A stretch of 63,213 nucleotides of DNA from Candidatus Bathyarchaeia archaeon (GTDB taxonomy: Archaea > Thermoproteota > Bathyarchaeia > Bathyarchaeales > Bathycorpusculaceae), in contig JBBFKZ010000004.1 in assembly GCA_037481775.1 (NCBI GenBank), forward strand, positions 70,252 to 133,464, read 5' to 3'. Positions 1 through 63,213 of this stretch are shown piece after piece. Numbering within the stretch: the stretch's first letter is position 1; the number at the start of each line of letters is the position of its first letter. The position numbers and the translations under genes were made by a program. The notes beneath the pieces are model-generated. The model saw only the letters and a list, made by a program, of their open reading frames with translations, had not been told where the DNA came from and made no database searches.

Positions 1-1
1 G

Positions 2-1435
2 AGGCAGATTAACAGTTACAGCTCCTAGGCAGCCTGTTCGCAAGGTATCTGTTTCCCAGTCCCCAGTCAAGTCTGCTTTGCAATTAATTCCAGAAGCCGA
101 AAAAACTGCGTATTTCACTTCTTTTTGCAGCATGCCCGCAAAGTATAGCAGTCCCCTCGTTGCTGCGATAGCATGCGCTTTAAGCAGAATCGCTCGCGCC
201 CTTTCATCTACCAACGCTTCACTGCTTATTTTAACAATAATTTTCGGGTTAAGCAAAGGTTTAAGAGAACTTTCTTCTTCAAGAATCTCGAGCATAAGTG
301 ACATTAGCAACAGGCTTTCTTCGGCAAAATCGCCATATTTGCCGCATACTTTTCCTTCAGGACCAATAGCTGGTTTATCCGCGATGAATTTTGGAATGGA
401 AGGTGTCAATCCAAACGTGGCTTCCGCGTGATGATGAACATTCATTAAGAATATGCGCAGGCTTTCTTTCGCTAAAGAAACATCGGCGCCTCTTATAAAT
501 GGCGCGAGAAACACGTTGAAATAATCGCAAGTTTGCATTTCATTCACTTCCTTGCTGGCATGCAACAGAACATTAAAAGCAACAGACAAAGCGTTCTCAA
601 AATTTCTGGGGGCTCCATGAGAGATTTGAAGGGGGCTCGCCAGCTTAAGACCGCTTTGAAAGAAAAATCGCAGGTCATGCATCACTTCATTTGGCTTCAA
701 AATCCATGTACCCAACTCGTTTACGTGAATTGCCCCGGCTACATGGGCATCTGCGATGTCCCGTGGTAACACATTCAAAAGCGTGTACTCCCTGAATACA
801 CTGTTTCCCGCCTTCGAAAGCATAACTGATGAGCCTGTAACTGGGGCTTTTGCATCCATTAAGGCGGTCACTTCGTAAACAGGCATTCCAAGCCGTGTGA
901 GTTTATGGCGGTAATCTTCAAAGCCTTTCTCAATTAAAATGGCGTTTACAACTTCCCTGACTAAAGGCGCTGTTAAATACTTAATTTTTGATTTGAATAG
1001 ACGCTTTTCCGCCTCTTTAGCTGCCTTCTGCGCAATTTCAGCGGGGACTTTGGCTTCTCTTACAAGCGAGTTGGCAATTTTGTTGGCGTCAAATTCTTCC
1101 AACGTGAAATGTGACGTGCGAACCAGCATTCCACGCGGCTTAACAGCTTTCTTTTCCACCTTGTCTGCCACGTCAAGAACCATCTTGCCCAACTCGGTCA
1201 AATAGTACTTCTTGGCTTCCGCGTCCGCCTCAACCAAGTCCGCCTTAAGCAAAAATTTCAGATGATACGCAAATCTTCCCGCGTCTCTACTGGGGTTCAT
1301 TTTTAAGGCATTAATTAACTCGGTATAAGAGAGGGCGCTTTTATCAAAAAGCAAGTTTAGAATTTGCAGCCTAAGAGGTGAAGAAACGGCCTTCAGAACT
1401 TTAACTCCACGTGCCCTATGCGGAAGACTCGCCAC
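2..1435 (-). CDS. ArsR-type wHTH + ATP-cone + class III ribonucleotide reductase (NrdD)-like fusion, truncated at window start
   Basis: Not in the ORF track (runs off the edge). Manual translation from GTG 1435: VLKAVSSPLRLQILNLL..GRFAYHLKFLL (wHTH); VRTSHFTLEEFDANKIANSL..LTAPLVREVVNAIL (ATP-cone); LPRDIADAHVAGAIH and DWETDTLRTGCLGAVTVNLP (NrdD-like). Confidence 0.85.
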   Translation of the reverse strand, partial: MASLPHRARGVKVLKAVSSPLRLQILNLLFDKSALSYTELINALKMNPSRDAGRFAYHLKFLLKADLVEADAEAKKYYLTELGKMVLDVADKVEKKAVKPRGMLVRTSHFTLEEFDANKIANSLVREAKVPAEIAQKAAKEAEKRLFKSKIKYLTAPLVREVVNAILIEKGFEDYRHKLTRLGMPVYEVTALMDAKAPVTGSSVMLSKAGNSVFREYTLLNVLPRDIADAHVAGAIHVNELGTWILKPNEVMHDLRFFFQSGLKLASPLQISHGAPRNFENALSVAFNVLLHASKEVNEMQTCDYFNVFLAPFIRGADVSLAKESLRIFLMNVHHHAEATFGLTPSIPKFIADKPAIGPEGKVCGKYGDFAEESLLLMSLMLEILEEESSLKPLLNPKIIVKISSEALVDERARAILLKAHAIAATRGLLYFAGMLQKEVKYAVFSASGINCKADLTGDWETDTLRTGCLGAVTVNLP

Positions 1436-1787
1436 GACTCGCTTCCCTCAAACCCAGCATATCCTAATTATCTGAATAACAGTTTAAGCTTTAGCTATAA
1501 AGCCTATCCCACTATTCTATGGCACTGCATCGCAAAATGCTTAATGGCTGCTGGTTTTCTGCTACTGCCGCTGATAGCCCCTCTATAGGTTTCTGCAATG
1601 AATCGCTAATAGCAGCCAAATATCCTGACGCAAGCTTCATTTTGGCGGGCACGTGATAATTGTTACTTTAAAAATGTGCAGGGGCCGCGCAGGCGATAGG
1701 GATTTGCCTTCTTCAGTTGATAACGAGAAATTTTGGGCAGCATTTCTGTTGTGTCTTGTTTGTGAAGGCTGTTTAGCGAGGCAAACT

Positions 1788-2675
1788 CTATACTACAAGC
1801 GATGTTCCTATGAACATTAGGGTTACTGCTGAAATTTTCAGCAGCAGTGTTTCTTTGTTTATTTCTTCTTTGAGAATCCGTGGCGAGAAGATGCTTAGAA
1901 CGATTGTGTAGAAGAAGACATAAAAGGGCTGTAGTCCAAACAGAGAGGAAGCCAAAGAGGCGTCTGTTAAAGATAAAGCGATTAGTGAGCAGATTGTGCC
2001 TATTACGTAGAGGCCTTCTCCGATAAAGGTGGTAAGCAATGTCTTTTTTCCGGCCGCTGAAATTGTGTTGACTATTTCTTTGCGTGGTTTGGATAAAGTC
2101 AAAAGCAGTAGAGAGGCTGTGAAGGTTCCGAAAATATTCCAGAAGAATACTGACCAGAAATTCAGATGGTTCACAAGGGTTTTATCAGCTACGGTGTAGG
2201 AGGCTATTATTAAGCCAAAGGGTACCATAAACTTCAGAACGCCTAAAAATGGCTTTTTGCTTGCTTTCCTGTAAGAAATCAGTACTGAAGCGAAAACTAT
2301 TAGGGTAATCCCGATGTATCTGCTTGTGCTGAGGATTTCGTCAAGAAAAATTACTGAAAGGAGCACAACAAACACGGGTATAAGCTGGAAGAGAGTGACA
2401 ATTCTTGACACTTCTTCCGTTATTAGAGCTTTTGAGTAGAACCAAAATGCTACCAAGGGCATTATGCCAGCAGAAAAAGCGAGAAGCGAATATGGGAAAG
2501 AGTAACTAACTTCGCCTGAGATAAAGACAATTAACGCGAAAATCGCATCCATAGAAATGGCCGTGAAAATCAGCGGCAAGTTACTCTTGAATTTGTTGGT
2601 TAAGAGGAATTTTATGAAAACGTTGTTCATGGCCCAAAATGCAGGCGCGAGTAAGGCATATAGGTACCATTCCAT
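1788..2675 (-). CDS. EamA/DMT family transporter
   Basis: About 10 TM helices in two repeats; LFQLIPVFVVLLSVIFLDE motif. Confidence 0.85.
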   Translation of the reverse strand: MEWYLYALLAPAFWAMNNVFIKFLLTNKFKSNLPLIFTAISMDAIFALIVFISGEVSYSFPYSLLAFSAGIMPLVAFWFYSKALITEEVSRIVTLFQLIPVFVVLLSVIFLDEILSTSRYIGITLIVFASVLISYRKASKKPFLGVLKFMVPFGLIIASYTVADKTLVNHLNFWSVFFWNIFGTFTASLLLLTLSKPRKEIVNTISAAGKKTLLTTFIGEGLYVIGTICSLIALSLTDASLASSLFGLQPFYVFFYTIVLSIFSPRILKEEINKETLLLKISAVTLMFIGTSLVV

Positions 2676-2833
2676 GCAAGGTCAGCCGTGATTACCTAAA
2701 GGCCATTAATAAACTTTGAATAACGCTGCTCAACAGAAGGAGCTACTGCGGCTGAAAAACTGCTTAGGTCTAACAACAACTATTTATTAAGATAAAGCAA
2801 TCCAATAGGTTACTTATTAGTAATGGGGCTTAA

Positions 2834-4081
2834 ATGATGAGGGCAGTTATAATTCAGTTTCCCTTTGGCGTTGTGGCTTTTGACGACCAAGGCAAAATAG
2901 CAGATAAATTGCTGTTTTCAAACAAGCCGCAAGCAGCAGCCAAAAGCATTTTGAACATCGAATCTGGGAAAATCTCTGAAATCGCTTCTTTGTTAACCAC
3001 TCTTCAGAAACATGGCTATGAAACTTTTGTTTTTGAAGACGCCTCGCTGGCTAATGCTGCACAACAAAAGCTTGGCATCAACGTCGAAGTCGCAAAGGCT
3101 TCAGAAGCGACGGCTTTGCGTAGTCGCATGGAGCAACTGGCTGTTGAAACCGGGTTTGTGAAGGAGGCAAAGGCGCTTGCGGAGTGGAACCGCAATGTCA
3201 GCATAGAACTTGCCAAGCTACGTGTTAAAGGCGCCGTTGAAAAAAGAGACTTAATTATTGCTCAAGCAATTCAGACGCTTGACGATTTGGATAAGACTTT
3301 GAATTTGTTTATGGGGCGGCTTCGCGAGTGGTATGGCATCCACTTTCCAGAATTAGATCGCCTAGTTGAGAAGCATGAGACGTACGCCCGCCTAGTCACG
3401 AACTTGGGCTCCCGAGACAACTTCTCGGTTGAAGCTCTTGAGAAAGAGGGCATACCAAAGGATAAAGCGGAAACAATCGCTAAAGCGGCTGAGGCATCCA
3501 TGGGCGCAGACACGGCTGAGCAAGACCTAGCTGAGATTCAAGCATTGAGCAAAGCTGTTCTTAACATGTACAAGCTACGGGAAGACTTGGAAGGCTACGT
3601 TGACAAGGCAATGGAAGAAGTTGCGCCTAACACGCGTGCCATAGCCGGCGCGCTTCTGGGTGCGCGTTTAATCGCTGTAGCTGGTGGCTTACAAAACTTG
3701 GCCATGCGCCCTGCAAGCACAATACAGGTTCTAGGCGCAGAAAAAGCCTTGTTCCGTTCACTGAAAACTGGTGCGCGTCCACCAAAGCATGGCTTAATCT
3801 TTCAACATGCATTACTGCATGATGCTAAAAGGTGGCAGAGAGGTAAAATAGCCAGAGTTCTAGCTGGAAAACTCACTATCGCAGCGAGGGCCGACGCATT
3901 CGGCGGCAAATACGTTGGCGACTCTTTGAAGGCGGAGATTGATGCGCGGCTCGAGGAGATACGTGAGAAATACAAGGAGCCTCCGCCGCCAAAAGAAAAA
4001 GTTGCGACGCAAGAAAAGAGAAAGGAACAGTGGCGAAGAGATAAGAAGTGGAGAAAGAATAAACGTGCACGTAAAGGTTAA
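2834..4081 (+). CDS. nop5: C/D box RNP protein Nop5 (Nop56/58)
   Basis: LREWYGIHFPEL, PASTIQVLGAEKALF, PKHGLIF motifs; lies upstream of fibrillarin. Confidence 0.97.
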   Translation: MMRAVIIQFPFGVVAFDDQGKIADKLLFSNKPQAAAKSILNIESGKISEIASLLTTLQKHGYETFVFEDASLANAAQQKLGINVEVAKASEATALRSRMEQLAVETGFVKEAKALAEWNRNVSIELAKLRVKGAVEKRDLIIAQAIQTLDDLDKTLNLFMGRLREWYGIHFPELDRLVEKHETYARLVTNLGSRDNFSVEALEKEGIPKDKAETIAKAAEASMGADTAEQDLAEIQALSKAVLNMYKLREDLEGYVDKAMEEVAPNTRAIAGALLGARLIAVAGGLQNLAMRPASTIQVLGAEKALFRSLKTGARPPKHGLIFQHALLHDAKRWQRGKIARVLAGKLTIAARADAFGGKYVGDSLKAEIDARLEEIREKYKEPPPPKEKVATQEKRKEQWRRDKKWRKNKRARKG

Positions 4082-4763
4082 ACCTCACCCGCAGTTCGCC
4101 GAGATTTACCAAGCAACACTCGAGGATGGTGCGCAGCGGTTAGCCACACGCAACTTGGCGCCAGGCAGGGCAGTCTACGGTGAACGGCTAATTCGCTTCA
4201 AAGGCGTGGAGTACCGTGTTTGGGACGCTTTCAGAAGCAAGCTGGCAGCCGCCATCCTGAAGGGCGTGCAGACAGTTCCCATAGCACCAGGATACCAGGT
4301 GCTCTACTTGGGCGCGGCATCTGGAACCACGCCCAGCCACGTCTCCGACATAGTCGGCGAAAAAGGCCACGTGTACTGCGTAGAGTTCGCCTCGCGTTCT
4401 CTACGAGACTTAGTGGATAACGTCTGTGCCTATAGACGAAACATGTCGCCGTTTCTTGCAGACGCACGTTTTCCGAAACAGTACGCCATGTTCATACCGA
4501 GAAAAGTGGACACCATATACTGCGACATAGCACAGCCCGAGCAAGCTAAAATTTTGGCGGATAACGCTGACGTTTTCCTTAAGCCCGCTGGCTGGGTTAT
4601 GCTGGCGGTGAAAGCCCAAAGCATCGACGTCACGAAAGAGCCGCTGACAATTTACAGGCAAGAAGCGGAAGTCTTGAGAAAACGGAGCTTCGATGTGCGT
4701 GAAACGTTACAGTTAGAACCCTACGATAAGGCACATGCAATGATTGTGGCGCAACGTTCTTAA
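4065..4763 (+). CDS. flpA: Fibrillarin-like rRNA/tRNA 2'-O-methyltransferase
   Basis: YRVWDAFRSKLAAA, VLYLGAASGTTPSHVSD, DIAQPEQ; GTG 4065 overlapping the nop5 end preferred over 3939. Confidence 0.97.
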   Translation: MHVKVKPHPQFAEIYQATLEDGAQRLATRNLAPGRAVYGERLIRFKGVEYRVWDAFRSKLAAAILKGVQTVPIAPGYQVLYLGAASGTTPSHVSDIVGEKGHVYCVEFASRSLRDLVDNVCAYRRNMSPFLADARFPKQYAMFIPRKVDTIYCDIAQPEQAKILADNADVFLKPAGWVMLAVKAQSIDVTKEPLTIYRQEAEVLRKRSFDVRETLQLEPYDKAHAMIVAQRS

Positions 4764-4838
4764 TTCGTTACCATCAGGTTGCCAAGATTGACGGACCCAA
4801 ACAAAGATTATAGGAAAAAGAAGATCTTCGGAAAGTTA

Positions 4839-6119
4839 TCATTCGCTTTTGCTTCGTATATCTTCATCCTGTTTCAGCAAAGCAATGCTGTTGGCTGGCA
4901 AGTCGCGGTAAACCGTGAAGTTTGCCCCTATCCAGCTGTTTGCGCCCACTTTTACGCCAGGCATGAAAAGCGCGTTTATGCCGGTCTTAACGTTGTCGCC
5001 GAGAATTGCGCCGAGCTTTCTTCGTCCAGTGTCCACAACGCTGTCTTTCACCTTCATCTTTACGTGGTCGTCATCCAATCTGAGATTAGCAGTAATCGTG
5101 CCCGCTGCCAAATTGCAGTGCTCGCACAGTATGCTGTCGCCCACGTAAGCTAAATGGCCTACATGCGTGTAATCCATGATTATGCTGTTTTTGACTTCGC
5201 AGGCATTGCCTACCCGCACGTTTCGGCCTATGCTGGTGCATGGTCGGATGTAGCAGTTTGGGCCGATGTCGCTGCCTTCGTCGATGAAAGCTGGTCCTTC
5301 AATGTAAGCGCCAGAGCGGATCCGCGCTGTTTCCGCGACGGTAACAGGGCCTATCAAGTGGGCGCCTTGCTCCACCGTGCCATAAACCTTATGCTCCATC
5401 CGCTTTAGCACCCAGCTGTTCGCGTCCAGCAGATCCCATGGTCTTCCAATGTCAAACCAGTCGCCGCGGCGGATTTCAGCGGCTAAAACAGCTTTGCCAT
5501 ATTTAATCAGCAGTGAAAGCGCATCGGTTAGTTCCCACTCGCCGCGGACAGACGCCGTTATCTGCCGTAGCTTGTCAAAGACTTCCAGGGAGAACACGTA
5601 AATACCGGCGTTAGCCAAGTTTGAAGGCGCCTCGCCAGCCGCAGGCTTTTCGATTATACGCTTAACAGCCTTTTTGTTGTCAATTTCTACTATGCCATAG
5701 TTTTCCGGCTTTTCCACTGGCACCACAGCCATGACCGCGGCTGCTTCCTCCGTCTCATAGCACTGAAGTACGGTTTTCAAGCTGTCTGGTGCGAATAATA
5801 AGTCGCCATAAACAAGGGTGAAATCGCCATCCACGTAGGGCTCAACGGTGCTTACGGCGTTGCCTGTTCCCAGGATAGCCTTTTGCTCAACATACGCGAT
5901 TTTCACGCCAAATTTTTCGCCGTCGCCGAAATACTGGCGGATAGCATCGCTCATGTAATGTGTTACGATGACTATGTCGGTTAAGCCGCAGGACTTTAAC
6001 GCTTCAATGCAGTGCTCGAGAATTGCTTTTCCGCCGAGTTTTATCAAGTGTTTTGGGCGGGTCGCTGTTATGGGTTGAAGCCTAACGCCCTCGCCGGCTG
6101 CTAAAACCACGGCTTTCAT
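4839..6119 (-). CDS. glmU: Bifunctional sugar-1-phosphate nucleotidyltransferase/acetyltransferase (GlmU-like)
   Basis: LAAGEGVRLQP nucleotidyltransferase motif plus C-terminal hexapeptide repeats; ATGA overlap with glmM. Confidence 0.9.
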   Translation of the reverse strand: MKAVVLAAGEGVRLQPITATRPKHLIKLGGKAILEHCIEALKSCGLTDIVIVTHYMSDAIRQYFGDGEKFGVKIAYVEQKAILGTGNAVSTVEPYVDGDFTLVYGDLLFAPDSLKTVLQCYETEEAAAVMAVVPVEKPENYGIVEIDNKKAVKRIIEKPAAGEAPSNLANAGIYVFSLEVFDKLRQITASVRGEWELTDALSLLIKYGKAVLAAEIRRGDWFDIGRPWDLLDANSWVLKRMEHKVYGTVEQGAHLIGPVTVAETARIRSGAYIEGPAFIDEGSDIGPNCYIRPCTSIGRNVRVGNACEVKNSIIMDYTHVGHLAYVGDSILCEHCNLAAGTITANLRLDDDHVKMKVKDSVVDTGRRKLGAILGDNVKTGINALFMPGVKVGANSWIGANFTVYRDLPANSIALLKQDEDIRSKSE

Positions 6120-7489
6120 TTCGTCCAATCCTCTATGTGCCGCTTGATTAATGCGGCTCCTCTCTTCATTATGTCCTTTGCTGCTTTTAATGATTCACCT
6201 TCCACTGTGAGCCTAATCAGCGGTTCAGTTCCAGAAGCCCGTATCAGAAGCCAGCCGCTTTTAAGCGCCAGCCGCACGCCGTCGACAGTGGATAGCTCGG
6301 TGTAGTCTGGGAAAGCAGAGAAAAGCGCTGTCTCCAGGCTTGCCACAACCTTGTGTTTGTAGTCATTTCGACAAGGGATGTTCTCCCTCAATGTCACGTA
6401 CGCTGGCACTTCAGCCACGAACTTGCTTAAACTTCTGTCTTCCTTCTCCAGCGCCTGCAGCAGAAGCACAGCGGAAAGCGGCCCGTCAGGGCAATAATGA
6501 AAACGCGGATGCACCCAAGCGCCGCATGGTTCGCCGCCGAAAACAGCGTTATCGCGTTTTATGGCTTCCGAGATGTAGACGTCGCCCACTTTGGTTCGGA
6601 TAACCTTGCCATCGTATTCTTCAGCCATCTTTTCAACACACATAGAAGCCTCAACATTAGTAACCACCACGCCGCCTCGGGCGCTTTTCAACACATAAGC
6701 GGCATAAGCAGCCAAAGACCGGTCAAAATCGACAAAGCAGCCCTGCTCATCGACGAATGCCACGCGGTCGCCATCGCCATCAAAAGCTATGCCAACATCA
6801 GCGCCAAGCGCCCTAACAGCACTTGCTAAGTCCTTCAGTGACTCAGCAGTCGGCTCAGAACTTCTTGCAGGAAAGAACCCGTCAGGCTGTGCGTTTAAAG
6901 CAGTCACATTGCAGCCAGCAGCCTTTAAAACGGCTGGACCTACAGTGAAGGTGGCGCCGCAGCCGGGATCCACAACAACCTGCCAGCTTCTACGCAACGT
7001 AGCGGCCTTTCTGACCATTTCAAGGTAAACTGAGACAGCATCCACTTGTGAAGCGCCGCCGAGATTACGCCACCCAGCCAGTGCATAGCTGTTTTCAGCG
7101 ATTATTTTTTCCACCGCGTTCTGGCTTTCATCAGTGTAAGACAGACTGTCGCTACTGAAGATTTTTATGCCATTATACTGGGGAGGATTATGCGACGCGG
7201 TAAGCATAAACCCCACATCAGCCTCAAGCGCCTTGGTCGCATACGCTAAAGCAGGCGTGGGCACAACGCCAGCCAAAGAAACGTCGACGCCGCCGGCTAA
7301 AAGCCCTGCAACCAGCGCATCCTCAAGCATTGGGCCAGAAACGCGGGTGTCCCTCGCCACAAGTGCCCTTTGCGCTTTTGAGTACGTTGCCACGGCTAAA
7401 CCAACTTTACACGCTAGAGCTGGCGTCAAGTCAACGTTAACTAAGCCGCGCACGCCCGAGCTTCCAAACAGCTTAGCCAAAGTTATCAT
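6116..7489 (-). CDS. glmM: Phosphoglucosamine mutase / phosphohexomutase
   Basis: LFGSSGVRG, TASHNP, DGDGDR, IRASGTEP. Confidence 0.92.
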   Translation of the reverse strand: MITLAKLFGSSGVRGLVNVDLTPALACKVGLAVATYSKAQRALVARDTRVSGPMLEDALVAGLLAGGVDVSLAGVVPTPALAYATKALEADVGFMLTASHNPPQYNGIKIFSSDSLSYTDESQNAVEKIIAENSYALAGWRNLGGASQVDAVSVYLEMVRKAATLRRSWQVVVDPGCGATFTVGPAVLKAAGCNVTALNAQPDGFFPARSSEPTAESLKDLASAVRALGADVGIAFDGDGDRVAFVDEQGCFVDFDRSLAAYAAYVLKSARGGVVVTNVEASMCVEKMAEEYDGKVIRTKVGDVYISEAIKRDNAVFGGEPCGAWVHPRFHYCPDGPLSAVLLLQALEKEDRSLSKFVAEVPAYVTLRENIPCRNDYKHKVVASLETALFSAFPDYTELSTVDGVRLALKSGWLLIRASGTEPLIRLTVEGESLKAAKDIMKRGAALIKRHIEDWTK

Positions 7490-7667
7490 CTCATATTTAA
7501 CTTGAATACGTCCATTGTTAAAAAGTTAATTTGCTTAAAACAATTTAACTCTAATACTTCGCGGCTGCCCGTTACATGCAGAGCATTACGTCCTCAAGCT
7601 TTGTGGAAGCAGCTTTAACTTGAAAGAAACGCTTATTTATTTGATTAAGCCTTGCCTAAAAAGTATT

Positions 7668-7734
7668 AGGCGATGAGGCTCGCCTTTAACCGCCCTTGTT
7701 TCCTGATAACTGCAAGGGCTGATAGCTTCTACCG
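7668..7734 (+). ncRNA. Fluoride riboswitch (crcB motif), canonical
   Basis: AGGCGATGAGGCTCGCCT-TTAACC-GCCCTTG..CAAGGGC-TGATAGCTTCTAC: P1 AGGCGA/TCGCCT, P2 GCCCTTG/CAAGGGC, pseudoknot GAGGCT/AGCTTC, conserved GATG, GCTGAT and CTAC; AT-rich TATA-like element ~30 nt upstream. Confidence 0.93.
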
Positions 7735-7764
7735 AAATTCAAAACACAAAGAGCGGATGTTAGG

Positions 7765-8634
7765 TTGCGCGAGATAGGGCGGTTCAATAGCGGCATAAGT
7801 AGGAAGCAATCAGCTTCTACAGTAGCCGAAAGAGTCATCAACTATGTTGTGAATAGGCAAAATGCTGACGGCGGATACGCTTTTGTTCAGGGCACAGATT
7901 CAAACGCGCAAGACACCTACTATGGACTGGCAATTCTGCACTTGCTAAACGCACCTTTCCCGAACATGCAACGAACTGTTAAATGGCTCAGAGATTTCGT
8001 TCCCGACAGCTACTATTCCCATTACTACGTGGCTAAAGCGCTGAAATTATGCGGAGAGAAACCGCATGAAAACCTCGAGGAGTTTCTGCTTTCGCAAACC
8101 TCTAGAAACGAGTTCGGAACAGTGGACGTATATGTTGAAATTGCCTCTGAATTTCAGTTTTTATCCATGATAACCGAGCTTGCCAACATGGTTAACATCA
8201 AAATTGATTACCACAAAACTGTGAAGTGGATACTAAACTATCAGAACAGCGACGGCGGCTTTGGCGCGCACGGCTACTCCAATCTTAACTCGACCTACTA
8301 CGCGCTGGCAGTGCTTTCTAACATCAACTACAACGTTAAATCGCTTAGAAAAGCCATATCATACGTTAGGGCATGCGAGAAGCCATACGGCGGCTTCACA
8401 ATTGTACCAGACAGCGTAAATCCCTATATGGAGCACATATACTACGGCACGGCGGCACTCACCATATTAGGCGAAACCGTCAGATACCCTGAAGCGACCG
8501 CAGAGTTTATTTTGAAATGTCAGAATTTAAACGGCGGATTTGCGCGCTCAGATCTCGGAATATCCACATTTGAAGACACATATTACGCCATAAGTGTGCT
8601 GCAAATCATCGAAAAAGGAGAGGTTCAATATTAG
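7765..8634 (+). CDS. Prenyltransferase/squalene oxidase (PFTB/QW) repeat protein
   Basis: Repeats QNADGGY, QNSDGGF, EKPYGGF, QNLNGGF each followed by TYY(G/A)-like helices. Confidence 0.85.
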   Translation: MREIGRFNSGISRKQSASTVAERVINYVVNRQNADGGYAFVQGTDSNAQDTYYGLAILHLLNAPFPNMQRTVKWLRDFVPDSYYSHYYVAKALKLCGEKPHENLEEFLLSQTSRNEFGTVDVYVEIASEFQFLSMITELANMVNIKIDYHKTVKWILNYQNSDGGFGAHGYSNLNSTYYALAVLSNINYNVKSLRKAISYVRACEKPYGGFTIVPDSVNPYMEHIYYGTAALTILGETVRYPEATAEFILKCQNLNGGFARSDLGISTFEDTYYAISVLQIIEKGEVQY

Positions 8635-9352
8635 TTTTGACGTGGCATACCTGCGAATCAAAAGAGCCAGTGGAAGCGATGAGGAATGTTTTCTCTGCAG
8701 GTTGGAAGAAGAAATTGAAAGCAAATATGTAAATGACTACCTTTCCGAGTTGGTCATGGACTCAGCGGCAAGACAAAAAATCATTGAAAGCAGGGGCTTC
8801 TGCAACTACCATTTCTATAAGCTGCTCACTGCAGCAAGCAAACCAGCAAGCTCGAATGGACATGGAATAGCTCTAATTAACAAAAGCATTATAGAAGCGC
8901 TTCTGCGAGATTTCCATAAACAAAAAGTACTTCAAGTTAGCAGTTGCGACAAAATGCTTGCTGCTGAAAATAGTTGTCCCATTTGTGTCTACATTGCCCA
9001 ATTTTCAGAGAGATACGCAAGTAAGATCTTAGAGCTTATTTCTTCAGGAAATGAGGAGAATTTGAATAATCTAAAAAACTCGAGAGGCTTTTGCATTCCG
9101 CACTTTGTAATGTTAATTCATAAAACAGCGGTTGTGCCTTTTCAAAACCAGAAAATCATTAATACGCTAATGGAAGTTGAAGAGAAAAATCTTCGTAGAC
9201 TGCATTCAGAGTTGGCTGAGTACATAAAAAGACAAAGCTACGAATTTTCCGAAAAGGATCGCGCAGCTATTGCAGGTATAGTGACGCGTAGCGTCAAAAA
9301 GATTTCAGGAAGACGGGGAATAGTAAAAAGAATTCATGAAAACAGTAAATGA
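8594..9352 (+). CDS. DUF6062-like Cys/His metal-binding protein (start uncertain)
   Basis: Duplicated CxxC...RGFCxxH motif (CFLC..RGFCNYH; CPIC..RGFCIPH). Confidence 0.7.
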   Translation: MCCKSSKKERFNISFDVAYLRIKRASGSDEECFLCRLEEEIESKYVNDYLSELVMDSAARQKIIESRGFCNYHFYKLLTAASKPASSNGHGIALINKSIIEALLRDFHKQKVLQVSSCDKMLAAENSCPICVYIAQFSERYASKILELISSGNEENLNNLKNSRGFCIPHFVMLIHKTAVVPFQNQKIINTLMEVEEKNLRRLHSELAEYIKRQSYEFSEKDRAAIAGIVTRSVKKISGRRGIVKRIHENSK

Positions 9353-9355
9353 TAG

Positions 9356-9847
9356 GTGAAAATTGTGATCTCTGAACGAGATGTAGTCAAAGGTAAGGTA
9401 ATCGTTAGCGCCTATGCTGTAATCGAGGGAGAGGGTCGCGTAATTCTTTTTATAAAAGAGGGAGATGTGCCCTATAACAAAATGTGGGTTATTCCCGGCG
9501 GCTATGTTAAACCTAGTGAAACTACAGAGCAAACCGTTATACGAGAAGTTGCAGAAGAAACAGGATTAAAAATCGCGCCTGCTAAGTTGATTGGGGTATA
9601 TGATGACTTTTTTGGTGAGAAAGATGAACCAATCCATCACGTCATTATTGCCTACAAGACGGAGGTTGTTGGCGGCCAAATAATTTTTTCTCAAGAAGCC
9701 AAAGCATACAGATGGCTAAGCGTCTCCGAAGCGTTTGCCTCCCTTGAAGTCCCAGATGTTTTCAAGAGGATCCTGCAAGATTTTGAAAGGCAAAGTTCCA
9801 AGGGATTCATCTCAAGATTAAGCACATATCTTAATAGTCGGCGATGA
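9356..9847 (+). CDS. Nudix hydrolase
   Basis: Complete Nudix box GGYVKPSETTEQTVIREVAEETGL. Confidence 0.92.
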   Translation: MKIVISERDVVKGKVIVSAYAVIEGEGRVILFIKEGDVPYNKMWVIPGGYVKPSETTEQTVIREVAEETGLKIAPAKLIGVYDDFFGEKDEPIHHVIIAYKTEVVGGQIIFSQEAKAYRWLSVSEAFASLEVPDVFKRILQDFERQSSKGFISRLSTYLNSRR

Positions 9848-9993
9848 CTCTCGTAATGCTTCTTTTACTTACGATTCTATGTTAGGGACCATAGCTGTGA
9901 TTATTAAGATTCGCAGAGTAACATCACAAAATTAGCTTCTTCTGCGATAAATTTTAATAGAAACAGGTTGTATCTGCGTTAAAACTTCAACTT

Positions 9994-10057
9994 GGCTATG
10001 GCATTAGCCGTGGCATATTGCCAAAACCGCATTTCAAACATGCTGATAATGCCTTTC
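9994..10057 (+). ncRNA. Fluoride riboswitch, variant with an inserted hairpin
   Basis: GGCTATGGCATTAGCC (P1 GGCTA/TAGCC), extra stem TGGCA/TGCCA, AAACCGCAT..ATGCTGAT (P2), pseudoknot GGCATT/AATGCC; ends 27 nt before crcB. Confidence 0.8.
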
Positions 10058-10084
10058 ATAATACATTAGCTGAAGTGGGTAATA

Positions 10085-10474
10085 TTGAAAGGCGTTGAAT
10101 TTGCTCTTCTAGCTCTAGGCGCAGTAGCCGGCGCATACTTACGTTACAGAATCGTTGAATCTCCAGTAACCATTGGAAATTTGCCGATTAACGTTTTAAT
10201 AGTCAACGTTCTCGGCAGCTTCATTTTGGGGCTCTTCTCAGTTATGACCACCACATTTAACCTAGACCAGAAATACACGCTTCTTGTGGCCGTCGGCTTC
10301 TGCGGCTCATTCACAACTATGTCGTCCTTTGAACTTGAAACCGTCAACCTAATAGATAATCATGCAATAGGCCTTGCCGCGCTGGAAATCCTGGCTAACG
10401 TTGGATTATCTTTTATAGCTGTAATCGCAGGTAGATTATTAGGCTACGCCATATTGGAGACGATGATAAGATGA
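10085..10474 (+). CDS. crcB: Fluoride channel Fluc/CrcB
   Basis: GAYLRY, NVLGSFILG, GFCGSFTTMSSF. Confidence 0.96.
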   Translation: MKGVEFALLALGAVAGAYLRYRIVESPVTIGNLPINVLIVNVLGSFILGLFSVMTTTFNLDQKYTLLVAVGFCGSFTTMSSFELETVNLIDNHAIGLAALEILANVGLSFIAVIAGRLLGYAILETMIR

Positions 10475-10782
10475 AGATGAAAATGTGGGATGTAACCATT
10501 AGAATCAAAAAGAACGACGAACTTGACGGCAAGCTATTGCATACACTCGTTATGGATTTGCTTATTAGTTCCGGCGTAGCCGGCGCGACAATATGGACAG
10601 GCGTAAATGGCTTCGGCAAACGCGGCAAATCCACTCTACACCTTGAGGGCGTATCGGTCAACATGCCTTTGATTATAGAAGTTATAGATACGCAGTCAAA
10701 ACTTGAGCCACTGCTGCCTGAACTTAAAAGAATAGTAGGCGATAACGGAATAGTCAGCATCCAAGAAGTGTACGTAGTGTAA
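10471..10782 (+). CDS. DUF190 (PII-like) protein, usual crcB partner
   Basis: GVAGATIWTGVNGFG..MPLIIEVID; ATGA-coupled to crcB. Confidence 0.9.
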   Translation: MKMKMWDVTIRIKKNDELDGKLLHTLVMDLLISSGVAGATIWTGVNGFGKRGKSTLHLEGVSVNMPLIIEVIDTQSKLEPLLPELKRIVGDNGIVSIQEVYVV

Positions 10783-10806
10783 AACCAAAAGCCGCCGCTA
10801 TTCTCT

Positions 10807-11889
10807 CTATGCCTTCTCGATGAACTTGACTAGTGCTTGTTTTGTCGGATGCGTTCCTTCTGGTGACGCGAGATAATAAGCGGCAACATAGTTTGCCAAC
10901 GCCAAACGGCACTCATCTGTCATACTTGCGGCGTCACCGAGGATGTTGCCTGCGTTCCAAGCGTCGCCTGCGCCTGTTGCTCGTAAAGCACGGACTTTCA
11001 AGGAGGGAACAACAACCTCTTTTTTCTTGGTAATAGATGCTGAGAAGGCTGTGGTGTGCAAGTCGATTCTGGCGGGCAACTGCTGTGCTAAAACTCTGGC
11101 AGCTTCAATGGCTAACGCTTCAAAACTCAAGTTTTCTTCGTTCTTTTTTATCTTATCGCTGAGCAGCGAAGCGTAGCAGATAGCTTCATTCTCGTTTAGG
11201 CTTAAAATGTCCAATTTCGCCGTTTTCAGAACCGTGCGGATTAACTCGGGAATTTTGTCTCTGTTCGGCGTCGGGTCTGCCGTGTCATAGTAAGCCTTGC
11301 CCTTTCCGTTAGCTTTTACTCTGCCGAAAACGGCTTCAGCGAGTTGCGTGCCGTATTTTTTGGTTCCTGCCCAATTGAATATACAAACGTAATCTGCGCT
11401 TTCGATTAACGCGTAATCGCTTTCATTTAAGTCTGATGGACTGAACTCCGCAAGAGAGCCTAAATCTCTAAGCATCACGTTTGCCTTTCCAGCATCTGCT
11501 GCTAACTCAAGTGCTGTTGTTAAGGAGGCTCTGCGTGAAATTTTGACATGGGAAAGGTCAACCCGCGAGCGGTTGAAATGAAACTTTAATTGCTTATAGC
11601 CAAGTTTGCTTGTGCAAACGATCAGCGACACTTGAGCGCCTAACGCCGCTAACGCAGAAGCCGTGTTAACCGCGTTTCCCCCTCGCAGGTCTGTCTGCGC
11701 AACGCCGTCGATGGCGCCGCCTTTGCGGTTAGCTACCTCAGTAATCAGCGAGCGAAAATGTGCAACATCATAGTCGATGTTAATTATTCTATCTTGAAAG
11801 AAATCGGGCATTAAAACCGCGGTAGGCTTCGTGTTGCTTTTCTTTTTGAGAAAGCTGAGCAGTTCATTTTTAAATTGCGTGCAGGACAT
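10807..11889 (-). CDS. PfkB/ribokinase family kinase
   Basis: GGNAVNTASAL, LNENEA, ATGAGDAWNAG. Confidence 0.88.
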   Translation of the reverse strand: MSCTQFKNELLSFLKKKSNTKPTAVLMPDFFQDRIINIDYDVAHFRSLITEVANRKGGAIDGVAQTDLRGGNAVNTASALAALGAQVSLIVCTSKLGYKQLKFHFNRSRVDLSHVKISRRASLTTALELAADAGKANVMLRDLGSLAEFSPSDLNESDYALIESADYVCIFNWAGTKKYGTQLAEAVFGRVKANGKGKAYYDTADPTPNRDKIPELIRTVLKTAKLDILSLNENEAICYASLLSDKIKKNEENLSFEALAIEAARVLAQQLPARIDLHTTAFSASITKKKEVVVPSLKVRALRATGAGDAWNAGNILGDAASMTDECRLALANYVAAYYLASPEGTHPTKQALVKFIEKA

Positions 11890-12000
11890 CCGGGGCGCCC
11901 TCTATGGTTATTTTTCCGTAAAGCTAAAATAATGTTTGCCTTATTACATGTAAGGTTACTATGGAACTTGCGGGAAATTGGTTTAGAGATGAGAGGGAGC

Positions 12001-12243
12001 ATGAAGTTTAAAACTGAGATGTGTCTGTTGGTGCTGGCACTTGTGCTATTTGCTGTAAGCTCGTTCTTGTACTCCTATCAAGTATCAAGTGAAGAACTCA
12101 CTGCCAGCGCAGCTTTAGGCAACTGCCCGTACAGGCCTTATGCGTTGTCGCTTGTAGGTTTTGGTTCGCTGTTAACTTTGGCTGCTTCGATTTCTTTCTC
12201 CAAACGCAGCAGAAACCTGGAGCATCGAGGTCGGCGAATTTAG
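12001..12243 (+). CDS. Small two-TM membrane protein
   Basis: Two hydrophobic segments around a CPYRPY loop; GAGGGAG RBS before ATG 12001. Confidence 0.6.
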   Translation: MKFKTEMCLLVLALVLFAVSSFLYSYQVSSEELTASAALGNCPYRPYALSLVGFGSLLTLAASISFSKRSRNLEHRGRRI

Positions 12244-13055
12244 CTCAGAAAGAAGCTAATAAGCAGCCATATGATGTCACCGATTAGTAAAGCAGCGATT
12301 AGCCCTATTGTTACGAAAATCAGCATTGGAAGCCCTGGCGTCGCCCACACGTCGAAGCTAATTTTTCCTGTTGACGCTGCTTTAGCTAAGCGCTCGACTA
12401 TTTCGTTTCGGTTTTCGTCTTTGGGCACGATAAGTAGTTTCCTTTTCGGCGGGTTTTCTTCTGTTTCCACGTCTTCCATAGGGTAAATATGCCATGTCTC
12501 TTGTAGCTTACCAATGGGGAATTTATGGCCTGTTATTAGGACTAAAAGTTTTTTTCCCGCGGTTTCTGCTTTGAGGGAGCCATCAAAGAGTTTTTGTCGG
12601 GTTTTTATTTTCCAAGCAAAGTTGCGGAGGAGCATGTAGATACCGCTTGCAGCAGCGAATAGAACAGAGTTGCTGAAGATTGTTAGTGGGAAAAGGTTTT
12701 GTGCGATAGGTGAAATTCCAGCGGTGACTATTGGCGTCAGCAGTGTTTCTGGATAGAAGGGCAGTGCGAGGGCTATGCACATGAACGCCTTGGAGTCTGC
12801 GCCTCCGAATGCGCCTGTGTAGAAAAGCAGCAGGGCTATGGCGGCTGTGACGGCGAAGCTTATGGCGTAAGGCACCAGCTTCGCAGCGTCATGCAGGCCT
12901 AGTTCGGCAAGGGTTAACGCGAGCGCCAGCGGCGCGTAGACGGCCCATGCGCGGTTGGTGACTTCGCGGGTTTTGTAGTCGCTCCATGAAGAGTAGATTA
13001 GTATGGTGAGTGAAAGCGCGATTTTCGTGGCGGTTATGATTTGGATTGTTTGCAA
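12240..13055 (-). CDS. Prepilin peptidase (A24, PibD/FlaK family)
   Basis: SDYKTREV and GGADSK aspartates; VWATPGLPML C-terminal motif. Confidence 0.93.
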   Translation of the reverse strand: MQTIQIITATKIALSLTILIYSSWSDYKTREVTNRAWAVYAPLALALTLAELGLHDAAKLVPYAISFAVTAAIALLLFYTGAFGGADSKAFMCIALALPFYPETLLTPIVTAGISPIAQNLFPLTIFSNSVLFAAASGIYMLLRNFAWKIKTRQKLFDGSLKAETAGKKLLVLITGHKFPIGKLQETWHIYPMEDVETEENPPKRKLLIVPKDENRNEIVERLAKAASTGKISFDVWATPGLPMLIFVTIGLIAALLIGDIIWLLISFFLS

Positions 13056-13156
13056 GTTGCTTTGGCACCAGCGTGCTGTATTTGTTGGGTTAAATAAAAA
13101 TGTGTGTTTGCGATGTTGCGGTTTGTTAGGGAAAAGGTTGTTAGGCTGGTGGGCGG

Positions 13157-13591
13157 TTAGGGTGCTTGTTCGGTGAATGACAGTGTTGCGCCGCTACTGG
13201 GCACTATTTTGAAGTAGTAGGTTTGTTTTGAAATCCAGTTGTAGTTTACGGTGAAGCTGACAACGCTGTTCTGGTTGATGGTTATTGTGGCTGGGTTGGT
13301 GTCGTAGCTTTGCATGGTTGCGGGCGAGTCGCCGATGTAGACTTTGACTATTTGTCCTGTGGCGGTTCCGGAGTTGCCGATGTCTATGGCTATTTGCTTC
13401 GGTGAGCTGTCTATGAAGTTTACGTTGGCCTTGTAAGGTATGAAGCTTGCTTGCTGGGTTGTGTTGCCCATGTAGGTGGTTATCCACGCATAAGTTATGA
13501 CTGTGGCTGCCACGGCGATCACTATGAGCAGGAGCGTGGCGAGTATGGGTGATATGGCGTTTTTCTGGTTGAATTTCCTGTGGACCATCAT
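13157..13591 (-). CDS. Archaeal type IV pilin (probable major pilin)
   Basis: Class III signal KNA/ISPILATLLLIVIAVAA; strongly C/A-biased third codon positions. Confidence 0.9.
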   Translation of the reverse strand: MMVHRKFNQKNAISPILATLLLIVIAVAATVITYAWITTYMGNTTQQASFIPYKANVNFIDSSPKQIAIDIGNSGTATGQIVKVYIGDSPATMQSYDTNPATITINQNSVVSFTVNYNWISKQTYYFKIVPSSGATLSFTEQAP

Positions 13592-13786
13592 ATTCTTCCA
13601 GCTTTTTTTTATTTAGGAAAAACTCGAATTTTGTATTTAACCTATATGAAGCTTGAATATGTAGTTTGAATAATTCCGAAAGCAAACAGGAGAAAGCAGG
13701 TCTTGCGCGCTGCCTTGCGTGCAGTTCTGGGCCAAGTGGCATATAGCTTGAGCGTTTAGTCTGCAGCGTAAGTTTGACATGTCGGT

Positions 13787-16700
13787 TTAGCCCTCAGTAG
13801 TAACTGTAACGGTTGGTGGGTACTCGGCGAGAATCCATAAACCGCTTTCATCGTTGTAACTATAGATAGGTGTTGTACCATCAAAGATTACCACCGCACC
13901 ATGCCAACTAATATCCAAAGCGTAAGTAAAGCTGACGGAGCCGCTTGCAACGGGAAGCAGTTCTATGGTTTTTGTAGAATCATCGATTTTGATGGCGCCT
14001 ACATTGCTTCCTGCAATAGAGTTGAAGGCGTAGAGTTGCTGGTTTGCGCTGTCAGTAAACATTATTCCAGAACCCTTAGAGCCGGAGATAAGTTGGCTCC
14101 AGTGATGAGGAGTCCATCCTCCAGTCGTGTAGTTGTAGAATGTTCCAGTGCCATTCGTAACCATTGGGAAGCCGCCTGATGTTCCGTTTTCAGTCATGGC
14201 CTCAGGGGAAGTAGGCGAAGCCGTAAGGCGAATTGGGCGTAATTCAGTTATTACTCTGGATTGAGTGGAATCTATGAATATTAATCGCAGGTCGTAGGTG
14301 TAGTATGTTACATTAGCTGGAAGCGTAATAACAATGTTAGCGTAAAGGTTTGGACAATTATAAGCGCCTCCGCCCCCGTTAGTATTACCCCATTCTGCCT
14401 CTTGCTGTACAATGTCTCTAACCACGCCATGATGTATCACGTAAGCAGCGCCAGCGCCGTAAACGCTATCTTCGCCATTTATGCGCATGAAATTAGCTGT
14501 GCTTGACGTACTTGTGCCTATGACCGTTGAAGTCACGCTAAAGCTTCCAATTTGAAGCTGGATTCTGTTATTGCTCAATCTGTTATTATTTGGATCATCT
14601 CCAGTAAAGTAGAGGTTAGTGTAGGCTTGTGGCGTTTGGGCTGCTTCGTCACTTCCGTTCCACCATATTGTGACCTTTGTCACAAGAATATCTACGAGGA
14701 AAACGATCATTTGCCGGTTACTGAAAACCGTTGCGTTATTCGTTAAACCCTGTGGAATCCTATATTCTGACGCCCAGTCCTCCACTTGGAAGGGCACCTC
14801 TTCGTTAACGCCATTTCTGGTTTGGTTGACATGGATAGCCTTAACTGGAACAGGCGGAATGGGGAGCGCTTGCGTTGCCATTTGAAACGCTTGTCCGAGC
14901 CAGCGCATAGTGCCATTCTGCAGCAACTCCACCACGATAGTGGACTCCTGTAAAGTGGTTAAAAGAAAGCTGATGTCGGGTTTAGGCTTCAGCAGCACAG
15001 CATCTATTTCCCAGCTATCCTGTATTATGTCGGAGGCATCGTTGCTTCCTTTGAATCTGATTGTGAATGTTGACGAGGTTATATATGGCGTTACAGAAAC
15101 GTTATTCCACGTGTTCGGTTGCAACGAGTTAATAACTGTTATCCAAGAGGCGCCGCTATAAACCTCAACTTTTAATGGTTCTGCGCCTAAGGCACCGGTT
15201 TTGATGCAGAGGTCTTGCCTAGGATTAGTTATATCAACGTTTGTCCACTGCTCCTCGAGTTCAAGCGCATAATTAGTAACTTCAGGACTAAATCTTACTA
15301 AATCAAATTTCATGTAAAATGGGGTTGATGTTGCCTTCGCAGCAGTAATTTTGATCTTCCAGTAGCCACTGCTGTTTCGGAAGTCTGTTGGATTCACTGT
15401 TATAGTTTGCGTCATATTCAAGTCGGTGGTGTTGCCTACGGTGGCAGTCATGAACCCGTCTCCGCTAGTAGGATATTGTCCAGTAGCAAAGTTGTAGAGT
15501 TGAAGTGTTAGATCGACGGCTGAAGTGGTGGAGCCCGCGACCACGGACCATGTCAACTGCGGCCAATTCTGCATGTCCGCGGTTCCTGTGAATTCAACCT
15601 CACATACATACTGATTCGAAGGTGTATATGTGCAATAAATGCTGTACTTACGGTTTTCATGTGTAAAGGAAGGCGAACTAGGCCAAGAGGCGCCATAAGT
15701 CTGATCCACGCGATGGCCTTGATTGGTATCACCAATATCGTAGCGTATGCTAACGGCATTTCCTTGTACAGAACGCGCCCATACAACTAGTATGTAACTT
15801 GCACCCGCGGTCAATGTTGGTTTAGGATTTGAAAAGCTAAAAGTAACCCAGCCATCTGAATTAACTTTTTGCTCTTGAGTACTAGCGACAAAAATATGAG
15901 AACTTGTATAGATAGCAGCTTTAACACTACAAGCTTTTTTAGTTTCTATGTAAGCGGTTATACTTTCAACTTGCCCATCACCACGCACTTCAAATTGAGA
16001 ACCAACAATCTTATTTTCGATACTTTGTGCTGAGCCGCCGATACGCGAGCAACCAATTGTAGAGTGAAGTTGCATATATTGCCCGTTGACACTCTGCAGA
16101 TCGTTAATTGTACCTGAGTCATAATTTGTTGAACCTAGTCCCATCCAATAGCTGGGGTAGTAGCTTTGGGATGCAGTTCCTGAACTGGCTTCTGTTAGCA
16201 CATCAAATATGTTATCTGTATTTTGTTGCCTAGTAAAATTGAGACTATCGCCTGTAACTTTATAGAGAGTTTCTACATAATAAGGAGTTTGAGTTGTATT
16301 TGGAGAGTTCCAGTCCAAGTTGATAACGTACTGGTTGAACGACGAGGCAACAACGATTATGCCTCGTGAATCCTCAACTCGAATGACGAAAGACGCAGCG
16401 TCTATTTCAGGTGGAACAGTAACTTCATAGGTGCCATCTGCATAAATTATTGGTTCATCACTAGGGCTGACGTGCTCCCAAGTCAAATTAGAATAGTGGT
16501 AGCGGTAAAATTTCAAACTTTGCTTTCCCAAATTTACTACTGGCTCACTACCATCTTTGGTTATGCGTATACGTGCTTGGTTACCTGAGGATGGGAAGAC
16601 TTCTACGTCTAATCTGCAAGAAGTTGAATACGACATGTCGTAAACGCCTAAACCATTTAAGTCATAGTTGACCGCGAAATAGCCTGCGCTATAGCTTTCA

Positions 16701-17062
16701 TTATTAAACCAGTAAGTGCTTAAATCAAAAGCGATAATTCTAAACGAGGGGCTCCATTCTGGTCTGATATCGCCAATGTTTTCTAAGCCGCTACGCAGAT
16801 AATTCAGGGCAAGTTCTTTGGCGTATGTTGTGTTTCCCGTGACCTGCAACACTGAACCGTAATAGCCAACGGTAAAGCCTAAAACATGCTTGAGCGCCAA
16901 GTTGATTTCATCTACGGCACTCAGGATACGAGGCTGCTCCTCAAGCTCATTATACCGTATAGCAGAATACGTAGTCATAACAGCAGCTATTAAAACAACG
17001 GCAATAAGCATAGCTGCAATAATCGTAAACTGCGCAGTCCTATTCAATTTTAACCCTCGCAT
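13787..17062 (-). CDS. Large pilin-like adhesin (1091 aa)
   Basis: RTA/QFTIIAAMLIAVVL N-terminus followed by Ser/Thr/Asn-rich beta domains with many NxS/T sequons. Confidence 0.75.
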   Translation of the reverse strand: MRGLKLNRTAQFTIIAAMLIAVVLIAAVMTTYSAIRYNELEEQPRILSAVDEINLALKHVLGFTVGYYGSVLQVTGNTTYAKELALNYLRSGLENIGDIRPEWSPSFRIIAFDLSTYWFNNESYSAGYFAVNYDLNGLGVYDMSYSTSCRLDVEVFPSSGNQARIRITKDGSEPVVNLGKQSLKFYRYHYSNLTWEHVSPSDEPIIYADGTYEVTVPPEIDAASFVIRVEDSRGIIVVASSFNQYVINLDWNSPNTTQTPYYVETLYKVTGDSLNFTRQQNTDNIFDVLTEASSGTASQSYYPSYWMGLGSTNYDSGTINDLQSVNGQYMQLHSTIGCSRIGGSAQSIENKIVGSQFEVRGDGQVESITAYIETKKACSVKAAIYTSSHIFVASTQEQKVNSDGWVTFSFSNPKPTLTAGASYILVVWARSVQGNAVSIRYDIGDTNQGHRVDQTYGASWPSSPSFTHENRKYSIYCTYTPSNQYVCEVEFTGTADMQNWPQLTWSVVAGSTTSAVDLTLQLYNFATGQYPTSGDGFMTATVGNTTDLNMTQTITVNPTDFRNSSGYWKIKITAAKATSTPFYMKFDLVRFSPEVTNYALELEEQWTNVDITNPRQDLCIKTGALGAEPLKVEVYSGASWITVINSLQPNTWNNVSVTPYITSSTFTIRFKGSNDASDIIQDSWEIDAVLLKPKPDISFLLTTLQESTIVVELLQNGTMRWLGQAFQMATQALPIPPVPVKAIHVNQTRNGVNEEVPFQVEDWASEYRIPQGLTNNATVFSNRQMIVFLVDILVTKVTIWWNGSDEAAQTPQAYTNLYFTGDDPNNNRLSNNRIQLQIGSFSVTSTVIGTSTSSTANFMRINGEDSVYGAGAAYVIHHGVVRDIVQQEAEWGNTNGGGGAYNCPNLYANIVITLPANVTYYTYDLRLIFIDSTQSRVITELRPIRLTASPTSPEAMTENGTSGGFPMVTNGTGTFYNYTTGGWTPHHWSQLISGSKGSGIMFTDSANQQLYAFNSIAGSNVGAIKIDDSTKTIELLPVASGSVSFTYALDISWHGAVVIFDGTTPIYSYNDESGLWILAEYPPTVTVTTEG

Positions 17063-17064
17063 AT

Positions 17065-18408
17065 TTAGACGCCCCCCACCAAGCCAAGCTGCAAAATAAC
17101 CAGCCGCGAAGTCCCGTAATCTGTGTAATCAGAACGATAAATCCGCGGTTTATAATCAGTTAAAATGCCTAAACCAGCTACTCTAATATCGGGTGTTCGA
17201 GTCAAACCTATAGCATAAAATGCACCTTGATATGCACCATTTGTGCCAATGTGCCTATACACAGCTGCAGGAATATAATTATTTACTGTATCAAAGACAT
17301 ACGTTGTCACATTCAAATGGTAATTTCCAAGAATAGATGTGGGTAAAGCTCTTGTCGATGTCTGGTAAGGTGCAGGGTAAATACCATAATAGTTACTCAT
17401 CTCTAAAACTTTATTTGACATATATACAACACCAGGACTACCTGTTATAGAAGTCACATTGTAAGAGTACGTCTGATCATCTAACCCTTGAAGAAAAGCA
17501 TTCAGTCCAGATGGCCCTCCACCTCCGTCGGTACCAATCATTCGCATACCATATATACCCCAGCTGTTTTGAATGTCTCTAAACAGCATAGTATTAGACA
17601 CATAATAGAATGGATACCCAACGATGCTAACCCAAGTCCAATTATACTCCAAAACTCTCTTGCCAAGCGTGTGAGCATATCGAGCATACGCCCTATTACT
17701 AGAATCGTAGCCTACGTCTTCGCTTGCATAATACCCTGCAGGTATAGGCACTGCTTCGCCACATGTGTTTATTATCACGGCGTTTCTGATGGCTTCTCCC
17801 TGCAATGAGGTGCCATTCAGTATCTGCGCTAGTTGATCCGTGTTTTGCACCATTACTGTACTCACGAAATATGGAGACAGCAGCCGGTGCAGGTCTTCTG
17901 CCAAGCTACGCGCACTATAGCCGGTAATCCACCAGCCTGCCGCGTCGCTGCAGTTTAGGATGTACAGTGTGCCGCCGCCTTCGCGCTCGCCAATTTTTTC
18001 AGGGATAACGTTGAAGGTTACGTTTGAGGAGGCAACCATGTACGAGAAAGCATCGGTGGTTAAGCCTAAGCTTTCTGCGTTTGAAATAGACTTTTTGGGG
18101 ACATAAAGCTCAGCGCCGTCCTCGCCTTTGCCCACCTCATAAACAGTCAAATTGTACACTATGTTGGGCGGTAGCGATGCTGAAAGCGCAACTTGCAGAT
18201 TAGCCCAAAGTGTATCGTTCTCAACGTCGAAAGCTGCCAAACTTAAAGAGTAGTCTGAATCCAAAACCTGCAATGTCGTCAATGAAAGACGCCTAAGGTT
18301 CACAGGTGAAACTTGGCGCGGCCAAGGTAGAACAGCATAGAAAGACGAGATAACAAAGGCTCCAGTAATAATAATTATTGCGACTAATACTTCAATTGTA
18401 CGCATCAT
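17065..18408 (-). CDS. Minor pilin-like protein
   Basis: MMRTIEVLVAIIII N-terminal hydrophobic helix; GGTGAG RBS supports ATG 18408. Confidence 0.72.
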   Translation of the reverse strand: MMRTIEVLVAIIIITGAFVISSFYAVLPWPRQVSPVNLRRLSLTTLQVLDSDYSLSLAAFDVENDTLWANLQVALSASLPPNIVYNLTVYEVGKGEDGAELYVPKKSISNAESLGLTTDAFSYMVASSNVTFNVIPEKIGEREGGGTLYILNCSDAAGWWITGYSARSLAEDLHRLLSPYFVSTVMVQNTDQLAQILNGTSLQGEAIRNAVIINTCGEAVPIPAGYYASEDVGYDSSNRAYARYAHTLGKRVLEYNWTWVSIVGYPFYYVSNTMLFRDIQNSWGIYGMRMIGTDGGGGPSGLNAFLQGLDDQTYSYNVTSITGSPGVVYMSNKVLEMSNYYGIYPAPYQTSTRALPTSILGNYHLNVTTYVFDTVNNYIPAAVYRHIGTNGAYQGAFYAIGLTRTPDIRVAGLGILTDYKPRIYRSDYTDYGTSRLVILQLGLVGGV

Positions 18409-18410
18409 GC

Positions 18411-19628
18411 TTAACTCACCACTTGATATCCCTCTAAACTCCACAACGCCAACTTGGCCTGATATGCAATGCCATTAACCAAAACTTGGCGTGTGTCAGT
18501 CGAAACCCATTCCTGCTTAGATGGATCATCACCAAAAACAATGGTGAAACCTAAAGAACTAAGGCCCCACGGCATCATGACAACACCGCCTTCAACAGCA
18601 CTCTTCCTATAGGGAACTATCAGAACACCAGCGTTAAAGTTTGGAATCGCAATTTCGCCATAAGGATAACCCTCCCCATAATTTACTTTCCCAAAGGCAT
18701 TTTCTAACTGAATTTCACGCAAAGTAAAGTCCTCTGTAAGAACCAATAAAGTTGCATTGTACCCCATTTCAGCCACTGGGGGACCAAAGTGGTGAACATC
18801 CCAGCTATGGGCTAACAGCACTACTTTTTCAGAAATACTGCCAATAAACGGAATTATATAGTTGTTATCAGAAGAAACACGTTGATGATAGCCTACGCCA
18901 TTCAATCCGCTGGCTTGAACATACGCAATAAAAGCGTAGCAAACTTGTTCATCGGTCACTTCAGGAAAGTCTATTGATACGAAACCTTGTATGTTAGTAA
19001 AACGGGTCCCATTCAAAACTTGATAGGAAGGATATTGCCCCCGAGAAAGGGAGACCAGAAAAAGATAGTAACTCACTTGGGCATTTGCAAGCGGAAAACC
19101 AGTTCCTGAAACAGTAACAGACAAACGTAACGGATTTTTAGCTTGAGTCTCGGCTATTGAAACTTTAATTAACGGAGTTATCGTAAGTTGGAACCCATAA
19201 GTGCCATTTATTCCCAGCAATCGCAATGCCGTGGAGTAATTAAGAACCTCTGAATAAGGCATCAATAAATATGAACCGAAGCCCATGGTGATGTTGCTAT
19301 AAGTCATGTTTGCCTTCGAATAATAAACTGGCTCACCGGCAGAATAGACTAAACGCATCAGCGCGAACGGACTTAACCGGTACTGCGTGAACTCAGGATC
19401 TTGGAGCCCGAAACCTGTCGGTTCTTCGGAACTTATGCTCCAGTCTGGTGGAATACCGGGATTCAGCAGGATAGTATCTAGCAGGTCGCTGGCTTTGGTG
19501 GCAAGTGCCTTATGGCGCTGATAGACAACACCTGTTTGAATCGTCTGGTTGAACAGGCCGATAAACAGCAGTGTCGCAGCCAGAAAAGCTATAACTGCAA
19601 CCATGTGATCAATAGTTGAACTCACCAA
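18411..19628 (-). CDS. Minor pilin-like protein
   Basis: MVSSTIDHMVAVIAFL helix; LLNPGIPPDW..FGL motif typical of archaeal minor pilins. Confidence 0.72.
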   Translation of the reverse strand: MVSSTIDHMVAVIAFLAATLLFIGLFNQTIQTGVVYQRHKALATKASDLLDTILLNPGIPPDWSISSEEPTGFGLQDPEFTQYRLSPFALMRLVYSAGEPVYYSKANMTYSNITMGFGSYLLMPYSEVLNYSTALRLLGINGTYGFQLTITPLIKVSIAETQAKNPLRLSVTVSGTGFPLANAQVSYYLFLVSLSRGQYPSYQVLNGTRFTNIQGFVSIDFPEVTDEQVCYAFIAYVQASGLNGVGYHQRVSSDNNYIIPFIGSISEKVVLLAHSWDVHHFGPPVAEMGYNATLLVLTEDFTLREIQLENAFGKVNYGEGYPYGEIAIPNFNAGVLIVPYRKSAVEGGVVMMPWGLSSLGFTIVFGDDPSKQEWVSTDTRQVLVNGIAYQAKLALWSLEGYQVVS

Positions 19629-19637
19629 ACGCCCTGC

Positions 19638-20120
19638 TCACCCCATAAAGCGCATCGAAATCGTGTTATTCGAGAATTTAGTGGCAACCAGTTTTGCATC
19701 AGGCGAGTTACTCACAAACGTGGATGACTCCCACTCCACATCCGAGCCTAAAGTAACCGACGCTGTTGCCAATACATCGCTGTCTACGAATCTGACAGTG
19801 ATATCCAAAATCTTGCTGGATTCAACTGTAGTAGCCTCGGTTTGTCGCAGCGTTGCATTCGCAACGTACACGTAGCCCTCTATGAAAGTAGGCAGAGCCA
19901 TCTCGTTGCTGACAGTGCCATTCGTTATTGAAGCGTGGCTTAAGGCCGAATACAGTTGATGCACCGAGCTGCCAACATGCCCAGCCACCTCGCGGAGTGC
20001 AAGCGTCTGCCGCGCCTCTGTCCACATCGACATAATCCAGCCAACCGTCATAGGTAGCAGGAAAATCAGCATAATTAACAACGGAACCATAATCATGTAC
20101 TCGATGGTTATCTGCGCCAC
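19638..20120 (-). CDS. Minor pilin (QxxxE type)
   Basis: MA/QITIEYMIMVPLL with Q+1 and E+5. Confidence 0.78.
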   Translation of the reverse strand: MAQITIEYMIMVPLLIMLIFLLPMTVGWIMSMWTEARQTLALREVAGHVGSSVHQLYSALSHASITNGTVSNEMALPTFIEGYVYVANATLRQTEATTVESSKILDITVRFVDSDVLATASVTLGSDVEWESSTFVSNSPDAKLVATKFSNNTISMRFMG

Positions 20121-20143
20121 GCCATGTTGCCTCCCTTCATTCG

Positions 20144-20980
20144 CTAGACATCTCCTATCTTAACGCTGACACTGCCGATATAAAACTCGACAACAGAATC
20201 AGCAGATAAAGGCACACTCTCACTGGCACTTGCAAATTGGAAAAAGCTATTGTTGAAATCAGAAAGTAAAAACTCCACATTAATTGTAACTTGACTATTC
20301 CCAGAGTATGAAAATTTGGTGACGTGCTCGCCAACCAGAGTTACGGACTGCGACAGATAACGCTGTTCACTTGAAGGCACGAGCCGGGGTAAGTAAAACT
20401 TGTAATAGATGGTCGAGGTGCCGCCTTCCCTTGAAATTGTGCTGTTCATAATTCTTATTGTGGGAACCAAAACGATTCGGGTGTAGCTGCCATCGCTCAT
20501 CGGGAGTTTCTCAACGCAAAGCACGTGACACGCCGAGACGGAAGTGCCTTCCTGCAAGACAGAGCCGCTGTGCGCGGGAACTATGCGCTCGAAGTATCCA
20601 TTGCCAACGGAATGCGAGGATACGGGCATGTTAAACATGAGAATCCCTGTAGTTTCGCTGAAAAGCGGCGTACCATCTACGGTAACAGTGTAGCGTATAA
20701 CGTCTGGCTTGATGACCATGCTGCCGTAGCGGCTTGAGTAGCGAATCGTCTGAGTACGCCCAATAGTCCATGCGATGTCATCCAGCTGCAGACCGGTGGT
20801 TAGCATAAACTGCTTGTTGGCGCTGTACTCGTTCTCGGCTAAGCGCTTGTCAAGAAAAGTGCTTGCGTAAGTTGCCGCCACAAGAATCATCACTACCACA
20901 GCCGCCGTCAAGATAACTGTGGAGACGGCTGGTGCAACTGCATTTTTAGCACTCTGGAAACTTCGCTTATCACATGGCAT
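20144..20980 (-). CDS. Pilin-like protein with class III signal peptide
   Basis: KNA/VAPAVSTVILTAAVVVMIL. Confidence 0.75.
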   Translation of the reverse strand: MPCDKRSFQSAKNAVAPAVSTVILTAAVVVMILVAATYASTFLDKRLAENEYSANKQFMLTTGLQLDDIAWTIGRTQTIRYSSRYGSMVIKPDVIRYTVTVDGTPLFSETTGILMFNMPVSSHSVGNGYFERIVPAHSGSVLQEGTSVSACHVLCVEKLPMSDGSYTRIVLVPTIRIMNSTISREGGTSTIYYKFYLPRLVPSSEQRYLSQSVTLVGEHVTKFSYSGNSQVTINVEFLLSDFNNSFFQFASASESVPLSADSVVEFYIGSVSVKIGDV

Positions 20981-20994
20981 GTTTTCTTCACTCC

Positions 20995-22707
20995 TTAGCC
21001 AAAGCTTACAAGCGACGGCAGAATCTTCGCCGCTGCCAAAGCAATTACAACCAGTATTGAGGCATGCTTGAAGCCTGCTGCAACTGATTCTTCGCTAATT
21101 TTCCCAGCAACCAAGCCGATCAGGTAGCTGTGAAAAATTACTGAGGTTAAGAAGATGGTTTTCATGCCGCTGAGGTCCTTCGAAGCGCTCGTCGGTGTTA
21201 CTGTTCCAGCCACGCCCAAGGTGCCCGTGGTGAAACTCAACATCATAATTGTCGTTGCAACCAGCAATAGCGAGGCAATGTAGGGCATCATAATATAGGG
21301 GCGAACCGCCATCTTTTTTTCCTTCTCAACCTCCTGCGTCAAACTGTTAAACCTTGCAAGCGACTCAATCATGGCGATGGTGCCGCCACCCACGTCGATG
21401 GTTTCAACTAGGAGGAACATGACTAGCTGAGCCATCCAGCTTTTTGTGCGTGTGACGAATTGCATGATTACTTTCTTAACGGGTATGCCCCAGGAAATCT
21501 CTGAGCTGATTTTACGTAGCTCTTTGGTGAAGATGCCGTAGTCGCGCTTAGATAGGCTCTCGATGCACTTCTCTGGCGACAAGCCTGTTTTTCTAACTTC
21601 GGTTAAGTCTCGCAGGAAACTGGTGATTCCCTGCTCCATGCCTGCCTTTTCCTTTGATAGCTTAATGTGTACAATTGCAGCTGGCAAAGTTGCAACTGCC
21701 AAGGCTACTGCGATGGCCACAGGCAAATCAATTATCTCTGTTAGTGAGCTGAACAGTGGGAGAGGCACAAACCCCATGAAGTTCGTTAACAACAAGAACA
21801 GGACGACGCCTACGACACCGCAGATGCCATACACCTTATAGGGTCGCATGTCAACAACAGGCGTCTTCGGCTGCATGCTATGAGCTAAGTAAATGAACAT
21901 AAGCGACAGCATAGGCGTGAAAAGGTAAGTATATAATATTATGCCTGATGTCAGTGATACGCCAGTGCTATAAATTGCGTCTACGCTGAATAGGATGTAG
22001 AAGCATAGCGACATCATAACCATCACGATAATGAAGGTTTCCAGAAGCATGCCAAGGCGTTCAGCAGCAACCTTAACCCGTAAAGCACGAGTCTTGAATA
22101 TTTCTTCTGCTTTACGCTCAAGGAAGTGCCCGATGTCTCCGCCTATGATAACCGTTGAGGCGTAACCAGAGAGGAAATCTCGGAATACGTCAAGCGGGTT
22201 CTTTTTCGAAGCATGCTCAAGCGCCGTTAAGGGGTCAATGCCGAATATTTCTACATCTTTTATTATTTCTCTGGCCTCTTTGCGCATAGCAGGAAGCAAT
22301 TCAACTTCCGAAAGACGCTTGAAGCTTGTGTAGGGCGCTATGCCGCCTGACGCCATAACGCTAATGTATGCTGCTGCGAAGGGCATTTCACGCTCTAAAC
22401 CAGAGGCTCGATCGCTAGCTTTTGACAGGGGAGCAGCTAGGAAACCCGCCATAACGTAAAATGGAAGAGGAACCAAGAAAAGTAGCGGCAGAAAACCAAA
22501 AATTAGCAGTAGAATTGATGCTATCACAGTTACGGGAATTGTTAGCATCACAACGAAAAACATTAAGGAGATATAGGTTTCAGGATAGATTTTGATCATA
22601 GCCTTCTCTAGGCTGTGTTTGCAGTTATAGACTCGTTTCAGAAAGAAGGGAGCTATGCCGCCGAAGATGCGGAAGGACCACGCTTCAAGCGTTTCGAGAA
22701 GCGGCAA
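20995..22707 (-). CDS. Type IV pilus membrane platform protein (TadC/PilC/ArlJ family, two T2SSF domains)
   Basis: EREMPFAAAYISVMASGG and FLRDLTEVRKTGLSP repeats; follows the ATPase. Confidence 0.92.
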   Translation of the reverse strand: MPLLETLEAWSFRIFGGIAPFFLKRVYNCKHSLEKAMIKIYPETYISLMFFVVMLTIPVTVIASILLLIFGFLPLLFLVPLPFYVMAGFLAAPLSKASDRASGLEREMPFAAAYISVMASGGIAPYTSFKRLSEVELLPAMRKEAREIIKDVEIFGIDPLTALEHASKKNPLDVFRDFLSGYASTVIIGGDIGHFLERKAEEIFKTRALRVKVAAERLGMLLETFIIVMVMMSLCFYILFSVDAIYSTGVSLTSGIILYTYLFTPMLSLMFIYLAHSMQPKTPVVDMRPYKVYGICGVVGVVLFLLLTNFMGFVPLPLFSSLTEIIDLPVAIAVALAVATLPAAIVHIKLSKEKAGMEQGITSFLRDLTEVRKTGLSPEKCIESLSKRDYGIFTKELRKISSEISWGIPVKKVIMQFVTRTKSWMAQLVMFLLVETIDVGGGTIAMIESLARFNSLTQEVEKEKKMAVRPYIMMPYIASLLLVATTIMMLSFTTGTLGVAGTVTPTSASKDLSGMKTIFLTSVIFHSYLIGLVAGKISEESVAAGFKHASILVVIALAAAKILPSLVSFG

Positions 22708-24349
22708 CGGCTTTTACCTCCTCCCCTGCAAGTATTTTATCATAAATTTGCTTCGGTCTCGCATAGTACTCTGCAATTATGGCGGCTACATCCTTGTAGC
22801 TGCGTATGTTTCGCTCTCTCATCCAATGCAAAACGTGTTTACGGTGCTCAAGCTCTTCAAGGAGCGCCTTTTTGGTTATTCCTTGCCGCTCTGCAATGGA
22901 AGATAACAGTGGGCTATCGTTGAAATCTATTACGTGCACATCTTTAGCGGGGTTCCATTTGCATGGAGCATGATATTTCTCGTAATCTTCAATCTCGTTC
23001 ACTGTGATAACTCGCCTGAAGGCCTTTCTTTCGTTGTTCTTGATTAGGTGAACTCTGCGTACAGAGAGTACAATGTTCATCAGCGGGATGTACGCGGGTG
23101 AGATATCCATGGGTTTCTGTGTTAGACGCTTAACGGCGGAGTCCAAGTTTTCCGCGTGCATGGTACACATGCCACCGTGACCTGTGGCCAAAGCCTGGAA
23201 GAGAACATATGCCTCTTGCCCTCTTACCTCACCTACAATCATGATGTCGGGGCGGTGCCGCATTGAAGTTTTGACCAGATCAAATAAGGTAACTTCGCCT
23301 ACGCCGCTTCCGCCTAAGCCGTAGCTTTGGCGTGCGATGAGTGAGACCCAGTTTTCATGTGGCAGGTTAAGCTCGGCTGTTTCTTCGATTGTGATTATTT
23401 TGCTGCCTGGCTTTATTAGGCAGGCTAAGGCGTTTAAGGCGGTTGTTTTGCCTGCTGCGGTTCCGCCTAAAACCATTATGGAAGCTCTGCTTTCTAGGCA
23501 TATCCAGAAGTAAGCAGCCATTTCTTCTGAGAATGTGCCGATGTTTATTAGGTCGATGATTGAGTATGGGTCTTCGCGGAATTTTCTGATTGTGAACGCG
23601 GTGCCGAAGGGTGTGATTTCTCGCCTGTAAGCAACTGCGAGGCGGTGCTTGCCTGGTAGCGAGGCGTCGACTATGGGGAAGGCGGAGCTTACGTGTTTGC
23701 CAGCCATGTGTACGAGTTTGACGACGAGGTTGTCGAGGGTTTCGTCGTCAGGGAATTGGAGGCTTGTTTCGATGCTTTCGTAATTGCGGTGCCACACGTA
23801 GACTGGCTTGGTTACTCCGTCGCATGAAATATCTTCAATGTTTGGATCACGCATTAGCGGGTCGATTTTTCCGAAGCCGACGAGGTCTCTTTCTGCATGG
23901 TAGAGGATCTTGTACCATGATACGTCGGGAAGCCAGCCTAGACTAATGCGGTATTTGTCGACTATTTTTTTGGCTTCTTCAGCGAAGAATTTTCTTGGGT
24001 CGAGAATTTCTTCTTTTGGTGATTCAATTTCAGCAAGTAATATTTCTAGGATGCGATCATAAACGCCCTTTTCCAGTGGGTCAAGTTGTAGCTCGTCTAG
24101 TATGTATTTGTACTCGCCGGTTTTTGGGTTTTGAACTATTACAACATGTGCAAAGGGCTCGTATAGTGGGTATTTGTCTACTACTTTTAGGCCCCTGGGT
24201 ATGGGTTTTGGTGGAGGTGGTGGGATGGGCAGTTGCTTTTCTTTTTTCTTGAAGTTTATGTTGATTTTTATTTTTTTTAAGCTGGTGAGTGGCGATTTGA
24301 AGCGTACAGTGGGCATTTTGCTTCTCCTTATGTAGGATGGAAGGCGCAT
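22685..24349 (-). CDS. Type IV pilus assembly ATPase (VirB11/TadA/ArlI family)
   Basis: Walker A GGTAAGKTT, TIEETAEL, RHRPDIMIVGEVRG, TGHGGMCTMHA. Confidence 0.96.
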   Translation of the reverse strand: MRLPSYIRRSKMPTVRFKSPLTSLKKIKININFKKKEKQLPIPPPPPKPIPRGLKVVDKYPLYEPFAHVVIVQNPKTGEYKYILDELQLDPLEKGVYDRILEILLAEIESPKEEILDPRKFFAEEAKKIVDKYRISLGWLPDVSWYKILYHAERDLVGFGKIDPLMRDPNIEDISCDGVTKPVYVWHRNYESIETSLQFPDDETLDNLVVKLVHMAGKHVSSAFPIVDASLPGKHRLAVAYRREITPFGTAFTIRKFREDPYSIIDLINIGTFSEEMAAYFWICLESRASIMVLGGTAAGKTTALNALACLIKPGSKIITIEETAELNLPHENWVSLIARQSYGLGGSGVGEVTLFDLVKTSMRHRPDIMIVGEVRGQEAYVLFQALATGHGGMCTMHAENLDSAVKRLTQKPMDISPAYIPLMNIVLSVRRVHLIKNNERKAFRRVITVNEIEDYEKYHAPCKWNPAKDVHVIDFNDSPLLSSIAERQGITKKALLEELEHRKHVLHWMRERNIRSYKDVAAIIAEYYARPKQIYDKILAGEEVKAVAASRNA

Positions 24350-24509
24350 TCTATTAAATATTGTGTCTTAACAGACAATATTGTAAACATGTTAAACACA
24401 AATACATATTCAAAATCAGAATCAACACCCAACAAACCACTTTGACGCATCACAACAACAAAAACCATGAACAAAAAGGAAATGGAAAATACAAACCGCA
24501 ACGCTTAAT

Positions 24510-24797
24510 CTACTTTTTAGCCTTTTTCAACTCTTGAATTATCTTTTGAGTCTCTTCTTCTGAAGGATGACTAATAGCGCCAACAGGGCATATGTCCTCG
24601 CAGCCGCGGCAGAACACCACACAATTGTACGGATTCTTAACAACTGTCCGCTTTTTTCCGTCTTTTTCTTCAAAGTCGAAAGCGTGATTGTGGCAGAACT
24701 CCACGCACTTGCCGCACGTTATGCACTTTTCGTAATCAATTATTGGATACCATGGAATCTTTTCGCGGGGAATCCCTTCGTAAGTTTCTTCTATCAT
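24510..24797 (-). CDS. 4Fe-4S dicluster ferredoxin (ars-island type)
   Basis: CITCGKCVEFC and CVVFCRGCEDICP; GGAGG RBS before ATG 24797. Confidence 0.9.
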   Translation of the reverse strand: MIEETYEGIPREKIPWYPIIDYEKCITCGKCVEFCHNHAFDFEEKDGKKRTVVKNPYNCVVFCRGCEDICPVGAISHPSEEETQKIIQELKKAKK

Positions 24798-24833
24798 TAT
24801 TTTTGCCTCCCTCATTTTTCGGTACCAGATATA

Positions 24834-24857
24834 ATAACAATATTTAAATTTTGTTAT
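24834..24857. promoter_or_regulatory. Palindromic operator candidate (ArsR-type), copy 1
   Basis: ATAACAATATTT|AAATTTTGTTAT, 1 mismatch, between the divergent ferredoxin and arsR. Confidence 0.6.
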
Positions 24858-24908
24858 TGTTTTCTCGTAAACTGTACGGTGGAACAAACAGGAAAAAGGG
24901 GCACGTGT

Positions 24909-24930
24909 ATAACAATATTTAAATATTCAT
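24909..24930. promoter_or_regulatory. Palindromic operator candidate, copy 2
   Basis: ATAACAATATTTAAAT is identical to copy 1 over 16 nt; lies just upstream of arsR. Confidence 0.6.
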
Positions 24931-24947
24931 TTCGCCCCATTTTTCTG

Positions 24948-25274
24948 ATGATGCCTTCACAAACAAACAACAAAAACAAGTTTAAAGCCAAAATTTTCAA
25001 AGCGCTATCAGACCCTGTACGCTTAAGCATATTAGAATTTCTCCGCGACGGCGAAAAATGCGTATGCGAAATCATACCTCACGTCAACCATATCCAACCC
25101 GTAGTCTCCCGACACCTAAAAATCCTCAAAGACACTGGCATAGTCATTGACCGAAAAGAAGGTAACAGAAGACTCTACTCAATAACAGATCAACAAATAT
25201 TCAAAATTATTGACGGATTAACGCCAGAGCTGGTCAACACGTTTGCAAAGAAGATAATTGAACAGATCACCTAG
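24948..25274 (+). CDS. arsR: ArsR/SmtB transcriptional repressor
   Basis: FKALSDPVRL..EKCVCEI..VSRHLKIL; ATG 24948 preferred. Confidence 0.92.
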   Translation: MMPSQTNNKNKFKAKIFKALSDPVRLSILEFLRDGEKCVCEIIPHVNHIQPVVSRHLKILKDTGIVIDRKEGNRRLYSITDQQIFKIIDGLTPELVNTFAKKIIEQIT

Positions 25275-25306
25275 GCGGGAAGGCAAACAGCAAAGGTTGT
25301 GCCGAT

Positions 25307-25468
25307 ATGGATTACCCCACATGCGAACGCAAAACATGTATTCACTGGAAAAACGGGCGATGCATCTTAAAAAACCCAGAAAAATACGACGACACATGCC
25401 TACACTACGAGGACACAATGGATGCACTAAGATTAAAGGCAGACCACCTAAAGGGATCACTTGGGTGA
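25307..25468 (+). CDS. 53-aa four-cysteine microprotein
   Basis: Manual translation MDYPTCERKTCIHWKNGRCILKNPEKYDDTCLHYEDTMDALRLKADHLKGSLG; below the ORF-track cutoff. Confidence 0.65.
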   Translation: MDYPTCERKTCIHWKNGRCILKNPEKYDDTCLHYEDTMDALRLKADHLKGSLG

Positions 25469-25492
25469 ATGCAAGCTATCCAATAGTGCGAG

Positions 25493-25684
25493 CTATCCAT
25501 CACCACAGGCTAATCCATCCATCGCCGCCAAATATCGCCTGGCATCTTCAACTGTTCTAAAAGGTCCGTAAACAAAATCGTACTGCGGGTGGCTTTCTTT
25601 TGTTGGAGTTGTTTCTGACTCAAAAATTTCAGGTTTTGCGTTTTCTTTTATCCCTACATAAACGCCCATCTTTGCTTCCCCCAT
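25493..25684 (-). CDS. Small hypothetical protein with C-terminal ACGDG
   Basis: Protein-like composition; divergent from arsR2 across an operator palindrome. Confidence 0.65.
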   Translation of the reverse strand: MGEAKMGVYVGIKENAKPEIFESETTPTKESHPQYDFVYGPFRTVEDARRYLAAMDGLACGDG

Positions 25685-25702
25685 AAGTAAACCAGATTAT
25701 AA

Positions 25703-25724
25703 ATAACGTATTTAAATATGTTGT
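25703..25724. promoter_or_regulatory. Palindromic operator candidate, copy 3
   Basis: ATAACGTATTT|AAATATGTTGT upstream of arsR2. Confidence 0.55.
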
Positions 25725-25736
25725 TTAATAATTTGT

Positions 25737-26132
25737 ATGTGCTTGATCATGATTGAATCAAAAATTAACGAAAGATTAAGTCGATTAGCCGAAACAGGAA
25801 GCTGCTCTTTTGAGAAAGCATCTGAGTATGTGGATGATTTAAAAGTGCTTGCGGATAAAGGAATGAGCACCGAAGAGGCGGAAGTTAGAAGTAAGTTTTT
25901 TAAGGCACTTGCTGACCCGACAAGGTTGCGGATTCTTGGGTTGCTGAAAGCCCGCGAGATGTGTGTTTGCGAGGTTATGGTTGCGTTGGACTTGACGCAG
26001 CCGACGGCTTCGCATCACTTGGGGATTTTGGAAAATGTTGGGCTTGTAAAGAAACGAAAAGAGGGAAAGTGGGTTTTCTACAGTCTTGCAGATTTGGAAA
26101 AGTTTGAGCTTATTCGTAACATTACGCTTTGA
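25737..26132 (+). CDS. arsR: ArsR/SmtB transcriptional repressor (second copy)
   Basis: FKALADPTRL..EMCVCEV..ASHHLGIL; upstream of acr3. Confidence 0.92.
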   Translation: MCLIMIESKINERLSRLAETGSCSFEKASEYVDDLKVLADKGMSTEEAEVRSKFFKALADPTRLRILGLLKAREMCVCEVMVALDLTQPTASHHLGILENVGLVKKRKEGKWVFYSLADLEKFELIRNITL

Positions 26133-26141
26133 TATTTTACA

Positions 26142-26163
26142 ACAACAAATTTAAATATTTCAA
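26142..26163. promoter_or_regulatory. Operator candidate, copy 4
   Basis: ACAACAAATTTAAATATTTCAA between arsR2 and acr3. Confidence 0.45.
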
Positions 26164-26194
26164 TACGTCGTTTTTAAAGACAAGGCGGAAAACA

Positions 26195-27283
26195 ATGAAA
26201 GAAACAATAGTAAACATCGACAAAACCGAACCATCCAAAAAGGCGTTAACAGAAAAGCAAGCAACAAAACAGGAAGCAACTCTTGGCCTTTTCGAGAAAT
26301 ATTTGACTCTTTGGATTGCCATCTGCATAGTTATCGGCCTGCTGCTTGGGCGCTTTTTGCCGCAGTTCGGTCAGTTCATGGATTCACTCAAGTTCAACAA
26401 GCTCTCCATTCCCATCGGCATTCTCTTGTTCTTTATGATGTACCCCACAGTCGTCGGCATACGCTTCAGCGATATAAAAAAGGCAGCGCAAAACCCAGGA
26501 CCGTTACTGGTCACGATAATCGCAAATTGGGTTGTAGCGCCAGCCCTCATGACACTTTACGCTAACGTGCTTCTCGCTGGAAACCCAGAGTACATTGCAG
26601 GCGTCATACTTCTGGGCTTGTCACCCTGCACCGCCATGGTAATGTGGTGGATGTTCCTAGCCAAAGGAGACATGGCGCAGGGATTAATTAACACAGCCAT
26701 AAACGCATTACTAATGCTTGCACTCTACGCGCCGCTCGCAGCGTTCTATCTCGGCGTAAGCAGCATCCCAGTTCCATGGGATCTTATCGCCACAAGCGTG
26801 CTCATTTTCATCGCGTTGCCTGTCGCCGCTGGTGCAATTTCCCGCAAAGTTATACTAAGCCGAAAAGGTGAAGAATGGTTCAACAACAAGTACATTCCGA
26901 CGCTGGGCAAAATATCCATTGTCGCCTTGCTAACAACGCTTATCGTTTTGTTCTCATTCCAAGGCGAAATCATCCTAACTAATCCGTTATTAGTGGCGTA
27001 TCTCGCCGCGCCGAATCTACTCCATTACGCTACCATGGTCGCATGGACCTACCCTCTGGGCTATTTCCTCGGCTGGAAATATGAGTCAGCTATTGACACC
27101 ATGCTCATAGGCAGCAGCAGCCATTTTGAAGTCGCCATAGCAGTAGCCACTACGCTTTATGGGATAAACTCAGGCGCAGCCTTAGCCACAGTCATCGGAC
27201 CGCTGATGGAAGTGCCACTAATGCTATCGCTTGTCAAACTTGGATTGCGGACCAGAAAATACTTCCCTAGGAAAAAGAAATAA
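26195..27283 (+). CDS. acr3: Arsenite efflux transporter Acr3
   Basis: FEKYLTLWI, MMYP, SPCTAMV, SSHFEVAIA, GPLMEVP. Confidence 0.96.
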   Translation: MKETIVNIDKTEPSKKALTEKQATKQEATLGLFEKYLTLWIAICIVIGLLLGRFLPQFGQFMDSLKFNKLSIPIGILLFFMMYPTVVGIRFSDIKKAAQNPGPLLVTIIANWVVAPALMTLYANVLLAGNPEYIAGVILLGLSPCTAMVMWWMFLAKGDMAQGLINTAINALLMLALYAPLAAFYLGVSSIPVPWDLIATSVLIFIALPVAAGAISRKVILSRKGEEWFNNKYIPTLGKISIVALLTTLIVLFSFQGEIILTNPLLVAYLAAPNLLHYATMVAWTYPLGYFLGWKYESAIDTMLIGSSSHFEVAIAVATTLYGINSGAALATVIGPLMEVPLMLSLVKLGLRTRKYFPRKKK

Positions 27284-27357
27284 GCAACAGAATAGTCGTT
27301 ATCAACTTTAATTGTTTGAATGGCCGCGGAGTTTAAGGGGAAAGTGAGGAGAATTTA

Positions 27358-27924
27358 ATGCATAAAGCAAACACATTGAAACTCAGCGACGCACTTTATA
27401 GCGTGGCAATCCCGATAGTTGTGGCTTTTCTCATAGTAGGCATTGGAATGTCAACTTCACCTGCCGCCACCGGACTCAAATATACGCTGCTAGAAGCCAT
27501 CGTCGCCGTCGGAGTACCCATGCTAATTGGGCTGGCGTGGAACCGGTGGGCAGGCGGAGCCGCAGGTTTTCTCATGGGCAGCTTGTACGCGCTATATTTT
27601 GCAGACCAAGTTTACGCTTCTCAAGGACGCAGCGACATAAGCCTGCTGGGCAATCTGGTCAGCGCCATGCTAATAGGCTACATAGCCGGCGCGTTAAACA
27701 AACGCTCAGACAGCTACAAACGAATGCTCACCTCTGGAGTAATAGCCGGAATCGCAGGCTCCATCATCGTCGTCTACACCAGCAGCTTCTCAACCATTCT
27801 GGGACCCGCAACAATAGGAGCCGCCGCCACAGCATTTCTACCTAGAGTACTAGCCGGAATAATAGTCCCAGTAGTAGCCAGAGCATTCCTGCGGCACAGC
27901 GCAAACAGCAAAAGAACAGAATAG
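27358..27924 (+). CDS. Unknown multi-TM membrane protein (paralog A)
   Basis: GVPMLIGLAWNRWAGGAAGFLMGS..SAMLIGYIAGALNKRS shared with 31167..31796. Confidence 0.75.
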   Translation: MHKANTLKLSDALYSVAIPIVVAFLIVGIGMSTSPAATGLKYTLLEAIVAVGVPMLIGLAWNRWAGGAAGFLMGSLYALYFADQVYASQGRSDISLLGNLVSAMLIGYIAGALNKRSDSYKRMLTSGVIAGIAGSIIVVYTSSFSTILGPATIGAAATAFLPRVLAGIIVPVVARAFLRHSANSKRTE

Positions 27925-28007
27925 CCAGCCGCAGCAGGCACAAAGCTGCATTTGAAAAAAAGCATAATTCAGCCGCTTGCCAGAAAAACCCAAGCGCCCG
28001 CAACGGG

Positions 28008-28397
28008 TTAATATGTGCTTTCGCAATCAAGACAGATGTCGCTTTCCCTGTTTGTCCAATAAGTTTTCCCGCAGCGGGGACAAGTAGTTTTGCGAAGCAA
28101 CTTTTCTTTTTCAGATTTGACAGCGGCAAATGGTGTAATTTTCTGCGGAAAACTAATCGCCTTTTTGTGGCATAAAGGTGCACACGCGGTGCATCCGCTT
28201 ATGCATCTAGCAGGATAGGTGACAACTGCCTTTCCATTTTCATATGTGAAGACGCTGTTTGGGCAGTATTCAACGCAACGCGGCTTACCCAATTTGGCGC
28301 AGCCATCACATTTGTCAGAAAAAATTACTGGAAACCAAGGTGCCTGCGCTGTTGTTATTTTCGTCCACCTAAATGTACGTTTCTTGTTTTTGCCCAT
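28008..28397 (-). CDS. 4Fe-4S ferredoxin with C-terminal zinc ribbon
   Basis: CDGC..CVEYCP, CISGCTACAPLC, then CPRC..CLDC. Confidence 0.85.
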   Translation of the reverse strand: MGKNKKRTFRWTKITTAQAPWFPVIFSDKCDGCAKLGKPRCVEYCPNSVFTYENGKAVVTYPARCISGCTACAPLCHKKAISFPQKITPFAAVKSEKEKLLRKTTCPRCGKTYWTNRESDICLDCESTY

Positions 28398-28436
28398 CGT
28401 CTATTTTGAGAATGTTATTTTTCGCATTATTGATGT

Positions 28437-29489
28437 TTAGAAGCCTCCGGTTAAAATACCGTAAAGTAGTCCAGAGAGTATAGAGGTGCAGAAAGCTAGA
28501 AAGCCGTAGGTAATTACTATTTTCCATCCTATTATACGCGAAGTTGAGAGCATGTTAGGTATGTCATAAGGTTGTCCCATCAGCCACGCAATTGTTGCAG
28601 CAGGAGCCATCCCCAAGTTCACAAGGGCTTTGCCCAAAGCTACCTCGATCAGAGTTGGCGTATACAAAGGTCCAGCTAATATAGCTGAATACACGACGCC
28701 TGCTGGCCCGGTCAAGTAGGCTTCTACAATCTCAGCTGGAAAGAATGCTTGAACATAACTCACAACTACAAGACCCAAAGCGAAAGCAGGAATGATTCTT
28801 TTCGCAAGATAGCCGCCGAACTTTAGAGCACTCCAAAGACGCTCATCCAAGGGTTCCTTAACAAGCTCTATGGAGGTTGTTTGTGCGGGATTTTTCTGGA
28901 ATTTCTGCTCAAATCTGTTACCCCAAGGAGTTTTTGAAACAATGTATCCAATAATAACAGCACTCACTCCTGCGGCAATCATGTCTGCAATTGCAATTTG
29001 CCATCCAAGCACTTGTATGGTCACAATGTCTGCCAATAAATTGTTGGCAGGCGCAGCTAGAAGAAAAGTTAAGGCTGGACCGATGCCTCCTCCAGCGTAA
29101 ATTAAACCTGAAAAAAGCGGCACCATCGTGCAGGAGCAAACACAGAAAAGCGGCGCCATAAGCGTGGCGATTAGGTAAGCAATGGGTTTCCTACTGCTCA
29201 TGTACTTAAGCATAAAAGGTTTAGGAATAAACTCAGCGAAAAGGCCTGAAACAACAAACGCGAAACCAAGGCAGATCCAACCGTGCTGAGCATAGTCCCA
29301 CATATAAACAAGCGGGATTTCCCATAGCGGCAGACCTTGTAGGTCTTCAGCAGTAGAAGTGGGCGTGAGAGTGTAGGCGCCAACAATCGCCCTGATCATC
29401 ATCACGATAAAGAAGGCGATAAAGGCAAGCATCAGAATCGTTTTAAGAACTCGCTTTTTCTCCAACGAATTCACCAAGCCCCTTGCCAA
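28437..29489 (-). CDS. ArsP/DUF318 family permease
   Basis: PLFCVCSCTMVP, FLLAAP, GPLY motifs. Confidence 0.88.
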   Translation of the reverse strand: MARGLVNSLEKKRVLKTILMLAFIAFFIVMMIRAIVGAYTLTPTSTAEDLQGLPLWEIPLVYMWDYAQHGWICLGFAFVVSGLFAEFIPKPFMLKYMSSRKPIAYLIATLMAPLFCVCSCTMVPLFSGLIYAGGGIGPALTFLLAAPANNLLADIVTIQVLGWQIAIADMIAAGVSAVIIGYIVSKTPWGNRFEQKFQKNPAQTTSIELVKEPLDERLWSALKFGGYLAKRIIPAFALGLVVVSYVQAFFPAEIVEAYLTGPAGVVYSAILAGPLYTPTLIEVALGKALVNLGMAPAATIAWLMGQPYDIPNMLSTSRIIGWKIVITYGFLAFCTSILSGLLYGILTGGF

Positions 29490-29552
29490 AAAGGCGGCAT
29501 GATGGCAATTAAAAATTGCGAGAATTCCCGTACATCTTTGGACGATTGGCAG

Positions 29553-29939
29553 CTACGGCGCATTATCTTTTTTGCCTTCTTCTGTTAGATATTCTAGTCC
29601 CTCGGTTGCTGAAGCAAAGACAGTGGAAGCTAACGCAAACCGTGCCGCTATAATTGCCTCAGCTATCTCTTCATTAGTCACGCCGGCGCGCTTGGCAATT
29701 TTGATGAAAGTTTCAGTGCATAAGTGGCTTGAAACAGCAGCTGCAACACCGATCATAATTAGATGCTTATACTTGGCTGGTACATGCGGTAGGTCAAAAA
29801 CGAATTTGCGTTCTTGCGCTTGCCTAGGTATCCATTCTGGGAGAATTTTGGACATGAGCACCATTGGGTGTGGTTCTTCTCCGAGATTCTCAGCCATCAT
29901 TTTTAGAATTTGTTCAACTGTGGGTTTTTGTTCAGTCAA
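29553..29939 (-). CDS. Carboxymuconolactone decarboxylase/AhpD-like protein
   Basis: PAKYKHLIMIGVAAA..HLC..AKRAGVTNEEIAEAI. Confidence 0.85.
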   Translation of the reverse strand: MTEQKPTVEQILKMMAENLGEEPHPMVLMSKILPEWIPRQAQERKFVFDLPHVPAKYKHLIMIGVAAAVSSHLCTETFIKIAKRAGVTNEEIAEAIIAARFALASTVFASATEGLEYLTEEGKKDNAP

Positions 29940-29952
29940 AAAGCGTCACCTT

Positions 29953-30237
29953 TTAGCTAGTTACGCTTTGCCGTATCAGTCTTTCAATAACGCTGGCATC
30001 TGGAACCTTGCCCATGATTTTAACCACACCATTTATTGCAATTGCCGGTGAAGCTAGTACGCCGTACTTTGATATGGTTTCTTGGGCGGCTACGTTTAAC
30101 TTTGTTATTTCAACGTTTATGCCTTCATGTTCCAGCTTTTCAGCAGCTTTTTTCGCGTTCTCTTCGGTTGTTTTACATCGCTGGCAAGGTGGGCTAACTC
30201 CTATAACCTCAACTTTTACGTGCATTTCTGAGTTCAC
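29953..30237 (-). CDS. Small thioredoxin-like redox disulfide protein (MTH895 type)
   Basis: PPCQRC, KYGVLASPAIAING. Confidence 0.9.
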   Translation of the reverse strand: MNSEMHVKVEVIGVSPPCQRCKTTEENAKKAAEKLEHEGINVEITKLNVAAQETISKYGVLASPAIAINGVVKIMGKVPDASVIERLIRQSVTS

Positions 30238-30279
30238 TCCAATACTCAGGTTTTATTGTTATAGCTAAATATAAGTTTA

Positions 30280-30301
30280 TAGATACATTTAAATTTTGCT
30301 A
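30280..30301. promoter_or_regulatory. Operator candidate, copy 5
   Basis: TAGATACATTT|AAATTTTGCTA in the divergent thioredoxin/DUF169 intergenic region. Confidence 0.45.
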
Positions 30302-30347
30302 TATACTTATTGGCTGATGAAAATTACACGACCAACGTGAGAAAAAA

Positions 30348-31085
30348 ATGGACAACAGAAACTTGAGCAAAAAGTTAACAGAAATTCTAGGATTAACCAC
30401 TTTACCAGTAGCAATAAAAATCATAAAAACAAACGAGCCCCTGCCAAATATAAAGGAGCTGGCTCAAAAAAGCCGTTACTGCCAGCTAGTGATGCTAGCG
30501 AAGAAAGGACAAACGCTGATGTTAACTGCTGAAAACATCGCTTGCCCCGCAGCAAAGGCAGCATTAGGCTTCGGGCTTTTACCTGAAAAGATCGCCACAG
30601 GCGAAATGTTATGCACTCTGGGATTATTTTTAAGCAAAGAGGCAGCAGCTAAAACAATGCGCATGATACCACGCTTAGAGGCTGGTTCAACAAAAGCTAT
30701 TGTCGCTGGACCGTTAGGAGATTTTCCAATGAAACCGGACATCGTAGTCATCGAAAGCATACCGGAACATGTAATGTGGCTTTGTTTAGCCCGAAACTTC
30801 AAAGAGGGCGGAAGGCTGAGCTTTAACTCGTCGATTTTCCAAGCAGAATGCGTTGACGTAACAGTAGTGCCATACTTAACTGGAGAATTAAACTTGACTC
30901 CCGGCTGCTATGGTTGCCGACAAGCCACCGACACGCCGCCTGAACACATGTTTATAGGCATCCCAACCAAGTTTTTACCTGAAATAGTCAATTCCTTAGA
31001 AGCACTGTCGGAGAAAGCAATGAAAGCAGTCAGAGAAAAAAGTGTCTATGCATGCTACATCAAGGAAACAAAAGAAAAAAGATAG
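30348..31085 (+). CDS. DUF169 family protein
   Basis: PVAIK, RYCQ, CPAAKAALG, QAEC, GCYGCR. Confidence 0.88.
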   Translation: MDNRNLSKKLTEILGLTTLPVAIKIIKTNEPLPNIKELAQKSRYCQLVMLAKKGQTLMLTAENIACPAAKAALGFGLLPEKIATGEMLCTLGLFLSKEAAAKTMRMIPRLEAGSTKAIVAGPLGDFPMKPDIVVIESIPEHVMWLCLARNFKEGGRLSFNSSIFQAECVDVTVVPYLTGELNLTPGCYGCRQATDTPPEHMFIGIPTKFLPEIVNSLEALSEKAMKAVREKSVYACYIKETKEKR

Positions 31086-31166
31086 AACCATTTGCGGAGC
31101 AGACGCAATTCTGGTAAAAATATATATATACGCCCAAAGCGGATATGGCTCACGAGATGCGTTATT

Positions 31167-31796
31167 GTGTCAATCGGATGGAAGGATTGGAACCGAAGCG
31201 ACATCATTTATGGGCTGATAGCGCCTATACTTGTTGTTCTTATAATCGTTGGCCTCTACTTCGTCGGCCCACTTGTCATGCAAAGTGGTGGAGGCATGGA
31301 TGGCGCTATGGGCATTGTTATCGGCATCATAAGCGAGATTGAAGAAATGGTCATTATAGTCGGCGTTCCACTCATGCTTGGGCTTGTCTGGAACCGCTGG
31401 GCCGGCGGCGCCTCAGGCTTCTTGATGGGCAGCATCTACGCCATGTGGTTTGCCGTTAAATTTGGCGCATTCTCCTTTACTGCATCACGTCGCGGATCCA
31501 TGGGCTTCGGCCCGACTATGTTAGGCTGGGTTCTCAGCGCCATGCTCATAGGCTACATGGCTGGCGCATTAAATAAGCGCTCAGAAGACTTTCGGCGAAT
31601 GCTCATCTCAGGAGTAGTAGCAACAACAATAGGTGGAATCTTCCTCTTCTCGCTAATGCAGCTCTCGCCGTCAAATGTAATAACGGGAGTGGACGGCTTC
31701 CTGATTACTGTAGCCACACGCACAGCCACCGGAGTTTTAATTCCTATCATGGCAAAAGTCTGCATGTGGTACGGATTTACCATGAACAAGAAATAA
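31167..31796 (+). CDS. Unknown multi-TM membrane protein (paralog B)
   Basis: GVPLMLGLVWNRWAGGASGFLMGS..SAMLIGYMAGALNKRS; TATA-like run at 31117-31130 favours GTG 31167. Confidence 0.75.
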   Translation: MSIGWKDWNRSDIIYGLIAPILVVLIIVGLYFVGPLVMQSGGGMDGAMGIVIGIISEIEEMVIIVGVPLMLGLVWNRWAGGASGFLMGSIYAMWFAVKFGAFSFTASRRGSMGFGPTMLGWVLSAMLIGYMAGALNKRSEDFRRMLISGVVATTIGGIFLFSLMQLSPSNVITGVDGFLITVATRTATGVLIPIMAKVCMWYGFTMNKK

Positions 31797-31978
31797 AAAG
31801 GCTGTTAAGCTTAGCTAAACTGCAGCGATTATACCAGCTTGTTAGTGCCATCAGGTTATTTGCCACTAACTGTCATATTCTCATTAGGTTGACGCTTTAA
31901 ATTAATGTTAAGTAGACGCTCCTGAAGTTTGTGCAGCAACACTTATAAGTATCTTAGATACATATATCTTTGATACAT

Positions 31979-32377
31979 ATGTGCAGAAACGGCAACTGCT
32001 CTTGCCATTATCCCGGAAGAGGGCTAATTCAACTGCTGATTCTTAGAATTCTGCATGAAAAACCAGCGCATGGATACCAAATAATGGAAGAATTAAGCAA
32101 AATAACATTAGAAGAGTATGACCCGGAACCTGGTGCCATATACACCATGCTCAGGCGAATGGAAGAACGCGGCATGGTAACCTCAAAATGGGAAAAGAAA
32201 GAAGCTGGCGCTGACAGGCGAGTTTACACACTTACGGAAACAGGAGTAAAAACTCTAAGGGAAGGACTGAAAATGATGAAGAAAAGAATACAGGTAATTG
32301 AAAACTTGCTCCAATTTTACGAAGCAAATTTCACCGAAGAAAAAAGAGGTGACAGAAGCGTTGGCAAAAGTATTTGA
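31979..32377 (+). CDS. PadR family regulator with N-terminal Cys/His cluster
   Basis: PAHGYQIM, PGAIYTMLRRME, RRVYTLTETG; N-terminus MCRNGNCSCH. Confidence 0.92.
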   Translation: MCRNGNCSCHYPGRGLIQLLILRILHEKPAHGYQIMEELSKITLEEYDPEPGAIYTMLRRMEERGMVTSKWEKKEAGADRRVYTLTETGVKTLREGLKMMKKRIQVIENLLQFYEANFTEEKRGDRSVGKSI

Positions 32378-32699
32378 TTTGAATAAGCTTACAGAATTTT
32401 CTCAGAAACAAGGTTTGCTAAGCACTATGGAAGACAGGCGGCAAGTAAAAAAGGATTTACTGAAGACAAGCAATTTCAACGTAGTACTGATCTGTCTTGA
32501 AAGCGGCCAAGAGATTCCTTCACGTTCTGAACCATACGCAGTATGCTTTTATGTTATTGGCGGCAAAGGAAAATTTACAGTGGGGAAAGAACAGTTTGAA
32601 CTAAATCAAGGCGGCTTAGTTTTTGTTCCAGCAAACGAAGCAAGAGGCATACAGAGCTTAGAAAGACTAACACTGCTGGGCATCCAAGATCCACATTAG
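32361..32699 (+). CDS. Cupin-domain protein
   Basis: LESGQEIP..FYVIGGKG..VFVPANEARGI; GAGGTGA RBS; usual metal-binding His residues absent. Confidence 0.8.
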   Translation: MAKVFDLNKLTEFSQKQGLLSTMEDRRQVKKDLLKTSNFNVVLICLESGQEIPSRSEPYAVCFYVIGGKGKFTVGKEQFELNQGGLVFVPANEARGIQSLERLTLLGIQDPH

Positions 32700-32709
32700 A
32701 GGAAACATT

Positions 32710-33642
32710 ATGAAGGCTGCTGTCAGTGTCCAGAACTTGGCGAAGCATTATGGAGACATAGTTGCAGTAGATCACATCTCCTTTGAAGTTAAACGGAGAG
32801 AAATATTTGGTTTCTTGGGCCCAAATGGAGCCGGAAAAACTACGACTATACGAATATTGACTGGCATAATTAAGCCAGACGAAGGCCAAGTAACCATAAT
32901 GGATCACGATATAACAAAAGAAGCGCTTCAAGCAAAACAGATAATGGGCATTGTCCCAGAAATGGCCAATGCATACATAGATCTCTCGGCATGGAACAAC
33001 CTTATGCTCATAGGCGAACTATACGGCGTTCCCAAAAAGCAGCGAATAGAAAGAGCGAAAAGGCTTCTTGAAAAATTCGGGTTATACGATAGAAGAGACC
33101 AACTTGTTCGCGGATTCTCCAAGGGAATGAAGCAGAGGCTTATTTTATGCATGGCACTTATAAATGAGCCGCAAATACTCTTTCTCGACGAACCAACATC
33201 AGGTCTTGATGTCGAAAGCGCAAAACAGATAAGAGAAGAAATAATTGACCTCAACCATGCAGGCATCACAGTTTTTATGACGACACACAACATGGAAGAA
33301 GCCAATAAGCTATGTGACAGAATAGCTGTTATAAATCACGGCAAAATCGCGGCAATAGACACACCTGAAAATCTCAGAATGAAAAGCAGCGAGTTACAAT
33401 CAATAGAAGTAAGCTTCCACCAGCCCGTGAACATTGATGATCTGGCTGAAATGCCATACATTGAACAAGTAAAGAAAATGGGCGACAAGATTAAACTTTA
33501 CACCAATGAGCCAAATGAGGCCTTAAACTGCGTCGTGGATTATGCACGTATACATAAGTTGAAAATAGTCACTTTGAACATAGTTGCGCCCTCTTTGGAA
33601 GAGGTGTTTCTAAAGCTAATACAGCCTAAAAAGGAGGAATAA
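32710..33642 (+). CDS. ABC exporter ATP-binding subunit (DrrA-like)
   Basis: GPNGAGKTT, FSKGM, LFLDEPT. Confidence 0.95.
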   Translation: MKAAVSVQNLAKHYGDIVAVDHISFEVKRREIFGFLGPNGAGKTTTIRILTGIIKPDEGQVTIMDHDITKEALQAKQIMGIVPEMANAYIDLSAWNNLMLIGELYGVPKKQRIERAKRLLEKFGLYDRRDQLVRGFSKGMKQRLILCMALINEPQILFLDEPTSGLDVESAKQIREEIIDLNHAGITVFMTTHNMEEANKLCDRIAVINHGKIAAIDTPENLRMKSSELQSIEVSFHQPVNIDDLAEMPYIEQVKKMGDKIKLYTNEPNEALNCVVDYARIHKLKIVTLNIVAPSLEEVFLKLIQPKKEE

Positions 33643-33648
33643 AAGCAC

Positions 33649-34410
33649 TTGCCTTCGCCAACATTACTTTTAGAGCAACTTAAACGTTCTTTAGCTATTG
33701 CAAAAAAAGATGTCAGGATTTACTACTCCAAAGGACCAGTCATAGTTTTCGGATTAATATTTCCGCTTTTCCTTTTTCTAGCCTTCACAATTGGACGGGA
33801 TGTATCTGCAAAAGAGCTTTTTCCGGGACTCATAAGCATGACTGTCTTCTTTACAGCGACATCAGTTGGGCCAGCAATATTACCATGGGAAGCCAGATCG
33901 AAAACTTTGGAGAGGCTTGTATGCTCACCCATCTCAATCTGGGCCATATTGCTAGGAGACATATTTGCATCTTTCTTTTTTGGTCTGCTCATATCGCTTG
34001 TTCCATTGATGATTGGGCTAATAATGGGCATCAGCGTAGTGAACCTCTTAGTGCTAATTTTGGGTTTAATTCTTGCAACACTCTGTTTCGGTTCTCTAAG
34101 TGTTCTGTTATCAGTTTATCCACCAACAGATAATCCGTCGACAGTCATGATGCTTTCTTCGTTGATAAAGTTTCCATTGGTTTTCATTAGCGGCATCTTC
34201 ATCCCAATAGAGCAACTGCCAGAATGGGGCAAATTTGTCTCTTCTGCTTCGCCATTAACATATTTCACGGATTTAGCAAGATACTCCATTAATGGTGTAA
34301 ACGCTTACCCAGTCCTTGTTGACTTAACAGTGCTCTCCATGTTTATGCTAATCTTTCTTGTAGGTGCCATAAAACTCCATGAAAAATTCATGCCCAAACG
34401 ATTTACATAA
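33649..34410 (+). CDS. ABC-2 type permease
   Basis: 6 TM; FISGIFIPIEQLP..SPLTY. Confidence 0.92.
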   Translation: MPSPTLLLEQLKRSLAIAKKDVRIYYSKGPVIVFGLIFPLFLFLAFTIGRDVSAKELFPGLISMTVFFTATSVGPAILPWEARSKTLERLVCSPISIWAILLGDIFASFFFGLLISLVPLMIGLIMGISVVNLLVLILGLILATLCFGSLSVLLSVYPPTDNPSTVMMLSSLIKFPLVFISGIFIPIEQLPEWGKFVSSASPLTYFTDLARYSINGVNAYPVLVDLTVLSMFMLIFLVGAIKLHEKFMPKRFT

Positions 34411-34561
34411 CCGCCTGCCACAAAAACTAAAGCTTGCAGCACTTTCTGCTCAACAGTTAACGCACAGCATCCAGCATAATCTAAAAAGACAAGGGGTAAA
34501 CTCTGTGTATCTCATATTATGCGCGTTGTTGACGTTGCAACGATGTAGCATGGAAGGAAAA

Positions 34562-35167
34562 CTATAGCCACTGTAGGAAGAGATTAAAGCGCTTTTCGTT
34601 ACTTATAGTTGAAGTAGGACCGTGACCAGGATAAACAACATGCTGCTCGGGAAGAGTTAGCAACTTTTTCAGTGACACGCGCATTTCGTAATCAGAACCG
34701 CCTGGAAAGTCCGTTCTGCCAATGGATCCCGCAAATAAGGTGTCGCCAGTAAAGACCACGCCTTCTCCGAGAAGAGAGATGCTTCCAGGCGTATGCCCAG
34801 GCGTATGCATAACCCTTAAAGTTGCCTTGCCAAACGCCAGCAGCGCGTCATCCTCCAGCAAGACGTTAGCAGGCTGCGGCGCGGCGTCTAAGCCGTGGAG
34901 ACAATGTGCGTCATACAGGTGAATGCAGATGGGCACGCGATATTCCCTCTTTAAAAGGCTGTCGCCGCTGATGTGATCTGGATGCCCGTGCGTGTTAACT
35001 ATAAACTTTACCTTCAACCGCCTTTCTTCCACATAACGGTAAATTTGCGCTGCTTCAGAAGGCGCATCTAATCCAGGATCAATGATTACAGCTTCTCTTG
35101 TTTCTTCACAGTTGACGACATAACAGTTAGTTGAAAGCACTCCAACATTGAAAGCACGAATATGCAT
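34562..35167 (-). CDS. MBL-fold hydrolase (glyoxalase II-like)
   Basis: THGHPDH, HTPGHTPG, GDTLF, PGHG. Confidence 0.93.
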   Translation of the reverse strand: MHIRAFNVGVLSTNCYVVNCEETREAVIIDPGLDAPSEAAQIYRYVEERRLKVKFIVNTHGHPDHISGDSLLKREYRVPICIHLYDAHCLHGLDAAPQPANVLLEDDALLAFGKATLRVMHTPGHTPGSISLLGEGVVFTGDTLFAGSIGRTDFPGGSDYEMRVSLKKLLTLPEQHVVYPGHGPTSTISNEKRFNLFLQWL

Positions 35168-35345
35168 AATACTCACTCCCCGAATGCACGTAAACACAAA
35201 TAAAGCATTCGCCTCCCTAATCCTGGAACAAAACGCACGTGAGCACGCACAGCGCAGAAGCGGCGTCGCAGGCAATAGGGAAGCCAATAGCCTTTTTTAC
35301 TTCAGGATAATTTCTAACACAAACGAAAACAGGAAAACACGGGCT

Positions 35346-36434
35346 ATGAGCGATATTACAGACATCGTTGCGGCCAACAGAATTTTTCAGCAAGCAGAGT
35401 TCGAGAAAATAACGCAGTTGGTTACTGCCGAGTTTAAAATTCAAGAAGCCCTAATGGAGAATGGAATACCAACCTATTACTTAGCGTGGCCGCAGGAAAC
35501 TAAGCAGGCGTTTCTCCGGTTGTTGAAGGCGCTTGAAGGCATGGAGCTTATTGCTTTTCTCCGAAAAGTGGATGAACGCGTGGTGCTGAAGGTGGTTCCG
35601 AAGCCGCCTGTTAAACCCAGCAACCCGCGAACGAACCTGATAATGCTGTTAGCCACAATCTGCACCACATTCATCACAGGATACTTCATGCTCCCAGCTT
35701 CGGCGGGAATACCGCCGATTCTAAGTGGAATAATCTTTTCCGCATCTATTCTAACAGTGCTCGGCGTCCACGAAATGGGTCATAAGCTGACAGCGAACAA
35801 AAAACGGATGGACGCCACTGCACCCTACTTCATTCCTGGACTACCGCCGCTGGGCACATGGGGCGCTGTTATAATGCAAAAGTCGCTACCGCCAAACAGA
35901 GACGCATTATTCGACGTTGGAGCCAACGGGCCTATAGCCGGCTTCATAATAGCCCTGATCTTCAGCGCAGCGGGCATGACGCTGCTGATTCCAGCGCAGG
36001 TCCCGCCAACTGAAGGCAGCTTAGTGCCATTAAGCTGGATTCTCCTAATTAACGGGTTTACAAGTCTAAATTTGATCCCACCACTTGCGCCGCCAAATAA
36101 CGGCTGGTACATGCACCCCATAGGCTACGCTGGATGGGCGGGAATGATCGTTACAATGCTAAATTTGCTGCCAGCAGCAATGCTTGACGGCGGTCACGTG
36201 GCAAGAGCGGCAACAGTAAGCGACCGGCAACGGTTCATTTTGACCTTTGCGTCAGTGGCGATTTTGCTTTTCTCTGGCATAGAGTTCATGCTTATGGCAT
36301 TTCTGATAATCTTCATGTCAATGTTCAAGCATCCAGGCCCCATGGATGACGTCTCGAGCCTATCGAAGAGTAAAAAGCTGCTTATTGCCGCTTTAATAGC
36401 AATCTTTGCGCTGTCATTCCCAATAAGAGTTTAG
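35346..36434 (+). CDS. Site-2 protease (M50)
   Basis: HEMGH and NLLPAAMLDGG. Confidence 0.93.
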   Translation: MSDITDIVAANRIFQQAEFEKITQLVTAEFKIQEALMENGIPTYYLAWPQETKQAFLRLLKALEGMELIAFLRKVDERVVLKVVPKPPVKPSNPRTNLIMLLATICTTFITGYFMLPASAGIPPILSGIIFSASILTVLGVHEMGHKLTANKKRMDATAPYFIPGLPPLGTWGAVIMQKSLPPNRDALFDVGANGPIAGFIIALIFSAAGMTLLIPAQVPPTEGSLVPLSWILLINGFTSLNLIPPLAPPNNGWYMHPIGYAGWAGMIVTMLNLLPAAMLDGGHVARAATVSDRQRFILTFASVAILLFSGIEFMLMAFLIIFMSMFKHPGPMDDVSSLSKSKKLLIAALIAIFALSFPIRV

Positions 36435-36624
36435 TGGTCAACGGGCATTTTCTGTTAAGTGGAAAATAAAAGCGATTTTCTGTTTTTCCCTGTTTCGCCG
36501 GTACTCCGCGGAGACCCGCATAAACTTCGTGAGCGACATGCTTAAGTCACAAGGCTAAATGGCACGTAAGCATGTTCCAAAAATTTGAATGAAACGTCAA
36601 TCGCAGTTATCAGCCGCATTCAGC

Positions 36625-36867
36625 TTAAATGTCTGATTGAAAACCTGTAAGCCGCGTAGTGCTTCCGCAGTTATTGCAGACTATGACGAGTTCTACAAGT
36701 TCATCGTTAACTACTTTTGTATCCACGATTTTGTAGACTTCCTCTGATTCATCTTCAGGCGAGATTACGGCACCACATTTGGGGCAGGGAAATGAACCCT
36801 CACCATCAATCTTAGTGAGATCTATGGTGTAGGCAACGTCTTTTTTAGCAAGGGTCTTTTTCATCAT
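36625..36867 (-). CDS. Small zinc-ribbon protein
   Basis: CPKC..CNNC. Confidence 0.75.
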   Translation of the reverse strand: MMKKTLAKKDVAYTIDLTKIDGEGSFPCPKCGAVISPEDESEEVYKIVDTKVVNDELVELVIVCNNCGSTTRLTGFQSDI

Positions 36868-37182
36868 GTTTTTTCACATCTTGTTCCAGCTAAGCTTTCA
36901 TGGATGGCAGTTTATAATTAACGATTATGAATTGATAATCAGTATACTATATACATTTAAGAGTTAGCTTAAAACGCGGGAAAAATCGCATGCAATCAGC
37001 GTGACGGTTGTGCACTGTGCGGATGTGCCGTTATGCTTGTTGCAGCCTATACTCCCTCATTTATAGATACAGCATGTTTGAAGGGAAAAATATTTGCACA
37101 TACCCGAAACGCGTGTCTTGTTTTGAGCGAGCAGTAATCGCTACAGCTACAAGCGGTATGTCTTACTGAGTTAGCAATGCTG

Positions 37183-37338
37183 CTACCGATTGGGTTTCAA
37201 CGTATTTCTTGCTTTCTCTTCGAGGTCTTTATCCTCGGTAACAAGTGTGAAGTTTGTTTCTTTTTCGTAATGAATATGCTTACATCGTAGTAGGGAAATA
37301 TTGTATTCGACTAAGCACGCATACAAAATTTTAAACAA
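37183..37338 (-). pseudogene. Frameshifted PIN/VapC toxin fragment
   Basis: With two compensating frameshifts reads EYNIS-YYDVS-YIHYEKETNFTLVTEDKDLEEKAR, resembling the VapC C-terminal YDA..LVTxD motif; no N-terminal half. Confidence 0.5.
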
Positions 37339-37394
37339 TGTCCCAAACTTTAGAAAAGCAATACGTCAGCCGCTCTCCACGAAGGCAGCGGTAG

Positions 37395-37472
37395 TGGTGG
37401 ACCGGGCGGGATTTGAACCCGCGGCTTCCGCCTTGCGAAGGCGGCGATCATACCAGACTGATCTACCGGCCC
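37395..37472 (-). tRNA. tRNA-Ala(CGC), intronless, CCA encoded
   Basis: GGGCCGG acceptor with G3:U70, anticodon arm CCGCC-TTCGCAA-GGCGG, T loop GTTCAAAT. Confidence 0.97.
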
Positions 37473-37528
37473 ACTTGTCTTTGGAAGTAGAAGCGTTGCT
37501 GTGGAAATAAAGCATTTTGGTTTAAAGA

Positions 37529-40500
37529 TTAATGGATGTTGATGTAGATTCTTTTGCCGTCCAATTCTGATTCGTGCCATTCCGCTTGGGCTTCGCTGCG
37601 GCTGTGGTGCAAGTAGACTTTCTTGGTGCGCACTAGCTCCGCCATCTCTGCAAGGTAGGGTTTCAGCAGCTGTATGCTCTCGTCGTCTAGCTCGCTGATG
37701 TGCGCCGCGTCAAGGATGTCTGTGGGCTGGTAGCCGAGCTCCTTTCTTAGGGCTTGTACGCGTCGGGCTAGGTCGCGCATTATGCCCTCGCCGAGAAGCC
37801 GATCGTCACGTTGACCGTTTACAAGCACATGGATGTCGTTTTCAGAGGCGGAAACCCAGTTTTCGCCGCCGGCGTACTCTGGGATGTGGCTGGCGTATTC
37901 GGCTGCTTTAACGTTAACAAGCTCTAGGAAGAGCGCTTCGTGCTTTTGCAGGGCGCTGGTGATCTTTTCCGGTGCCGCCACGATTACTTTGCCGAGGGGC
38001 CATCTTCGCTTAAGCTTCGCCTGCTGTCTGGCAGCATAAACCAGCGAGGCGCATTTGAAAAGGGTTTCAAACTCTTCTTCTAAGGTTTTGTCGCGCATTT
38101 TCTCGTCTGGTTCAGGCCAGCATTCGAAGTTTATTGACTCTGGCAGTTTCGCGTCAAGTTTCCTGTAGACTTTCTGATGCAGCGCCTCGCTGAGATGAGG
38201 CGCTACAGGGTTGAAAAGCAGTGTCACAGTCTTCAGTGCGTAATGCAGTACTGCGTAGATTGTCTGCCTCCGCTCGAGGGTTTCAGGGTCATCAGTCCAC
38301 AGTTCCTTCCGTATCATGGGCACGTATAAGCGGCTAAGCGTCTCGATGACAAAATTTTCCAGAATGGCCATGGCAGCGTTGAATTCACATCGCTCCAGCT
38401 TAAGCGTGTATTCAGCTATTGCTTCCTGCAGTTTTGAAAGCATCCATCTGTCCGCAGGCTGCAAAGGCGCCAAGACTCGGTCTATCAGAATTTTATCACC
38501 TACAAGCCTGTAGCGTTCGGGCGTGAACTCGTCGAATAGGGCGTTCTGCAAGAAAAAGCGGCTTAAGTGATAAAGCGTGGACAAAACTTGATAAGGCCGC
38601 TTGCTGAGCTCCTGCAGGTCGAAATTCATGAAGTCTATAGGCGAGCACTTGCGCATCATATAGAAGCGGCAGAGATCCGCGGAATACCTCTCCAGCAGTT
38701 TGCTAGTTTCCACCACGTTGCCGAGGCTTTTGCTCATCTTCCGGCCCTTTGCATCCTGCGTCAATCCTTGGAACAAGAATGCACGGTAGGGCGCTTCGGC
38801 TTTCCCTGTTAGTATGACGTATTCCAGCAGTAGCGAGTTTGCCCAGCCGCGGGTTTGGTCTATACCTTCGGTGAGGAAATCTGTGGGCACAAACTTGGCG
38901 AAGTCCTCGTCCGTGAAACGTGCATACGGTGAGGCGCCGCTGTTATGCCACGTGTCCAAGACGTAGTCTTCTCGGCGCATTATGCCGCCGCACTTTTCGC
39001 ACCTAAACGTGATGCGGTCAACCCATGGCTTGTGAAGTTCAAAGTTTTCTGGAGGCTTCTCCAACGCATCCTTCAGCAGCTCTGCCTTGCTGGCGACTAA
39101 GCGCTTGTGCCCGCATTGCTCGCAGCTCCAAATTGGCAGAGGCGTGCCCCAAACGCGTTCGCGGGAGATACACCATGGCTTGCCCTCTTTGAGGAAGGAG
39201 ATGAAACGGTTTTTTGGCTCTTCAAAGTAATATTCCACTTTCTCGGCGGCTTCAAGCACCTTGCTGTTTATCCTGTCGGTTCGCAGGAAGTACTCTTTTC
39301 GGGCAAGCCAAACCAGCCTGTGATGTGAACGCCAGCACGTGGGATATTCGTGCTTAACCTTTTTCAACGCTATAAACGCATTTCTGTTACGAAGCTCCTC
39401 GACCACTAGGTAGTCAACGTCTCTGGCAAAAACGCCGTTGAACACGCCGGCGTCGCGTGTGAATTTGACTTCGTCGTCGAACGGCGCGAATATGGGTATG
39501 CCGCGTTTCTGTGCAGCCCAGAAGTCTTCTTCGCCGTTTCCAGGCGAAAGGTGAACCACGCCCGTCGCAGTGTTAACGTCAACGAAGTCTTCGCAGATAA
39601 CGGTGTGAACAAGTGTGTGTTTAGCTTCAAGCTCCGCCTGCTTGGGAATTATATCCTTGAGCGGATACTCGTATCGTGTTCCTTCAAGGTGTTTACCGAG
39701 CATGGTCTCGACAACGGTGTATTTCTTTATTTCAAGCTCCTGCATGAGAGGCTCGACACGCGGCTTCACCATAATCCATACTTCGTTGCCGACAGCTACT
39801 TTCGCGTATTCCGCTTCCGGGTGAACCGCCAGCATCGTGTCCGTTACAATCGTAAAGGGCATGGTTGTCCAGATAAGGAAGTACTCGTTTTTGCTGCTTG
39901 CCACTTTGAATTTGAAGTAAAGCGACGGATCTTCAACTTCCTTGTAGCTGCCTTCGTAACCCACCTCGGCGCTGCTCAGCGACGTTTGGCAGCCGGGGCA
40001 GTAAGCCACAACATAGTAGCCTTCCTCGAGAAGGTTTTGCTCCCAAGCGCGCTTAAGATACTGCCATTCCCTTTCGATGTACTCGTCACGGTAGGTCCAG
40101 TAGGCTTTCTCCTGATTTATGAATATGCCCAGGCGCTTATCAGCTTCTAACCATTCACGGTGATAACGCATTATAACCTTCTTGCACTCTTCAACGAACC
40201 GTTCCTCGCCCACACGCTCAAGCAGTTCCCGCTTGTTTCGCACGCCTAGAATCTTTTCAACCTCAAGCTCCACGGGCAAGCCTTGGCAGTCCCATCCCGC
40301 CCAGAAAGGCATGTAGTAGCCCTGCATGCTTTTCCAGCGGTAGCGAATATCTTTTATAACGCGGCCCCTTGCGTGCCCAATATGTGGGATCCCATTCAGC
40401 GTAGGCGGCCCTTCCACGTAGCCCAAAATGCCCGTGTTATCCTTATCACGAAGGCTTTCGAGTTTGGCGCGTATCTGGTTTTTCTCCCAGAACTCACGCA

Positions 40501-40576
40501 CTTCCTTTTCAATCTCCAGCGGGCGATAATCCGCAGTTAAGCCAAGTTCGGAGTCAGCTTTGCTTTTGGCGGTCAC
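37529..40576 (-). CDS. ileS: Isoleucyl-tRNA synthetase
   Basis: EGPP..HIGH, GWDCQGLPVE, WTTMPFT, WCISRER, EGIDQTRGW, KMSKS; GTG 40576 preferred. Confidence 0.96.
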   Translation of the reverse strand: MTAKSKADSELGLTADYRPLEIEKEVREFWEKNQIRAKLESLRDKDNTGILGYVEGPPTLNGIPHIGHARGRVIKDIRYRWKSMQGYYMPFWAGWDCQGLPVELEVEKILGVRNKRELLERVGEERFVEECKKVIMRYHREWLEADKRLGIFINQEKAYWTYRDEYIEREWQYLKRAWEQNLLEEGYYVVAYCPGCQTSLSSAEVGYEGSYKEVEDPSLYFKFKVASSKNEYFLIWTTMPFTIVTDTMLAVHPEAEYAKVAVGNEVWIMVKPRVEPLMQELEIKKYTVVETMLGKHLEGTRYEYPLKDIIPKQAELEAKHTLVHTVICEDFVDVNTATGVVHLSPGNGEEDFWAAQKRGIPIFAPFDDEVKFTRDAGVFNGVFARDVDYLVVEELRNRNAFIALKKVKHEYPTCWRSHHRLVWLARKEYFLRTDRINSKVLEAAEKVEYYFEEPKNRFISFLKEGKPWCISRERVWGTPLPIWSCEQCGHKRLVASKAELLKDALEKPPENFELHKPWVDRITFRCEKCGGIMRREDYVLDTWHNSGASPYARFTDEDFAKFVPTDFLTEGIDQTRGWANSLLLEYVILTGKAEAPYRAFLFQGLTQDAKGRKMSKSLGNVVETSKLLERYSADLCRFYMMRKCSPIDFMNFDLQELSKRPYQVLSTLYHLSRFFLQNALFDEFTPERYRLVGDKILIDRVLAPLQPADRWMLSKLQEAIAEYTLKLERCEFNAAMAILENFVIETLSRLYVPMIRKELWTDDPETLERRQTIYAVLHYALKTVTLLFNPVAPHLSEALHQKVYRKLDAKLPESINFECWPEPDEKMRDKTLEEEFETLFKCASLVYAARQQAKLKRRWPLGKVIVAAPEKITSALQKHEALFLELVNVKAAEYASHIPEYAGGENWVSASENDIHVLVNGQRDDRLLGEGIMRDLARRVQALRKELGYQPTDILDAAHISELDDESIQLLKPYLAEMAELVRTKKVYLHHSRSEAQAEWHESELDGKRIYINIH

Positions 40577-40678
40577 GTTACATCCCAGCACATCCGCAAA
40601 TACAAGAAGATAGTATATAAAAGCATTAGGCTTCATTAGAGGATAGAGAAAGCAATCGCAGAATGGAAAAGTGTTTGC

Positions 40679-41884
40679 ATGCAAAAGTTGCGCTTGGCCG
40701 TTTTTAACACGCAGCCGCCGCACTTGTACTTTGGCGGGGTAGAACGTCGCATTATGGAAACGGCTAAGCTGCTGGGCGATGAAGTGGATATGACGGTTTA
40801 CTGCGGCACAAAAGCAGGCTTAAAGTCGCCTATGCGCTTCGGCGGCGTCACAATTGTTCCATGCTTCTCCACAGACGTAGCTTATCCGTTAGACAACTGG
40901 TTTTTCAACCGAACCATTGCAGGCGCAGTGGACACCATTAAGGCGGATGTCTATGAGGCGCACGCAGTCAGCGGCTACGGGTTCCTGCGGGAGCTTAGAA
41001 AGCGAAAAATGAAGAAGCCGTTTATACAGACAGTTCACGGTGTCCTCGCAGACGAGTACGTGAAGGCGCTTGAGGGCGGCGCAAAGACGCCGAGGGCGAA
41101 GCTGGCGAACTATTTTATGGGGCGGCTCGCGCATATGGAGAAAACCGCTGCTCAAGACGCCACGCTAATAGTAACTGTTAGTAAGTACTCTGCTGAGAAA
41201 ATCGTGCAGTACTACAATGTGGACAGGGCGAAGATAAGGGTAGCATCTAACGGCGTTGACACGCAGAGATTTAGACCAGCCGCAAACCGCGAGAAAATTC
41301 GACAGCAAATAGGCGTAGCCGGCAGGCCATGTGTGCTTTTTGTGGGTAGATTAATCCCAAGGAAAGGCCTCGGCTTCCTAGTTGAAGCAGCTAAGCAGAT
41401 CGTCAAAGACTTCCATGACGCAGTTTTCCTAATTGTGGGCGACGGCCCCATGCGCAGCCAGCTCACGGCGTATCTGCGCGAAATAAATCTCTTAGGCAAC
41501 TTCCGGTTCCTCGGCGACGTAAAGGAGCAGCAGCTTCCGGCGCTATATAATTGCGCGGATGTTTTTGTATTGCCGTCAATTCAGGAAGGCTTAGGCATAG
41601 TGCTACTGGAAGCACAGGCCACCGCGATCCCAGTCATCGCCTTCGACGTGGGCGGCGTGGCCGAGGCAATAAGCGCCGGAGAGACAGGCTTGCTGCTGAA
41701 GCCAAACAGCCGCAGGTTAGCAGACGCGATTCTGAAGCTTCTTTCAGATGCCAGGTTAAGGGCAAAAATGGGCACTAGGGGCCGCAAGTTCGTTTCAGAA
41801 CATTTTTCTTGGCGCAGCTGCGCTGAAAAAATGCTGCAGATTTACCGGGAAGCCTTAGCATTTGACGCCGACGGCTTTCGCTAA
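40679..41884 (+). CDS. GT4 glycosyltransferase
   Basis: GGVE, NGVD, FVGRLIPRKG, EGLGIVLLEAQA. Confidence 0.93.
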   Translation: MQKLRLAVFNTQPPHLYFGGVERRIMETAKLLGDEVDMTVYCGTKAGLKSPMRFGGVTIVPCFSTDVAYPLDNWFFNRTIAGAVDTIKADVYEAHAVSGYGFLRELRKRKMKKPFIQTVHGVLADEYVKALEGGAKTPRAKLANYFMGRLAHMEKTAAQDATLIVTVSKYSAEKIVQYYNVDRAKIRVASNGVDTQRFRPAANREKIRQQIGVAGRPCVLFVGRLIPRKGLGFLVEAAKQIVKDFHDAVFLIVGDGPMRSQLTAYLREINLLGNFRFLGDVKEQQLPALYNCADVFVLPSIQEGLGIVLLEAQATAIPVIAFDVGGVAEAISAGETGLLLKPNSRRLADAILKLLSDARLRAKMGTRGRKFVSEHFSWRSCAEKMLQIYREALAFDADGFR

Positions 41885-42382
41885 GCGCCTAAGGTCGCTG
41901 TCGCTCATCCACTCGGTTTTTAAGTATTCGCAGATGCGCTTGTCACTGAGCCCTAGCCGGCGCGCTTCCTCTACTGTGTAACGGTAAGCCTCGATTTCGG
42001 TGGGTCTGTCGACATAGTTGTAGCGGTTGTCAAAAAGTTCTCTGCCTTCCAGCCACTGCTTAACGTGGCATAGCTCATGGATTATGTCCAAGTAAATGTC
42101 AACTTTGTCGCCTGTGCTTAGATAGCGCTTGTTGATTACGAGATGCCCCGTTTCGCTGTCAACATACATGTATCCGCCGAGCCATGTGAAATCAACCTTT
42201 AGATTGCGGAGAATCTCCTCGGTTTTTTCGCCGAAAAGTCGTTTCACCGCTTCTACCTTCTCGAAGTCCTTAAAGTACTCTGCGAAGTAGCATGTTGAAA
42301 TATTTAGTTGCAACGGCCTGTTTACGGGGAGCTTTCTGAAAAACCGCGTTATCCTAAACACGATGTACTCAAGCCAGTCCAC
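41855..42382 (-). CDS. Hypothetical protein with HExxH metalloprotease-like motif
   Basis: IIHELCHVKQ..RPTEIEAY. Confidence 0.7.
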   Translation of the reverse strand: MDWLEYIVFRITRFFRKLPVNRPLQLNISTCYFAEYFKDFEKVEAVKRLFGEKTEEILRNLKVDFTWLGGYMYVDSETGHLVINKRYLSTGDKVDIYLDIIHELCHVKQWLEGRELFDNRYNYVDRPTEIEAYRYTVEEARRLGLSDKRICEYLKTEWMSDSDLRRLAKAVGVKC

Positions 42383-42397
42383 AGTCGCCTGCCGCTC

Positions 42398-43762
42398 CTA
42401 GCCAAAGGCTGAGAGATACTCAAGTTTCATGCCTCTTTGCACCATCTCCACTGGGTTAGCTACGCATCCGATGCTGGCGTCAATGTTACCGTGCACTGGA
42501 TGGCGCCACATGCTTTCAGGCTTAAGATTAAACTGCAGCGGCACCTCGATTTTTACGCTATATCGCTCCGGCAAATCGCCAAGGAACTGCCCAGCGCGGA
42601 TGGCTGTGCGGAGTGCAGTGTAGCTTTGCAAGAGTTTAGTCGCGGCGAAGGCGCCGACGCCGTGCCACAGGGCAGCACGTTCAGGCGACGCCAGCGCGTA
42701 TAGGAAGAATTGGGGTGAAGAGGGCGTTTCCGTGAAGCTGTAATCCTTAAGCTGATCGCCTTTTACGGTGAATCGGTCTTCAGCCTTCGCTATGCTGACG
42801 TCGTTTGGGTCTATCTCATTTGGGTAAAGCATTGTAGTCTGGTATGTGACGCTAACGTTGTCCAGTTTGGTGCCTTCGAAGTGGATTTTGCCGCGAGCGG
42901 CACGCTTGGAGCCGTAACCCAACTTGGAATGCGGCACAGTTAGCAGCGTTGTCCTGCTCGCCATGCTTCTTCCCATACAACTATATGCTTGGCTTACTGA
43001 CTCGTAGTCCCTGTGCACGCTACTGATTACATAATGTAGCAAGCTATCTTTAGCCTCAGCCTGCAAGGTAGTCAGAGGCATACGCAACGTGTAAAGCGAT
43101 AGATCCATTCCGAAGGTTTGGGATAACTCCTCCATCTGCGCGTACTTCACAGAATCAACGAAGTCCATGTAAGAGCCCGCGGCGCAGTCAAGTTGGCGGC
43201 CTATAAGCTCAACCTCCTGCCTTGAGATCAACGCGCCTTCATATTTGCGCACGAATTCCTTGTCGATTTTAAGCTGGTCTGTTTTGACGTATGCCACGGG
43301 AAAAGCGCTTTGCCCGCTCTCAACAATAGAAGCGCGCAGCGGATTCATAGAGTAGCGGTCAGCTTCTATTTCGTCGGTGTTAAGTAGAAAAGCTATTATC
43401 GGCCCTTCAGAGGGCTTCTTAAGCGCCTCGCATATCTGGTTTATGTCCGCTGCGGTTGGCGTGTGAAGCCCATATTTGGCGAAGTGGTTACCGCATGTTT
43501 CCAACATACGCGCGCCGATGATGCCTTGAACTTCTTCGAGTGTCAGCTGCGGATTTGAGTATTCAACTGAACCGCGCAGGAAAAAGTAACTGCCATCAAA
43601 TGACGCACTAATTTTCTGGCCGTTTCTAAACTTGAATAGTGAAACAGTTTTTGCAGCTTTTTCGTTTCTTAAGCTGTTGAGCTTTTCAACGAGAATTTTT
43701 AAGCAGGGCCAGCAGGTTTTAAGGAAATCTTGCGTGAGTGTGCGGCACAAGTCATTATGCAT
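42398..43762 (-). CDS. Hypothetical protein (454 aa)
   Basis: Long ORF tightly spaced between the GNAT and HExxH genes; no family recognised. Confidence 0.75.
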   Translation of the reverse strand: MHNDLCRTLTQDFLKTCWPCLKILVEKLNSLRNEKAAKTVSLFKFRNGQKISASFDGSYFFLRGSVEYSNPQLTLEEVQGIIGARMLETCGNHFAKYGLHTPTAADINQICEALKKPSEGPIIAFLLNTDEIEADRYSMNPLRASIVESGQSAFPVAYVKTDQLKIDKEFVRKYEGALISRQEVELIGRQLDCAAGSYMDFVDSVKYAQMEELSQTFGMDLSLYTLRMPLTTLQAEAKDSLLHYVISSVHRDYESVSQAYSCMGRSMASRTTLLTVPHSKLGYGSKRAARGKIHFEGTKLDNVSVTYQTTMLYPNEIDPNDVSIAKAEDRFTVKGDQLKDYSFTETPSSPQFFLYALASPERAALWHGVGAFAATKLLQSYTALRTAIRAGQFLGDLPERYSVKIEVPLQFNLKPESMWRHPVHGNIDASIGCVANPVEMVQRGMKLEYLSAFG

Positions 43763-43768
43763 TCAACA

Positions 43769-44611
43769 TCAGCCTCGTTCTAAAGATTCTGCAATGTATA
43801 TGCAGCGTCTATCTGCAACAGGACCTAAAAACATTCGCACTACCCGAAAGTCCTCTCTGAACCCCACGTTGCTCAGCAGATTAAGCAGGGCAGCCTCTTT
43901 TTTGGGTAGGCAGATGGAAACGTCAAGCCCGCTTAACCTGCTTAAAACGGCTTTCAGAAGTTTCTTCGCGGTTTTAACATGGTTTACTGGGCATACGAGC
44001 GGGCCTACTTCAGCCGCTGAGGCAGAAATTTTCGCAGCAACATACCCGGAAATCCCTGCGTTCTCTGGGAGGATGTAGCATAAATTTTCTGCTTTTTGGA
44101 GTATAGCCTCTAGCAGTTTCTGCCTGTTCGCGCCAAGGCATTGGCTGTCAAACTCTATTATTTTTTGAATGTGCTGCTTTTCTGCTTTATGCACCTCGGT
44201 TTCTTCCTGCGGGAAAGTGCCGCCTTTTCCTTGCAAAACCATAAAGTCAATGTCAGGCTTAAAGCCGAAACTCTCGTAAAAACTCGTGAGATGAGGATAA
44301 GCGTAAAGCCCGATGGTTTCTGTACGCTTGCTTTTTAAGTAGGCTATTGCTTGCTGCAGTAGAAGACTGCCGGCGCCCTCTTTTCTATAAGCTTCCTTAA
44401 CTATTAGGTTGCCTATCCATCCGAGACTGCCAAGGCTGATGGTGGTGCATATGCCCAGTCGCTCGGAGCCGCTGAGCAGGACAAAGCAGCCTTCAGGTTC
44501 AAGCTTCAGAATGAATTCAAAATCTTCTATTGTCATGTTCCAGTTCATTGTGTTGGCAAGCTGAACGGCAAAAGAGAAATCAGCCGTGCTCATCTTTTCT
44601 ACGTGCATCAT
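43769..44611 (-). CDS. Two-domain GNAT acetyltransferase (start uncertain)
   Basis: IGNLIVKEAYRKEGAG, FYESFGF, C-terminal VGPL domain. Confidence 0.88.
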   Translation of the reverse strand: MMHVEKMSTADFSFAVQLANTMNWNMTIEDFEFILKLEPEGCFVLLSGSERLGICTTISLGSLGWIGNLIVKEAYRKEGAGSLLLQQAIAYLKSKRTETIGLYAYPHLTSFYESFGFKPDIDFMVLQGKGGTFPQEETEVHKAEKQHIQKIIEFDSQCLGANRQKLLEAILQKAENLCYILPENAGISGYVAAKISASAAEVGPLVCPVNHVKTAKKLLKAVLSRLSGLDVSICLPKKEAALLNLLSNVGFREDFRVVRMFLGPVADRRCIYIAESLERG

Positions 44612-44718
44612 ACATGGGTATTCTTGTGTGTTCTGAGACATAAGCCTACCCACTGGTTTTCTTGATGAAGCTTTGGAGTTGCGTTGTAGGCGGCGCGGCA
44701 CGGCTGGATTCCGATGGC

Positions 44719-44764
44719 TATTCAGATTTTTCTGAATTTTCAGAAAAGGATAAATATTCAGATT
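44719..44764. promoter_or_regulatory. TTCAGA/TCTGAA operator array upstream of AbrB-arsM
   Basis: Half-sites at 44721, 44731 (reverse), 44739 and 44757; overlapping palindromes ATTCAGA-N4-TCTGAAT and TTTTCTGAA-N2-TTCAGAAAA. Confidence 0.6.
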
Positions 44765-44797
44765 CGATTAGCCTAACGCACGCGAGGGAGAAACAAA

Positions 44798-45049
44798 TTG
44801 TCCAGCGAAAAATGCTGCAAAATCGAAGCAATAGTCACAGTAGACGCTAAAGGCCAGATAGTTCTTCCAAAAGATTTGAGGGAGAAGGCAAAACTGGCAC
44901 CGAACGACAAGCTGGCAGTTATAGGCTGCGAATGCAGCGGCGAAATCTGCTGCTTAATCATCGTTAAGGCCGCTACGCTTGGAAACCAAGTAAAACAAGC
45001 GCTAGGGCCAATTCTGCAAGAAGCCTTCAAAGGAGGTGAAGAACATTGA
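44798..45049 (+). CDS. Cys-rich AbrB/MazE-fold DNA-binding protein
   Basis: TVDAKGQIVLPKDLRE AbrB motif; CC, CxC and CC cysteine clusters. Confidence 0.85.
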   Translation: MSSEKCCKIEAIVTVDAKGQIVLPKDLREKAKLAPNDKLAVIGCECSGEICCLIIVKAATLGNQVKQALGPILQEAFKGGEEH

Positions 45050-45861
45050 ACGAAGAGAAAGTAAAACAAGTGGTACGTGAAGCCTATGGTGAAATAGCGA
45101 AGGCGGAAAAGTGCGGTTGCGGCTGCAGCTGCGGTTGCGACTCAAACGTTAGCGAGAACACAGGGTATAGCCCAGAAGAATTAAGCAACATACCCGAAGG
45201 CGCAGACTTGAACCTGGGCTGCGGAAACCCCGTGGCTCTAGCAACCCTCAGAGAGGGCGAAACGGTAGTTGACCTCGGCTCAGGCGCAGGCTTAGACTGC
45301 TTTTTAGCCGCGAAAAAAGTAGGCGAGAAAGGACATGTAATAGGCGTGGACATGACGCCTGAGATGCTCGATAGAGCACGGGAAAACTGCAGGCGAGGCG
45401 GCTACAAAAACGTGGAATTTCGTCTAGGCGAAATAGAAAACTTGCCGATTGCCGACAACACCGCGGACGTGATAATCAGTAACTGCGTGATTAATCTGTC
45501 ACCGAACAAGCAACGAGTGTTCAACGAAGCCTTCCGCGTGCTCAAGCCAGGCGGCCGAATGATAATCTCGGACATGGTTCTGCTGGATGAGTTGCCGGAG
45601 TCGCTGAAGGAGAACATGCAAGCGTACATAGGCTGCGTTGCAGGTGCAGAAATGAAAACCGAATATCTTAAGCTCATAGAAAACGCAGGCTTCAAACAAA
45701 TAGAAATCATTAAAGAAGCACATTTGCCCCTTGAGTTAGTGCTAAGCGACGTAACAGCTAAGGCTATAGCAGAGAAGATAGCAGCATCCAAGGAACATGT
45801 CGTGAAGATAGCTAATTCTGTAGCAAGCGTGACAATTTCGGTGATAAAGCCCAAAAAGTAA
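45046..45861 (+). CDS. arsM: Arsenite methyltransferase
   Basis: N-terminal CGCGCSCGC, LGCGNP, DLGSGAG, SNCVINL, GCVAGA. Confidence 0.94.
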   Translation: MNEEKVKQVVREAYGEIAKAEKCGCGCSCGCDSNVSENTGYSPEELSNIPEGADLNLGCGNPVALATLREGETVVDLGSGAGLDCFLAAKKVGEKGHVIGVDMTPEMLDRARENCRRGGYKNVEFRLGEIENLPIADNTADVIISNCVINLSPNKQRVFNEAFRVLKPGGRMIISDMVLLDELPESLKENMQAYIGCVAGAEMKTEYLKLIENAGFKQIEIIKEAHLPLELVLSDVTAKAIAEKIAASKEHVVKIANSVASVTISVIKPKK

Positions 45862-45899
45862 AACAACCCTCTTTTTTCGGTTATTTCTTGCATAATCCA

Positions 45900-46000
45900 G
45901 GGCAGAAGCAGGAGAACCCTGCCCCATCAAGGAGAAAGGAGAAGGGAGAGGGAGAATGTTTAGAAGGTGGAGCTTTGGGGCAGGATTCTCCAACTCTCGC
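45900..46000 (-). ncRNA. Candidate structured small RNA (16-bp stem, CU-rich loop)
   Basis: 45911-45926 pairs with 45976-45991, fully paired on the minus strand with one G-U; TTTTATATA on the minus strand at ~46021-46029. Confidence 0.45.
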
Positions 46001-46158
46001 ATCCTCATTTATTATGGAATATATAAAAGTTATATGAATCCAAAATCCATTTTTATCATTAAAAATGAATGAAATCATGCATCGCAGTGGATTGAGTTAT
46101 TTGAGGAAAAACCTTTTTTAGGCGATAACCATGAGCAAGCAGCATGGAAGCATAGCGT

Positions 46159-47682
46159 ATGTTGGGCGGCTTGTTTGGAGTAGCTTCTAAAGACGAATGC
46201 GCAAAAGACCTGTTTTTTGGAACAGACTACAACACGCATCTCGGCACTGAAGTGGGTGGTTTAGCTTTACTCGATGGTGACATAACCATATATTCTCACG
46301 ACATCAGCAATAGTCAGTTTAAGTCGAAGTTCGGCAAGCACTATGGAAAATTGAAGGGCAAATTGGGCATAGGCGTTATCAGCGACACCAAAGAAGAGCA
46401 GCCCGTCAAATTTGAGACGAAAATCGGAAATTTCGCTCTTTGCACAATTGGTTTAATAAAGAACTCAAAAGAGCTTTACACGGAATTGGTCAACAAAGGC
46501 GTCACATTCAAAAAATCAAGACAGAAAGCTGGTGCCACCGTTTTTAACCAGACAGAGATTGTTGGCGAACTAATATGCCGAGGCGACAGCATAGCAGATG
46601 GTATAGCAAAAATGTACGAGAAAATTGAGGGGTCAATATCTCTGCTGTTGCTCTCGGAAAACGAACGCGCCATATACGCGGCTGGAGACACCTTTCCGTT
46701 AGTGGTAGGCTCAAAAGAGCAGGGCTGGGCAGTTGCGTCGGAGACTACAAGTTTTCCGAACTTGGGATACAAAGCCTTCAAGTTTCTTGACTACCGCGAA
46801 ATTGTCTCACTTAATGAAAACGGCTTAAAAACGCGAGTGCCTACTCATGGCAAAAAGAGATTCTGCCCATTTCTCCACGTGTACTCAGGCTTTCCCGCTT
46901 CGGATTTTTACAGCATAAACTCCGAAATCGTCAGAGAACGATGTGGCGGGTTCTTAGCCGAAAACGATAACGTAAAAGCCGACCTCGTGCTGGGCATCGC
47001 AGACTCCGGGCTTCCGCACTCGGTTGGTTACGTCAAAAGAAAAATCGAGATAGCCAAAGAAAAAATCCAAGAATACCTTTCAGAATTTAACCACGGCAAA
47101 ATCACCTCAAAAGAACTTGAAAAAAGAATAAACGCCGTTCTGGAGTTAGTTGCGCCCCTTAGACGACCGCTGATCAAATACACGCCTGGATGGGGAAGAA
47201 GTTACATTCCACCAGTGCAGCGTAAGCGTGAGCTCATCGCAAAATACAAGCAAGTGCCCAACCCACAGATGATAAAGGGCAAAAGCATAATTTTAGTAGA
47301 CGACTCAATACGGCGGGGAACGCAGCTGCAGAATCTGCTGCGGGACAAAATTTTGCCCTTCCAGCCAAAAGAGATCCATGGAAGAATAGCATCTCCACCG
47401 CAGCTTCACCCGTGCATCTTTGACTTGTCAACTAAGAATAGCGATTTAGCTACGCATAAAAGTTTCAATACTAGCCAGCGAGAAAGCGATCTTGCACAGT
47501 GTATTGATCCAACAACCGAGAAGTACAAGAATATGGTGGAGGAAATAAGAAAACGCATTGGATTTTCAACACTGCGTTTTCTCACTTTAGAAGAGATGAT
47601 CCGAGCAGTAATTGAAGCGCCAAACAATCAGAATTTGAGAAGAGAAGATTTGTGCACCTACTGCTGGACAGGACGCTGTTGA
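46159..47682 (+). CDS. purF: Amidophosphoribosyltransferase-like protein lacking the N-terminal Cys
   Basis: VASET, PRPP motif VDDSIRRGTQ, Fe-S cysteines FCPF/HPC/LCTYC; N-terminus MLGGLFG. Confidence 0.85.
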   Translation: MLGGLFGVASKDECAKDLFFGTDYNTHLGTEVGGLALLDGDITIYSHDISNSQFKSKFGKHYGKLKGKLGIGVISDTKEEQPVKFETKIGNFALCTIGLIKNSKELYTELVNKGVTFKKSRQKAGATVFNQTEIVGELICRGDSIADGIAKMYEKIEGSISLLLLSENERAIYAAGDTFPLVVGSKEQGWAVASETTSFPNLGYKAFKFLDYREIVSLNENGLKTRVPTHGKKRFCPFLHVYSGFPASDFYSINSEIVRERCGGFLAENDNVKADLVLGIADSGLPHSVGYVKRKIEIAKEKIQEYLSEFNHGKITSKELEKRINAVLELVAPLRRPLIKYTPGWGRSYIPPVQRKRELIAKYKQVPNPQMIKGKSIILVDDSIRRGTQLQNLLRDKILPFQPKEIHGRIASPPQLHPCIFDLSTKNSDLATHKSFNTSQRESDLAQCIDPTTEKYKNMVEEIRKRIGFSTLRFLTLEEMIRAVIEAPNNQNLRREDLCTYCWTGRC

Positions 47683-47823
47683 TTATCACCTACACTAAGG
47701 TGAAATAGCCCGCGCAAATCATAGATCACTACCGCAAGCTTTGATGAGCAATGGGCAACCATGTGAAAACGTTATAGCTTGGAAAAACAATTAGCCGTTC
47801 TCGAAGATAAGGCGAGTTTACAC

Positions 47824-48486
47824 ATGTTGATTGCCGGCGTTGATGAAGCAGGCCGCGGCTGTGTCATCGGCCCCTTAGTTATCGCAGGGGTCCTAGTGAA
47901 GGAAGAAAAGATGCCGCTTCTAACCAGTTTAGGCGTAAAAGACTCAAAGCTTCTTTCTCCGAAAAAGCGCGAAGCGCTAGCTGCAGAAATCGACCGCATA
48001 GCAGAAAAATGCCTAACCATAAAATTGTCGCCTAGGGAAATCGACCGCGCCGTTGAATGCCAGAGAAAACTGCATAAGCTGAATAGGTTGGAAGCGCAAA
48101 CCATGGCACAGATACTAAATGCGCTAAAGCCAGACGTCGCCTACGTAGATGCCGCTGACGTAGTTGAAGAGCGATTTAAACAGCACATCCAGGAAGGTTT
48201 AATCGTTAAAGCTGAAGTCATTTCGAGACACAAAGCAGATAAGATTTATCCAGTCGTTTCCGCAGCGTCTATTATCGCTAAAGTTGAACGTGACAAAGAA
48301 GTTGCGGCGTTAAGAAGCATGTACGGTGACTTTGGTAGCGGATATCTGGCAGACAAAAAAACCATGGAGTTTCTGAGGCAATGGCTAAAGACACACGACG
48401 AATATGCGGACTGCGTTAGAAAATCTTGGAAACCCGCAAAACAAGCCAAAAACGAAAATGACTCCGCACAGCAGAAGCTCACTTAG
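47824..48486 (+). CDS. rnhB: Ribonuclease HII
   Basis: GVDEAGRG, DSKLL, VSAASIIAKVERD, GSGY. Confidence 0.96.
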   Translation: MLIAGVDEAGRGCVIGPLVIAGVLVKEEKMPLLTSLGVKDSKLLSPKKREALAAEIDRIAEKCLTIKLSPREIDRAVECQRKLHKLNRLEAQTMAQILNALKPDVAYVDAADVVEERFKQHIQEGLIVKAEVISRHKADKIYPVVSAASIIAKVERDKEVAALRSMYGDFGSGYLADKKTMEFLRQWLKTHDEYADCVRKSWKPAKQAKNENDSAQQKLT

Positions 48487-49472
48487 ACGCTGGCGATCAG
48501 ATCTTCAGGTGTGCGTATCTCGGCTAACTCGTCCATGCAAACGCAGAACACATCCTTGTCCGAGTATTTTCGTTTTTCGGTTATTAAAACTGGGTATGCA
48601 CAGACTACTTGGCATATACTTAGAAACTCGTCTATTCTATGGTCGATGTTTTCTTCGCCGTTAACCGCTACACTGCCAACTATCACATACTTCTCCCTTG
48701 GAACATTCATAATAAAATCAAAAGGTGCCTTTTCCACAGGAAAAATATCGCAGAAAGAAAATTTGCTGAAGATCTTTTGAAGCGCCACCTTACCAACGGC
48801 ATTAAATCTCGATTTTTGGGCGCGCCATCTTCGATGCTTCCTTGAATTTTCAAAAATGTTTATGGGTTTTGCCACAGGAACCCCCAGCGTTTTAGCCAGC
48901 TTATAAGCTGATGCCACCGAAGCTCGAGCCATGCCTTTTTCGTATCCATAAAGGGTTCTACGGGATACCCCTATCATCGCCGCAAGCTTACCAATAGATA
49001 AACCTAACTCCTTTCGTTTTTTCTCAACAAGTTTGCCATCAACTTCAACCGCATACCCGCCTGGTCCCGCATAGACCAAGGGATTCGCAGTCTGAAGAAC
49101 TATGTTCTTCAAGGTTTTTACGGTTATCACAAAAACCGAGTTCCGCGAGTACACCGTGTCATCTTCTAAGGGTTTACCATGCGCTTGCCGGCTAATTATC
49201 AATGAAGCAGCAGAAAGGCGATCAGCTATTACTTGAAGTTCCTGAGCGGCTTGGACGGAAAAGGCGTCAGCGTCAACGTTGATTTTTATTAGAAGAATTT
49301 TATCGTTTTTTCTTGCTGCAAAATTGAAGCAACTCGGGCGTGAACAGCATAATTGGGAAACCTGAAAGCCGGCTTCTTTCAGTTTTTCGCCGACATCGAC
49401 CGCATCGGCCATTTCCCGATGGTTCATTCTGCTGTCACGGCTAATATCAACTAAGGTGGAAAATATAAACAA
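48483..49472 (-). CDS. Archaeal Cro/C1-HTH transcriptional regulator (COG1395-like; start may be 49427)
   Basis: RKELGLSIGKLAAMIGVSRRTLYGYE, APFDF. Confidence 0.85.
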   Translation of the reverse strand: MFIFSTLVDISRDSRMNHREMADAVDVGEKLKEAGFQVSQLCCSRPSCFNFAARKNDKILLIKINVDADAFSVQAAQELQVIADRLSAASLIISRQAHGKPLEDDTVYSRNSVFVITVKTLKNIVLQTANPLVYAGPGGYAVEVDGKLVEKKRKELGLSIGKLAAMIGVSRRTLYGYEKGMARASVASAYKLAKTLGVPVAKPINIFENSRKHRRWRAQKSRFNAVGKVALQKIFSKFSFCDIFPVEKAPFDFIMNVPREKYVIVGSVAVNGEENIDHRIDEFLSICQVVCAYPVLITEKRKYSDKDVFCVCMDELAEIRTPEDLIASV

Positions 49473-49962
49473 TGCTCTGAATAGTCTACAGTGTTCTTTT
49501 GCAGATTTGTGTTAAGCAGAAAAAGAGATAAAATAGAAAACTGCCCTCTCTATGAAACTGCGTTGCTAGTTGCTGTGAGTGCTTGGAATAGCATACTTTC
49601 CTCGGAACAGCTTCATTCCGAGCAAATATTCTGCTTTCAAAGCATGTCTGCCTTAAAAGTAGAGAAAAACTGCAGACGTGCATTATGCCACTACAATCTT
49701 AGTCCTACAAAAAAGGGCATAGACCTTAGGAAAACAGTACAAAATGAAAAAACAGTTCTAAGGAGAAGAAACGTAAAAGCGGAAATTAATGGATAAACGC
49801 ACTGCGCCGCCGTCATATTTGGCGCATATTAGCGATTCATTGCAGAAACCTATAGAGGGGGTATCGGCGGGCAGCATCTGCTGAAATTTGGCTTAAGCGA
49901 AAAAATTTGGTTTTGCAAAGGCTTTTTAGAAAGTTCAATTTCTATTTTTCTAGTGGTTGTAG

Positions 49963-50592
49963 TTGGCAACGCAAACGCAAAAGCAAAAGGCGGACTATAG
50001 CCTATCGGATTTGCTTAAGGCTTCGTGGATGCGCTCCTCGATAAAGCTTGCTGTCATCGTAACAGTTGCGGCGGCAATTATAATATGGCTTTTTAAAATC
50101 TTCAACATCGCAGCAACACCCCTCTTTGCAGATTTAAGCGCTTTCCTCGCAAACTACGGGCTTGCCGGCGTTTTCCTTGTAACCATAGTTGCCGGAACAA
50201 TCGTGCCGCTAGGAAGTCCTGCGCTTGTTGTCGCCGCATCCCCCTTTACAGATCCGATTTTGCTTATGATTGTTGCTGCCACAGGCTTCACAATTGGCAT
50301 GACAATCAACTATGGCTTAGCATACCGCTTTGGAAGACCCTATATTGAAAAAAGAATCTCCGCTGAGCACTTCGAAGAATTAAAGCGCATATGGACCAAG
50401 TGGGGTTGGATAATCTATGTTATATTCGGATTAATTCCAGTGCTACCTGTGGAGCTGCTTGCATTCCTCTGCGGATTTCTCAAAACGCATTTAACCACAT
50501 TCTTACTGCTAAGCTTCGTGCCTAGGCTCATAACCTTTGCTATCCTTGCTTACTTTGGGCAGCACTTAGGCATTTGGCTCGGCGTAACTTGA
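49963..50592 (+). CDS. DedA/VTT family membrane protein
   Basis: GMTINYGLAYRFG, IPVLPVELLAFLCG..PR. Confidence 0.85.
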   Translation: MATQTQKQKADYSLSDLLKASWMRSSIKLAVIVTVAAAIIIWLFKIFNIAATPLFADLSAFLANYGLAGVFLVTIVAGTIVPLGSPALVVAASPFTDPILLMIVAATGFTIGMTINYGLAYRFGRPYIEKRISAEHFEELKRIWTKWGWIIYVIFGLIPVLPVELLAFLCGFLKTHLTTFLLLSFVPRLITFAILAYFGQHLGIWLGVT

Positions 50593-50669
50593 ACTAACTA
50601 GAAAATGCACATATTTTAATTATCAGATATTCCCATATATACGCAGTCACTGCATGGAGAACCAACAGA

Positions 50670-51656
50670 ATGGTCACGCTCAGAGCTTTAGCCCCCTCAT
50701 TAACGCGCATTACAGTTGCTGCAGCCGTAGGCGCCGCACTGCACGTAGGCCAAGGAAACTGTGACCTAATAGACGCAAAAGCCATAGAATTTTCAAGAGC
50801 AGTCTTGGCGCAGACGGACATAGACGGAGAAGTCATCAACTGCGAAGGACCAAAAGATCACGCGCCAGCGTTCATCCAAAGAGAAAAAGTGGGCACAGGC
50901 CGCGGACCTAAAGTAGAGTTCGTTGTGGACCCCGTTGACGGCACTACTGCCGCATCCAAAGGCAGAAAAGATGCCATATCCGCTTTATCCTGTGCTCCTG
51001 CCGGGTGCTTACAAGTGCTTCCAGACGACGGCTATTACTTCAAAGTCGCCACCGACTACCACTCAATCGGCAAAATTTCCCTAGATATGCCAATCGAAAC
51101 AATCGTCCGCACCGTAGCGCGAGAAAAAGAAGTGCCTCTTTCAAATTTAACCGTGATAATGCTGGAACGCGAAAGACACATGGAAATGCTGAAAATCCTC
51201 AGAAACCTTGGCGTACGCATTATACTAATTCCAGACGGCGACATAGCCGCCGCTGTAGTCTCATGTATGCCTGAGTCAGGTGTTGATTTACTTTTAGGCG
51301 CCGGTGCAGGTCCAGAAGCAACCATCGCAGCTACAGCGGTAAAATGTCTAGGCGGAACCATGCTTGTGAGAGTATGGCAAGACAAAAACGACGACCCGCA
51401 ACGGCTTGAAAGGCTAAAGCGAGCAGGAGTCGACGTGGATAAAACCTACACGGAAGATGAACTCGCAAGAGGTAAAGAACTCGTGTTTGCGGCTTCAGGC
51501 ATCACAAAAGGAGAACTCTTAGATGGCGTACGCTTAACACCATACGGAGCAGTTGTCCACTCCATATGTATGCGTTTACCAAGCGGAACAATAGAGAGGT
51601 CTGAAACAATCCTGCGCTTCAAAGGACACCCAGTTTACAAACAGTTTGTACCCTAA
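50670..51656 (+). CDS. glpX: Fructose-1,6-bisphosphatase class II
   Basis: VDPVDGT, LERERH, IPDGDIA, GAGPE, ASGITKGELLDGV. Confidence 0.88.
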   Translation: MVTLRALAPSLTRITVAAAVGAALHVGQGNCDLIDAKAIEFSRAVLAQTDIDGEVINCEGPKDHAPAFIQREKVGTGRGPKVEFVVDPVDGTTAASKGRKDAISALSCAPAGCLQVLPDDGYYFKVATDYHSIGKISLDMPIETIVRTVAREKEVPLSNLTVIMLERERHMEMLKILRNLGVRIILIPDGDIAAAVVSCMPESGVDLLLGAGAGPEATIAATAVKCLGGTMLVRVWQDKNDDPQRLERLKRAGVDVDKTYTEDELARGKELVFAASGITKGELLDGVRLTPYGAVVHSICMRLPSGTIERSETILRFKGHPVYKQFVP

Positions 51657-51800
51657 GACAGTAGGCATTTCTTTCAGGCGTCACCACATATTTCATTTAA
51701 CTTCCATTTTTTTCCTAAACATTTGTGGTAGAAATAGCGTATGGCAGAGCAATGCTTTAATGCCAAGTTGATGCTTACCCTAAAAAGGGTTTGACGAAAA

Positions 51801-53561
51801 ATGAATGAAACAAGAATTGACAAGTTCACCGCAATCAACGAACTAGTCCGCCGTAGAGGCTTTTTCTGGCAAGCTTACGAAATTTACGGCGGCGCAGGCG
51901 GCTTCGTAACCTACGGTCCACTAGGTGCGAAGCTGAAACAGAACATTGAGCGGAAACTCCGAGAACTCTTCGTCAACAAACTTGGAATTCTCGAAATAGA
52001 GTCATCTATAATCACGCCGGGCAAAGTGTTTGAGGCATCAGGGCATGTTGGCCACTTCAAGGAGCCCATGGTTGAATGCTCCAAATGCAACAAACGCTTC
52101 CGTGCAGATCACCTACTAGAGGAATACGCGAAAATAAGTGCTGCTGAAGCTGAAAAAATGAGTCTATGCGAAATAAAAGAGGCAATCGAGAAAAATGCTA
52201 TCAAATGCCCAGATTGCGGCGGCGCTTTTAATGAACCACAGCAATTCCTGACAATGTTTGAAACTACAATAGGTCCATATTCCAGCGCAACAGGGTATGG
52301 CAGACCCGAAGCAGCGCAGGGTATATTCGTGGAATTCAACCGGCTCTACACTATTGCTCGGGAGAAACTGCCCTTTGGCGTTTTGCAGATAGGTCATGCC
52401 TTGCGAAACGAAATTTCTCCAAGACAGGGGCTCATTCGCCTTCGGGAGTTCACCATTGCAGATTTAGAGTTCTTTTTTGATCCTGAAGAGCCCAGCTGTC
52501 ACTTGTTAAAGGATGTGGAAAACGAGACATTGCCCATTCTTACAGCAGAAAAGCGGTTGAAGAACTCGGAGGAGATTCTCAACATAACGGTTAAAGAAGC
52601 ACTAAAGCAGAAACTGATTAGCTCTGAATGGCAAGCATTCTTTATGGCAATGGCAAAAAAGCTTTTAATAGAAATAGGCGTGCCTGAGGGAAAACAGCGC
52701 TTTATAGAAAAGCTTCCATGGGAAAAAGCACATTACTCAACACAAAGTTTCGATCAAGAAGTGCTAGTTGATCGCTGGGGCTGGATAGAAGTCTCGGGAC
52801 ACGCGTACCGCACCGACTACGACTTGAAAAGTCACATGGAGGCCAGCGGTGTCGATCTCCGAGTTTACAAGGAGTATGACACGCCAATAGAAGAAGAACA
52901 GCTTGTTGTGCAGCCCATAATGGCTAAACTCGGACCCGCCTTCAAGTCGGAAGCCGCAAAAGTTGCAGAGCTACTTGCAAATGCTCCTGCCGAGGATGTT
53001 GCTACTGCTCTGGAAAAGAATAGCTATTACAAGATTCAGAACTATAAAGTCTTGCCAGAGCATGTGAATGTGTGCCGTCGAAAAACTGTTGTGAGAGGAA
53101 AACGCTTCATCCCGCATGTTGTGGAACCAAGCTTCGGCTGCGATCGACTTTTCTATGTAGCGCTAGAATATGCTTATAACATAAGAGACGACCGAGTAAT
53201 CTTGAGTTTTCCAAGAGGCATCGCGCCAATACAAGTTGGCGTGTACCCATTAGTAAGCAAGGACGGACTGACGGAAAAAGCGCAGGAAGTGCACAAATTA
53301 CTGGTAAATGAAGGCCTTACGGCAGAATTCGACGAAACGGGTTCCATAGGAAGAAGATACGCCCGCGCCGACGAAGCAGGCATTCCGTTAGGAGTAACCA
53401 TAGACTACGATACACTAAGCGATGGGACCGTTACAATTCGCGATCGCGACTCTTGGCAGCAAGTCAGAACACCAATTAAAGATTTACCTGAACTTTTACA
53501 CAAGTATTTCCGAGGAAAAGCAAACTTTGAAGATTTGGGCACTTTGATTAAAATCAAGTAG
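51801..53561 (+). CDS. glyS: Glycyl-tRNA synthetase (homodimeric type)
   Basis: RRGFF, RPEAAQG, RNEISPRQGLIRLREF, EPSFG, SIGRRYARADE. Confidence 0.97.
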   Translation: MNETRIDKFTAINELVRRRGFFWQAYEIYGGAGGFVTYGPLGAKLKQNIERKLRELFVNKLGILEIESSIITPGKVFEASGHVGHFKEPMVECSKCNKRFRADHLLEEYAKISAAEAEKMSLCEIKEAIEKNAIKCPDCGGAFNEPQQFLTMFETTIGPYSSATGYGRPEAAQGIFVEFNRLYTIAREKLPFGVLQIGHALRNEISPRQGLIRLREFTIADLEFFFDPEEPSCHLLKDVENETLPILTAEKRLKNSEEILNITVKEALKQKLISSEWQAFFMAMAKKLLIEIGVPEGKQRFIEKLPWEKAHYSTQSFDQEVLVDRWGWIEVSGHAYRTDYDLKSHMEASGVDLRVYKEYDTPIEEEQLVVQPIMAKLGPAFKSEAAKVAELLANAPAEDVATALEKNSYYKIQNYKVLPEHVNVCRRKTVVRGKRFIPHVVEPSFGCDRLFYVALEYAYNIRDDRVILSFPRGIAPIQVGVYPLVSKDGLTEKAQEVHKLLVNEGLTAEFDETGSIGRRYARADEAGIPLGVTIDYDTLSDGTVTIRDRDSWQQVRTPIKDLPELLHKYFRGKANFEDLGTLIKIK

Positions 53562-53635
53562 TTACCTTTTTTAATACACTTGCACTACTACATGTTAAGA
53601 ACACAGAGGGTTATGTAAGGAGGCGGGAGATAACT

Positions 53636-54295
53636 TTGGTGCTTCCGGCGGAAACAGAGCAGCGCGTAAAACGCAGAGCTTTAACCGCTTGCCAAGATAA
53701 CTTACGTAAAGTTGTAGATGCCACTCGAAAAATTCCTCAAATGTTTGAATACTTCATGAAAAATAATAAAGATGCCGCAAAGCAGCTTTTCAATGAAATC
53801 AAAAAAGGAGAAGAAGAAGTTATTACGGCACGCCGCATGGTTTCTCAAGAGCTCGCTGAAATAGGCGCCATTCTAATAAACAGAGAAGATTATCTAAGAT
53901 TTACAAACCTGTCAAGCGAAATCGCAGACTTTTCCGAAGGAATCGCCTATTACCTCATCGAAATAATGGAGCACAACTGGAAAGTGCCGGATGACATAAA
54001 AACTGATTTGCTCAAACTCTCCGAAGCTGTTCTTGACACGGTGCTTAGACTAAGGGAAACAATGATGGTGCTCAGCTACGGCTCAGCAAAAACGCTGGAA
54101 AAAACCAAAGATGTTGAAGTCGCCGAAAGAGTCGTGGATGATATCTACAGATCACTTTCGATAAAGGTTCTCAGCAGCAAACTGGATCTGCCGGTGCTAC
54201 TGCTTTTGAAGGATATTCTTCAACTGCTGGAGAACACTGCTGATAAGGCTGAAGACGCCGCTGACGCCGCACGCATGCTGTCGTTTATAATGTAA
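53636..54295 (+). CDS. DUF47/PhoU-like helical protein
   Basis: Two helical repeats; ERVVDDIYR and LENTADKAEDAAD. Confidence 0.8.
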   Translation: MVLPAETEQRVKRRALTACQDNLRKVVDATRKIPQMFEYFMKNNKDAAKQLFNEIKKGEEEVITARRMVSQELAEIGAILINREDYLRFTNLSSEIADFSEGIAYYLIEIMEHNWKVPDDIKTDLLKLSEAVLDTVLRLRETMMVLSYGSAKTLEKTKDVEVAERVVDDIYRSLSIKVLSSKLDLPVLLLLKDILQLLENTADKAEDAADAARMLSFIM

Positions 54296-54297
54296 TA

Positions 54298-54870
54298 ATG
54301 AGCGCGAAAACTGTCATGGCTAAAATCAAAGTCGAGCTAATCGAAAACTTCTTAGTAGTATGGAACCCTGCTGAAGGCACACAACTATACAAAACAGACT
54401 TTTACGGGAAACCGCTTGGAATATCCAAGCCAAAAATTCCCGAGTTCAACGTTCCATTACTTTTAGATTTGATGGAAGGCGTGTACCTCGCCGAAAAGGA
54501 CGCAATAACCGTTTACGAAGGCTCAGCAAAGCGCAAGGTTGGACTTAAAGAGCTTAGACAAAGAGCTCGGCAACTTTACGAGGAGTTTGATGAGAAATAC
54601 GCCGTTTACAGTGATTTAAGGAACAGCGGGTTAATTGTAACGCCCGGCATCAAATTTGGCTGCGATTTCGCCGTTTACAAGTACGGCCCAGGCATTGAGC
54701 ACGCGCCTTACATGGTTTCCGTTAAGACAGGAAACTCGGCTATCTCAGCAACGGAAATCGTGAAAGCAGGGCGGCTGGCAACCACGGTGCGAAAGCGTTT
54801 CATAATTGCCGTGCCCGATCTAGAAGCGGAAAAAACGAGTTATTTGATCTTCAAATGGTTTAAGGCTTAA
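54298..54870 (+). CDS. endA: tRNA splicing endonuclease
   Basis: VYSDLR..GIKFGCDFAVY..EHAPY..RLATTVRK (Y/H/K triad). Confidence 0.95.
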   Translation: MSAKTVMAKIKVELIENFLVVWNPAEGTQLYKTDFYGKPLGISKPKIPEFNVPLLLDLMEGVYLAEKDAITVYEGSAKRKVGLKELRQRARQLYEEFDEKYAVYSDLRNSGLIVTPGIKFGCDFAVYKYGPGIEHAPYMVSVKTGNSAISATEIVKAGRLATTVRKRFIIAVPDLEAEKTSYLIFKWFKA

Positions 54871-56162
54871 GTTGTCATTAAAATCTGATTTTCGAACTCG
54901 CCTCTTATTCTTTGATGGGGATAAATTTTTGTCGCCGTTAAGCTGCAGCCTTCCTCTATCACCACATCATCAGCAATAACGGAAACAGCAGTTATTCTCG
55001 TTGGCTTTCGACTACTAGAATTTACAGTTGCGTGTCTTCCAATTATGCTGTCTCGAATCTCAGCTTTCTCGCCGATTATAACTCGATCTAGAACTGCCGA
55101 GTTTTCTATCACGGCGCCTTTACCAATTTTCGTATAATTATCAATGCAGGAATTCGCTATTTTCACACCGTCATCTATTTGACAGTGTCTCCCAATAAGC
55201 ACGGCACCTTCGATTTCTATCAGCCCCTTTCTGATTTTTTGAATAATTTCCTTCCGTTTTTGCTCTGCGTCACTACTTTCCCCTTGAATCCATATCTTCT
55301 GCTTTTCGCTTATTCTTCCGCCAAAATCTGTCAGCATGCTGAAACCGCCGTGAAGTAGCTTCTTCATGGCTTCAAGATAGTTTTGCGGCGTGCCTACATC
55401 AAACCAGTTTCCTTTTAAAGTATAACCATACACTGAGCGGCCTGTCTGCGTCAAATAAGGAATAAAGTCGTAACCAAAATCCAAGCGGTGCTTCTCCTCG
55501 ATTATTTGTTTAACACCTTTTTCCTTGAAGATCTTCTTCACCTCCGGTGAAAGCACGTATAAGCCCGTATTAGCAAGGTTGCTGGGCGCATCTTTCGGCA
55601 AGGGCTTCTCTACAAAACGGCGAATGCGATTATCCTTGTCGATGTCAGCGATTCCTAAACCTTCAACGTTCTGCACTTCCCTGAGCACTATAGTCATCAA
55701 TGCGCCTTTTTCCCGGTGGAACTGCATGAGATCTTTTATGTTGATTTCAAAAATGTTGTCGCCTTGTACCGCAAAGACGAGATTGTTAATCTCGTAATAT
55801 TCCATGTTTATTCTCGCTGAGTCAGCGCTTCCAAGATCTTCCACGTTAGGTTGATATTTTATGTGAATTCGAGGCTTGATGTCATATCGCACAGAGAAGC
55901 CATATCCCGACTCAAAGTAATCATAGAGGTCTCGGTAGTTCGTGTAGCCTTTTACTCCAAAAATGAAGTGGCGAATGCCCTGACGGGCAAGCGTCAAAAG
56001 CGAGAACTCCACAAGAGGCCTGTTCAATAGGCGGAGGCATGCCTTGCTTGTTTCGGCGGTAAGCGGCAGAAGACGTGTGGCTTTTCCACCCACAGGGATT
56101 ATAACGCGCAGTCTTTCTGGAGAGTAGCTGTCACCAACTAGGGGAGCATAATTGTTGCCCAA
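54867..56162 (-). CDS. NDP-sugar synthase (mannose/glucose-1-phosphate nucleotidyltransferase-like)
   Basis: GGKATRLLPLT, FVEKP, WFDVG, C-terminal left-handed beta-helix. Confidence 0.9.
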   Translation of the reverse strand: MGNNYAPLVGDSYSPERLRVIIPVGGKATRLLPLTAETSKACLRLLNRPLVEFSLLTLARQGIRHFIFGVKGYTNYRDLYDYFESGYGFSVRYDIKPRIHIKYQPNVEDLGSADSARINMEYYEINNLVFAVQGDNIFEINIKDLMQFHREKGALMTIVLREVQNVEGLGIADIDKDNRIRRFVEKPLPKDAPSNLANTGLYVLSPEVKKIFKEKGVKQIIEEKHRLDFGYDFIPYLTQTGRSVYGYTLKGNWFDVGTPQNYLEAMKKLLHGGFSMLTDFGGRISEKQKIWIQGESSDAEQKRKEIIQKIRKGLIEIEGAVLIGRHCQIDDGVKIANSCIDNYTKIGKGAVIENSAVLDRVIIGEKAEIRDSIIGRHATVNSSSRKPTRITAVSVIADDVVIEEGCSLTATKIYPHQRIRGEFENQILMTT

Positions 56163-56257
56163 AAGCTTCCGTCCATAAACATTTTTATTACTTATCTGTT
56201 TTGAAACGTATTAACCTTTTTCATTGATGATTCCGCCTTACATAGATAAAAATGGAA

Positions 56258-56716
56258 TTATGCTCTTCTAAAAGTTGGAAGTTTTAGAATGTGCACACTG
56301 ACTGCAACTGCGACTACTATCATCGCTAATTGCATGGGTAAAATTAGCATTTCAGGTAGAAGGCGAGGCAACGCGAAAACTGTTGAAAAACCGATTGTCG
56401 CCCATAGCAAGCTTAACGTGGCAATCTTGGTTCTTTTTGGTATACCCCTGCCTTCCTTATAGTTTCTTATGTACTCCCCGAACCATTTATTGTTCAGTAA
56501 CCACTTGTATGCGCGCTCTGAGCTTTTGCAATAGCATGCAGCAGCGGCTAAAAGAAACGGTGTCGTCGGCAAAATTGGCAGCATCGTGCCAACGGCGCCC
56601 AGCAGCACACAAATTGTGCCTATGAGGAACCATATTGTTCTTTTGAGTTTATTCCTTTGCTGCTTACACTTCGCGGTGGCTTCGTTTTTACTCATAATGG
56701 CTCTTCCGCTAAACAT
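56258..56716 (-). CDS. YbaN/DUF454 membrane protein
   Basis: LPILPTTPFLLAAAACY. Confidence 0.9.
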   Translation of the reverse strand: MFSGRAIMSKNEATAKCKQQRNKLKRTIWFLIGTICVLLGAVGTMLPILPTTPFLLAAAACYCKSSERAYKWLLNNKWFGEYIRNYKEGRGIPKRTKIATLSLLWATIGFSTVFALPRLLPEMLILPMQLAMIVVAVAVSVHILKLPTFRRA

Positions 56717-56808
56717 TTCAGGTGCTATCTTAAAAATTATACTTTGAAATCAGCATGAAGGCAGTTCGCCAGTCTTAAAGGAGAATTTTATAACTTGGAC
56801 AAAACTAA

Positions 56809-57684
56809 ATGATTCACAAAAGGTTGACTTCGATGAAAAAGATAAGGGGCTTTGTGCGGCTGATGCGTCCCATCAACTGTGCGATGATGGGCTTTGCAGT
56901 TTTTGTAGGAGCAGTTTTAGCTAAACCGCAATTCTCTGATTTTAGCTGGTTCGGCGTTCTTTACGGCTTTTTAACTGGTTTCACGTTAACAGCCGCGTCA
57001 ATGGCGCTCAATGACTATTATGATAGATCAATTGACGCAATAAACGAGCCTTCGCGCCCCATTCCAAGCGGCTTGGTGAGCCCACGTTTGGCTTTAGCGT
57101 TTGTTCTCATCATCTCAACGGTAGGCTTTGTTTTCGCTTACCTTACAAGCTTTTTGTGTTTGGTGGTTGCAGTAATCGCATGGACGATTATGGCGACTTA
57201 CGTTACAGTTGGAAAGCGCAGTGGTCTACCAGGTAATTTCCTTGTCAGCACATGTGTGGCTATTCCCTTCATCTACGGCAGCATAATCAGCCTTAGCTAC
57301 GTTCCGCTGAATGTTCTGCTTTTTACTCTGATGGCTTTCTTTTCTAACACGGGTAGGGAGATAACCAAGGGCATTGTTGATATTAAAGGCGACAGCGCTG
57401 AAGGCGTTGAGACGCTGGCGGTGCGTTATGGAGAAAGAGCCGCGGCGATTGCTGCTGCCATGTTTTATCTACTGGCTGTTTCATTGACCCCGCTTCCTTG
57501 GCTTTTAGGCATAGTTTCTTTCTGGTTTATCCCATTTGTTTTAGCAACTGACGCCGGATTTGCACTTTCCTCCGTACTTCTTCTCAGGGATTATTCTCGT
57601 GAAAACGCACGTCGAATAAAGAAGCAAGTTCTTCTGTGGTTTGCCATTGGCTTTTTGGCGTTTATTTTCGGCGCTTTCAGGTGA
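56809..57684 (+). CDS. Digeranylgeranylglyceryl phosphate synthase (UbiA family)
   Basis: NDYYDRSIDAINEPSRPIPSG, REITKGIVDIKGD. Confidence 0.9.
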   Translation: MIHKRLTSMKKIRGFVRLMRPINCAMMGFAVFVGAVLAKPQFSDFSWFGVLYGFLTGFTLTAASMALNDYYDRSIDAINEPSRPIPSGLVSPRLALAFVLIISTVGFVFAYLTSFLCLVVAVIAWTIMATYVTVGKRSGLPGNFLVSTCVAIPFIYGSIISLSYVPLNVLLFTLMAFFSNTGREITKGIVDIKGDSAEGVETLAVRYGERAAAIAAAMFYLLAVSLTPLPWLLGIVSFWFIPFVLATDAGFALSSVLLLRDYSRENARRIKKQVLLWFAIGFLAFIFGAFR

Positions 57685-57688
57685 GCAC

Positions 57689-58414
57689 ATGCTTAACAGC
57701 GAAGTCGTAACCAATTTGGTGTTGCTGATTTTGTGCTACGGATACATTTTGCTTGTAATCCTAATTTCAGGAAAAATAGCGGTCATAGCCCGTATTTCCC
57801 GTAAATCAGCTAGGAAGTTCCTGCATGTGATGATTGGAAATTTGCCTTTCATAATTCCGTTCTTTTCATACAATTCTTTTCCGCTTAACTTTCCATTTCT
57901 TGTCGCCGCTCCATTTATACTTGTAACATTTCTTGCCACACCTTACTCGCCCTCTAAACGATTTTACGAAAAAATGAAAGGTTTGTCGGGCATAACTGAG
58001 GAAGGACACCAATTAGGCCTCGTTTTCTACGCGGTGTCTTATACGCTTTTAGCGTTGTTCTTTTCCGCTAAACCGTATGTTATCGCAGCAGGCGTTTTGC
58101 CGATGGCTTATGGTGATGCTTCCGCCGCGTTGGTGGGAGAAAAATATGGAAAGAGATGCTTCCGCGTTTTCGCCCAGAAAAGCCTTGAAGGCTCCGCCGC
58201 CATGTTCCTCGCAAGCTACACAAGCTTAGCTGCCAGCTTGCTATTTTTCTCCATGCTGTATTCGCTTCCGATTGTGGATGTGCTGTTGACCGCGTTAGGC
58301 GTAGCCATAGTCGCTGCTTTAGCGGAAAGCCTTTCACCCTTAGGATTTGATAACCTGACTGTTCCCCTTCTAGGCGCTTTAACATTCCTGATTCTAAGCG
58401 GCGGGGGCGTTTAG
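57689..58414 (+). CDS. CTP-dependent polyprenol/diacylglycerol kinase (SEC59/VTE5-like)
   Basis: RKFLH, YGDASAALVG, KSLEGS, DNLTVP. Confidence 0.9.
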   Translation: MLNSEVVTNLVLLILCYGYILLVILISGKIAVIARISRKSARKFLHVMIGNLPFIIPFFSYNSFPLNFPFLVAAPFILVTFLATPYSPSKRFYEKMKGLSGITEEGHQLGLVFYAVSYTLLALFFSAKPYVIAAGVLPMAYGDASAALVGEKYGKRCFRVFAQKSLEGSAAMFLASYTSLAASLLFFSMLYSLPIVDVLLTALGVAIVAALAESLSPLGFDNLTVPLLGALTFLILSGGGV

Positions 58415-58418
58415 CATA

Positions 58419-58997
58419 ATGCTTATAGTCATCGACGGTTTAGACGCATCTGGAAAAAGCACGCAGGCACTTAGGCTTACCAAGTTTCTCACCGCTAGAG
58501 GGAAGACCGTTTGTCTTCGTTTTCACCCCTCAACCGATAATTTTTTTGGCACAAAAGCAAAGCAGTTTCTTTATGCAAAGGGAAAGAGTGCGCATTTCGC
58601 TTCAGCACTTTTTTACATGATAGACGTAATCCGCTCAATTCTCATCTACACATGGCAAAAGTACGACCACGTAATTTTTGTACGCTACTTGATGGGCACA
58701 GCCTATCTGCCGCCGCCGTTGCATAGAATCGCCTACCACTTTTTCACTCTTATTGTGCCGACATCTAGCGCCATGTTCTTTCTTGATATCACGCCGCATG
58801 AAGCTTATAGGCGAATATGCCGAGCACGCAAAAACCAAGAAATGTTTGAGAACCTAAGCGAACTTGGAAAAGTAAGAGAGAAAGCCCTTGCCTTAGCGCT
58901 GATAGGCAAATGGACAATCATCGATGCGGGTAAGCCGAAAGAAGAAGTTGAGATGGAAATCAGAACACTACTTGGTGCATTCACGCCTCTTACATAG
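58419..58997 (+). CDS. tmk: Thymidylate kinase-like P-loop kinase
   Basis: IDGLDASGKSTQ; the DRY motif reads VRY. Confidence 0.75.
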   Translation: MLIVIDGLDASGKSTQALRLTKFLTARGKTVCLRFHPSTDNFFGTKAKQFLYAKGKSAHFASALFYMIDVIRSILIYTWQKYDHVIFVRYLMGTAYLPPPLHRIAYHFFTLIVPTSSAMFFLDITPHEAYRRICRARKNQEMFENLSELGKVREKALALALIGKWTIIDAGKPKEEVEMEIRTLLGAFTPLT

Positions 58998-59221
58998 TAA
59001 CACATGAACAGCAGGCTACACCAATTGCCACGCCTCAAGCGCTTCTTTGCGTGCCGAGTCCGCAGATATCTGTTTATTCAAAGAGGCTTAAATCCAATAA
59101 TCTACAATTTTACAGTTTAGTTTACATGTGCCTAGCAATTCCACATATATATCCCCATGTTTTTCACATATTAACAATACATAAGTATGGTTAAAATAAC
59201 ATCTCAAACGAGGATGCTACA

Positions 59222-59884
59222 ATGTCTGAAAGGTTTGCTAAAAAATGGGAAAGCAAACGAGATGAAACCTCATTCGTTGACACTATACGCACCACATTTG
59301 CTCCGCCACAAGCGCTGAAACCACGCCTAGACTACGCCGTCAAACGCTTAGAGCTGCAAATTCAAAGGCTGGATCAAGCTTCAGAAAGGTTCAGCCAAAA
59401 AGACAAAGCATTATTCACGAAGATAGTTAATGCTTATGAGCAACACGATACGGCACACGCCAACATCTACGCTAACGAACTAGCTGAAGTTCGCAAAATG
59501 GAGCGCTTAATAATGAATGCACGACTTGCCCTTGACCAAGTATTACTGAGAATGCGGACAATCACAGAATTCGGAGACATGGTAGCTACGCTAGGCCCCT
59601 GCATAAGCGTACTGCGCTCAGTCAACGTGGGCTTGTGCGGTGTGCTACCCGAGGCAGAAAACGAGCTAGGGGACATAAGCAACATGCTGAGCGGTTTAAT
59701 GTTTGATTGCGGCGCAAGCTCAGGCTTATCTTTAAACTTCAACAGCGTAAACGAAGACGCAGCGAAAATACTTTCGGAAGCAGCGGCCGTCGCAGAGCAG
59801 AGAGTCAATTCGAAGCTACCTGATTTGCCGCCTGGTCTTTCAGCGAACTTGCTGAAGGATAAATTACCCACAGAAAACACATAG
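59222..59884 (+). CDS. ESCRT-III/Snf7 family CdvB paralog
   Basis: ANIYANELAEVRK, LALDQVLLRMRT, EDAAKILSEAA, C-terminal MIM2-like KLPDLPP. Confidence 0.9.
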   Translation: MSERFAKKWESKRDETSFVDTIRTTFAPPQALKPRLDYAVKRLELQIQRLDQASERFSQKDKALFTKIVNAYEQHDTAHANIYANELAEVRKMERLIMNARLALDQVLLRMRTITEFGDMVATLGPCISVLRSVNVGLCGVLPEAENELGDISNMLSGLMFDCGASSGLSLNFNSVNEDAAKILSEAAAVAEQRVNSKLPDLPPGLSANLLKDKLPTENT

Positions 59885-60005
59885 CTACTATTAGCTTTCT
59901 AATACCCACCATCCTTTTTCATATAGTTTAATGCGTTACTATTCTTGCCGTACACGGTGATGTTTTTATTCGATAAGTAGCTATTAGGAGCACGGGATTT
60001 CAGTA

Positions 60006-61106
60006 ATGTATGAAGTTATTGCAGAATCATTGCTCGGCTTCTTTTGGGGCATAATGTACGGCGCTGTCGCATTTTTCATAGTACTGTTGCTATCCGCCGT
60101 TTACAGATATTTCACAAATGAGCGACTATCCTCTTTTATCGCTATACTTTTCGGATTAGGCTTTCTGGGGTTTACCGGTGGATTACTTGCAATCCTAGAG
60201 CAACCTACCTTTGGAGGAGCTCTCAAAATCATTGTAGTAAGCATTTTCATCGTTTGGGGCGTTAACATAGGCGACAAGATAGCTGAGAAAATACCTAAAA
60301 AAGGCGTATCAATCCTCGGAATAGGCAGCGCAAAATCCTCGTATATTACAGTTAAGCTACCGCATGCACGATTAATCTACGATATTGCCGCTAAGCCAAA
60401 AGTTCCTGAGTCGTTAAAAGAGGAACTCTCCGAAAGAGAATTCACCTTTTCCGCGGATTTGCCAATGGATGAAATTGCTAACAGAGTAAAAAGGCGCTTA
60501 ATCACCGACTGGGGCGTAGGAGACGTAGAAATCGAGTTGGATCAAAGCGGTAAAGTTATTCACATAGCTATAGCCGCTAAAGAGAAAGGGCTAAGTGTCT
60601 CCATACCAGAAGGAAATGTGGCCATACCGATAAAGTATAACATTGCGCCGGCGCAGTTGGCCGCAGGAGATATTATAAAAATTTTCCTTGACAACGGAGA
60701 AGTTATCGAGAAGATTGAAGTGAAAGGCATAAACGAAGACGAAAAGATAATCACCATAGTCGCTGATGTGGGTCTACTTGAAAGAATCCATGGTGCTAAA
60801 GCAGAGCTAGTCGTTGCTTTGCCAGCGGCCATCCAGAAACAGCCCGGCATTAGCGTAGAGCAGAAGTCAGGTGCCATCGAGGAATTTGAAATTCAAAAAA
60901 TCGTTAACTCGCTGAAAAAAGTCGGCGTGGCTGATGAGGTTATAGAAAAGATTGTTAAGCAGGTCCAAGCTAAACTTAGCAAGATGGCTCCGCCGATCTC
61001 CACGAGGCTTATCAAGGCTGTGATTATAGAAGAGTTAGAGAAAGAAAATCCTGAAGCGGCAAAAAAGTTGAAAAACCGGAAATTCTGGGAACTGAAAACG
61101 TTCTGA
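60006..61106 (+). CDS. Membrane protein with C-terminal ATP-cone
   Basis: 3 N-terminal TM; RRLITDWGVGDVEIEL core; C-terminal VEQKSGAIEEFEIQKIVNSL..ISTRLIK. Confidence 0.7.
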   Translation: MYEVIAESLLGFFWGIMYGAVAFFIVLLLSAVYRYFTNERLSSFIAILFGLGFLGFTGGLLAILEQPTFGGALKIIVVSIFIVWGVNIGDKIAEKIPKKGVSILGIGSAKSSYITVKLPHARLIYDIAAKPKVPESLKEELSEREFTFSADLPMDEIANRVKRRLITDWGVGDVEIELDQSGKVIHIAIAAKEKGLSVSIPEGNVAIPIKYNIAPAQLAAGDIIKIFLDNGEVIEKIEVKGINEDEKIITIVADVGLLERIHGAKAELVVALPAAIQKQPGISVEQKSGAIEEFEIQKIVNSLKKVGVADEVIEKIVKQVQAKLSKMAPPISTRLIKAVIIEELEKENPEAAKKLKNRKFWELKTF

Positions 61107-61163
61107 GCTGGGCTGTTCCAATAATTGGTCTTATAAACTATTGGCTATCAGTAATATTACAGG

Positions 61164-61625
61164 GTGTCTCAACAATTGAGCGCGGATGACGAAACAAAAC
61201 TTGAATACGCCCTTCGCGGCAAGGCTTGGAAGGTATACTGGTATCTGCTTAAAAACGGCAACCCCGTGAGCGCACGGGAAGTGCAGCGCGCCCTGCGGTT
61301 TAGCAGTCCAAGCGTGGCAAATCATCATCTAGAGCAACTACGCGAGCTAGGCTTAGTTGAAAAGCAGGACATCGGCGGGCACTACGTGCTTGTTAACCAA
61401 GTAAAAATCGGTGTGTTACAGCATTATGTGAAGCTTGGCAAGCTGCTCTTCCCCAGATATTTCTTCTACGCGCTTTTCTCAACAGTTTTCTATGCAGCTT
61501 ACTTGCTGTTTCTGATGCAGGACTGGCTTATGCGTGAGAACCTATTCATCACCATATTCGGCGCAGTTGTCTGCGCAATCTTCTGGTATGAAGCATATCG
61601 AGTATGGACTATGCGTCCGTTCTAA
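61164..61625 (+). CDS. Membrane-anchored wHTH transcriptional regulator
   Basis: SAREVQRALRFSSPSVANHHLEQL plus two C-terminal TM helices. Confidence 0.85.
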   Translation: MSQQLSADDETKLEYALRGKAWKVYWYLLKNGNPVSAREVQRALRFSSPSVANHHLEQLRELGLVEKQDIGGHYVLVNQVKIGVLQHYVKLGKLLFPRYFFYALFSTVFYAAYLLFLMQDWLMRENLFITIFGAVVCAIFWYEAYRVWTMRPF

Positions 61626-61701
61626 TTTTTAGAACAGCTTGTTCTACAGCTTAGGATAATATCAAAGAGTTGTGCTACATTTAGAGCAGGTGAAAAAAGG
61701 T

Positions 61702-63213
61702 ATGGTTCAGCAAGAAGTCAAGAAAAAAACGTCAATGTACGGATTAGCTGCAGTGCTCTCTGCCATAGTGCTCGTCGCCTTAATTTACACTTACGGCACG
61801 ACGCCGACAGTATTTCCGCCAACCGAGACGCCCTATGTTACGAACATGAAAACTTTCTCTTCCTACGAGGAACTCAGAGACTTCCTGGTTGCAAATTCCT
61901 CTGGCATCTCAGTTTATCCTTTCTGGACAAGAAGCGCTGATTTATACTTAGCACCTGTACCTCTTCTTCAAATGGGCAGTGAGGCAGCGACGAATGATTA
62001 TTCCACTACAAATATTCAAGTTGCAGGAGTAGATGAAGCAGACATTGTGAAGAACGATGGCAGGTACGTTTACGTCGCAGCCACTACTTATGATAGCATT
62101 TCGGGGGCGCAAAGTGCTGTTTACATAGTTAAGGCGGATCCACAAGACCCGAAGGTCATCGCGAAAATAACACTTGAAAATTACACTTACCCAGAAGGAA
62201 TATACCTAAGCGAAGACAGCAACAGGCTAGTAGTCATCGCCAACAGATATCAGCCAGCCATCCTCCGTGCGGAGGGTCCAGAAACCTTGATTTACCCAGG
62301 CCCAATAGGCTCTAGTACCTTATTGTACGTTTATGACATCTTTGAGAAGGCTTATCCTCGTCTTGCTCGAAACTTGACCATAAGCGGCGGCTACTTTAGC
62401 TCTAGGATGATAGGCAACTACGTGTATGCGGTTATTAATCAACCTGCTTATGTTGTGAATGATACGGTGACTCTTCCAGTGCTTTATCAGGAAAAGAAAG
62501 TAGCGCCTATTGCACCTTCAAGCGTATACTACTCTGACACAGTAGACAGGTACTTCACGTTTACCATGTTCCTTGCCGTGAACATCTTGGACGATGCGCA
62601 GCAGCCTACTAACATGACTGTGCTGATGGGCGGCAGTAGCGCCATGTACGTTTCCACAAGCAACATCTACGTTACATACTCAACATGGAATGAAGGGCAG
62701 TATACAACCATCTACCGTGTGCGCATAAACGGAGCTACTTTAGCATTTGAAGCAAAAGGCAGCGTTCCAGGCTACGTGCTTAACCAGTATTCAATGGACG
62801 AGTACAACGGCTACTTCAGGGTAGCTACAACTTGGCAGAACGAGAAGACGCAGATGAACAATGTTTACGTGCTAGATAAAAGCATGTCAATTGTAGGTAA
62901 ACTAGAGAACCTGGCTGAAGGCGAGCGCATATATGCTGTGCGGTTCATGGGTGACAAGGGCTACGTTGTCACGTTCAGGCAGATAGATCCCTTCTTCGTG
63001 ATTGACTTGCGCGATCCAGCTGACCCGAAAGTGGCTGGCGAACTCAAGATTCCAGGCTACTCGAGTTATCTGCATCTTTTCGACGAGAACCATGTAATCG
63101 GCTTAGGTAAAGAGAACACCACGGTTAAGCTTTCGCTGTTCGATGTCACAAACGTTAACGAGCCAAAGGAAATAGCGAAGTACATTGTTGAAGGCGACTG
63201 GACAGACTCAGAA
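61702..63213 (+). CDS. Secreted beta-propeller domain protein, truncated at window end
   Basis: Manual translation: N-terminal TM, YSTTNIQVAGVDEADIVKNDG, LNQYSMDEYNGYFRVATT, IYAVRFMG..TFRQIDP. Confidence 0.9.
   Translation, partial: MVQQEVKKKTSMYGLAAVLSAIVLVALIYTYGTTPTVFPPTETPYVTNMKTFSSYEELRDFLVANSSGISVYPFWTRSADLYLAPVPLLQMGSEAATNDYSTTNIQVAGVDEADIVKNDGRYVYVAATTYDSISGAQSAVYIVKADPQDPKVIAKITLENYTYPEGIYLSEDSNRLVVIANRYQPAILRAEGPETLIYPGPIGSSTLLYVYDIFEKAYPRLARNLTISGGYFSSRMIGNYVYAVINQPAYVVNDTVTLPVLYQEKKVAPIAPSSVYYSDTVDRYFTFTMFLAVNILDDAQQPTNMTVLMGGSSAMYVSTSNIYVTYSTWNEGQYTTIYRVRINGATLAFEAKGSVPGYVLNQYSMDEYNGYFRVATTWQNEKTQMNNVYVLDKSMSIVGKLENLAEGERIYAVRFMGDKGYVVTFRQIDPFFVIDLRDPADPKVAGELKIPGYSSYLHLFDENHVIGLGKENTTVKLSLFDVTNVNEPKEIAKYIVEGDWTDSE

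Follow-up and report, generated by a model that had tools for sequence, protein, structure and literature searches.

What does a protein do that joins, in one reading frame, a winged helix-turn-helix (wHTH), an ATP-cone and the body of an anaerobic (class III) ribonucleotide reductase (RNR), NrdD? This question is raised by a gene at the edge of the window, i.e., the whole 63,213-nucleotide stretch of Candidatus Bathyarchaeia archaeon DNA that was analysed. Databases answer it in two ways, as many records name the family 'anaerobic ribonucleoside-triphosphate reductase' and some 'ArsR family transcriptional regulator'. A first-pass annotation, made from the sequence alone, had proposed a third answer, an inactivated class III RNR that keeps RNR nucleotide sites to control DNA binding. 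The window piece (2..1435) is a single open frame of 478 aa on the minus strand, a strand that the annotation had left unnamed, and continues past the window edge. The gene and its surroundings are as follows, with G000 denoting the window's genome.

2..1435, minus strand: gene for the protein with wHTH, ATP-cone and dead NrdD, residues 1-478 of 737 aa, with a GTG start at 1435
G000:C4:69462-70241, just beyond the window: residues 479-737 of the wHTH-ATP-cone-NrdD protein, past a 10-N scaffold placeholder
1445-1449, minus strand: GAGGG Shine-Dalgarno-like box
1459..1497, minus strand: promoter block, conserved in the upstream regions of relatives
1482-1497, minus strand: BRE/TATA-like TAGCTAAAG-CTTAAAC, part of the promoter block
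1459-1472, minus strand: GATAATTAGGATAT box at the expected transcription start, after the BRE/TATA-like element
1788..2675, minus strand: EamA-family transporter (Pfam EamA, 66.8 bits), the upstream co-directional neighbour

A frame-shifting run of 10 N separates the window piece from the C-terminal part of the gene, which the annotation had placed outside the window. Contigs from three sequencing runs, one of which is independent in that it cannot be the source of this DNA, bridge the break and leave out exactly 11 letters. The 737-aa database protein P0002 is identical to the window piece and reads NLPRIVHES uninterrupted across the break, and the positions of the Pfam NRDD model meet there (287 in the window piece, 288 in the C-terminal piece). 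The frame break is thus a scaffolding artefact; because the contigs of three runs and P0002 read through it, the gene is intact at 737 codons, and residues 479-737 beyond the 10-N run could be recovered. The start codon is not ATG in 24 of 31 unique upstream regions, and neighbourhood maps of relatives do not show the EamA transporter as a conserved neighbour.

The presence of all three domains in one frame was borne out by Pfam, which places them as listed below.

1172..1399, minus strand: ArsR-type wHTH, residues 13-88 (Pfam DUF7347, 32.7 bits; HTH_5, 27.7 bits)
881..1126, minus strand: divergent ATP-cone, residues 104-185 (Pfam ATP-cone, 27.8 bits over residues 104-175; cut-off 25.8)
2..829, minus strand: N-terminal half of the NrdD-like barrel, residues 203-478 (Pfam NRDD model positions 10-287, 77.7 bits)

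The wHTH exceeds the Pfam cut-off of 22 for HTH_5, while the window piece scores 34.3 bits on the NCBIfam metalloregulator model NF033788 against a cut-off of 55. Its recognition-helix region reads RDAGRFAYHLKFL, and residues G53, F55, Y57 and H58 are nearly invariant among 54 family members. The ATP-cone is the best-conserved domain of the family, with a mean pairwise identity of 0.59 versus 0.27-0.30 for the core, and R181, the equivalent of Arg91, is present in 54 of 54 members. Its roof reads V105-R106-T107-S108 in place of V-x-K-R, the Lys-Arg of which contacts phosphates in P. copri NrdD according to PMC11226230. The R-T-S roof was considered as a mark of a decayed cone; this was rejected, as the same roof occurs in the majority of the 12 canonical NrdDs used for comparison, which are mainly archaeal. 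Binding of ATP or dATP is nevertheless not assured, because the domain score barely exceeds its cut-off and the roof is without Lys-Arg.

The remaining part of the protein has the fold of a reductase. The C-terminal piece reaches 101.3 bits on Pfam NRDD, and both pieces together span model positions 10-537. For the whole protein, AlphaFold gave a model with a pLDDT of 86.9, the best Foldseek matches of which are all NrdD proteins, with a target-normalised TM of up to 0.75 (T4, T. maritima and P. copri NrdD) and E values down to 1.8e-24. Profile and fold methods were needed for this assignment, because a phmmer search of the window piece against PDB sequences found no match at E 0.01. On the NCBIfam equivalog TIGR02487, the window piece alone scores 97.4 bits, below the threshold of 326.35. 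To follow the catalytic sites, columns were compared between 54 family members and 12 canonical NrdDs; the two groups align at around 25% identity, so single-column assignments in loops are somewhat uncertain. The following former sites lie in the window.

716..727, minus strand: remnant of the HxHD triphosphate motif, H237-V-N239-E240, from the column comparison with canonical NrdDs
686..688, minus strand: column of the beta1 catalytic Cys (P. copri Cys171), here Glu250; Cys in 12/12 canonical NrdDs and 0/54 family members
80..100, minus strand: former Cys-radical loop, A446-S-G-I-N-C452, with Ser448 (window 92-94) in the thiyl-Cys column

The strings from which inactivation had been proposed (WILKPNEV, ASGINCK and RTGC) are all present in the window translation, and the recovered C-terminus extends the case. 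Two independent alignments place Ser448 in the thiyl-Cys column (P. copri Cys416), which holds Cys in all 12 canonical NrdDs and in two of the 54 family members, both of them without Gly-Tyr and without the beta1 Cys. The cysteine of GINC, Cys452 (window 80-82), which would have spoken against inactivation had it superposed on the catalytic one, lies four residues after that column and is not conserved, being Leu in the close relatives P0003 and P0082. The glycyl-radical site is likewise replaced: the protein reads R733-F-A-S736-T737 followed by a stop, with Ser736 in the glycine column and the end one residue on. Its C-terminus is CPSCGSMSTLTTFDRFAST, where the canonical NrdD of the same genome reads CPICSASCEVYSRVVGYL. 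In canonical NrdDs, the Gly and Tyr columns are filled in 12/12 each, compared with 12/54 and about 2/54 in the family; RxxGY is absent from all 21 focal copies in relatives, and none of the 54 members combines a thiyl-column Cys with Gly-Tyr.

These losses support the pseudoenzyme part of the annotation. Its claim of retained RNR nucleotide sites, in contrast, applies at best to the ATP-cone and fails for the core. The NxN flap is deleted in 52/54 members and the loop-2 Gln is retained in none of the 54. For HxHD (His, His and Asp in 12, 12 and 11 of 12 canonical NrdDs), the first His persists in 42/54 members and the second in about one; the roles of these substrate contacts, NxN and HxHD, are taken from PMC11226230. 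Of 98 near-invariant canonical columns, 31 are retained, mostly Gly, Pro and other structural positions, and the four cysteines of the Zn ribbon (C705, C708, C719 and C722) occur in 54/54 members. The protein therefore has a full class III RNR fold without the radical machinery, substrate or loop-2 markers. All its domains are under purifying selection, with dN/dS values of 0.016-0.044 for the wHTH, 0.008-0.067 for the ATP-cone and 0.08-0.13 for the core.

Within its order, the family is close to universal, and it is widespread across the phylum. A full-length copy occurs in 40 out of 41 relatives spanning 12 families, and the frames are intact in 38 of these 40, the other two having one TAA each. 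Of 401 genomes sampled from the phylum, 255 have the N-terminal module; among species-level genomes, the family is carried by at least 587 stretches, and named members occur in Nitrososphaerota, Thorarchaeota and Helarchaeota. In five closed AmoA-positive (ammonia-oxidiser) genomes, the fusion protein is the only NRDD match (50-75 bits), with no canonical NrdD and no activase-level match (best 19-32 bits). An ATP-cone RNR large-subunit gene comes next after the fusion gene in four of these five genomes, and the same order is seen in 22 of 23 loci of the ammonia-oxidiser family. In other families of the window's order, the focal gene is followed by a glutaredoxin-like gene and then by a canonical NrdD, of which the focal protein is a paralogue (30-32% identity). 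Outside the window's lineage, the focal gene thus directly precedes working RNR genes, which belong to two different classes, the one in the ammonia oxidisers being of class I/II type.

The situation in the window's own lineage is different. The intact nrdD and nrdG that the first-pass annotation had advised to look for do exist elsewhere in this genome, in an nrdR-nrdD-nrdG operon that is separate from the focal gene, as is a class II RNR. The canonical NrdD of the operon reaches 660 bits with Pfam NRDD and carries SMCCRL and RVVGY; nrdG adjoins this gene and not the focal one, and the true NrdR matches PF22811, the NrdR-type Zn ribbon, with 58.3 bits. An RNR gene occurs within 6 kb of the focal gene in only one of 80 loci of the window's clade. 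A reading of the focal protein as the missing archaeal NrdR does not fit this lineage as such, since a bona fide NrdR is present here and in 23 of 24 family-f1 relatives.

Taken together, these findings make it probable that the product of the gene is a regulatory protein which descends from NrdD and has no catalytic role; most likely, it is a sensor-regulator not described so far, to which databases wrongly give the name of an enzyme. In the mechanism that we propose, the wHTH would serve as the DNA-binding part, and an adenine nucleotide or a related metabolite would bind to the ATP-cone and possibly also to the remodelled barrel. A ligand-dependent change in conformation or oligomeric state could then switch DNA binding and so tune the transcription of genes for DNA-precursor supply, a logic that would be that of bacterial NrdR with a different DNA-binding domain. 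In the window's lineage, where the canonical nrdD has its own NrdR and the focal gene is no longer beside any RNR gene, candidate targets are the class II RNR gene and pyr genes. A more far-reaching version sees in the dead RNR a master regulator that operates throughout the archaea, in which two signals (from the ATP-cone and from the remodelled active or specificity site) coordinate dNTP and pyrimidine supply. In the Bathyarchaeia lineage, it would work beside a laterally acquired bacterial-type NrdR with a split regulon, in which nrdDG would fall to NrdR, and the class II RNR, perhaps with pyrBI, to the focal protein. In this full form, we regard the proposal as rather unlikely.

Operator searches bear directly on these candidates. 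A search for exact words common to the focal, nrdR, nrdJ and pyrB promoters of G000 had no meaningful outcome, and when 28 focal promoters were compared with 114 controls for enriched dyads and k-mers, only BRE/TATA and a neighbouring RNA-like gene emerged. A TATA-anchored footprint over 89 promoters yielded a low-information AATA[GC][GC]T box at the expected transcription start, and a matrix built without the window's genus failed to single out the G000 promoters (focal 196th, nrdJ 594th and pyrB 721st of 1046). The pattern ATAATT.{1,2}GGATAT has two matches in G000, in the focal and nrdJ promoters only, from which two sites it had been defined post hoc; the element, ATAATT-N(1-2)-GGATAT, is traceable within the genus only. 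Word, dyad/k-mer, footprint and matrix searches thus gave no convincing operator for the family in the window's clade. Promoters of the ammonia-oxidiser branch are GATC-rich, with 16.5 and 12.8 sites per kb versus 3.8 in controls (76 intergenic regions, three of which reach the same density); when each genus is represented by a single genome, the values are 13.5 and 11.4 per kb. In that set, one site that recurs belongs to the stop-codon region of the preceding gene, and others fall within blocks conserved by descent; the focal promoters of the window's clade hold two GATC in 6.7 kb. As an operator clue, this enrichment is a lead only.

The outcome of these searches would also suit a DNA-associated sensor of dNTPs or energy charge that is not a gene-specific transcription factor, the wHTH of which binds DNA with little sequence specificity. 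Such a protein could link the supply of nucleotides with repair or with the initiation of replication, or be chromatin-like, and the gene is indeed uncoupled from RNR genes here yet strictly retained, alongside NrdR. Nonetheless, adjacency to RNR genes of two classes elsewhere fits gene-specific control better and the low-efficiency start codons do not suggest an abundant chromatin protein, which makes this alternative unlikely. Somewhat more doubtful still is a protein that remains an enzyme or processes a ligand, its remodelled barrel carrying out non-radical chemistry and its wHTH serving autoregulation (a 'trigger enzyme'). Purifying selection on the core (dN/dS 0.08-0.13) and polar residues in common with NrdD (H231, D254, E373, E550, R604, D609, Y629 and E653) would agree with it, but every tested substrate-contact and radical position is lost, the core is the least conserved part (27-30% pairwise identity versus 59% for the ATP-cone), and the columns that are kept are mostly structural. 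The Zn ribbon sits beside the activase-dependent glycyl loop in NrdD. Its retention, together with the paralogy to the adjacent archaeal NrdD, could point to a modulator of RNR at the protein level, i.e., an NrdG decoy or a heterodimer partner of active NrdD that uses its wHTH for protein contacts. We hold this to be very improbable, as the family persists in the five closed ammonia-oxidiser genomes, in which a canonical NrdD is missing and no match reaches activase level. Finally, a decaying pseudogene or assembly artefact, suggested by the apparent frame break at the window edge, is refuted by the contigs that bridge the 10-N placeholder, the identical 737-aa database protein, the intact frames in relatives and dN/dS values far below 1, and its probability is negligible.

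One close counterpart of the preferred reading, a non-catalytic regulator derived from NrdD, is NrdR, the RNR-specific bacterial repressor of around 150 aa that consists of a Zn ribbon and an ATP-cone. Each of the two combines a DNA-binding domain with an ATP-cone and shows a genomic association with RNR genes (the focal family in other lineages), and a nucleotide-sensing switch of DNA binding would be common to both. In contrast to NrdR, the focal protein has an ArsR-type wHTH instead of the Zn ribbon (PF22811), a dead NrdD body of around 540 aa after the cone and a cone roof without Lys-Arg, and no operator resembling the NrdR boxes, which are palindromic, paired and located at RNR promoters, was found for its family. 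The available parts of the NrdR papers describe NrdR as 'rare in archaea' and do not mention the focal family; little is known about how archaea control their RNR genes. With its DNA-binding domain and ATP-cone on a dead RNR scaffold, the family is a directly testable candidate for an archaeal RNR regulator, and a widespread one, considering its presence in 255 of the 401 genomes sampled across the phylum and in Asgard members. A reductase label would wrongly imply anaerobic dNTP synthesis, for instance in aerobic ammonia oxidisers.

Class III NrdD itself (T4 1H78, T. maritima 4COI/4U3E, P. copri 8P23 and S. thermophilus 9D3X) matches the focal protein in fold over the whole body, and its N-terminal ATP-cone and C-terminal Zn ribbon are placed alike. 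The focal protein differs by an extra wHTH and by the lack of the thiyl Cys, beta1 Cys, NxN flap, HxHD, loop-2 Gln and Gly-Tyr. ArsR/SmtB proteins are small metal-sensing dimers of around 100-120 aa. The N-terminal domain of the focal protein matches HTH_5 above the cut-off and stays below that of the NCBIfam metalloregulator model, and its sensor part would be the ATP-cone with the dead RNR. In trigger enzymes such as PutA and BirA, an enzyme scaffold serves ligand sensing that is linked to DNA binding while catalysis is kept, whereas the focal protein has lost its catalytic apparatus and descends from an RNR. Our literature search returned neither a description of a family with wHTH, ATP-cone and dead NrdD nor a regulatory pseudoenzyme derived from RNR; the focal protein would thus be the first example found of an RNR recycled as a regulatory pseudoenzyme.

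The focal gene starts with GTG at 1435 and runs over window 2..1435 on the minus strand as an open frame of 478 aa that continues past the window's first base. The first-pass annotation had read a winged helix, an ATP-cone and an NrdD-like body in this one frame and had quoted the strings WILKPNEV, ASGINCK and RTGC; all three strings are present, and Pfam matches bear out the architecture.

Domains encoded in the window piece of the focal gene
Residues 13-88, minus strand: ArsR-type winged helix (wHTH; DUF7347, 32.7 bits; HTH_5, 27.7 bits)
Residues 104-175, minus strand: ATP-cone (27.8 bits versus a cut-off of 25.8)
Residues 203-478, minus strand: first half of NRDD, model positions 10-287 (77.7 bits)

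The NCBIfam NrdD equivalog scores 97.4 bits on this piece versus a cut-off of 326. The window spans positions 70252-133464 of contig C4. A run of 10 N lies directly before the window, and the gene resumes beyond it in a different frame. The C-terminal part, correctly placed outside the window at first reading, was recovered there and matches NRDD model positions 288-537 (101.3 bits), abutting the model range of the window piece. Because five of the six N-runs in the genome are exactly 10 N long, they are taken to be scaffold placeholders. A 737-aa database protein that matches the window piece at every residue runs through the break without interruption (...NLPRIVHES...), and single contigs from three public runs, one of which could not have been the source of this DNA, span the junction with exactly 11 letters omitted. 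These letters are the 10 N and one duplicated base, and the frame is restored once they are removed. Just before window base 1 (locus coordinates L001:1490-1501), the 10 N are set between contig ends that overlap by one base; this placement by the scaffolder created a false frameshift in a gene that is intact. The protein ends in ...CPSCGSMSTLTTFDRFAST before its stop codon. Among 31 unique upstream regions of the focal gene and its orthologues, the start codon (window 1433-1435) is TTG in 20, GTG in 4 and ATG in 7, so weak start codons are a conserved preference.

For an alignment with 54 members of the family we took 12 canonical NrdDs, namely the one from this genome, five that neighbour family members in relatives, and six representatives from databases, and compared the columns to which functions are assigned in P. 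copri NrdD (sections of PMC11226230).

Catalytic and structural positions in canonical NrdDs, the family and the focal protein
NxN flap: N 12/12 and N 12/12 in canonical NrdDs; deleted in 52/54 family members; deleted in the focal protein
HxHD: H 12, H 12 and D 11 of 12; first His 42/54, second ~1/54; focal H-V-N-E
beta1 Cys: 12/12; 0/54; focal Glu250
Loop-2 Gln: 12/12; 0/54; focal gap
Thiyl Cys: 12/12; 2/54; focal Ser448
Gly of the radical site: 12/12; 12/54; focal Ser736
Tyr of the radical site: 12/12; ~2/54; focal Thr737, the final residue
Zn-ribbon Cys4: 11-12 of 12; 54/54; kept in the focal protein

The two proteins that do show Cys in the thiyl column have neither Gly-Tyr nor the beta1 Cys, and the single member with Gly-Tyr has no thiyl-column Cys; a full catalytic set thus occurs in 0/54. 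The GINC cysteine (Cys452), which might have superposed on the catalytic one, comes four residues later than the thiyl column, and two close relatives have Leu in its place. Two separate alignments concur on the thiyl-Cys and glycyl positions, while at a family-to-canonical identity of only ~25% single-column loop assignments are less sure than the overall picture. Of 98 near-invariant canonical columns, the family retains 31, the bulk of which belong to the NLPR motif, the Zn ribbon and structural positions such as Gly/Pro. An AlphaFold model of the focal protein (pLDDT 86.9, pTM 0.76) retrieves only NrdD structures as top matches in a Foldseek search of the PDB (E to 1.8e-24, target-normalised TM to 0.75). 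Judged by its residues, the focal protein is a dead NrdD, and the suspicion of a pseudoenzyme is upheld by the loss of the thiyl Cys, the beta1 Cys and the recovered tail's Gly-Tyr. The further proposal that it keeps the RNR nucleotide sites survives for the ATP-cone at most, as the NxN flap, most of HxHD and the loop-2 Gln are lost.

Among 46 divergent family members, mean pairwise identity is 0.59 in the ATP-cone, 0.40 in the wHTH and 0.27-0.30 in the core. For close relatives, dN/dS amounts to 0.016-0.044 (wHTH), 0.008-0.067 (cone) and 0.08-0.125 (core), in pairs with dS near 1 and some saturated. Such values indicate a gene that is maintained, not decaying. The ATP-cone is atypical: its roof reads V-R-T-S at the place of Lys7-Arg8, which bind phosphate in P. 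copri NrdD (part of PMC11226230). Since most of the 12 canonical NrdDs also carry Thr/Ser at these positions (7 with T, 8 with S), this roof goes back to the parent enzyme lineage and is not a sign of decay. R181, the Arg91 equivalent, is invariant in the family.

A sequence search scored 7999 candidates, of which 2041 proteins passed E <= 1e-3. Identity is 73-100% among the 120 listed, most of which carry a Bathyarchaeia label; nearly all of them measure 726-752 aa, and one 680 aa. With an exhaustive search of representatives, 1726 clusters were reached at E <= 1e-3, 907 at 1e-10 and 333 at 1e-30; canonical NrdDs are among the weaker matches. Proteins from Nitrososphaerota/Thaumarchaeota, Thorarchaeota and Helarchaeota are among the named members. 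A species-level genome set contains at least 587 stretches that code for a relative; of the best 80, nearly all bear a Bathyarchaeia or Bathyarchaeota label. A full-length copy occurs in 40/41 genomes of the window's order (12 families); the sole genome without one is 64% complete, and two copies carry a single TAA each. The first 200 residues (wHTH and cone) match ORFs of ~600-790 aa in 255/401 genomes sampled over the phylum, including 56/56 of f21, a family of the same phylum.

Archaeal ammonia oxidisers are aerobes. Five closed f21 genomes each encode archaeal AmoA (386-391 bits) and are therefore ammonia oxidisers. In each, the fusion protein, at 50-75 bits and on ORFs of 694-740 aa, is all that matches the NRDD family; a canonical NrdD is absent, and the best hits of the NrdG from the window's genome (19-32 bits, ORFs of 240-388 aa) stay at generic radical-SAM level. 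The fusion protein ends directly after the Zn ribbon in 4/5, and ~200 nt downstream, likewise in 4/5, lies a gene with ATP-cone, Ribonuc_red_lgN and barrel domains. This fusion-then-RNR arrangement recurs in 22/23 f21 loci, and over its whole length one f21 protein shares 41% identity with the Nitrososphaerota-named cluster. A glycyl-radical role is not possible in the closed genomes, and we regard the f21 pattern as the strongest comparative argument.

The search for a separate intact nrdD/nrdG in the window's genome was successful: contig C3 carries nrdR (Zn_ribbon_NrdR and ATP-cone), nrdD (708 aa, 660 bits, with SMCCRL and SRVVGY) and nrdG (radical SAM), and contig C7 a class II-type RNR with an ATP-cone. 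NrdR occurs in 23/24 other genomes of the window's family, always immediately upstream of nrdD, but in only 3-4/16 from other families of the order, which suggests lateral acquisition. Upstream of this bacterial-type operon, 44-59 nt before nrdR (L002:701), lies a 16-bp near-palindrome, ACACTA-CTAT-TAGTGT (L002:642-657), with a CACTAT half-site ~20 nt past it. The near-palindrome resembles an NrdR box. Oligos for comparison are quoted in part of PMC12176259. In three relatives (G005:C21:26869-30054, G002:C3:23424-26609, G009:C27:14560-17742) the class II gene forms an uninterrupted open frame of 1062-1080 aa, to which the 696-aa protein of the window's genome aligns as two blocks, its residues 1-375 and 372-696, hence with an intein-like in-frame insertion of ~370 aa. 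On C7, a short ORF with two CxxC pairs (L005 ~710-870) between the preceding gene and nrdJ (L005:937) looks rubredoxin-like by eye, and the gene after nrdJ cobalamin adenosyltransferase-like.

Across 21 loci of the order (8-kb flanks), pyrB follows the focal gene tail-to-tail in 18, with pyrI further on in 8. In three loci from other families the focal gene is followed by a glutaredoxin-like gene, then by a canonical NrdD (488 bits, RxTGY) and pyrB, and in two more a canonical NrdD directly abuts the focal gene. In 80 further Bathyarchaeia loci, convergent pyrB lies within 600 nt in 68/71 with enough sequence, and an RNR gene within 6 kb in only 1/80. The ancestral layout would have been focal-grx-nrdD-pyrB, of which the window's family may have swapped the nrdD for the nrdR-nrdD-nrdG module. 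As the focal gene was kept despite this replacement, its role is probably not redundant with NrdR. Next door, two apparently ordinary ORFs of 415 and 274 aa (window 2834-4763, plus strand) resemble, by eye, the Nop56/58 and fibrillarin pair common in archaea.

A BRE/TATA (TAGYTAARGTTTAAACT) is well conserved in the focal promoter, and where transcription is expected to start there is a weaker AATWAGGTA-like box. ATAATT-N(1-2)-GGATAT occurs twice in the 1.82-Mb genome, in the focal and nrdJ promoters, the very sites from which it was defined, and is seen only within the genus. Neither unbiased dyad and k-mer enrichment in focal promoters nor a matrix from other genera (ranks of 1046: nrdJ 594, pyrB 721, focal 196) supported an operator. 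In the ammonia-oxidiser branch, GATC density reaches 16.5/kb in the homologue promoter and 12.8/kb in the spacer before the RNR gene (L171-L189, L086-L089), compared with 4.3/kb in the gene and 3.8/kb in 76 control intergenic regions, over which both are 3-4 times richer. Conserved sequence by descent, including a neighbouring stop codon, accounts for part of this signal; the spacing of the sites is suggestive of helical phasing. A long word (...CAAGCTAGCCGACAGCCCC...) conserved upstream of the focal gene in 11/28 relatives (e.g., L015/G023), on the opposite strand and outside the window, seems to belong to a tRNA gene or a gene for another structured RNA.

A regulator is the best-supported reading of the focal protein and a rather probable one, for which we infer DNA binding and a regulon. 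Searches of openly available full texts, main text only, retrieved no description of a wHTH-ATP-cone-NrdD protein or an RNR pseudoenzyme regulator, and the RNR phylogeny paper PMC9531940 does not contain the terms helix-turn-helix, Bathyarchaeota or Thaumarchaeota. NrdR is described as rare in archaea in parts of PMC9110341 and PMC12176259. New for the window are the negative operator search, the inherited non-canonical ATP-cone roof, the loss of RNR adjacency alongside tight pyrB synteny, and the coexistence with a true NrdR.

Follow-up and report, generated by a model that had tools for sequence, protein, structure and literature searches.

An HgcC-family gene with an AbrB-type fold ahead of arsM in a Bathyarchaeial genome: a candidate autoregulatory switch for arsenic methylation

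The arsM gene of the Bathyarchaeial genome considered here (assembly GCA_037481775.1; 1.82 Mb, 96.7% complete) lies in a window of 63,213 nucleotides, the whole stretch of contig JBBFKZ010000004.1 that was analysed (positions 70,252 to 133,464), to which all coordinates below refer. According to the listing of open reading frames (ORFs) of the window, it is directly preceded on the same (+) strand by a gene for a protein of only 83 amino acids (aa). The small ORF occupies positions 44798..45049 and the arsM ORF, encoding 271 aa, positions 45046..45861; both begin with TTG, and the tetranucleotide TTGA at 45046-45049 is common to the two, resulting in a 4-nt overlap. This arrangement, including an AbrB-type fold and CC, CxC and CC motifs in the small protein, had been described correctly in the earlier note. 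In relatives of the 83-aa gene the start codon is found at the same position, as TTG in loci L006-L008 and L010 and as ATG in L009. On the + strand, a purine run, GAGGGAG (44784..44790), is located 8-14 nt upstream of the TTG codon and may serve as a Shine-Dalgarno-like element, a position that is occupied by GTGA or GGAGG in the relatives. Downstream, a run of six thymines (45872..45877, +), 11 nt past the stop codon of arsM, is a possible archaeal oligo-T terminator that could close a two-gene hgcC-arsM transcript, and the next gene, encoding a glutamine amidotransferase / phosphoribosyltransferase-type protein, starts only at 46159.

The product of the second gene is a predicted arsenite S-adenosylmethionine methyltransferase (352.6 bits with the NF008823 model, cut-off 263) and the only ArsM of the genome that scores over the cut-off. 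Its closest relative of known structure is 5evj, "Arsenite methyltransferase" (E-value 2.1e-36), with which the cysteines of the GCGNP, SNCVINL and GC..GA segments align. In an alignment of 40 ArsM proteins encoded next to relatives of the 83-aa gene, C59, C147 and C197 are invariant, as is C25 of an N-terminal cysteine cluster whose other members, C23 and C27, are conserved in at least 90% of sequences; M1 is also conserved in at least 90% of the partner alignment. The gene does not reside in an "arsenic island", a possibility that was ruled out by its neighbours, namely genes for IleRS, a glycosyltransferase, two proteins of unknown function, a GNAT protein, a PurF-like protein, RNase HII and an HTH protein. 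The true ArsR/SmtB genes of the window (88 and 102.5 bits on NF033788) are found at 24567-26132, adjoining acr3, and about 18 kb set arsM apart from the arsR-acr3 genes.

The 83-aa protein is a member of a catalogued family. It matches the NCBIfam equivalog model NF040962, "HgcAB-associated protein HgcC", over all 70 model positions (1-70) with a score of 101.8 bits (cut-off 70), and a search of the whole genome with this profile identified a single place, the 83-aa gene itself (101.2 bits). More general models of the AbrB type were also matched, PF04014 with 27.7 bits (cut-off 24.7) and TIGR01439 with 38.1 bits (cut-off 28.3), while families of the ArsR or winged helix-turn-helix type were absent among the matches of the protein. 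An AlphaFold2 model of the monomer (mean pLDDT 83.7) exhibits the expected helix and hairpin, and the top matches retrieved with it by Foldseek were SpoVT, AbrB-N, the Sulfolobus histone-like/Sso7c4 proteins and MazE; the best 12 had probabilities of 0.93-1.00 and the best E-value was 0.04, none being at or below 0.001, a weakness that we attribute to the length of the alignments, which cover only about 50 residues. A profile built from 93 relatives and compared with the PDB retrieved solely AbrB/SpoVT-type chains at E ≤ 0.01. The residues of the loop and helix of this fold are near-invariant among 151 representatives of the family: D16 is found in 150, K or R at position 18 in 148, G19 in 150, Q20 in 148, P24 in 149, K25 in 145 and R28 in 150. 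The protein thus belongs to a DNA-binding family and fold, and sequence-specific binding of DNA by it is predicted.

Besides the AbrB-type core, the protein comprises a C-terminal helix (residues 58-78) with a conserved LGP motif, and three groups of cysteines, namely C6C7 in the N-terminal tail, C44xC46, and C51C52 on the last strand of the core. Both adjacent pairs are conserved, the N-terminal one being kept in 155 and the core one in 158 of 161 proteins encoded at the loci studied. This is not so for the CxC motif, of which C44 is retained in only 32 of the 151 representatives, while the six commonest residues at position 46 are K, R, S, E, Q and G, cysteine not being among them; lacking conservation, CxC was dropped as a candidate sensing motif. 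Some ArsR repressors and ArsD bind As(III) at vicinal cysteine pairs, and Hg(II) is bound at such pairs in MerA, MerT and HgcB; the geometry of two adjacent cysteines suits a single Zn or Fe-S site poorly, but is often seen where As(III) or Hg(II) is bound. Three observations on the N-terminal pair weigh against the sensor reading favoured below: it is less well kept among the 151 representatives, which include distant ones (C6 in 87, C7 in 112), it is absent from an hgcA-linked Bathyarchaeial member (genome G111), and the tail that carries it is unstructured in the AlphaFold2 monomer model.

The genomic context of the family was surveyed at 160 related loci, as had been proposed in the earlier note, which also mentioned an association of such proteins with hgcAB. 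The gene downstream of the relative is arsM in 133 loci and hgcA in 19, so that one of the two follows in 152 of 160; neither was found in 2 loci, and the contig ends in the remaining 6. The hgcAB link turned out to be real, both by the NF040962 score and by neighbourhood, a relative being located directly 5' of hgcA in 19 of the 80 loci that come from metagenomes. Of ten downstream ORFs compared with NCBIfam, seven are HgcA proteins over the cut-off; in L124 an enoyl-CoA-hydratase-like gene sits between the relative and arsM; the downstream ORFs of L143 (81 aa) and L127 matched no NCBIfam family, and hgcA was found by tblastn behind L127, L143 and L144. The pairing holds down to about 51% identity, over a whole archaeal class and in bacterial-type loci. 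The sole complete locus that has neither arsM nor hgcA is L079, in which the gene is divergent from acr3, with boxes of the kind described below between the two. Homologues of acr3 and arsR occur in the flanks of 7 and 6 of the 161 loci, respectively. The two partner enzymes are alike in their chemistry, not in their structure.

Upstream of the 83-aa gene we find four TCWGA boxes at 44722-44726 (TCAGA), 44731-44735 (TCTGA), 44740-44744 (TCAGA) and 44758-44762 (TCAGA), i.e. at offsets of 0, 9, 18 and 36, which form a candidate operator (44722..44762) in a 9-bp register; the empty slot at 27 is filled by a TATA-like element. These are the half-sites seen earlier as TTCAGA hexamers (44721, 44739 and 44757 on the + strand, 44731 on the - strand), and they were rightly distinguished from the island motif ATTTAAAT, whose five matches in the window all fall within 24842-30294, around the arsR-acr3 genes, none of them near arsM. 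The TATA-like element, ATAAATAT (44750..44757, +), is a candidate promoter element of the operon and is immediately preceded by the A-rich, BRE-like stretch AGAAAAGG (44742-44749); both were read from the sequence, and we take 44742-44757 to be a TATA/BRE pair on general knowledge of archaeal promoters. Transcription would be expected to begin near 44778-44785, some 25 nt 3' of the TATA-like element. The hexamer as such is not enriched over the whole window (45 occurrences vs. 38.7 expected), nor are pairs of boxes 9 bp apart enriched in the genome (6 found vs. 8-13 in shuffled sequences), and no wider regulon was found in it. What is special is the local phased array: at least four TCWGA within 45 nt occur in the 63-kb window solely in stretches starting at 44718-44722, and at least three in the 9-bp register occur at one place in the 1.82-Mb genome, which is the array 5' of the 83-aa gene and thus its single candidate target by this measure.

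The half-sites proved to be part of a conserved array, present with nearly every relative, archaeal or bacterial-type. TCWGA occurs on average 1.89 times per 100 nt upstream of the relatives in 79 Bathyarchaeial arsM loci, 2.06 times in 52 metagenome arsM loci and 2.05 times in 19 metagenome hgcA loci, a roughly ten-fold enrichment over the background of 0.17-0.18. Neighbouring boxes are 9, 18, 27 or 36 bp (rarely 45 or 54 bp) apart in 70 of 75 Bathyarchaeial arsM pairs, 54 of 56 metagenome arsM pairs and 19 of 20 metagenome hgcA pairs. In G111, whose relative is hgcA-linked, the boxes have the variant form TCSGA. The upstream consensus TTCtgAtTTTTcAGAAAAgtaTAAATATTCtgA, built from 66 of 81 Bathyarchaeial loci, has boxes on both sides of the TATA box, and TAAAT, its best-conserved part, is located mostly 38-45 nt 5' of the start codon. 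An exact TTGACA is present in 64 of 76 metagenome loci, and in 62 of these 64 the boxes lie 3' of it, most often at a distance of 35-49 nt from its first base, where they cover the -10 and start region of a promoter of the -35/-10 type. Phased and placed at the promoter in almost all relatives of both domains, the array looks as the operator of an autoregulator should, and its position, flanking the TATA box or covering the -10 and start region, is typical of repressors.

The family name, given for an association with HgcAB, fits a minority context in the samples examined: the gene is paired with arsM at our locus and at 133 of the 160 related loci. No HgcA over the cut-off is encoded in the genome that harbours our locus: the best match, a CdhD/E-type gene of contig C21, reached 78.1 bits against a cut-off of 275. 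Among 30 other Bathyarchaeia genomes with an HgcC over the cut-off, only one has an HgcA over the cut-off, and in one of the Bathyarchaeial genomes, G111, the relative directly precedes hgcA. For archaea that methylate mercury, Zhang et al. (2023, ISME Commun, PMC10349881) describe genes annotated as AbrB/PrlF/MazE that lie 5' of hgcA, with prlF/abrB genes listed in their Tables S11-S12; a regulatory role was proposed for the hgcA-linked members, which were also discussed as toxin-antitoxin genes, and the main text contains no occurrence of the word cysteines and does not mention the arsM pairing. From their position and annotation, these prlF/abrB genes appear to be the NF040962 family. The earlier suggestion of a distinct class can therefore not be maintained in the sense of an uncatalogued family, as NF040962 already exists and a regulatory role of its hgcA-linked members has been put forward (PMC10349881). 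Our literature search turned up no publication that deals with the arsM link, the TCWGA boxes or the cysteines of the HgcC family, none that names HgcC in a mercury context or an "HgcAB-associated protein", and no experiment or expression data for any member; a bioRxiv preprint that mentions both AbrB and arsM (10.1101/2020.12.16.422644) turned out to be unrelated.

In archaea and bacteria, relatives of the 83-aa gene are preceded by these boxes and followed by a gene for the methylation of arsenic or mercury, and the protein is therefore probably a metal(loid)-responsive switch. On balance we favour the reading that hgcC-arsM is a self-contained two-gene operon led by an autoregulatory repressor, probably a thiol-based sensor of metal(loid). 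Setting out from the fold and family, the pairing with arsM or hgcA, the two CC pairs and the placement of the boxes in archaeal and bacterial-type promoters, we infer the following course of events. The protein, as a dimer or a higher oligomer, would bind to the phased TCWGA boxes that bracket its own TATA box, stopping initiation of transcription and so repressing both itself and arsM. The thiolates of the N-terminal and core CC pairs would hold a soft metal(loid), most likely As(III) in the present case and Hg(II) in the hgcAB-linked relatives, and this ligand would loosen the protein from DNA, so that no methyltransferase would be made in the absence of its substrate. Some features speak against this reading: the Foldseek E-values are weak, pairs of boxes 9 bp apart are not enriched in the genome, the 9-bp period falls off the helical repeat of DNA, another factor could in principle read the boxes, and the 4-nt overlap, which points to equimolar synthesis of the two proteins, would suit a protein partner of ArsM as well.

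The evidence for a regulator would be identical if the protein were an autoregulator answering to some other signal, its cysteines being structural (e.g. ligands of Zn or Fe-S) or sensing thiol redox state, and the operon either responding to redox or sulfide stress or being kept at a fixed level. Thiol chemistry is redox-sensitive in anaerobes, and the hosts, mostly known as Bathyarchaeia MAGs, are anaerobes judging by their genome records. Nevertheless, we regard this explanation as unlikely, given that the sole functional thread running through 152 of 160 loci is the methylation of thiophilic arsenic or mercury, to which L079 adds acr3, and this points to these elements as the signal, while the adjacent cysteines are, by general knowledge of their geometry, better suited to As(III) or Hg(II) than to one Zn or Fe-S site.

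Somewhat more doubtful is the idea of a metallochaperone or thiol partner, which would hand As(III) or Hg(II) to ArsM or HgcAB, in the manner of ArsD with ArsA, or re-reduce the cysteines of the enzyme, with the AbrB fold serving as a scaffold only; such a function may coexist with regulation. It would accord with the strict position of the gene, adjoining and 5' of that of the methylating enzyme in 152 of 160 loci, with the coupled translation suggested by the overlap, with the retention of the vicinal pairs and with the cysteine cluster of the ArsM partners (C25 invariant). On the other hand, ArsM has the Rossmann fold of SAM methyltransferases, with which HgcA, a corrinoid protein of the membrane, has nothing in common, yet the same type of protein, including its LGP helix, is kept beside both; those residues of the AbrB fold that are of the DNA-contact type hardly vary; the box array, for which a pure chaperone would have no need, travels with the gene; and the gene of L079 faces acr3 and has no methyltransferase partner at all. 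A prediction of the complex between ArsM and the 83-aa protein, made without controls, gave a score of 0.02 against a mark of 0.32 and is evidence neither way. That the protein is a leftover type II antitoxin of the PrlF/MazE/VapB kind, functionally unconnected to arsM, is hardly credible and was rejected for want of a toxin partner in the neighbourhood counts: relatives are annotated as "antitoxin PrlF", a Pfam MazE_antitoxin match exists and the hgcA-linked members were discussed in such terms (PMC10349881), but no toxin gene is adjacent, the specific NF040962 model is scored over its cut-off, and arsM or hgcA follows in 152 of 160 loci, a pairing maintained to about 51% identity over the archaeal class and bacterial-type loci.

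The favoured reading, a metal(loid)-responsive autorepressor, may be compared with several known systems. The HgcC proteins of hgcA loci share with the 83-aa protein, which matches NF040962 over its full length, the AbrB-type fold and the core CC, and a regulatory role has been proposed for them (PMC10349881); contrary to the family name, our genome lacks an HgcA over the cut-off and the downstream gene is arsM. To the AbrB/SpoVT/Sso7c4 regulators and MraZ the protein is similar in its profile and model matches and as a small protein with a basic loop and helix, and MraZ binds arrays of short direct repeats, spaced by about 10 bp, at its own promoter. Among the solved chains that were matched, however, there is none with a description as a sensor of metals, and the HgcC family differs from these regulators by the N-tail CC, the CC on the last strand, the C-terminal LGP helix, and boxes of TCWGA at a 9-bp period. 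The proposed mode of action resembles that of ArsR/SmtB repressors, which are encoded by the first gene of arsenic or hgcAB operons and are released when their cysteines bind a thiophilic metal(loid), some ArsRs using vicinal pairs; the fold is different, and the protein, lacking any ArsR/HTH match, is not a member of that family. An ArsR-like regulator of hgcAB has reportedly been described in Pseudodesulfovibrio mercurii ND132 by Gionfriddo et al. in 2023, and to our knowledge the only hgcAB regulator tested so far is ArsR-like. ArsD, a metallochaperone and weak repressor, is likewise small, contains vicinal cysteine pairs and is encoded beside an arsenic enzyme, but its partner is the ArsA ATPase rather than ArsM, and no relation of sequence or fold to it was seen among the family, PDB-profile or Foldseek matches.

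More tentatively, as a possibility that falls short of probable, the HgcC family as a whole may represent a new structural class of thiolate metal(loid) sensor, built on the swapped-hairpin binder of AbrB rather than on a helix-turn-helix, with one kind of switch and operator for arsM and hgcAB in archaea and bacteria. Were this so, a member with the AbrB fold would join the known families of metal sensors, a second switch for hgcAB and arsM, structurally unrelated to the ArsR-like one, would exist, and hgcAB would be physiologically wired into a soft-metal(loid) response, whose inducer could be found by means of an HgcC-family protein. The control of microbial methylation of arsenic and mercury in anoxic sediments, soils and rice paddies is a question relevant to health, and a confirmed switch would provide a handle on the timing of arsenic methylation by Bathyarchaeia, which are abundant archaea of sediments. 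As the candidate operator is well defined (TCWGA, 9-bp period), the hypothesis can be tested with an 83-residue protein and 50 bp of DNA. Confirmation would also make a case for renaming the HgcC family, which in our samples is tied to arsM much more often than to hgcA (133 loci vs. 19, n = 160). In the phylogenetic tree the hgcA-linked members are nested among the arsM-linked ones, with four changes of label, at least two of which are forced.

The arsM gene occupies window positions 45046-45861 on the plus strand, as an ORF of 271 aa with a TTG start that was identified as an arsenite methyltransferase (NF008823, 352.6 bits against a cut-off of 263) and is the only gene of this type over the cut-off in the source genome (1.82 Mb, 96.7% complete; the window belongs to its contig C4), whose nearest relatives all carry Bathyarchaeia or Bathyarchaeota in their record titles. 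Of its relatives with a solved structure, 5evj ("Arsenite methyltransferase") is the best (E 2.1e-36), and the cysteines of GCGNP, SNCVINL and GC..GA line up between the two proteins. Directly upstream, another TTG-started ORF of 83 aa (44798-45049, plus strand) runs into the start of arsM with an overlap of TTGA. The observation made in the earlier note, of a cysteine-containing AbrB-fold gene that overlaps arsM and is preceded by four half-sites, has been confirmed. The 83-aa protein matches the Pfam MazE_antitoxin/AbrB family (27.7 bits, cut-off 24.7) and TIGR01439 AbrB (38.1 bits, cut-off 28.3), and its most specific match is the NCBIfam equivalog NF040962, "HgcAB-associated protein HgcC" (101.8 bits, cut-off 70); it belongs to a family that is catalogued but uncharacterised. 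An AlphaFold2 model built from 93 relatives (mean pLDDT 83.7) exhibits helices at residues 25-30 and 58-78 and strands at 39-46 and 49-57. When the model is compared with the PDB, Foldseek ranks SpoVT, the AbrB N-domain, Sulfolobus histone-like/Sso7c4 proteins and MazE highest, with probabilities of 0.93-1.00 for the top 12, but with weak E-values (best 0.04, none ≤ 0.001). At E ≤ 0.01, the sequence profile of the family retrieves AbrB/SpoVT-type chains only. Residues D16, K/R18, G19, Q20, P24, K25 and R28 of the AbrB-type loop and helix are nearly invariant among 151 diverse representatives.

A word-index search revealed 832 relatives at E ≤ 0.001; among representatives at 50% identity, which were searched exhaustively, 343 clusters reach E ≤ 0.001 and 145 reach E ≤ 1e-10. 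Two sets of loci were analyzed, with the downstream gene typed by tblastn using the ArsM of the window and an HgcA from locus L091 as queries. In species-representative genomes, the best 80 of 131 relatives (77 with Bathyarchae- in the title, and one each titled Krumholzibacteriaceae, Nitrososphaeria and Sulfotelmatobacter) are followed by arsM in 78 cases and by hgcA in none; one contig ends (L042), and one locus, L079, has another arrangement. The best 80 of at least 588 metagenome-contig relatives, retrieved with a profile that was built on more distant family members, with P0134 at their head, are followed by arsM in 55 cases and by hgcA in 19, with five contig ends and one other case (L126). 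When ten downstream ORFs were checked with NCBIfam, HgcA was over the cut-off in seven (324-461 bits against 275). The link of Cys-rich AbrB proteins to hgcAB, given in the earlier note, is right. Of 201 evenly sampled Bathyarchaeia genomes, 31 have HgcC over the cut-off, including the source of the window, which itself has no HgcA over the cut-off (best 78.1 bits against 275, a CdhD/E-type gene on contig C21). Only one of the 30 others, G111, has HgcA over the cut-off. It carries a cluster of hgcC, hgcA and the gene of an hgcB-like ferredoxin that ends in ACCE (L176, G111:C13:2500-5200; 417-2040), and its HgcC-like protein keeps the core CC and lacks the CC of the N-tail. A maximum-likelihood tree of 153 proteins (a quick one, with few columns and many open forks) unites the 79 Bathyarchaeial arsM-linked rows in one group (SH-aLRT 100) and nests the hgcA-linked rows among metagenome arsM-linked ones; four changes of label are needed, at least two of them forced by starred branches. 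The tree shows interleaving of the two linkages without a direction. The three loci with non-Bathyarchaeial titles (L016, L077 and L078) encode proteins that fall inside the Bathyarchaeial group, which could be due to mis-binning or gene transfer.

The NF040962 family has been catalogued by NCBI and named after hgcAB. According to Zhang et al. 2023 (PMC10349881), a gene annotated as abrB/prlF/mazE is located directly upstream of hgcA; they found it in 14 contigs with hgcAB and, among 31 confirmed methylator genomes, in eight (six of these archaeal), and proposed it as a putative archaeal regulator. The word "cysteine" is absent from their text, and a pairing with arsM is not described in it. 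A 2026 paper (PMC13362967) only cites this idea. In the openly accessible papers searched, neither the arsM link nor the box array nor the cysteine pairs of the HgcC family turned up.

The cysteines of the 83-aa protein are arranged as C6C7, C44xC46 and C51C52. Among the 151 representatives, Cys is present in 136 at position 52, 115 at 51, 112 at 7 and 87 at 6, compared with 32 at position 44; at position 46 the six residues seen most often are K, R, S, E, Q and G, without Cys. Of 161 locus-encoded proteins, 155 have CC in the tail ahead of the first strand (158 have at least two Cys there) and 158 have CC in the core. The two CC pairs are thus family hallmarks and the CxC a local extra; of the CC, CxC and CC set pointed out in the earlier note, the pairs hold across the family and the CxC does not. 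In some ArsR proteins and in ArsD, As(III) is bound at vicinal cysteines, as is Hg(II) in MerA, MerT and HgcB.

Ahead of the 83-aa gene, TTCAGA or its complement occurs at 44721, 44731, 44739 and 44757, and the TCWGA cores start at 44722, 44731, 44740 and 44758, i.e. at offsets 0, 9, 18 and 36, and the slot at offset 27 holds ATAAATAT (44750-44757), a sequence that resembles the TATA box of archaea. The TTCAGA hexamer is not enriched in the whole window (45 found, 38.7 expected); no other 45-nt stretch of the window contains four TCWGA, and three or more boxes in the 9-bp register occur nowhere else in the genome. Over the 100 nt that precede the start codon, the mean TCWGA count is 1.89 per 100 nt for 79 Bathyarchaeial arsM loci (background 0.18), 2.06 for 52 metagenome arsM loci (background 0.17) and 2.05 for 19 metagenome hgcA loci (background 0.17), each background being taken from the remaining 100-nt windows of the same loci, and spacings are multiples of 9 bp in 70/75, 54/56 and 19/20 cases, respectively. 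A simple TATA pattern anchors 66 of 81 Bathyarchaeial loci, which yield the consensus A.TttTc.GAtttTTCtgAtTTTTcAGAAAAgtaTAAATATTCtgAa with the TATA mostly starting 38-45 nt ahead of the start codon; the 15 unanchored loci share this layout, but their TATA words are variants. The metagenome loci mostly look bacterial, and exact TTGACA is present in 64 of the 76 with enough upstream sequence, with boxes downstream of it in 62 of these 64, peaking 35-49 nt past its first base, where the -10 and start region are expected. In some metagenome loci (L092, L096, L098 and L104), a bacterial-type TTGACA/-10 upstream of the HgcC-like gene is directly followed by the "archaeal" core TCAGAAAAGT(A/T)TAAATATTCTGA, which suggests that the A/T-rich centre may be part of the operator and not a TATA box alone. 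The hgcA-linked promoter of G111, with TCCGA-N4-TCGGA beside CTTAAATA, has this architecture too, only with another core. The boxes are thus the sole non-coding feature common to archaeal and bacterial-type promoters of the hgcC-like gene, whichever enzyme is encoded downstream.

The simplest reading is that hgcC-arsM is an autoregulated two-gene operon, in which the AbrB-fold protein would bind the phased boxes on either side of the TATA box (in bacteria, those over the -10 and start region) and block initiation, until capture of a thiophilic metal(loid) by the CC pairs releases it. Beyond the fold, family, gene linkage, cysteine conservation and conserved, uniquely placed boxes established here, we infer that the 83-aa protein itself and not another factor reads the boxes, that it is a repressor, and that it responds to As(III) or Hg(II). 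Alternatively, it could be a chaperone for the downstream enzyme, a role that may also coexist with regulation. However, ArsM and HgcA are structurally unrelated, yet the small protein is constant, its C-terminal helix included, and L079 (6744-8228), the only complete locus without arsM among the best 80 of 131 genome loci, has a lone HgcC-like gene without a methyltransferase partner, divergent from an acr3 homolog on the opposite strand (37% identity to the Acr3 of the window) and with TCWGA boxes in the intergenic stretch between the two; both points argue against a pure chaperone. The interpretation of the earlier note is supported in part: comparative evidence backs the reading as a regulator well, the CxC lies outside the conserved design, and metalloid sensing is a putative property. 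If the protein functions as suggested, it would be a new structural variant among metal(loid)-responsive repressors.

A classical arsenic unit is located at 24567-27283, about 18 kb from arsM, and comprises two ArsR/SmtB-family genes (24567-25274, 235 aa with an HTH in the C-terminal half, and 25737-26132, 131 aa) and acr3 (26129-27283, TIGR00832, 342.9 bits), which overlaps the second of them by 4 nt. The island motif of the earlier note, ATTTAAAT, occurs five times in the 63-kb window (palindromes at 24842, 24917, 25710, 26149 and 30287; one copy 27 nt ahead of the arsR ATG), a total not above chance (2.9 expected); their clustering within 5.5 kb (24842-30294) is notable despite this, and they may be ArsR operators or merely TATA boxes. 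The stretch with all five copies holds the ArsR/SmtB genes and acr3. Because these genes are so distant and the neighbours of arsM are housekeeping or unknown, arsM stands apart from the ArsR-controlled genes. Between a glycosyltransferase and a GNAT gene, on the minus strand at 41855-43762, there are ORFs of 175 and 454 aa that match no Pfam family at E ≤ 0.001. Beside acr3, three minus-strand genes at 28008-29939 exhibit weak similarities, a ferredoxin-like gene to HgcB (28.8 bits, far below the cut-off), a permease gene to SaoE and Cu/Zn efflux families, and a small-protein gene to AhpD-like domains fused to ArsM selenoproteins, and together they may make up a larger cluster for metal(loid) or thiol stress.
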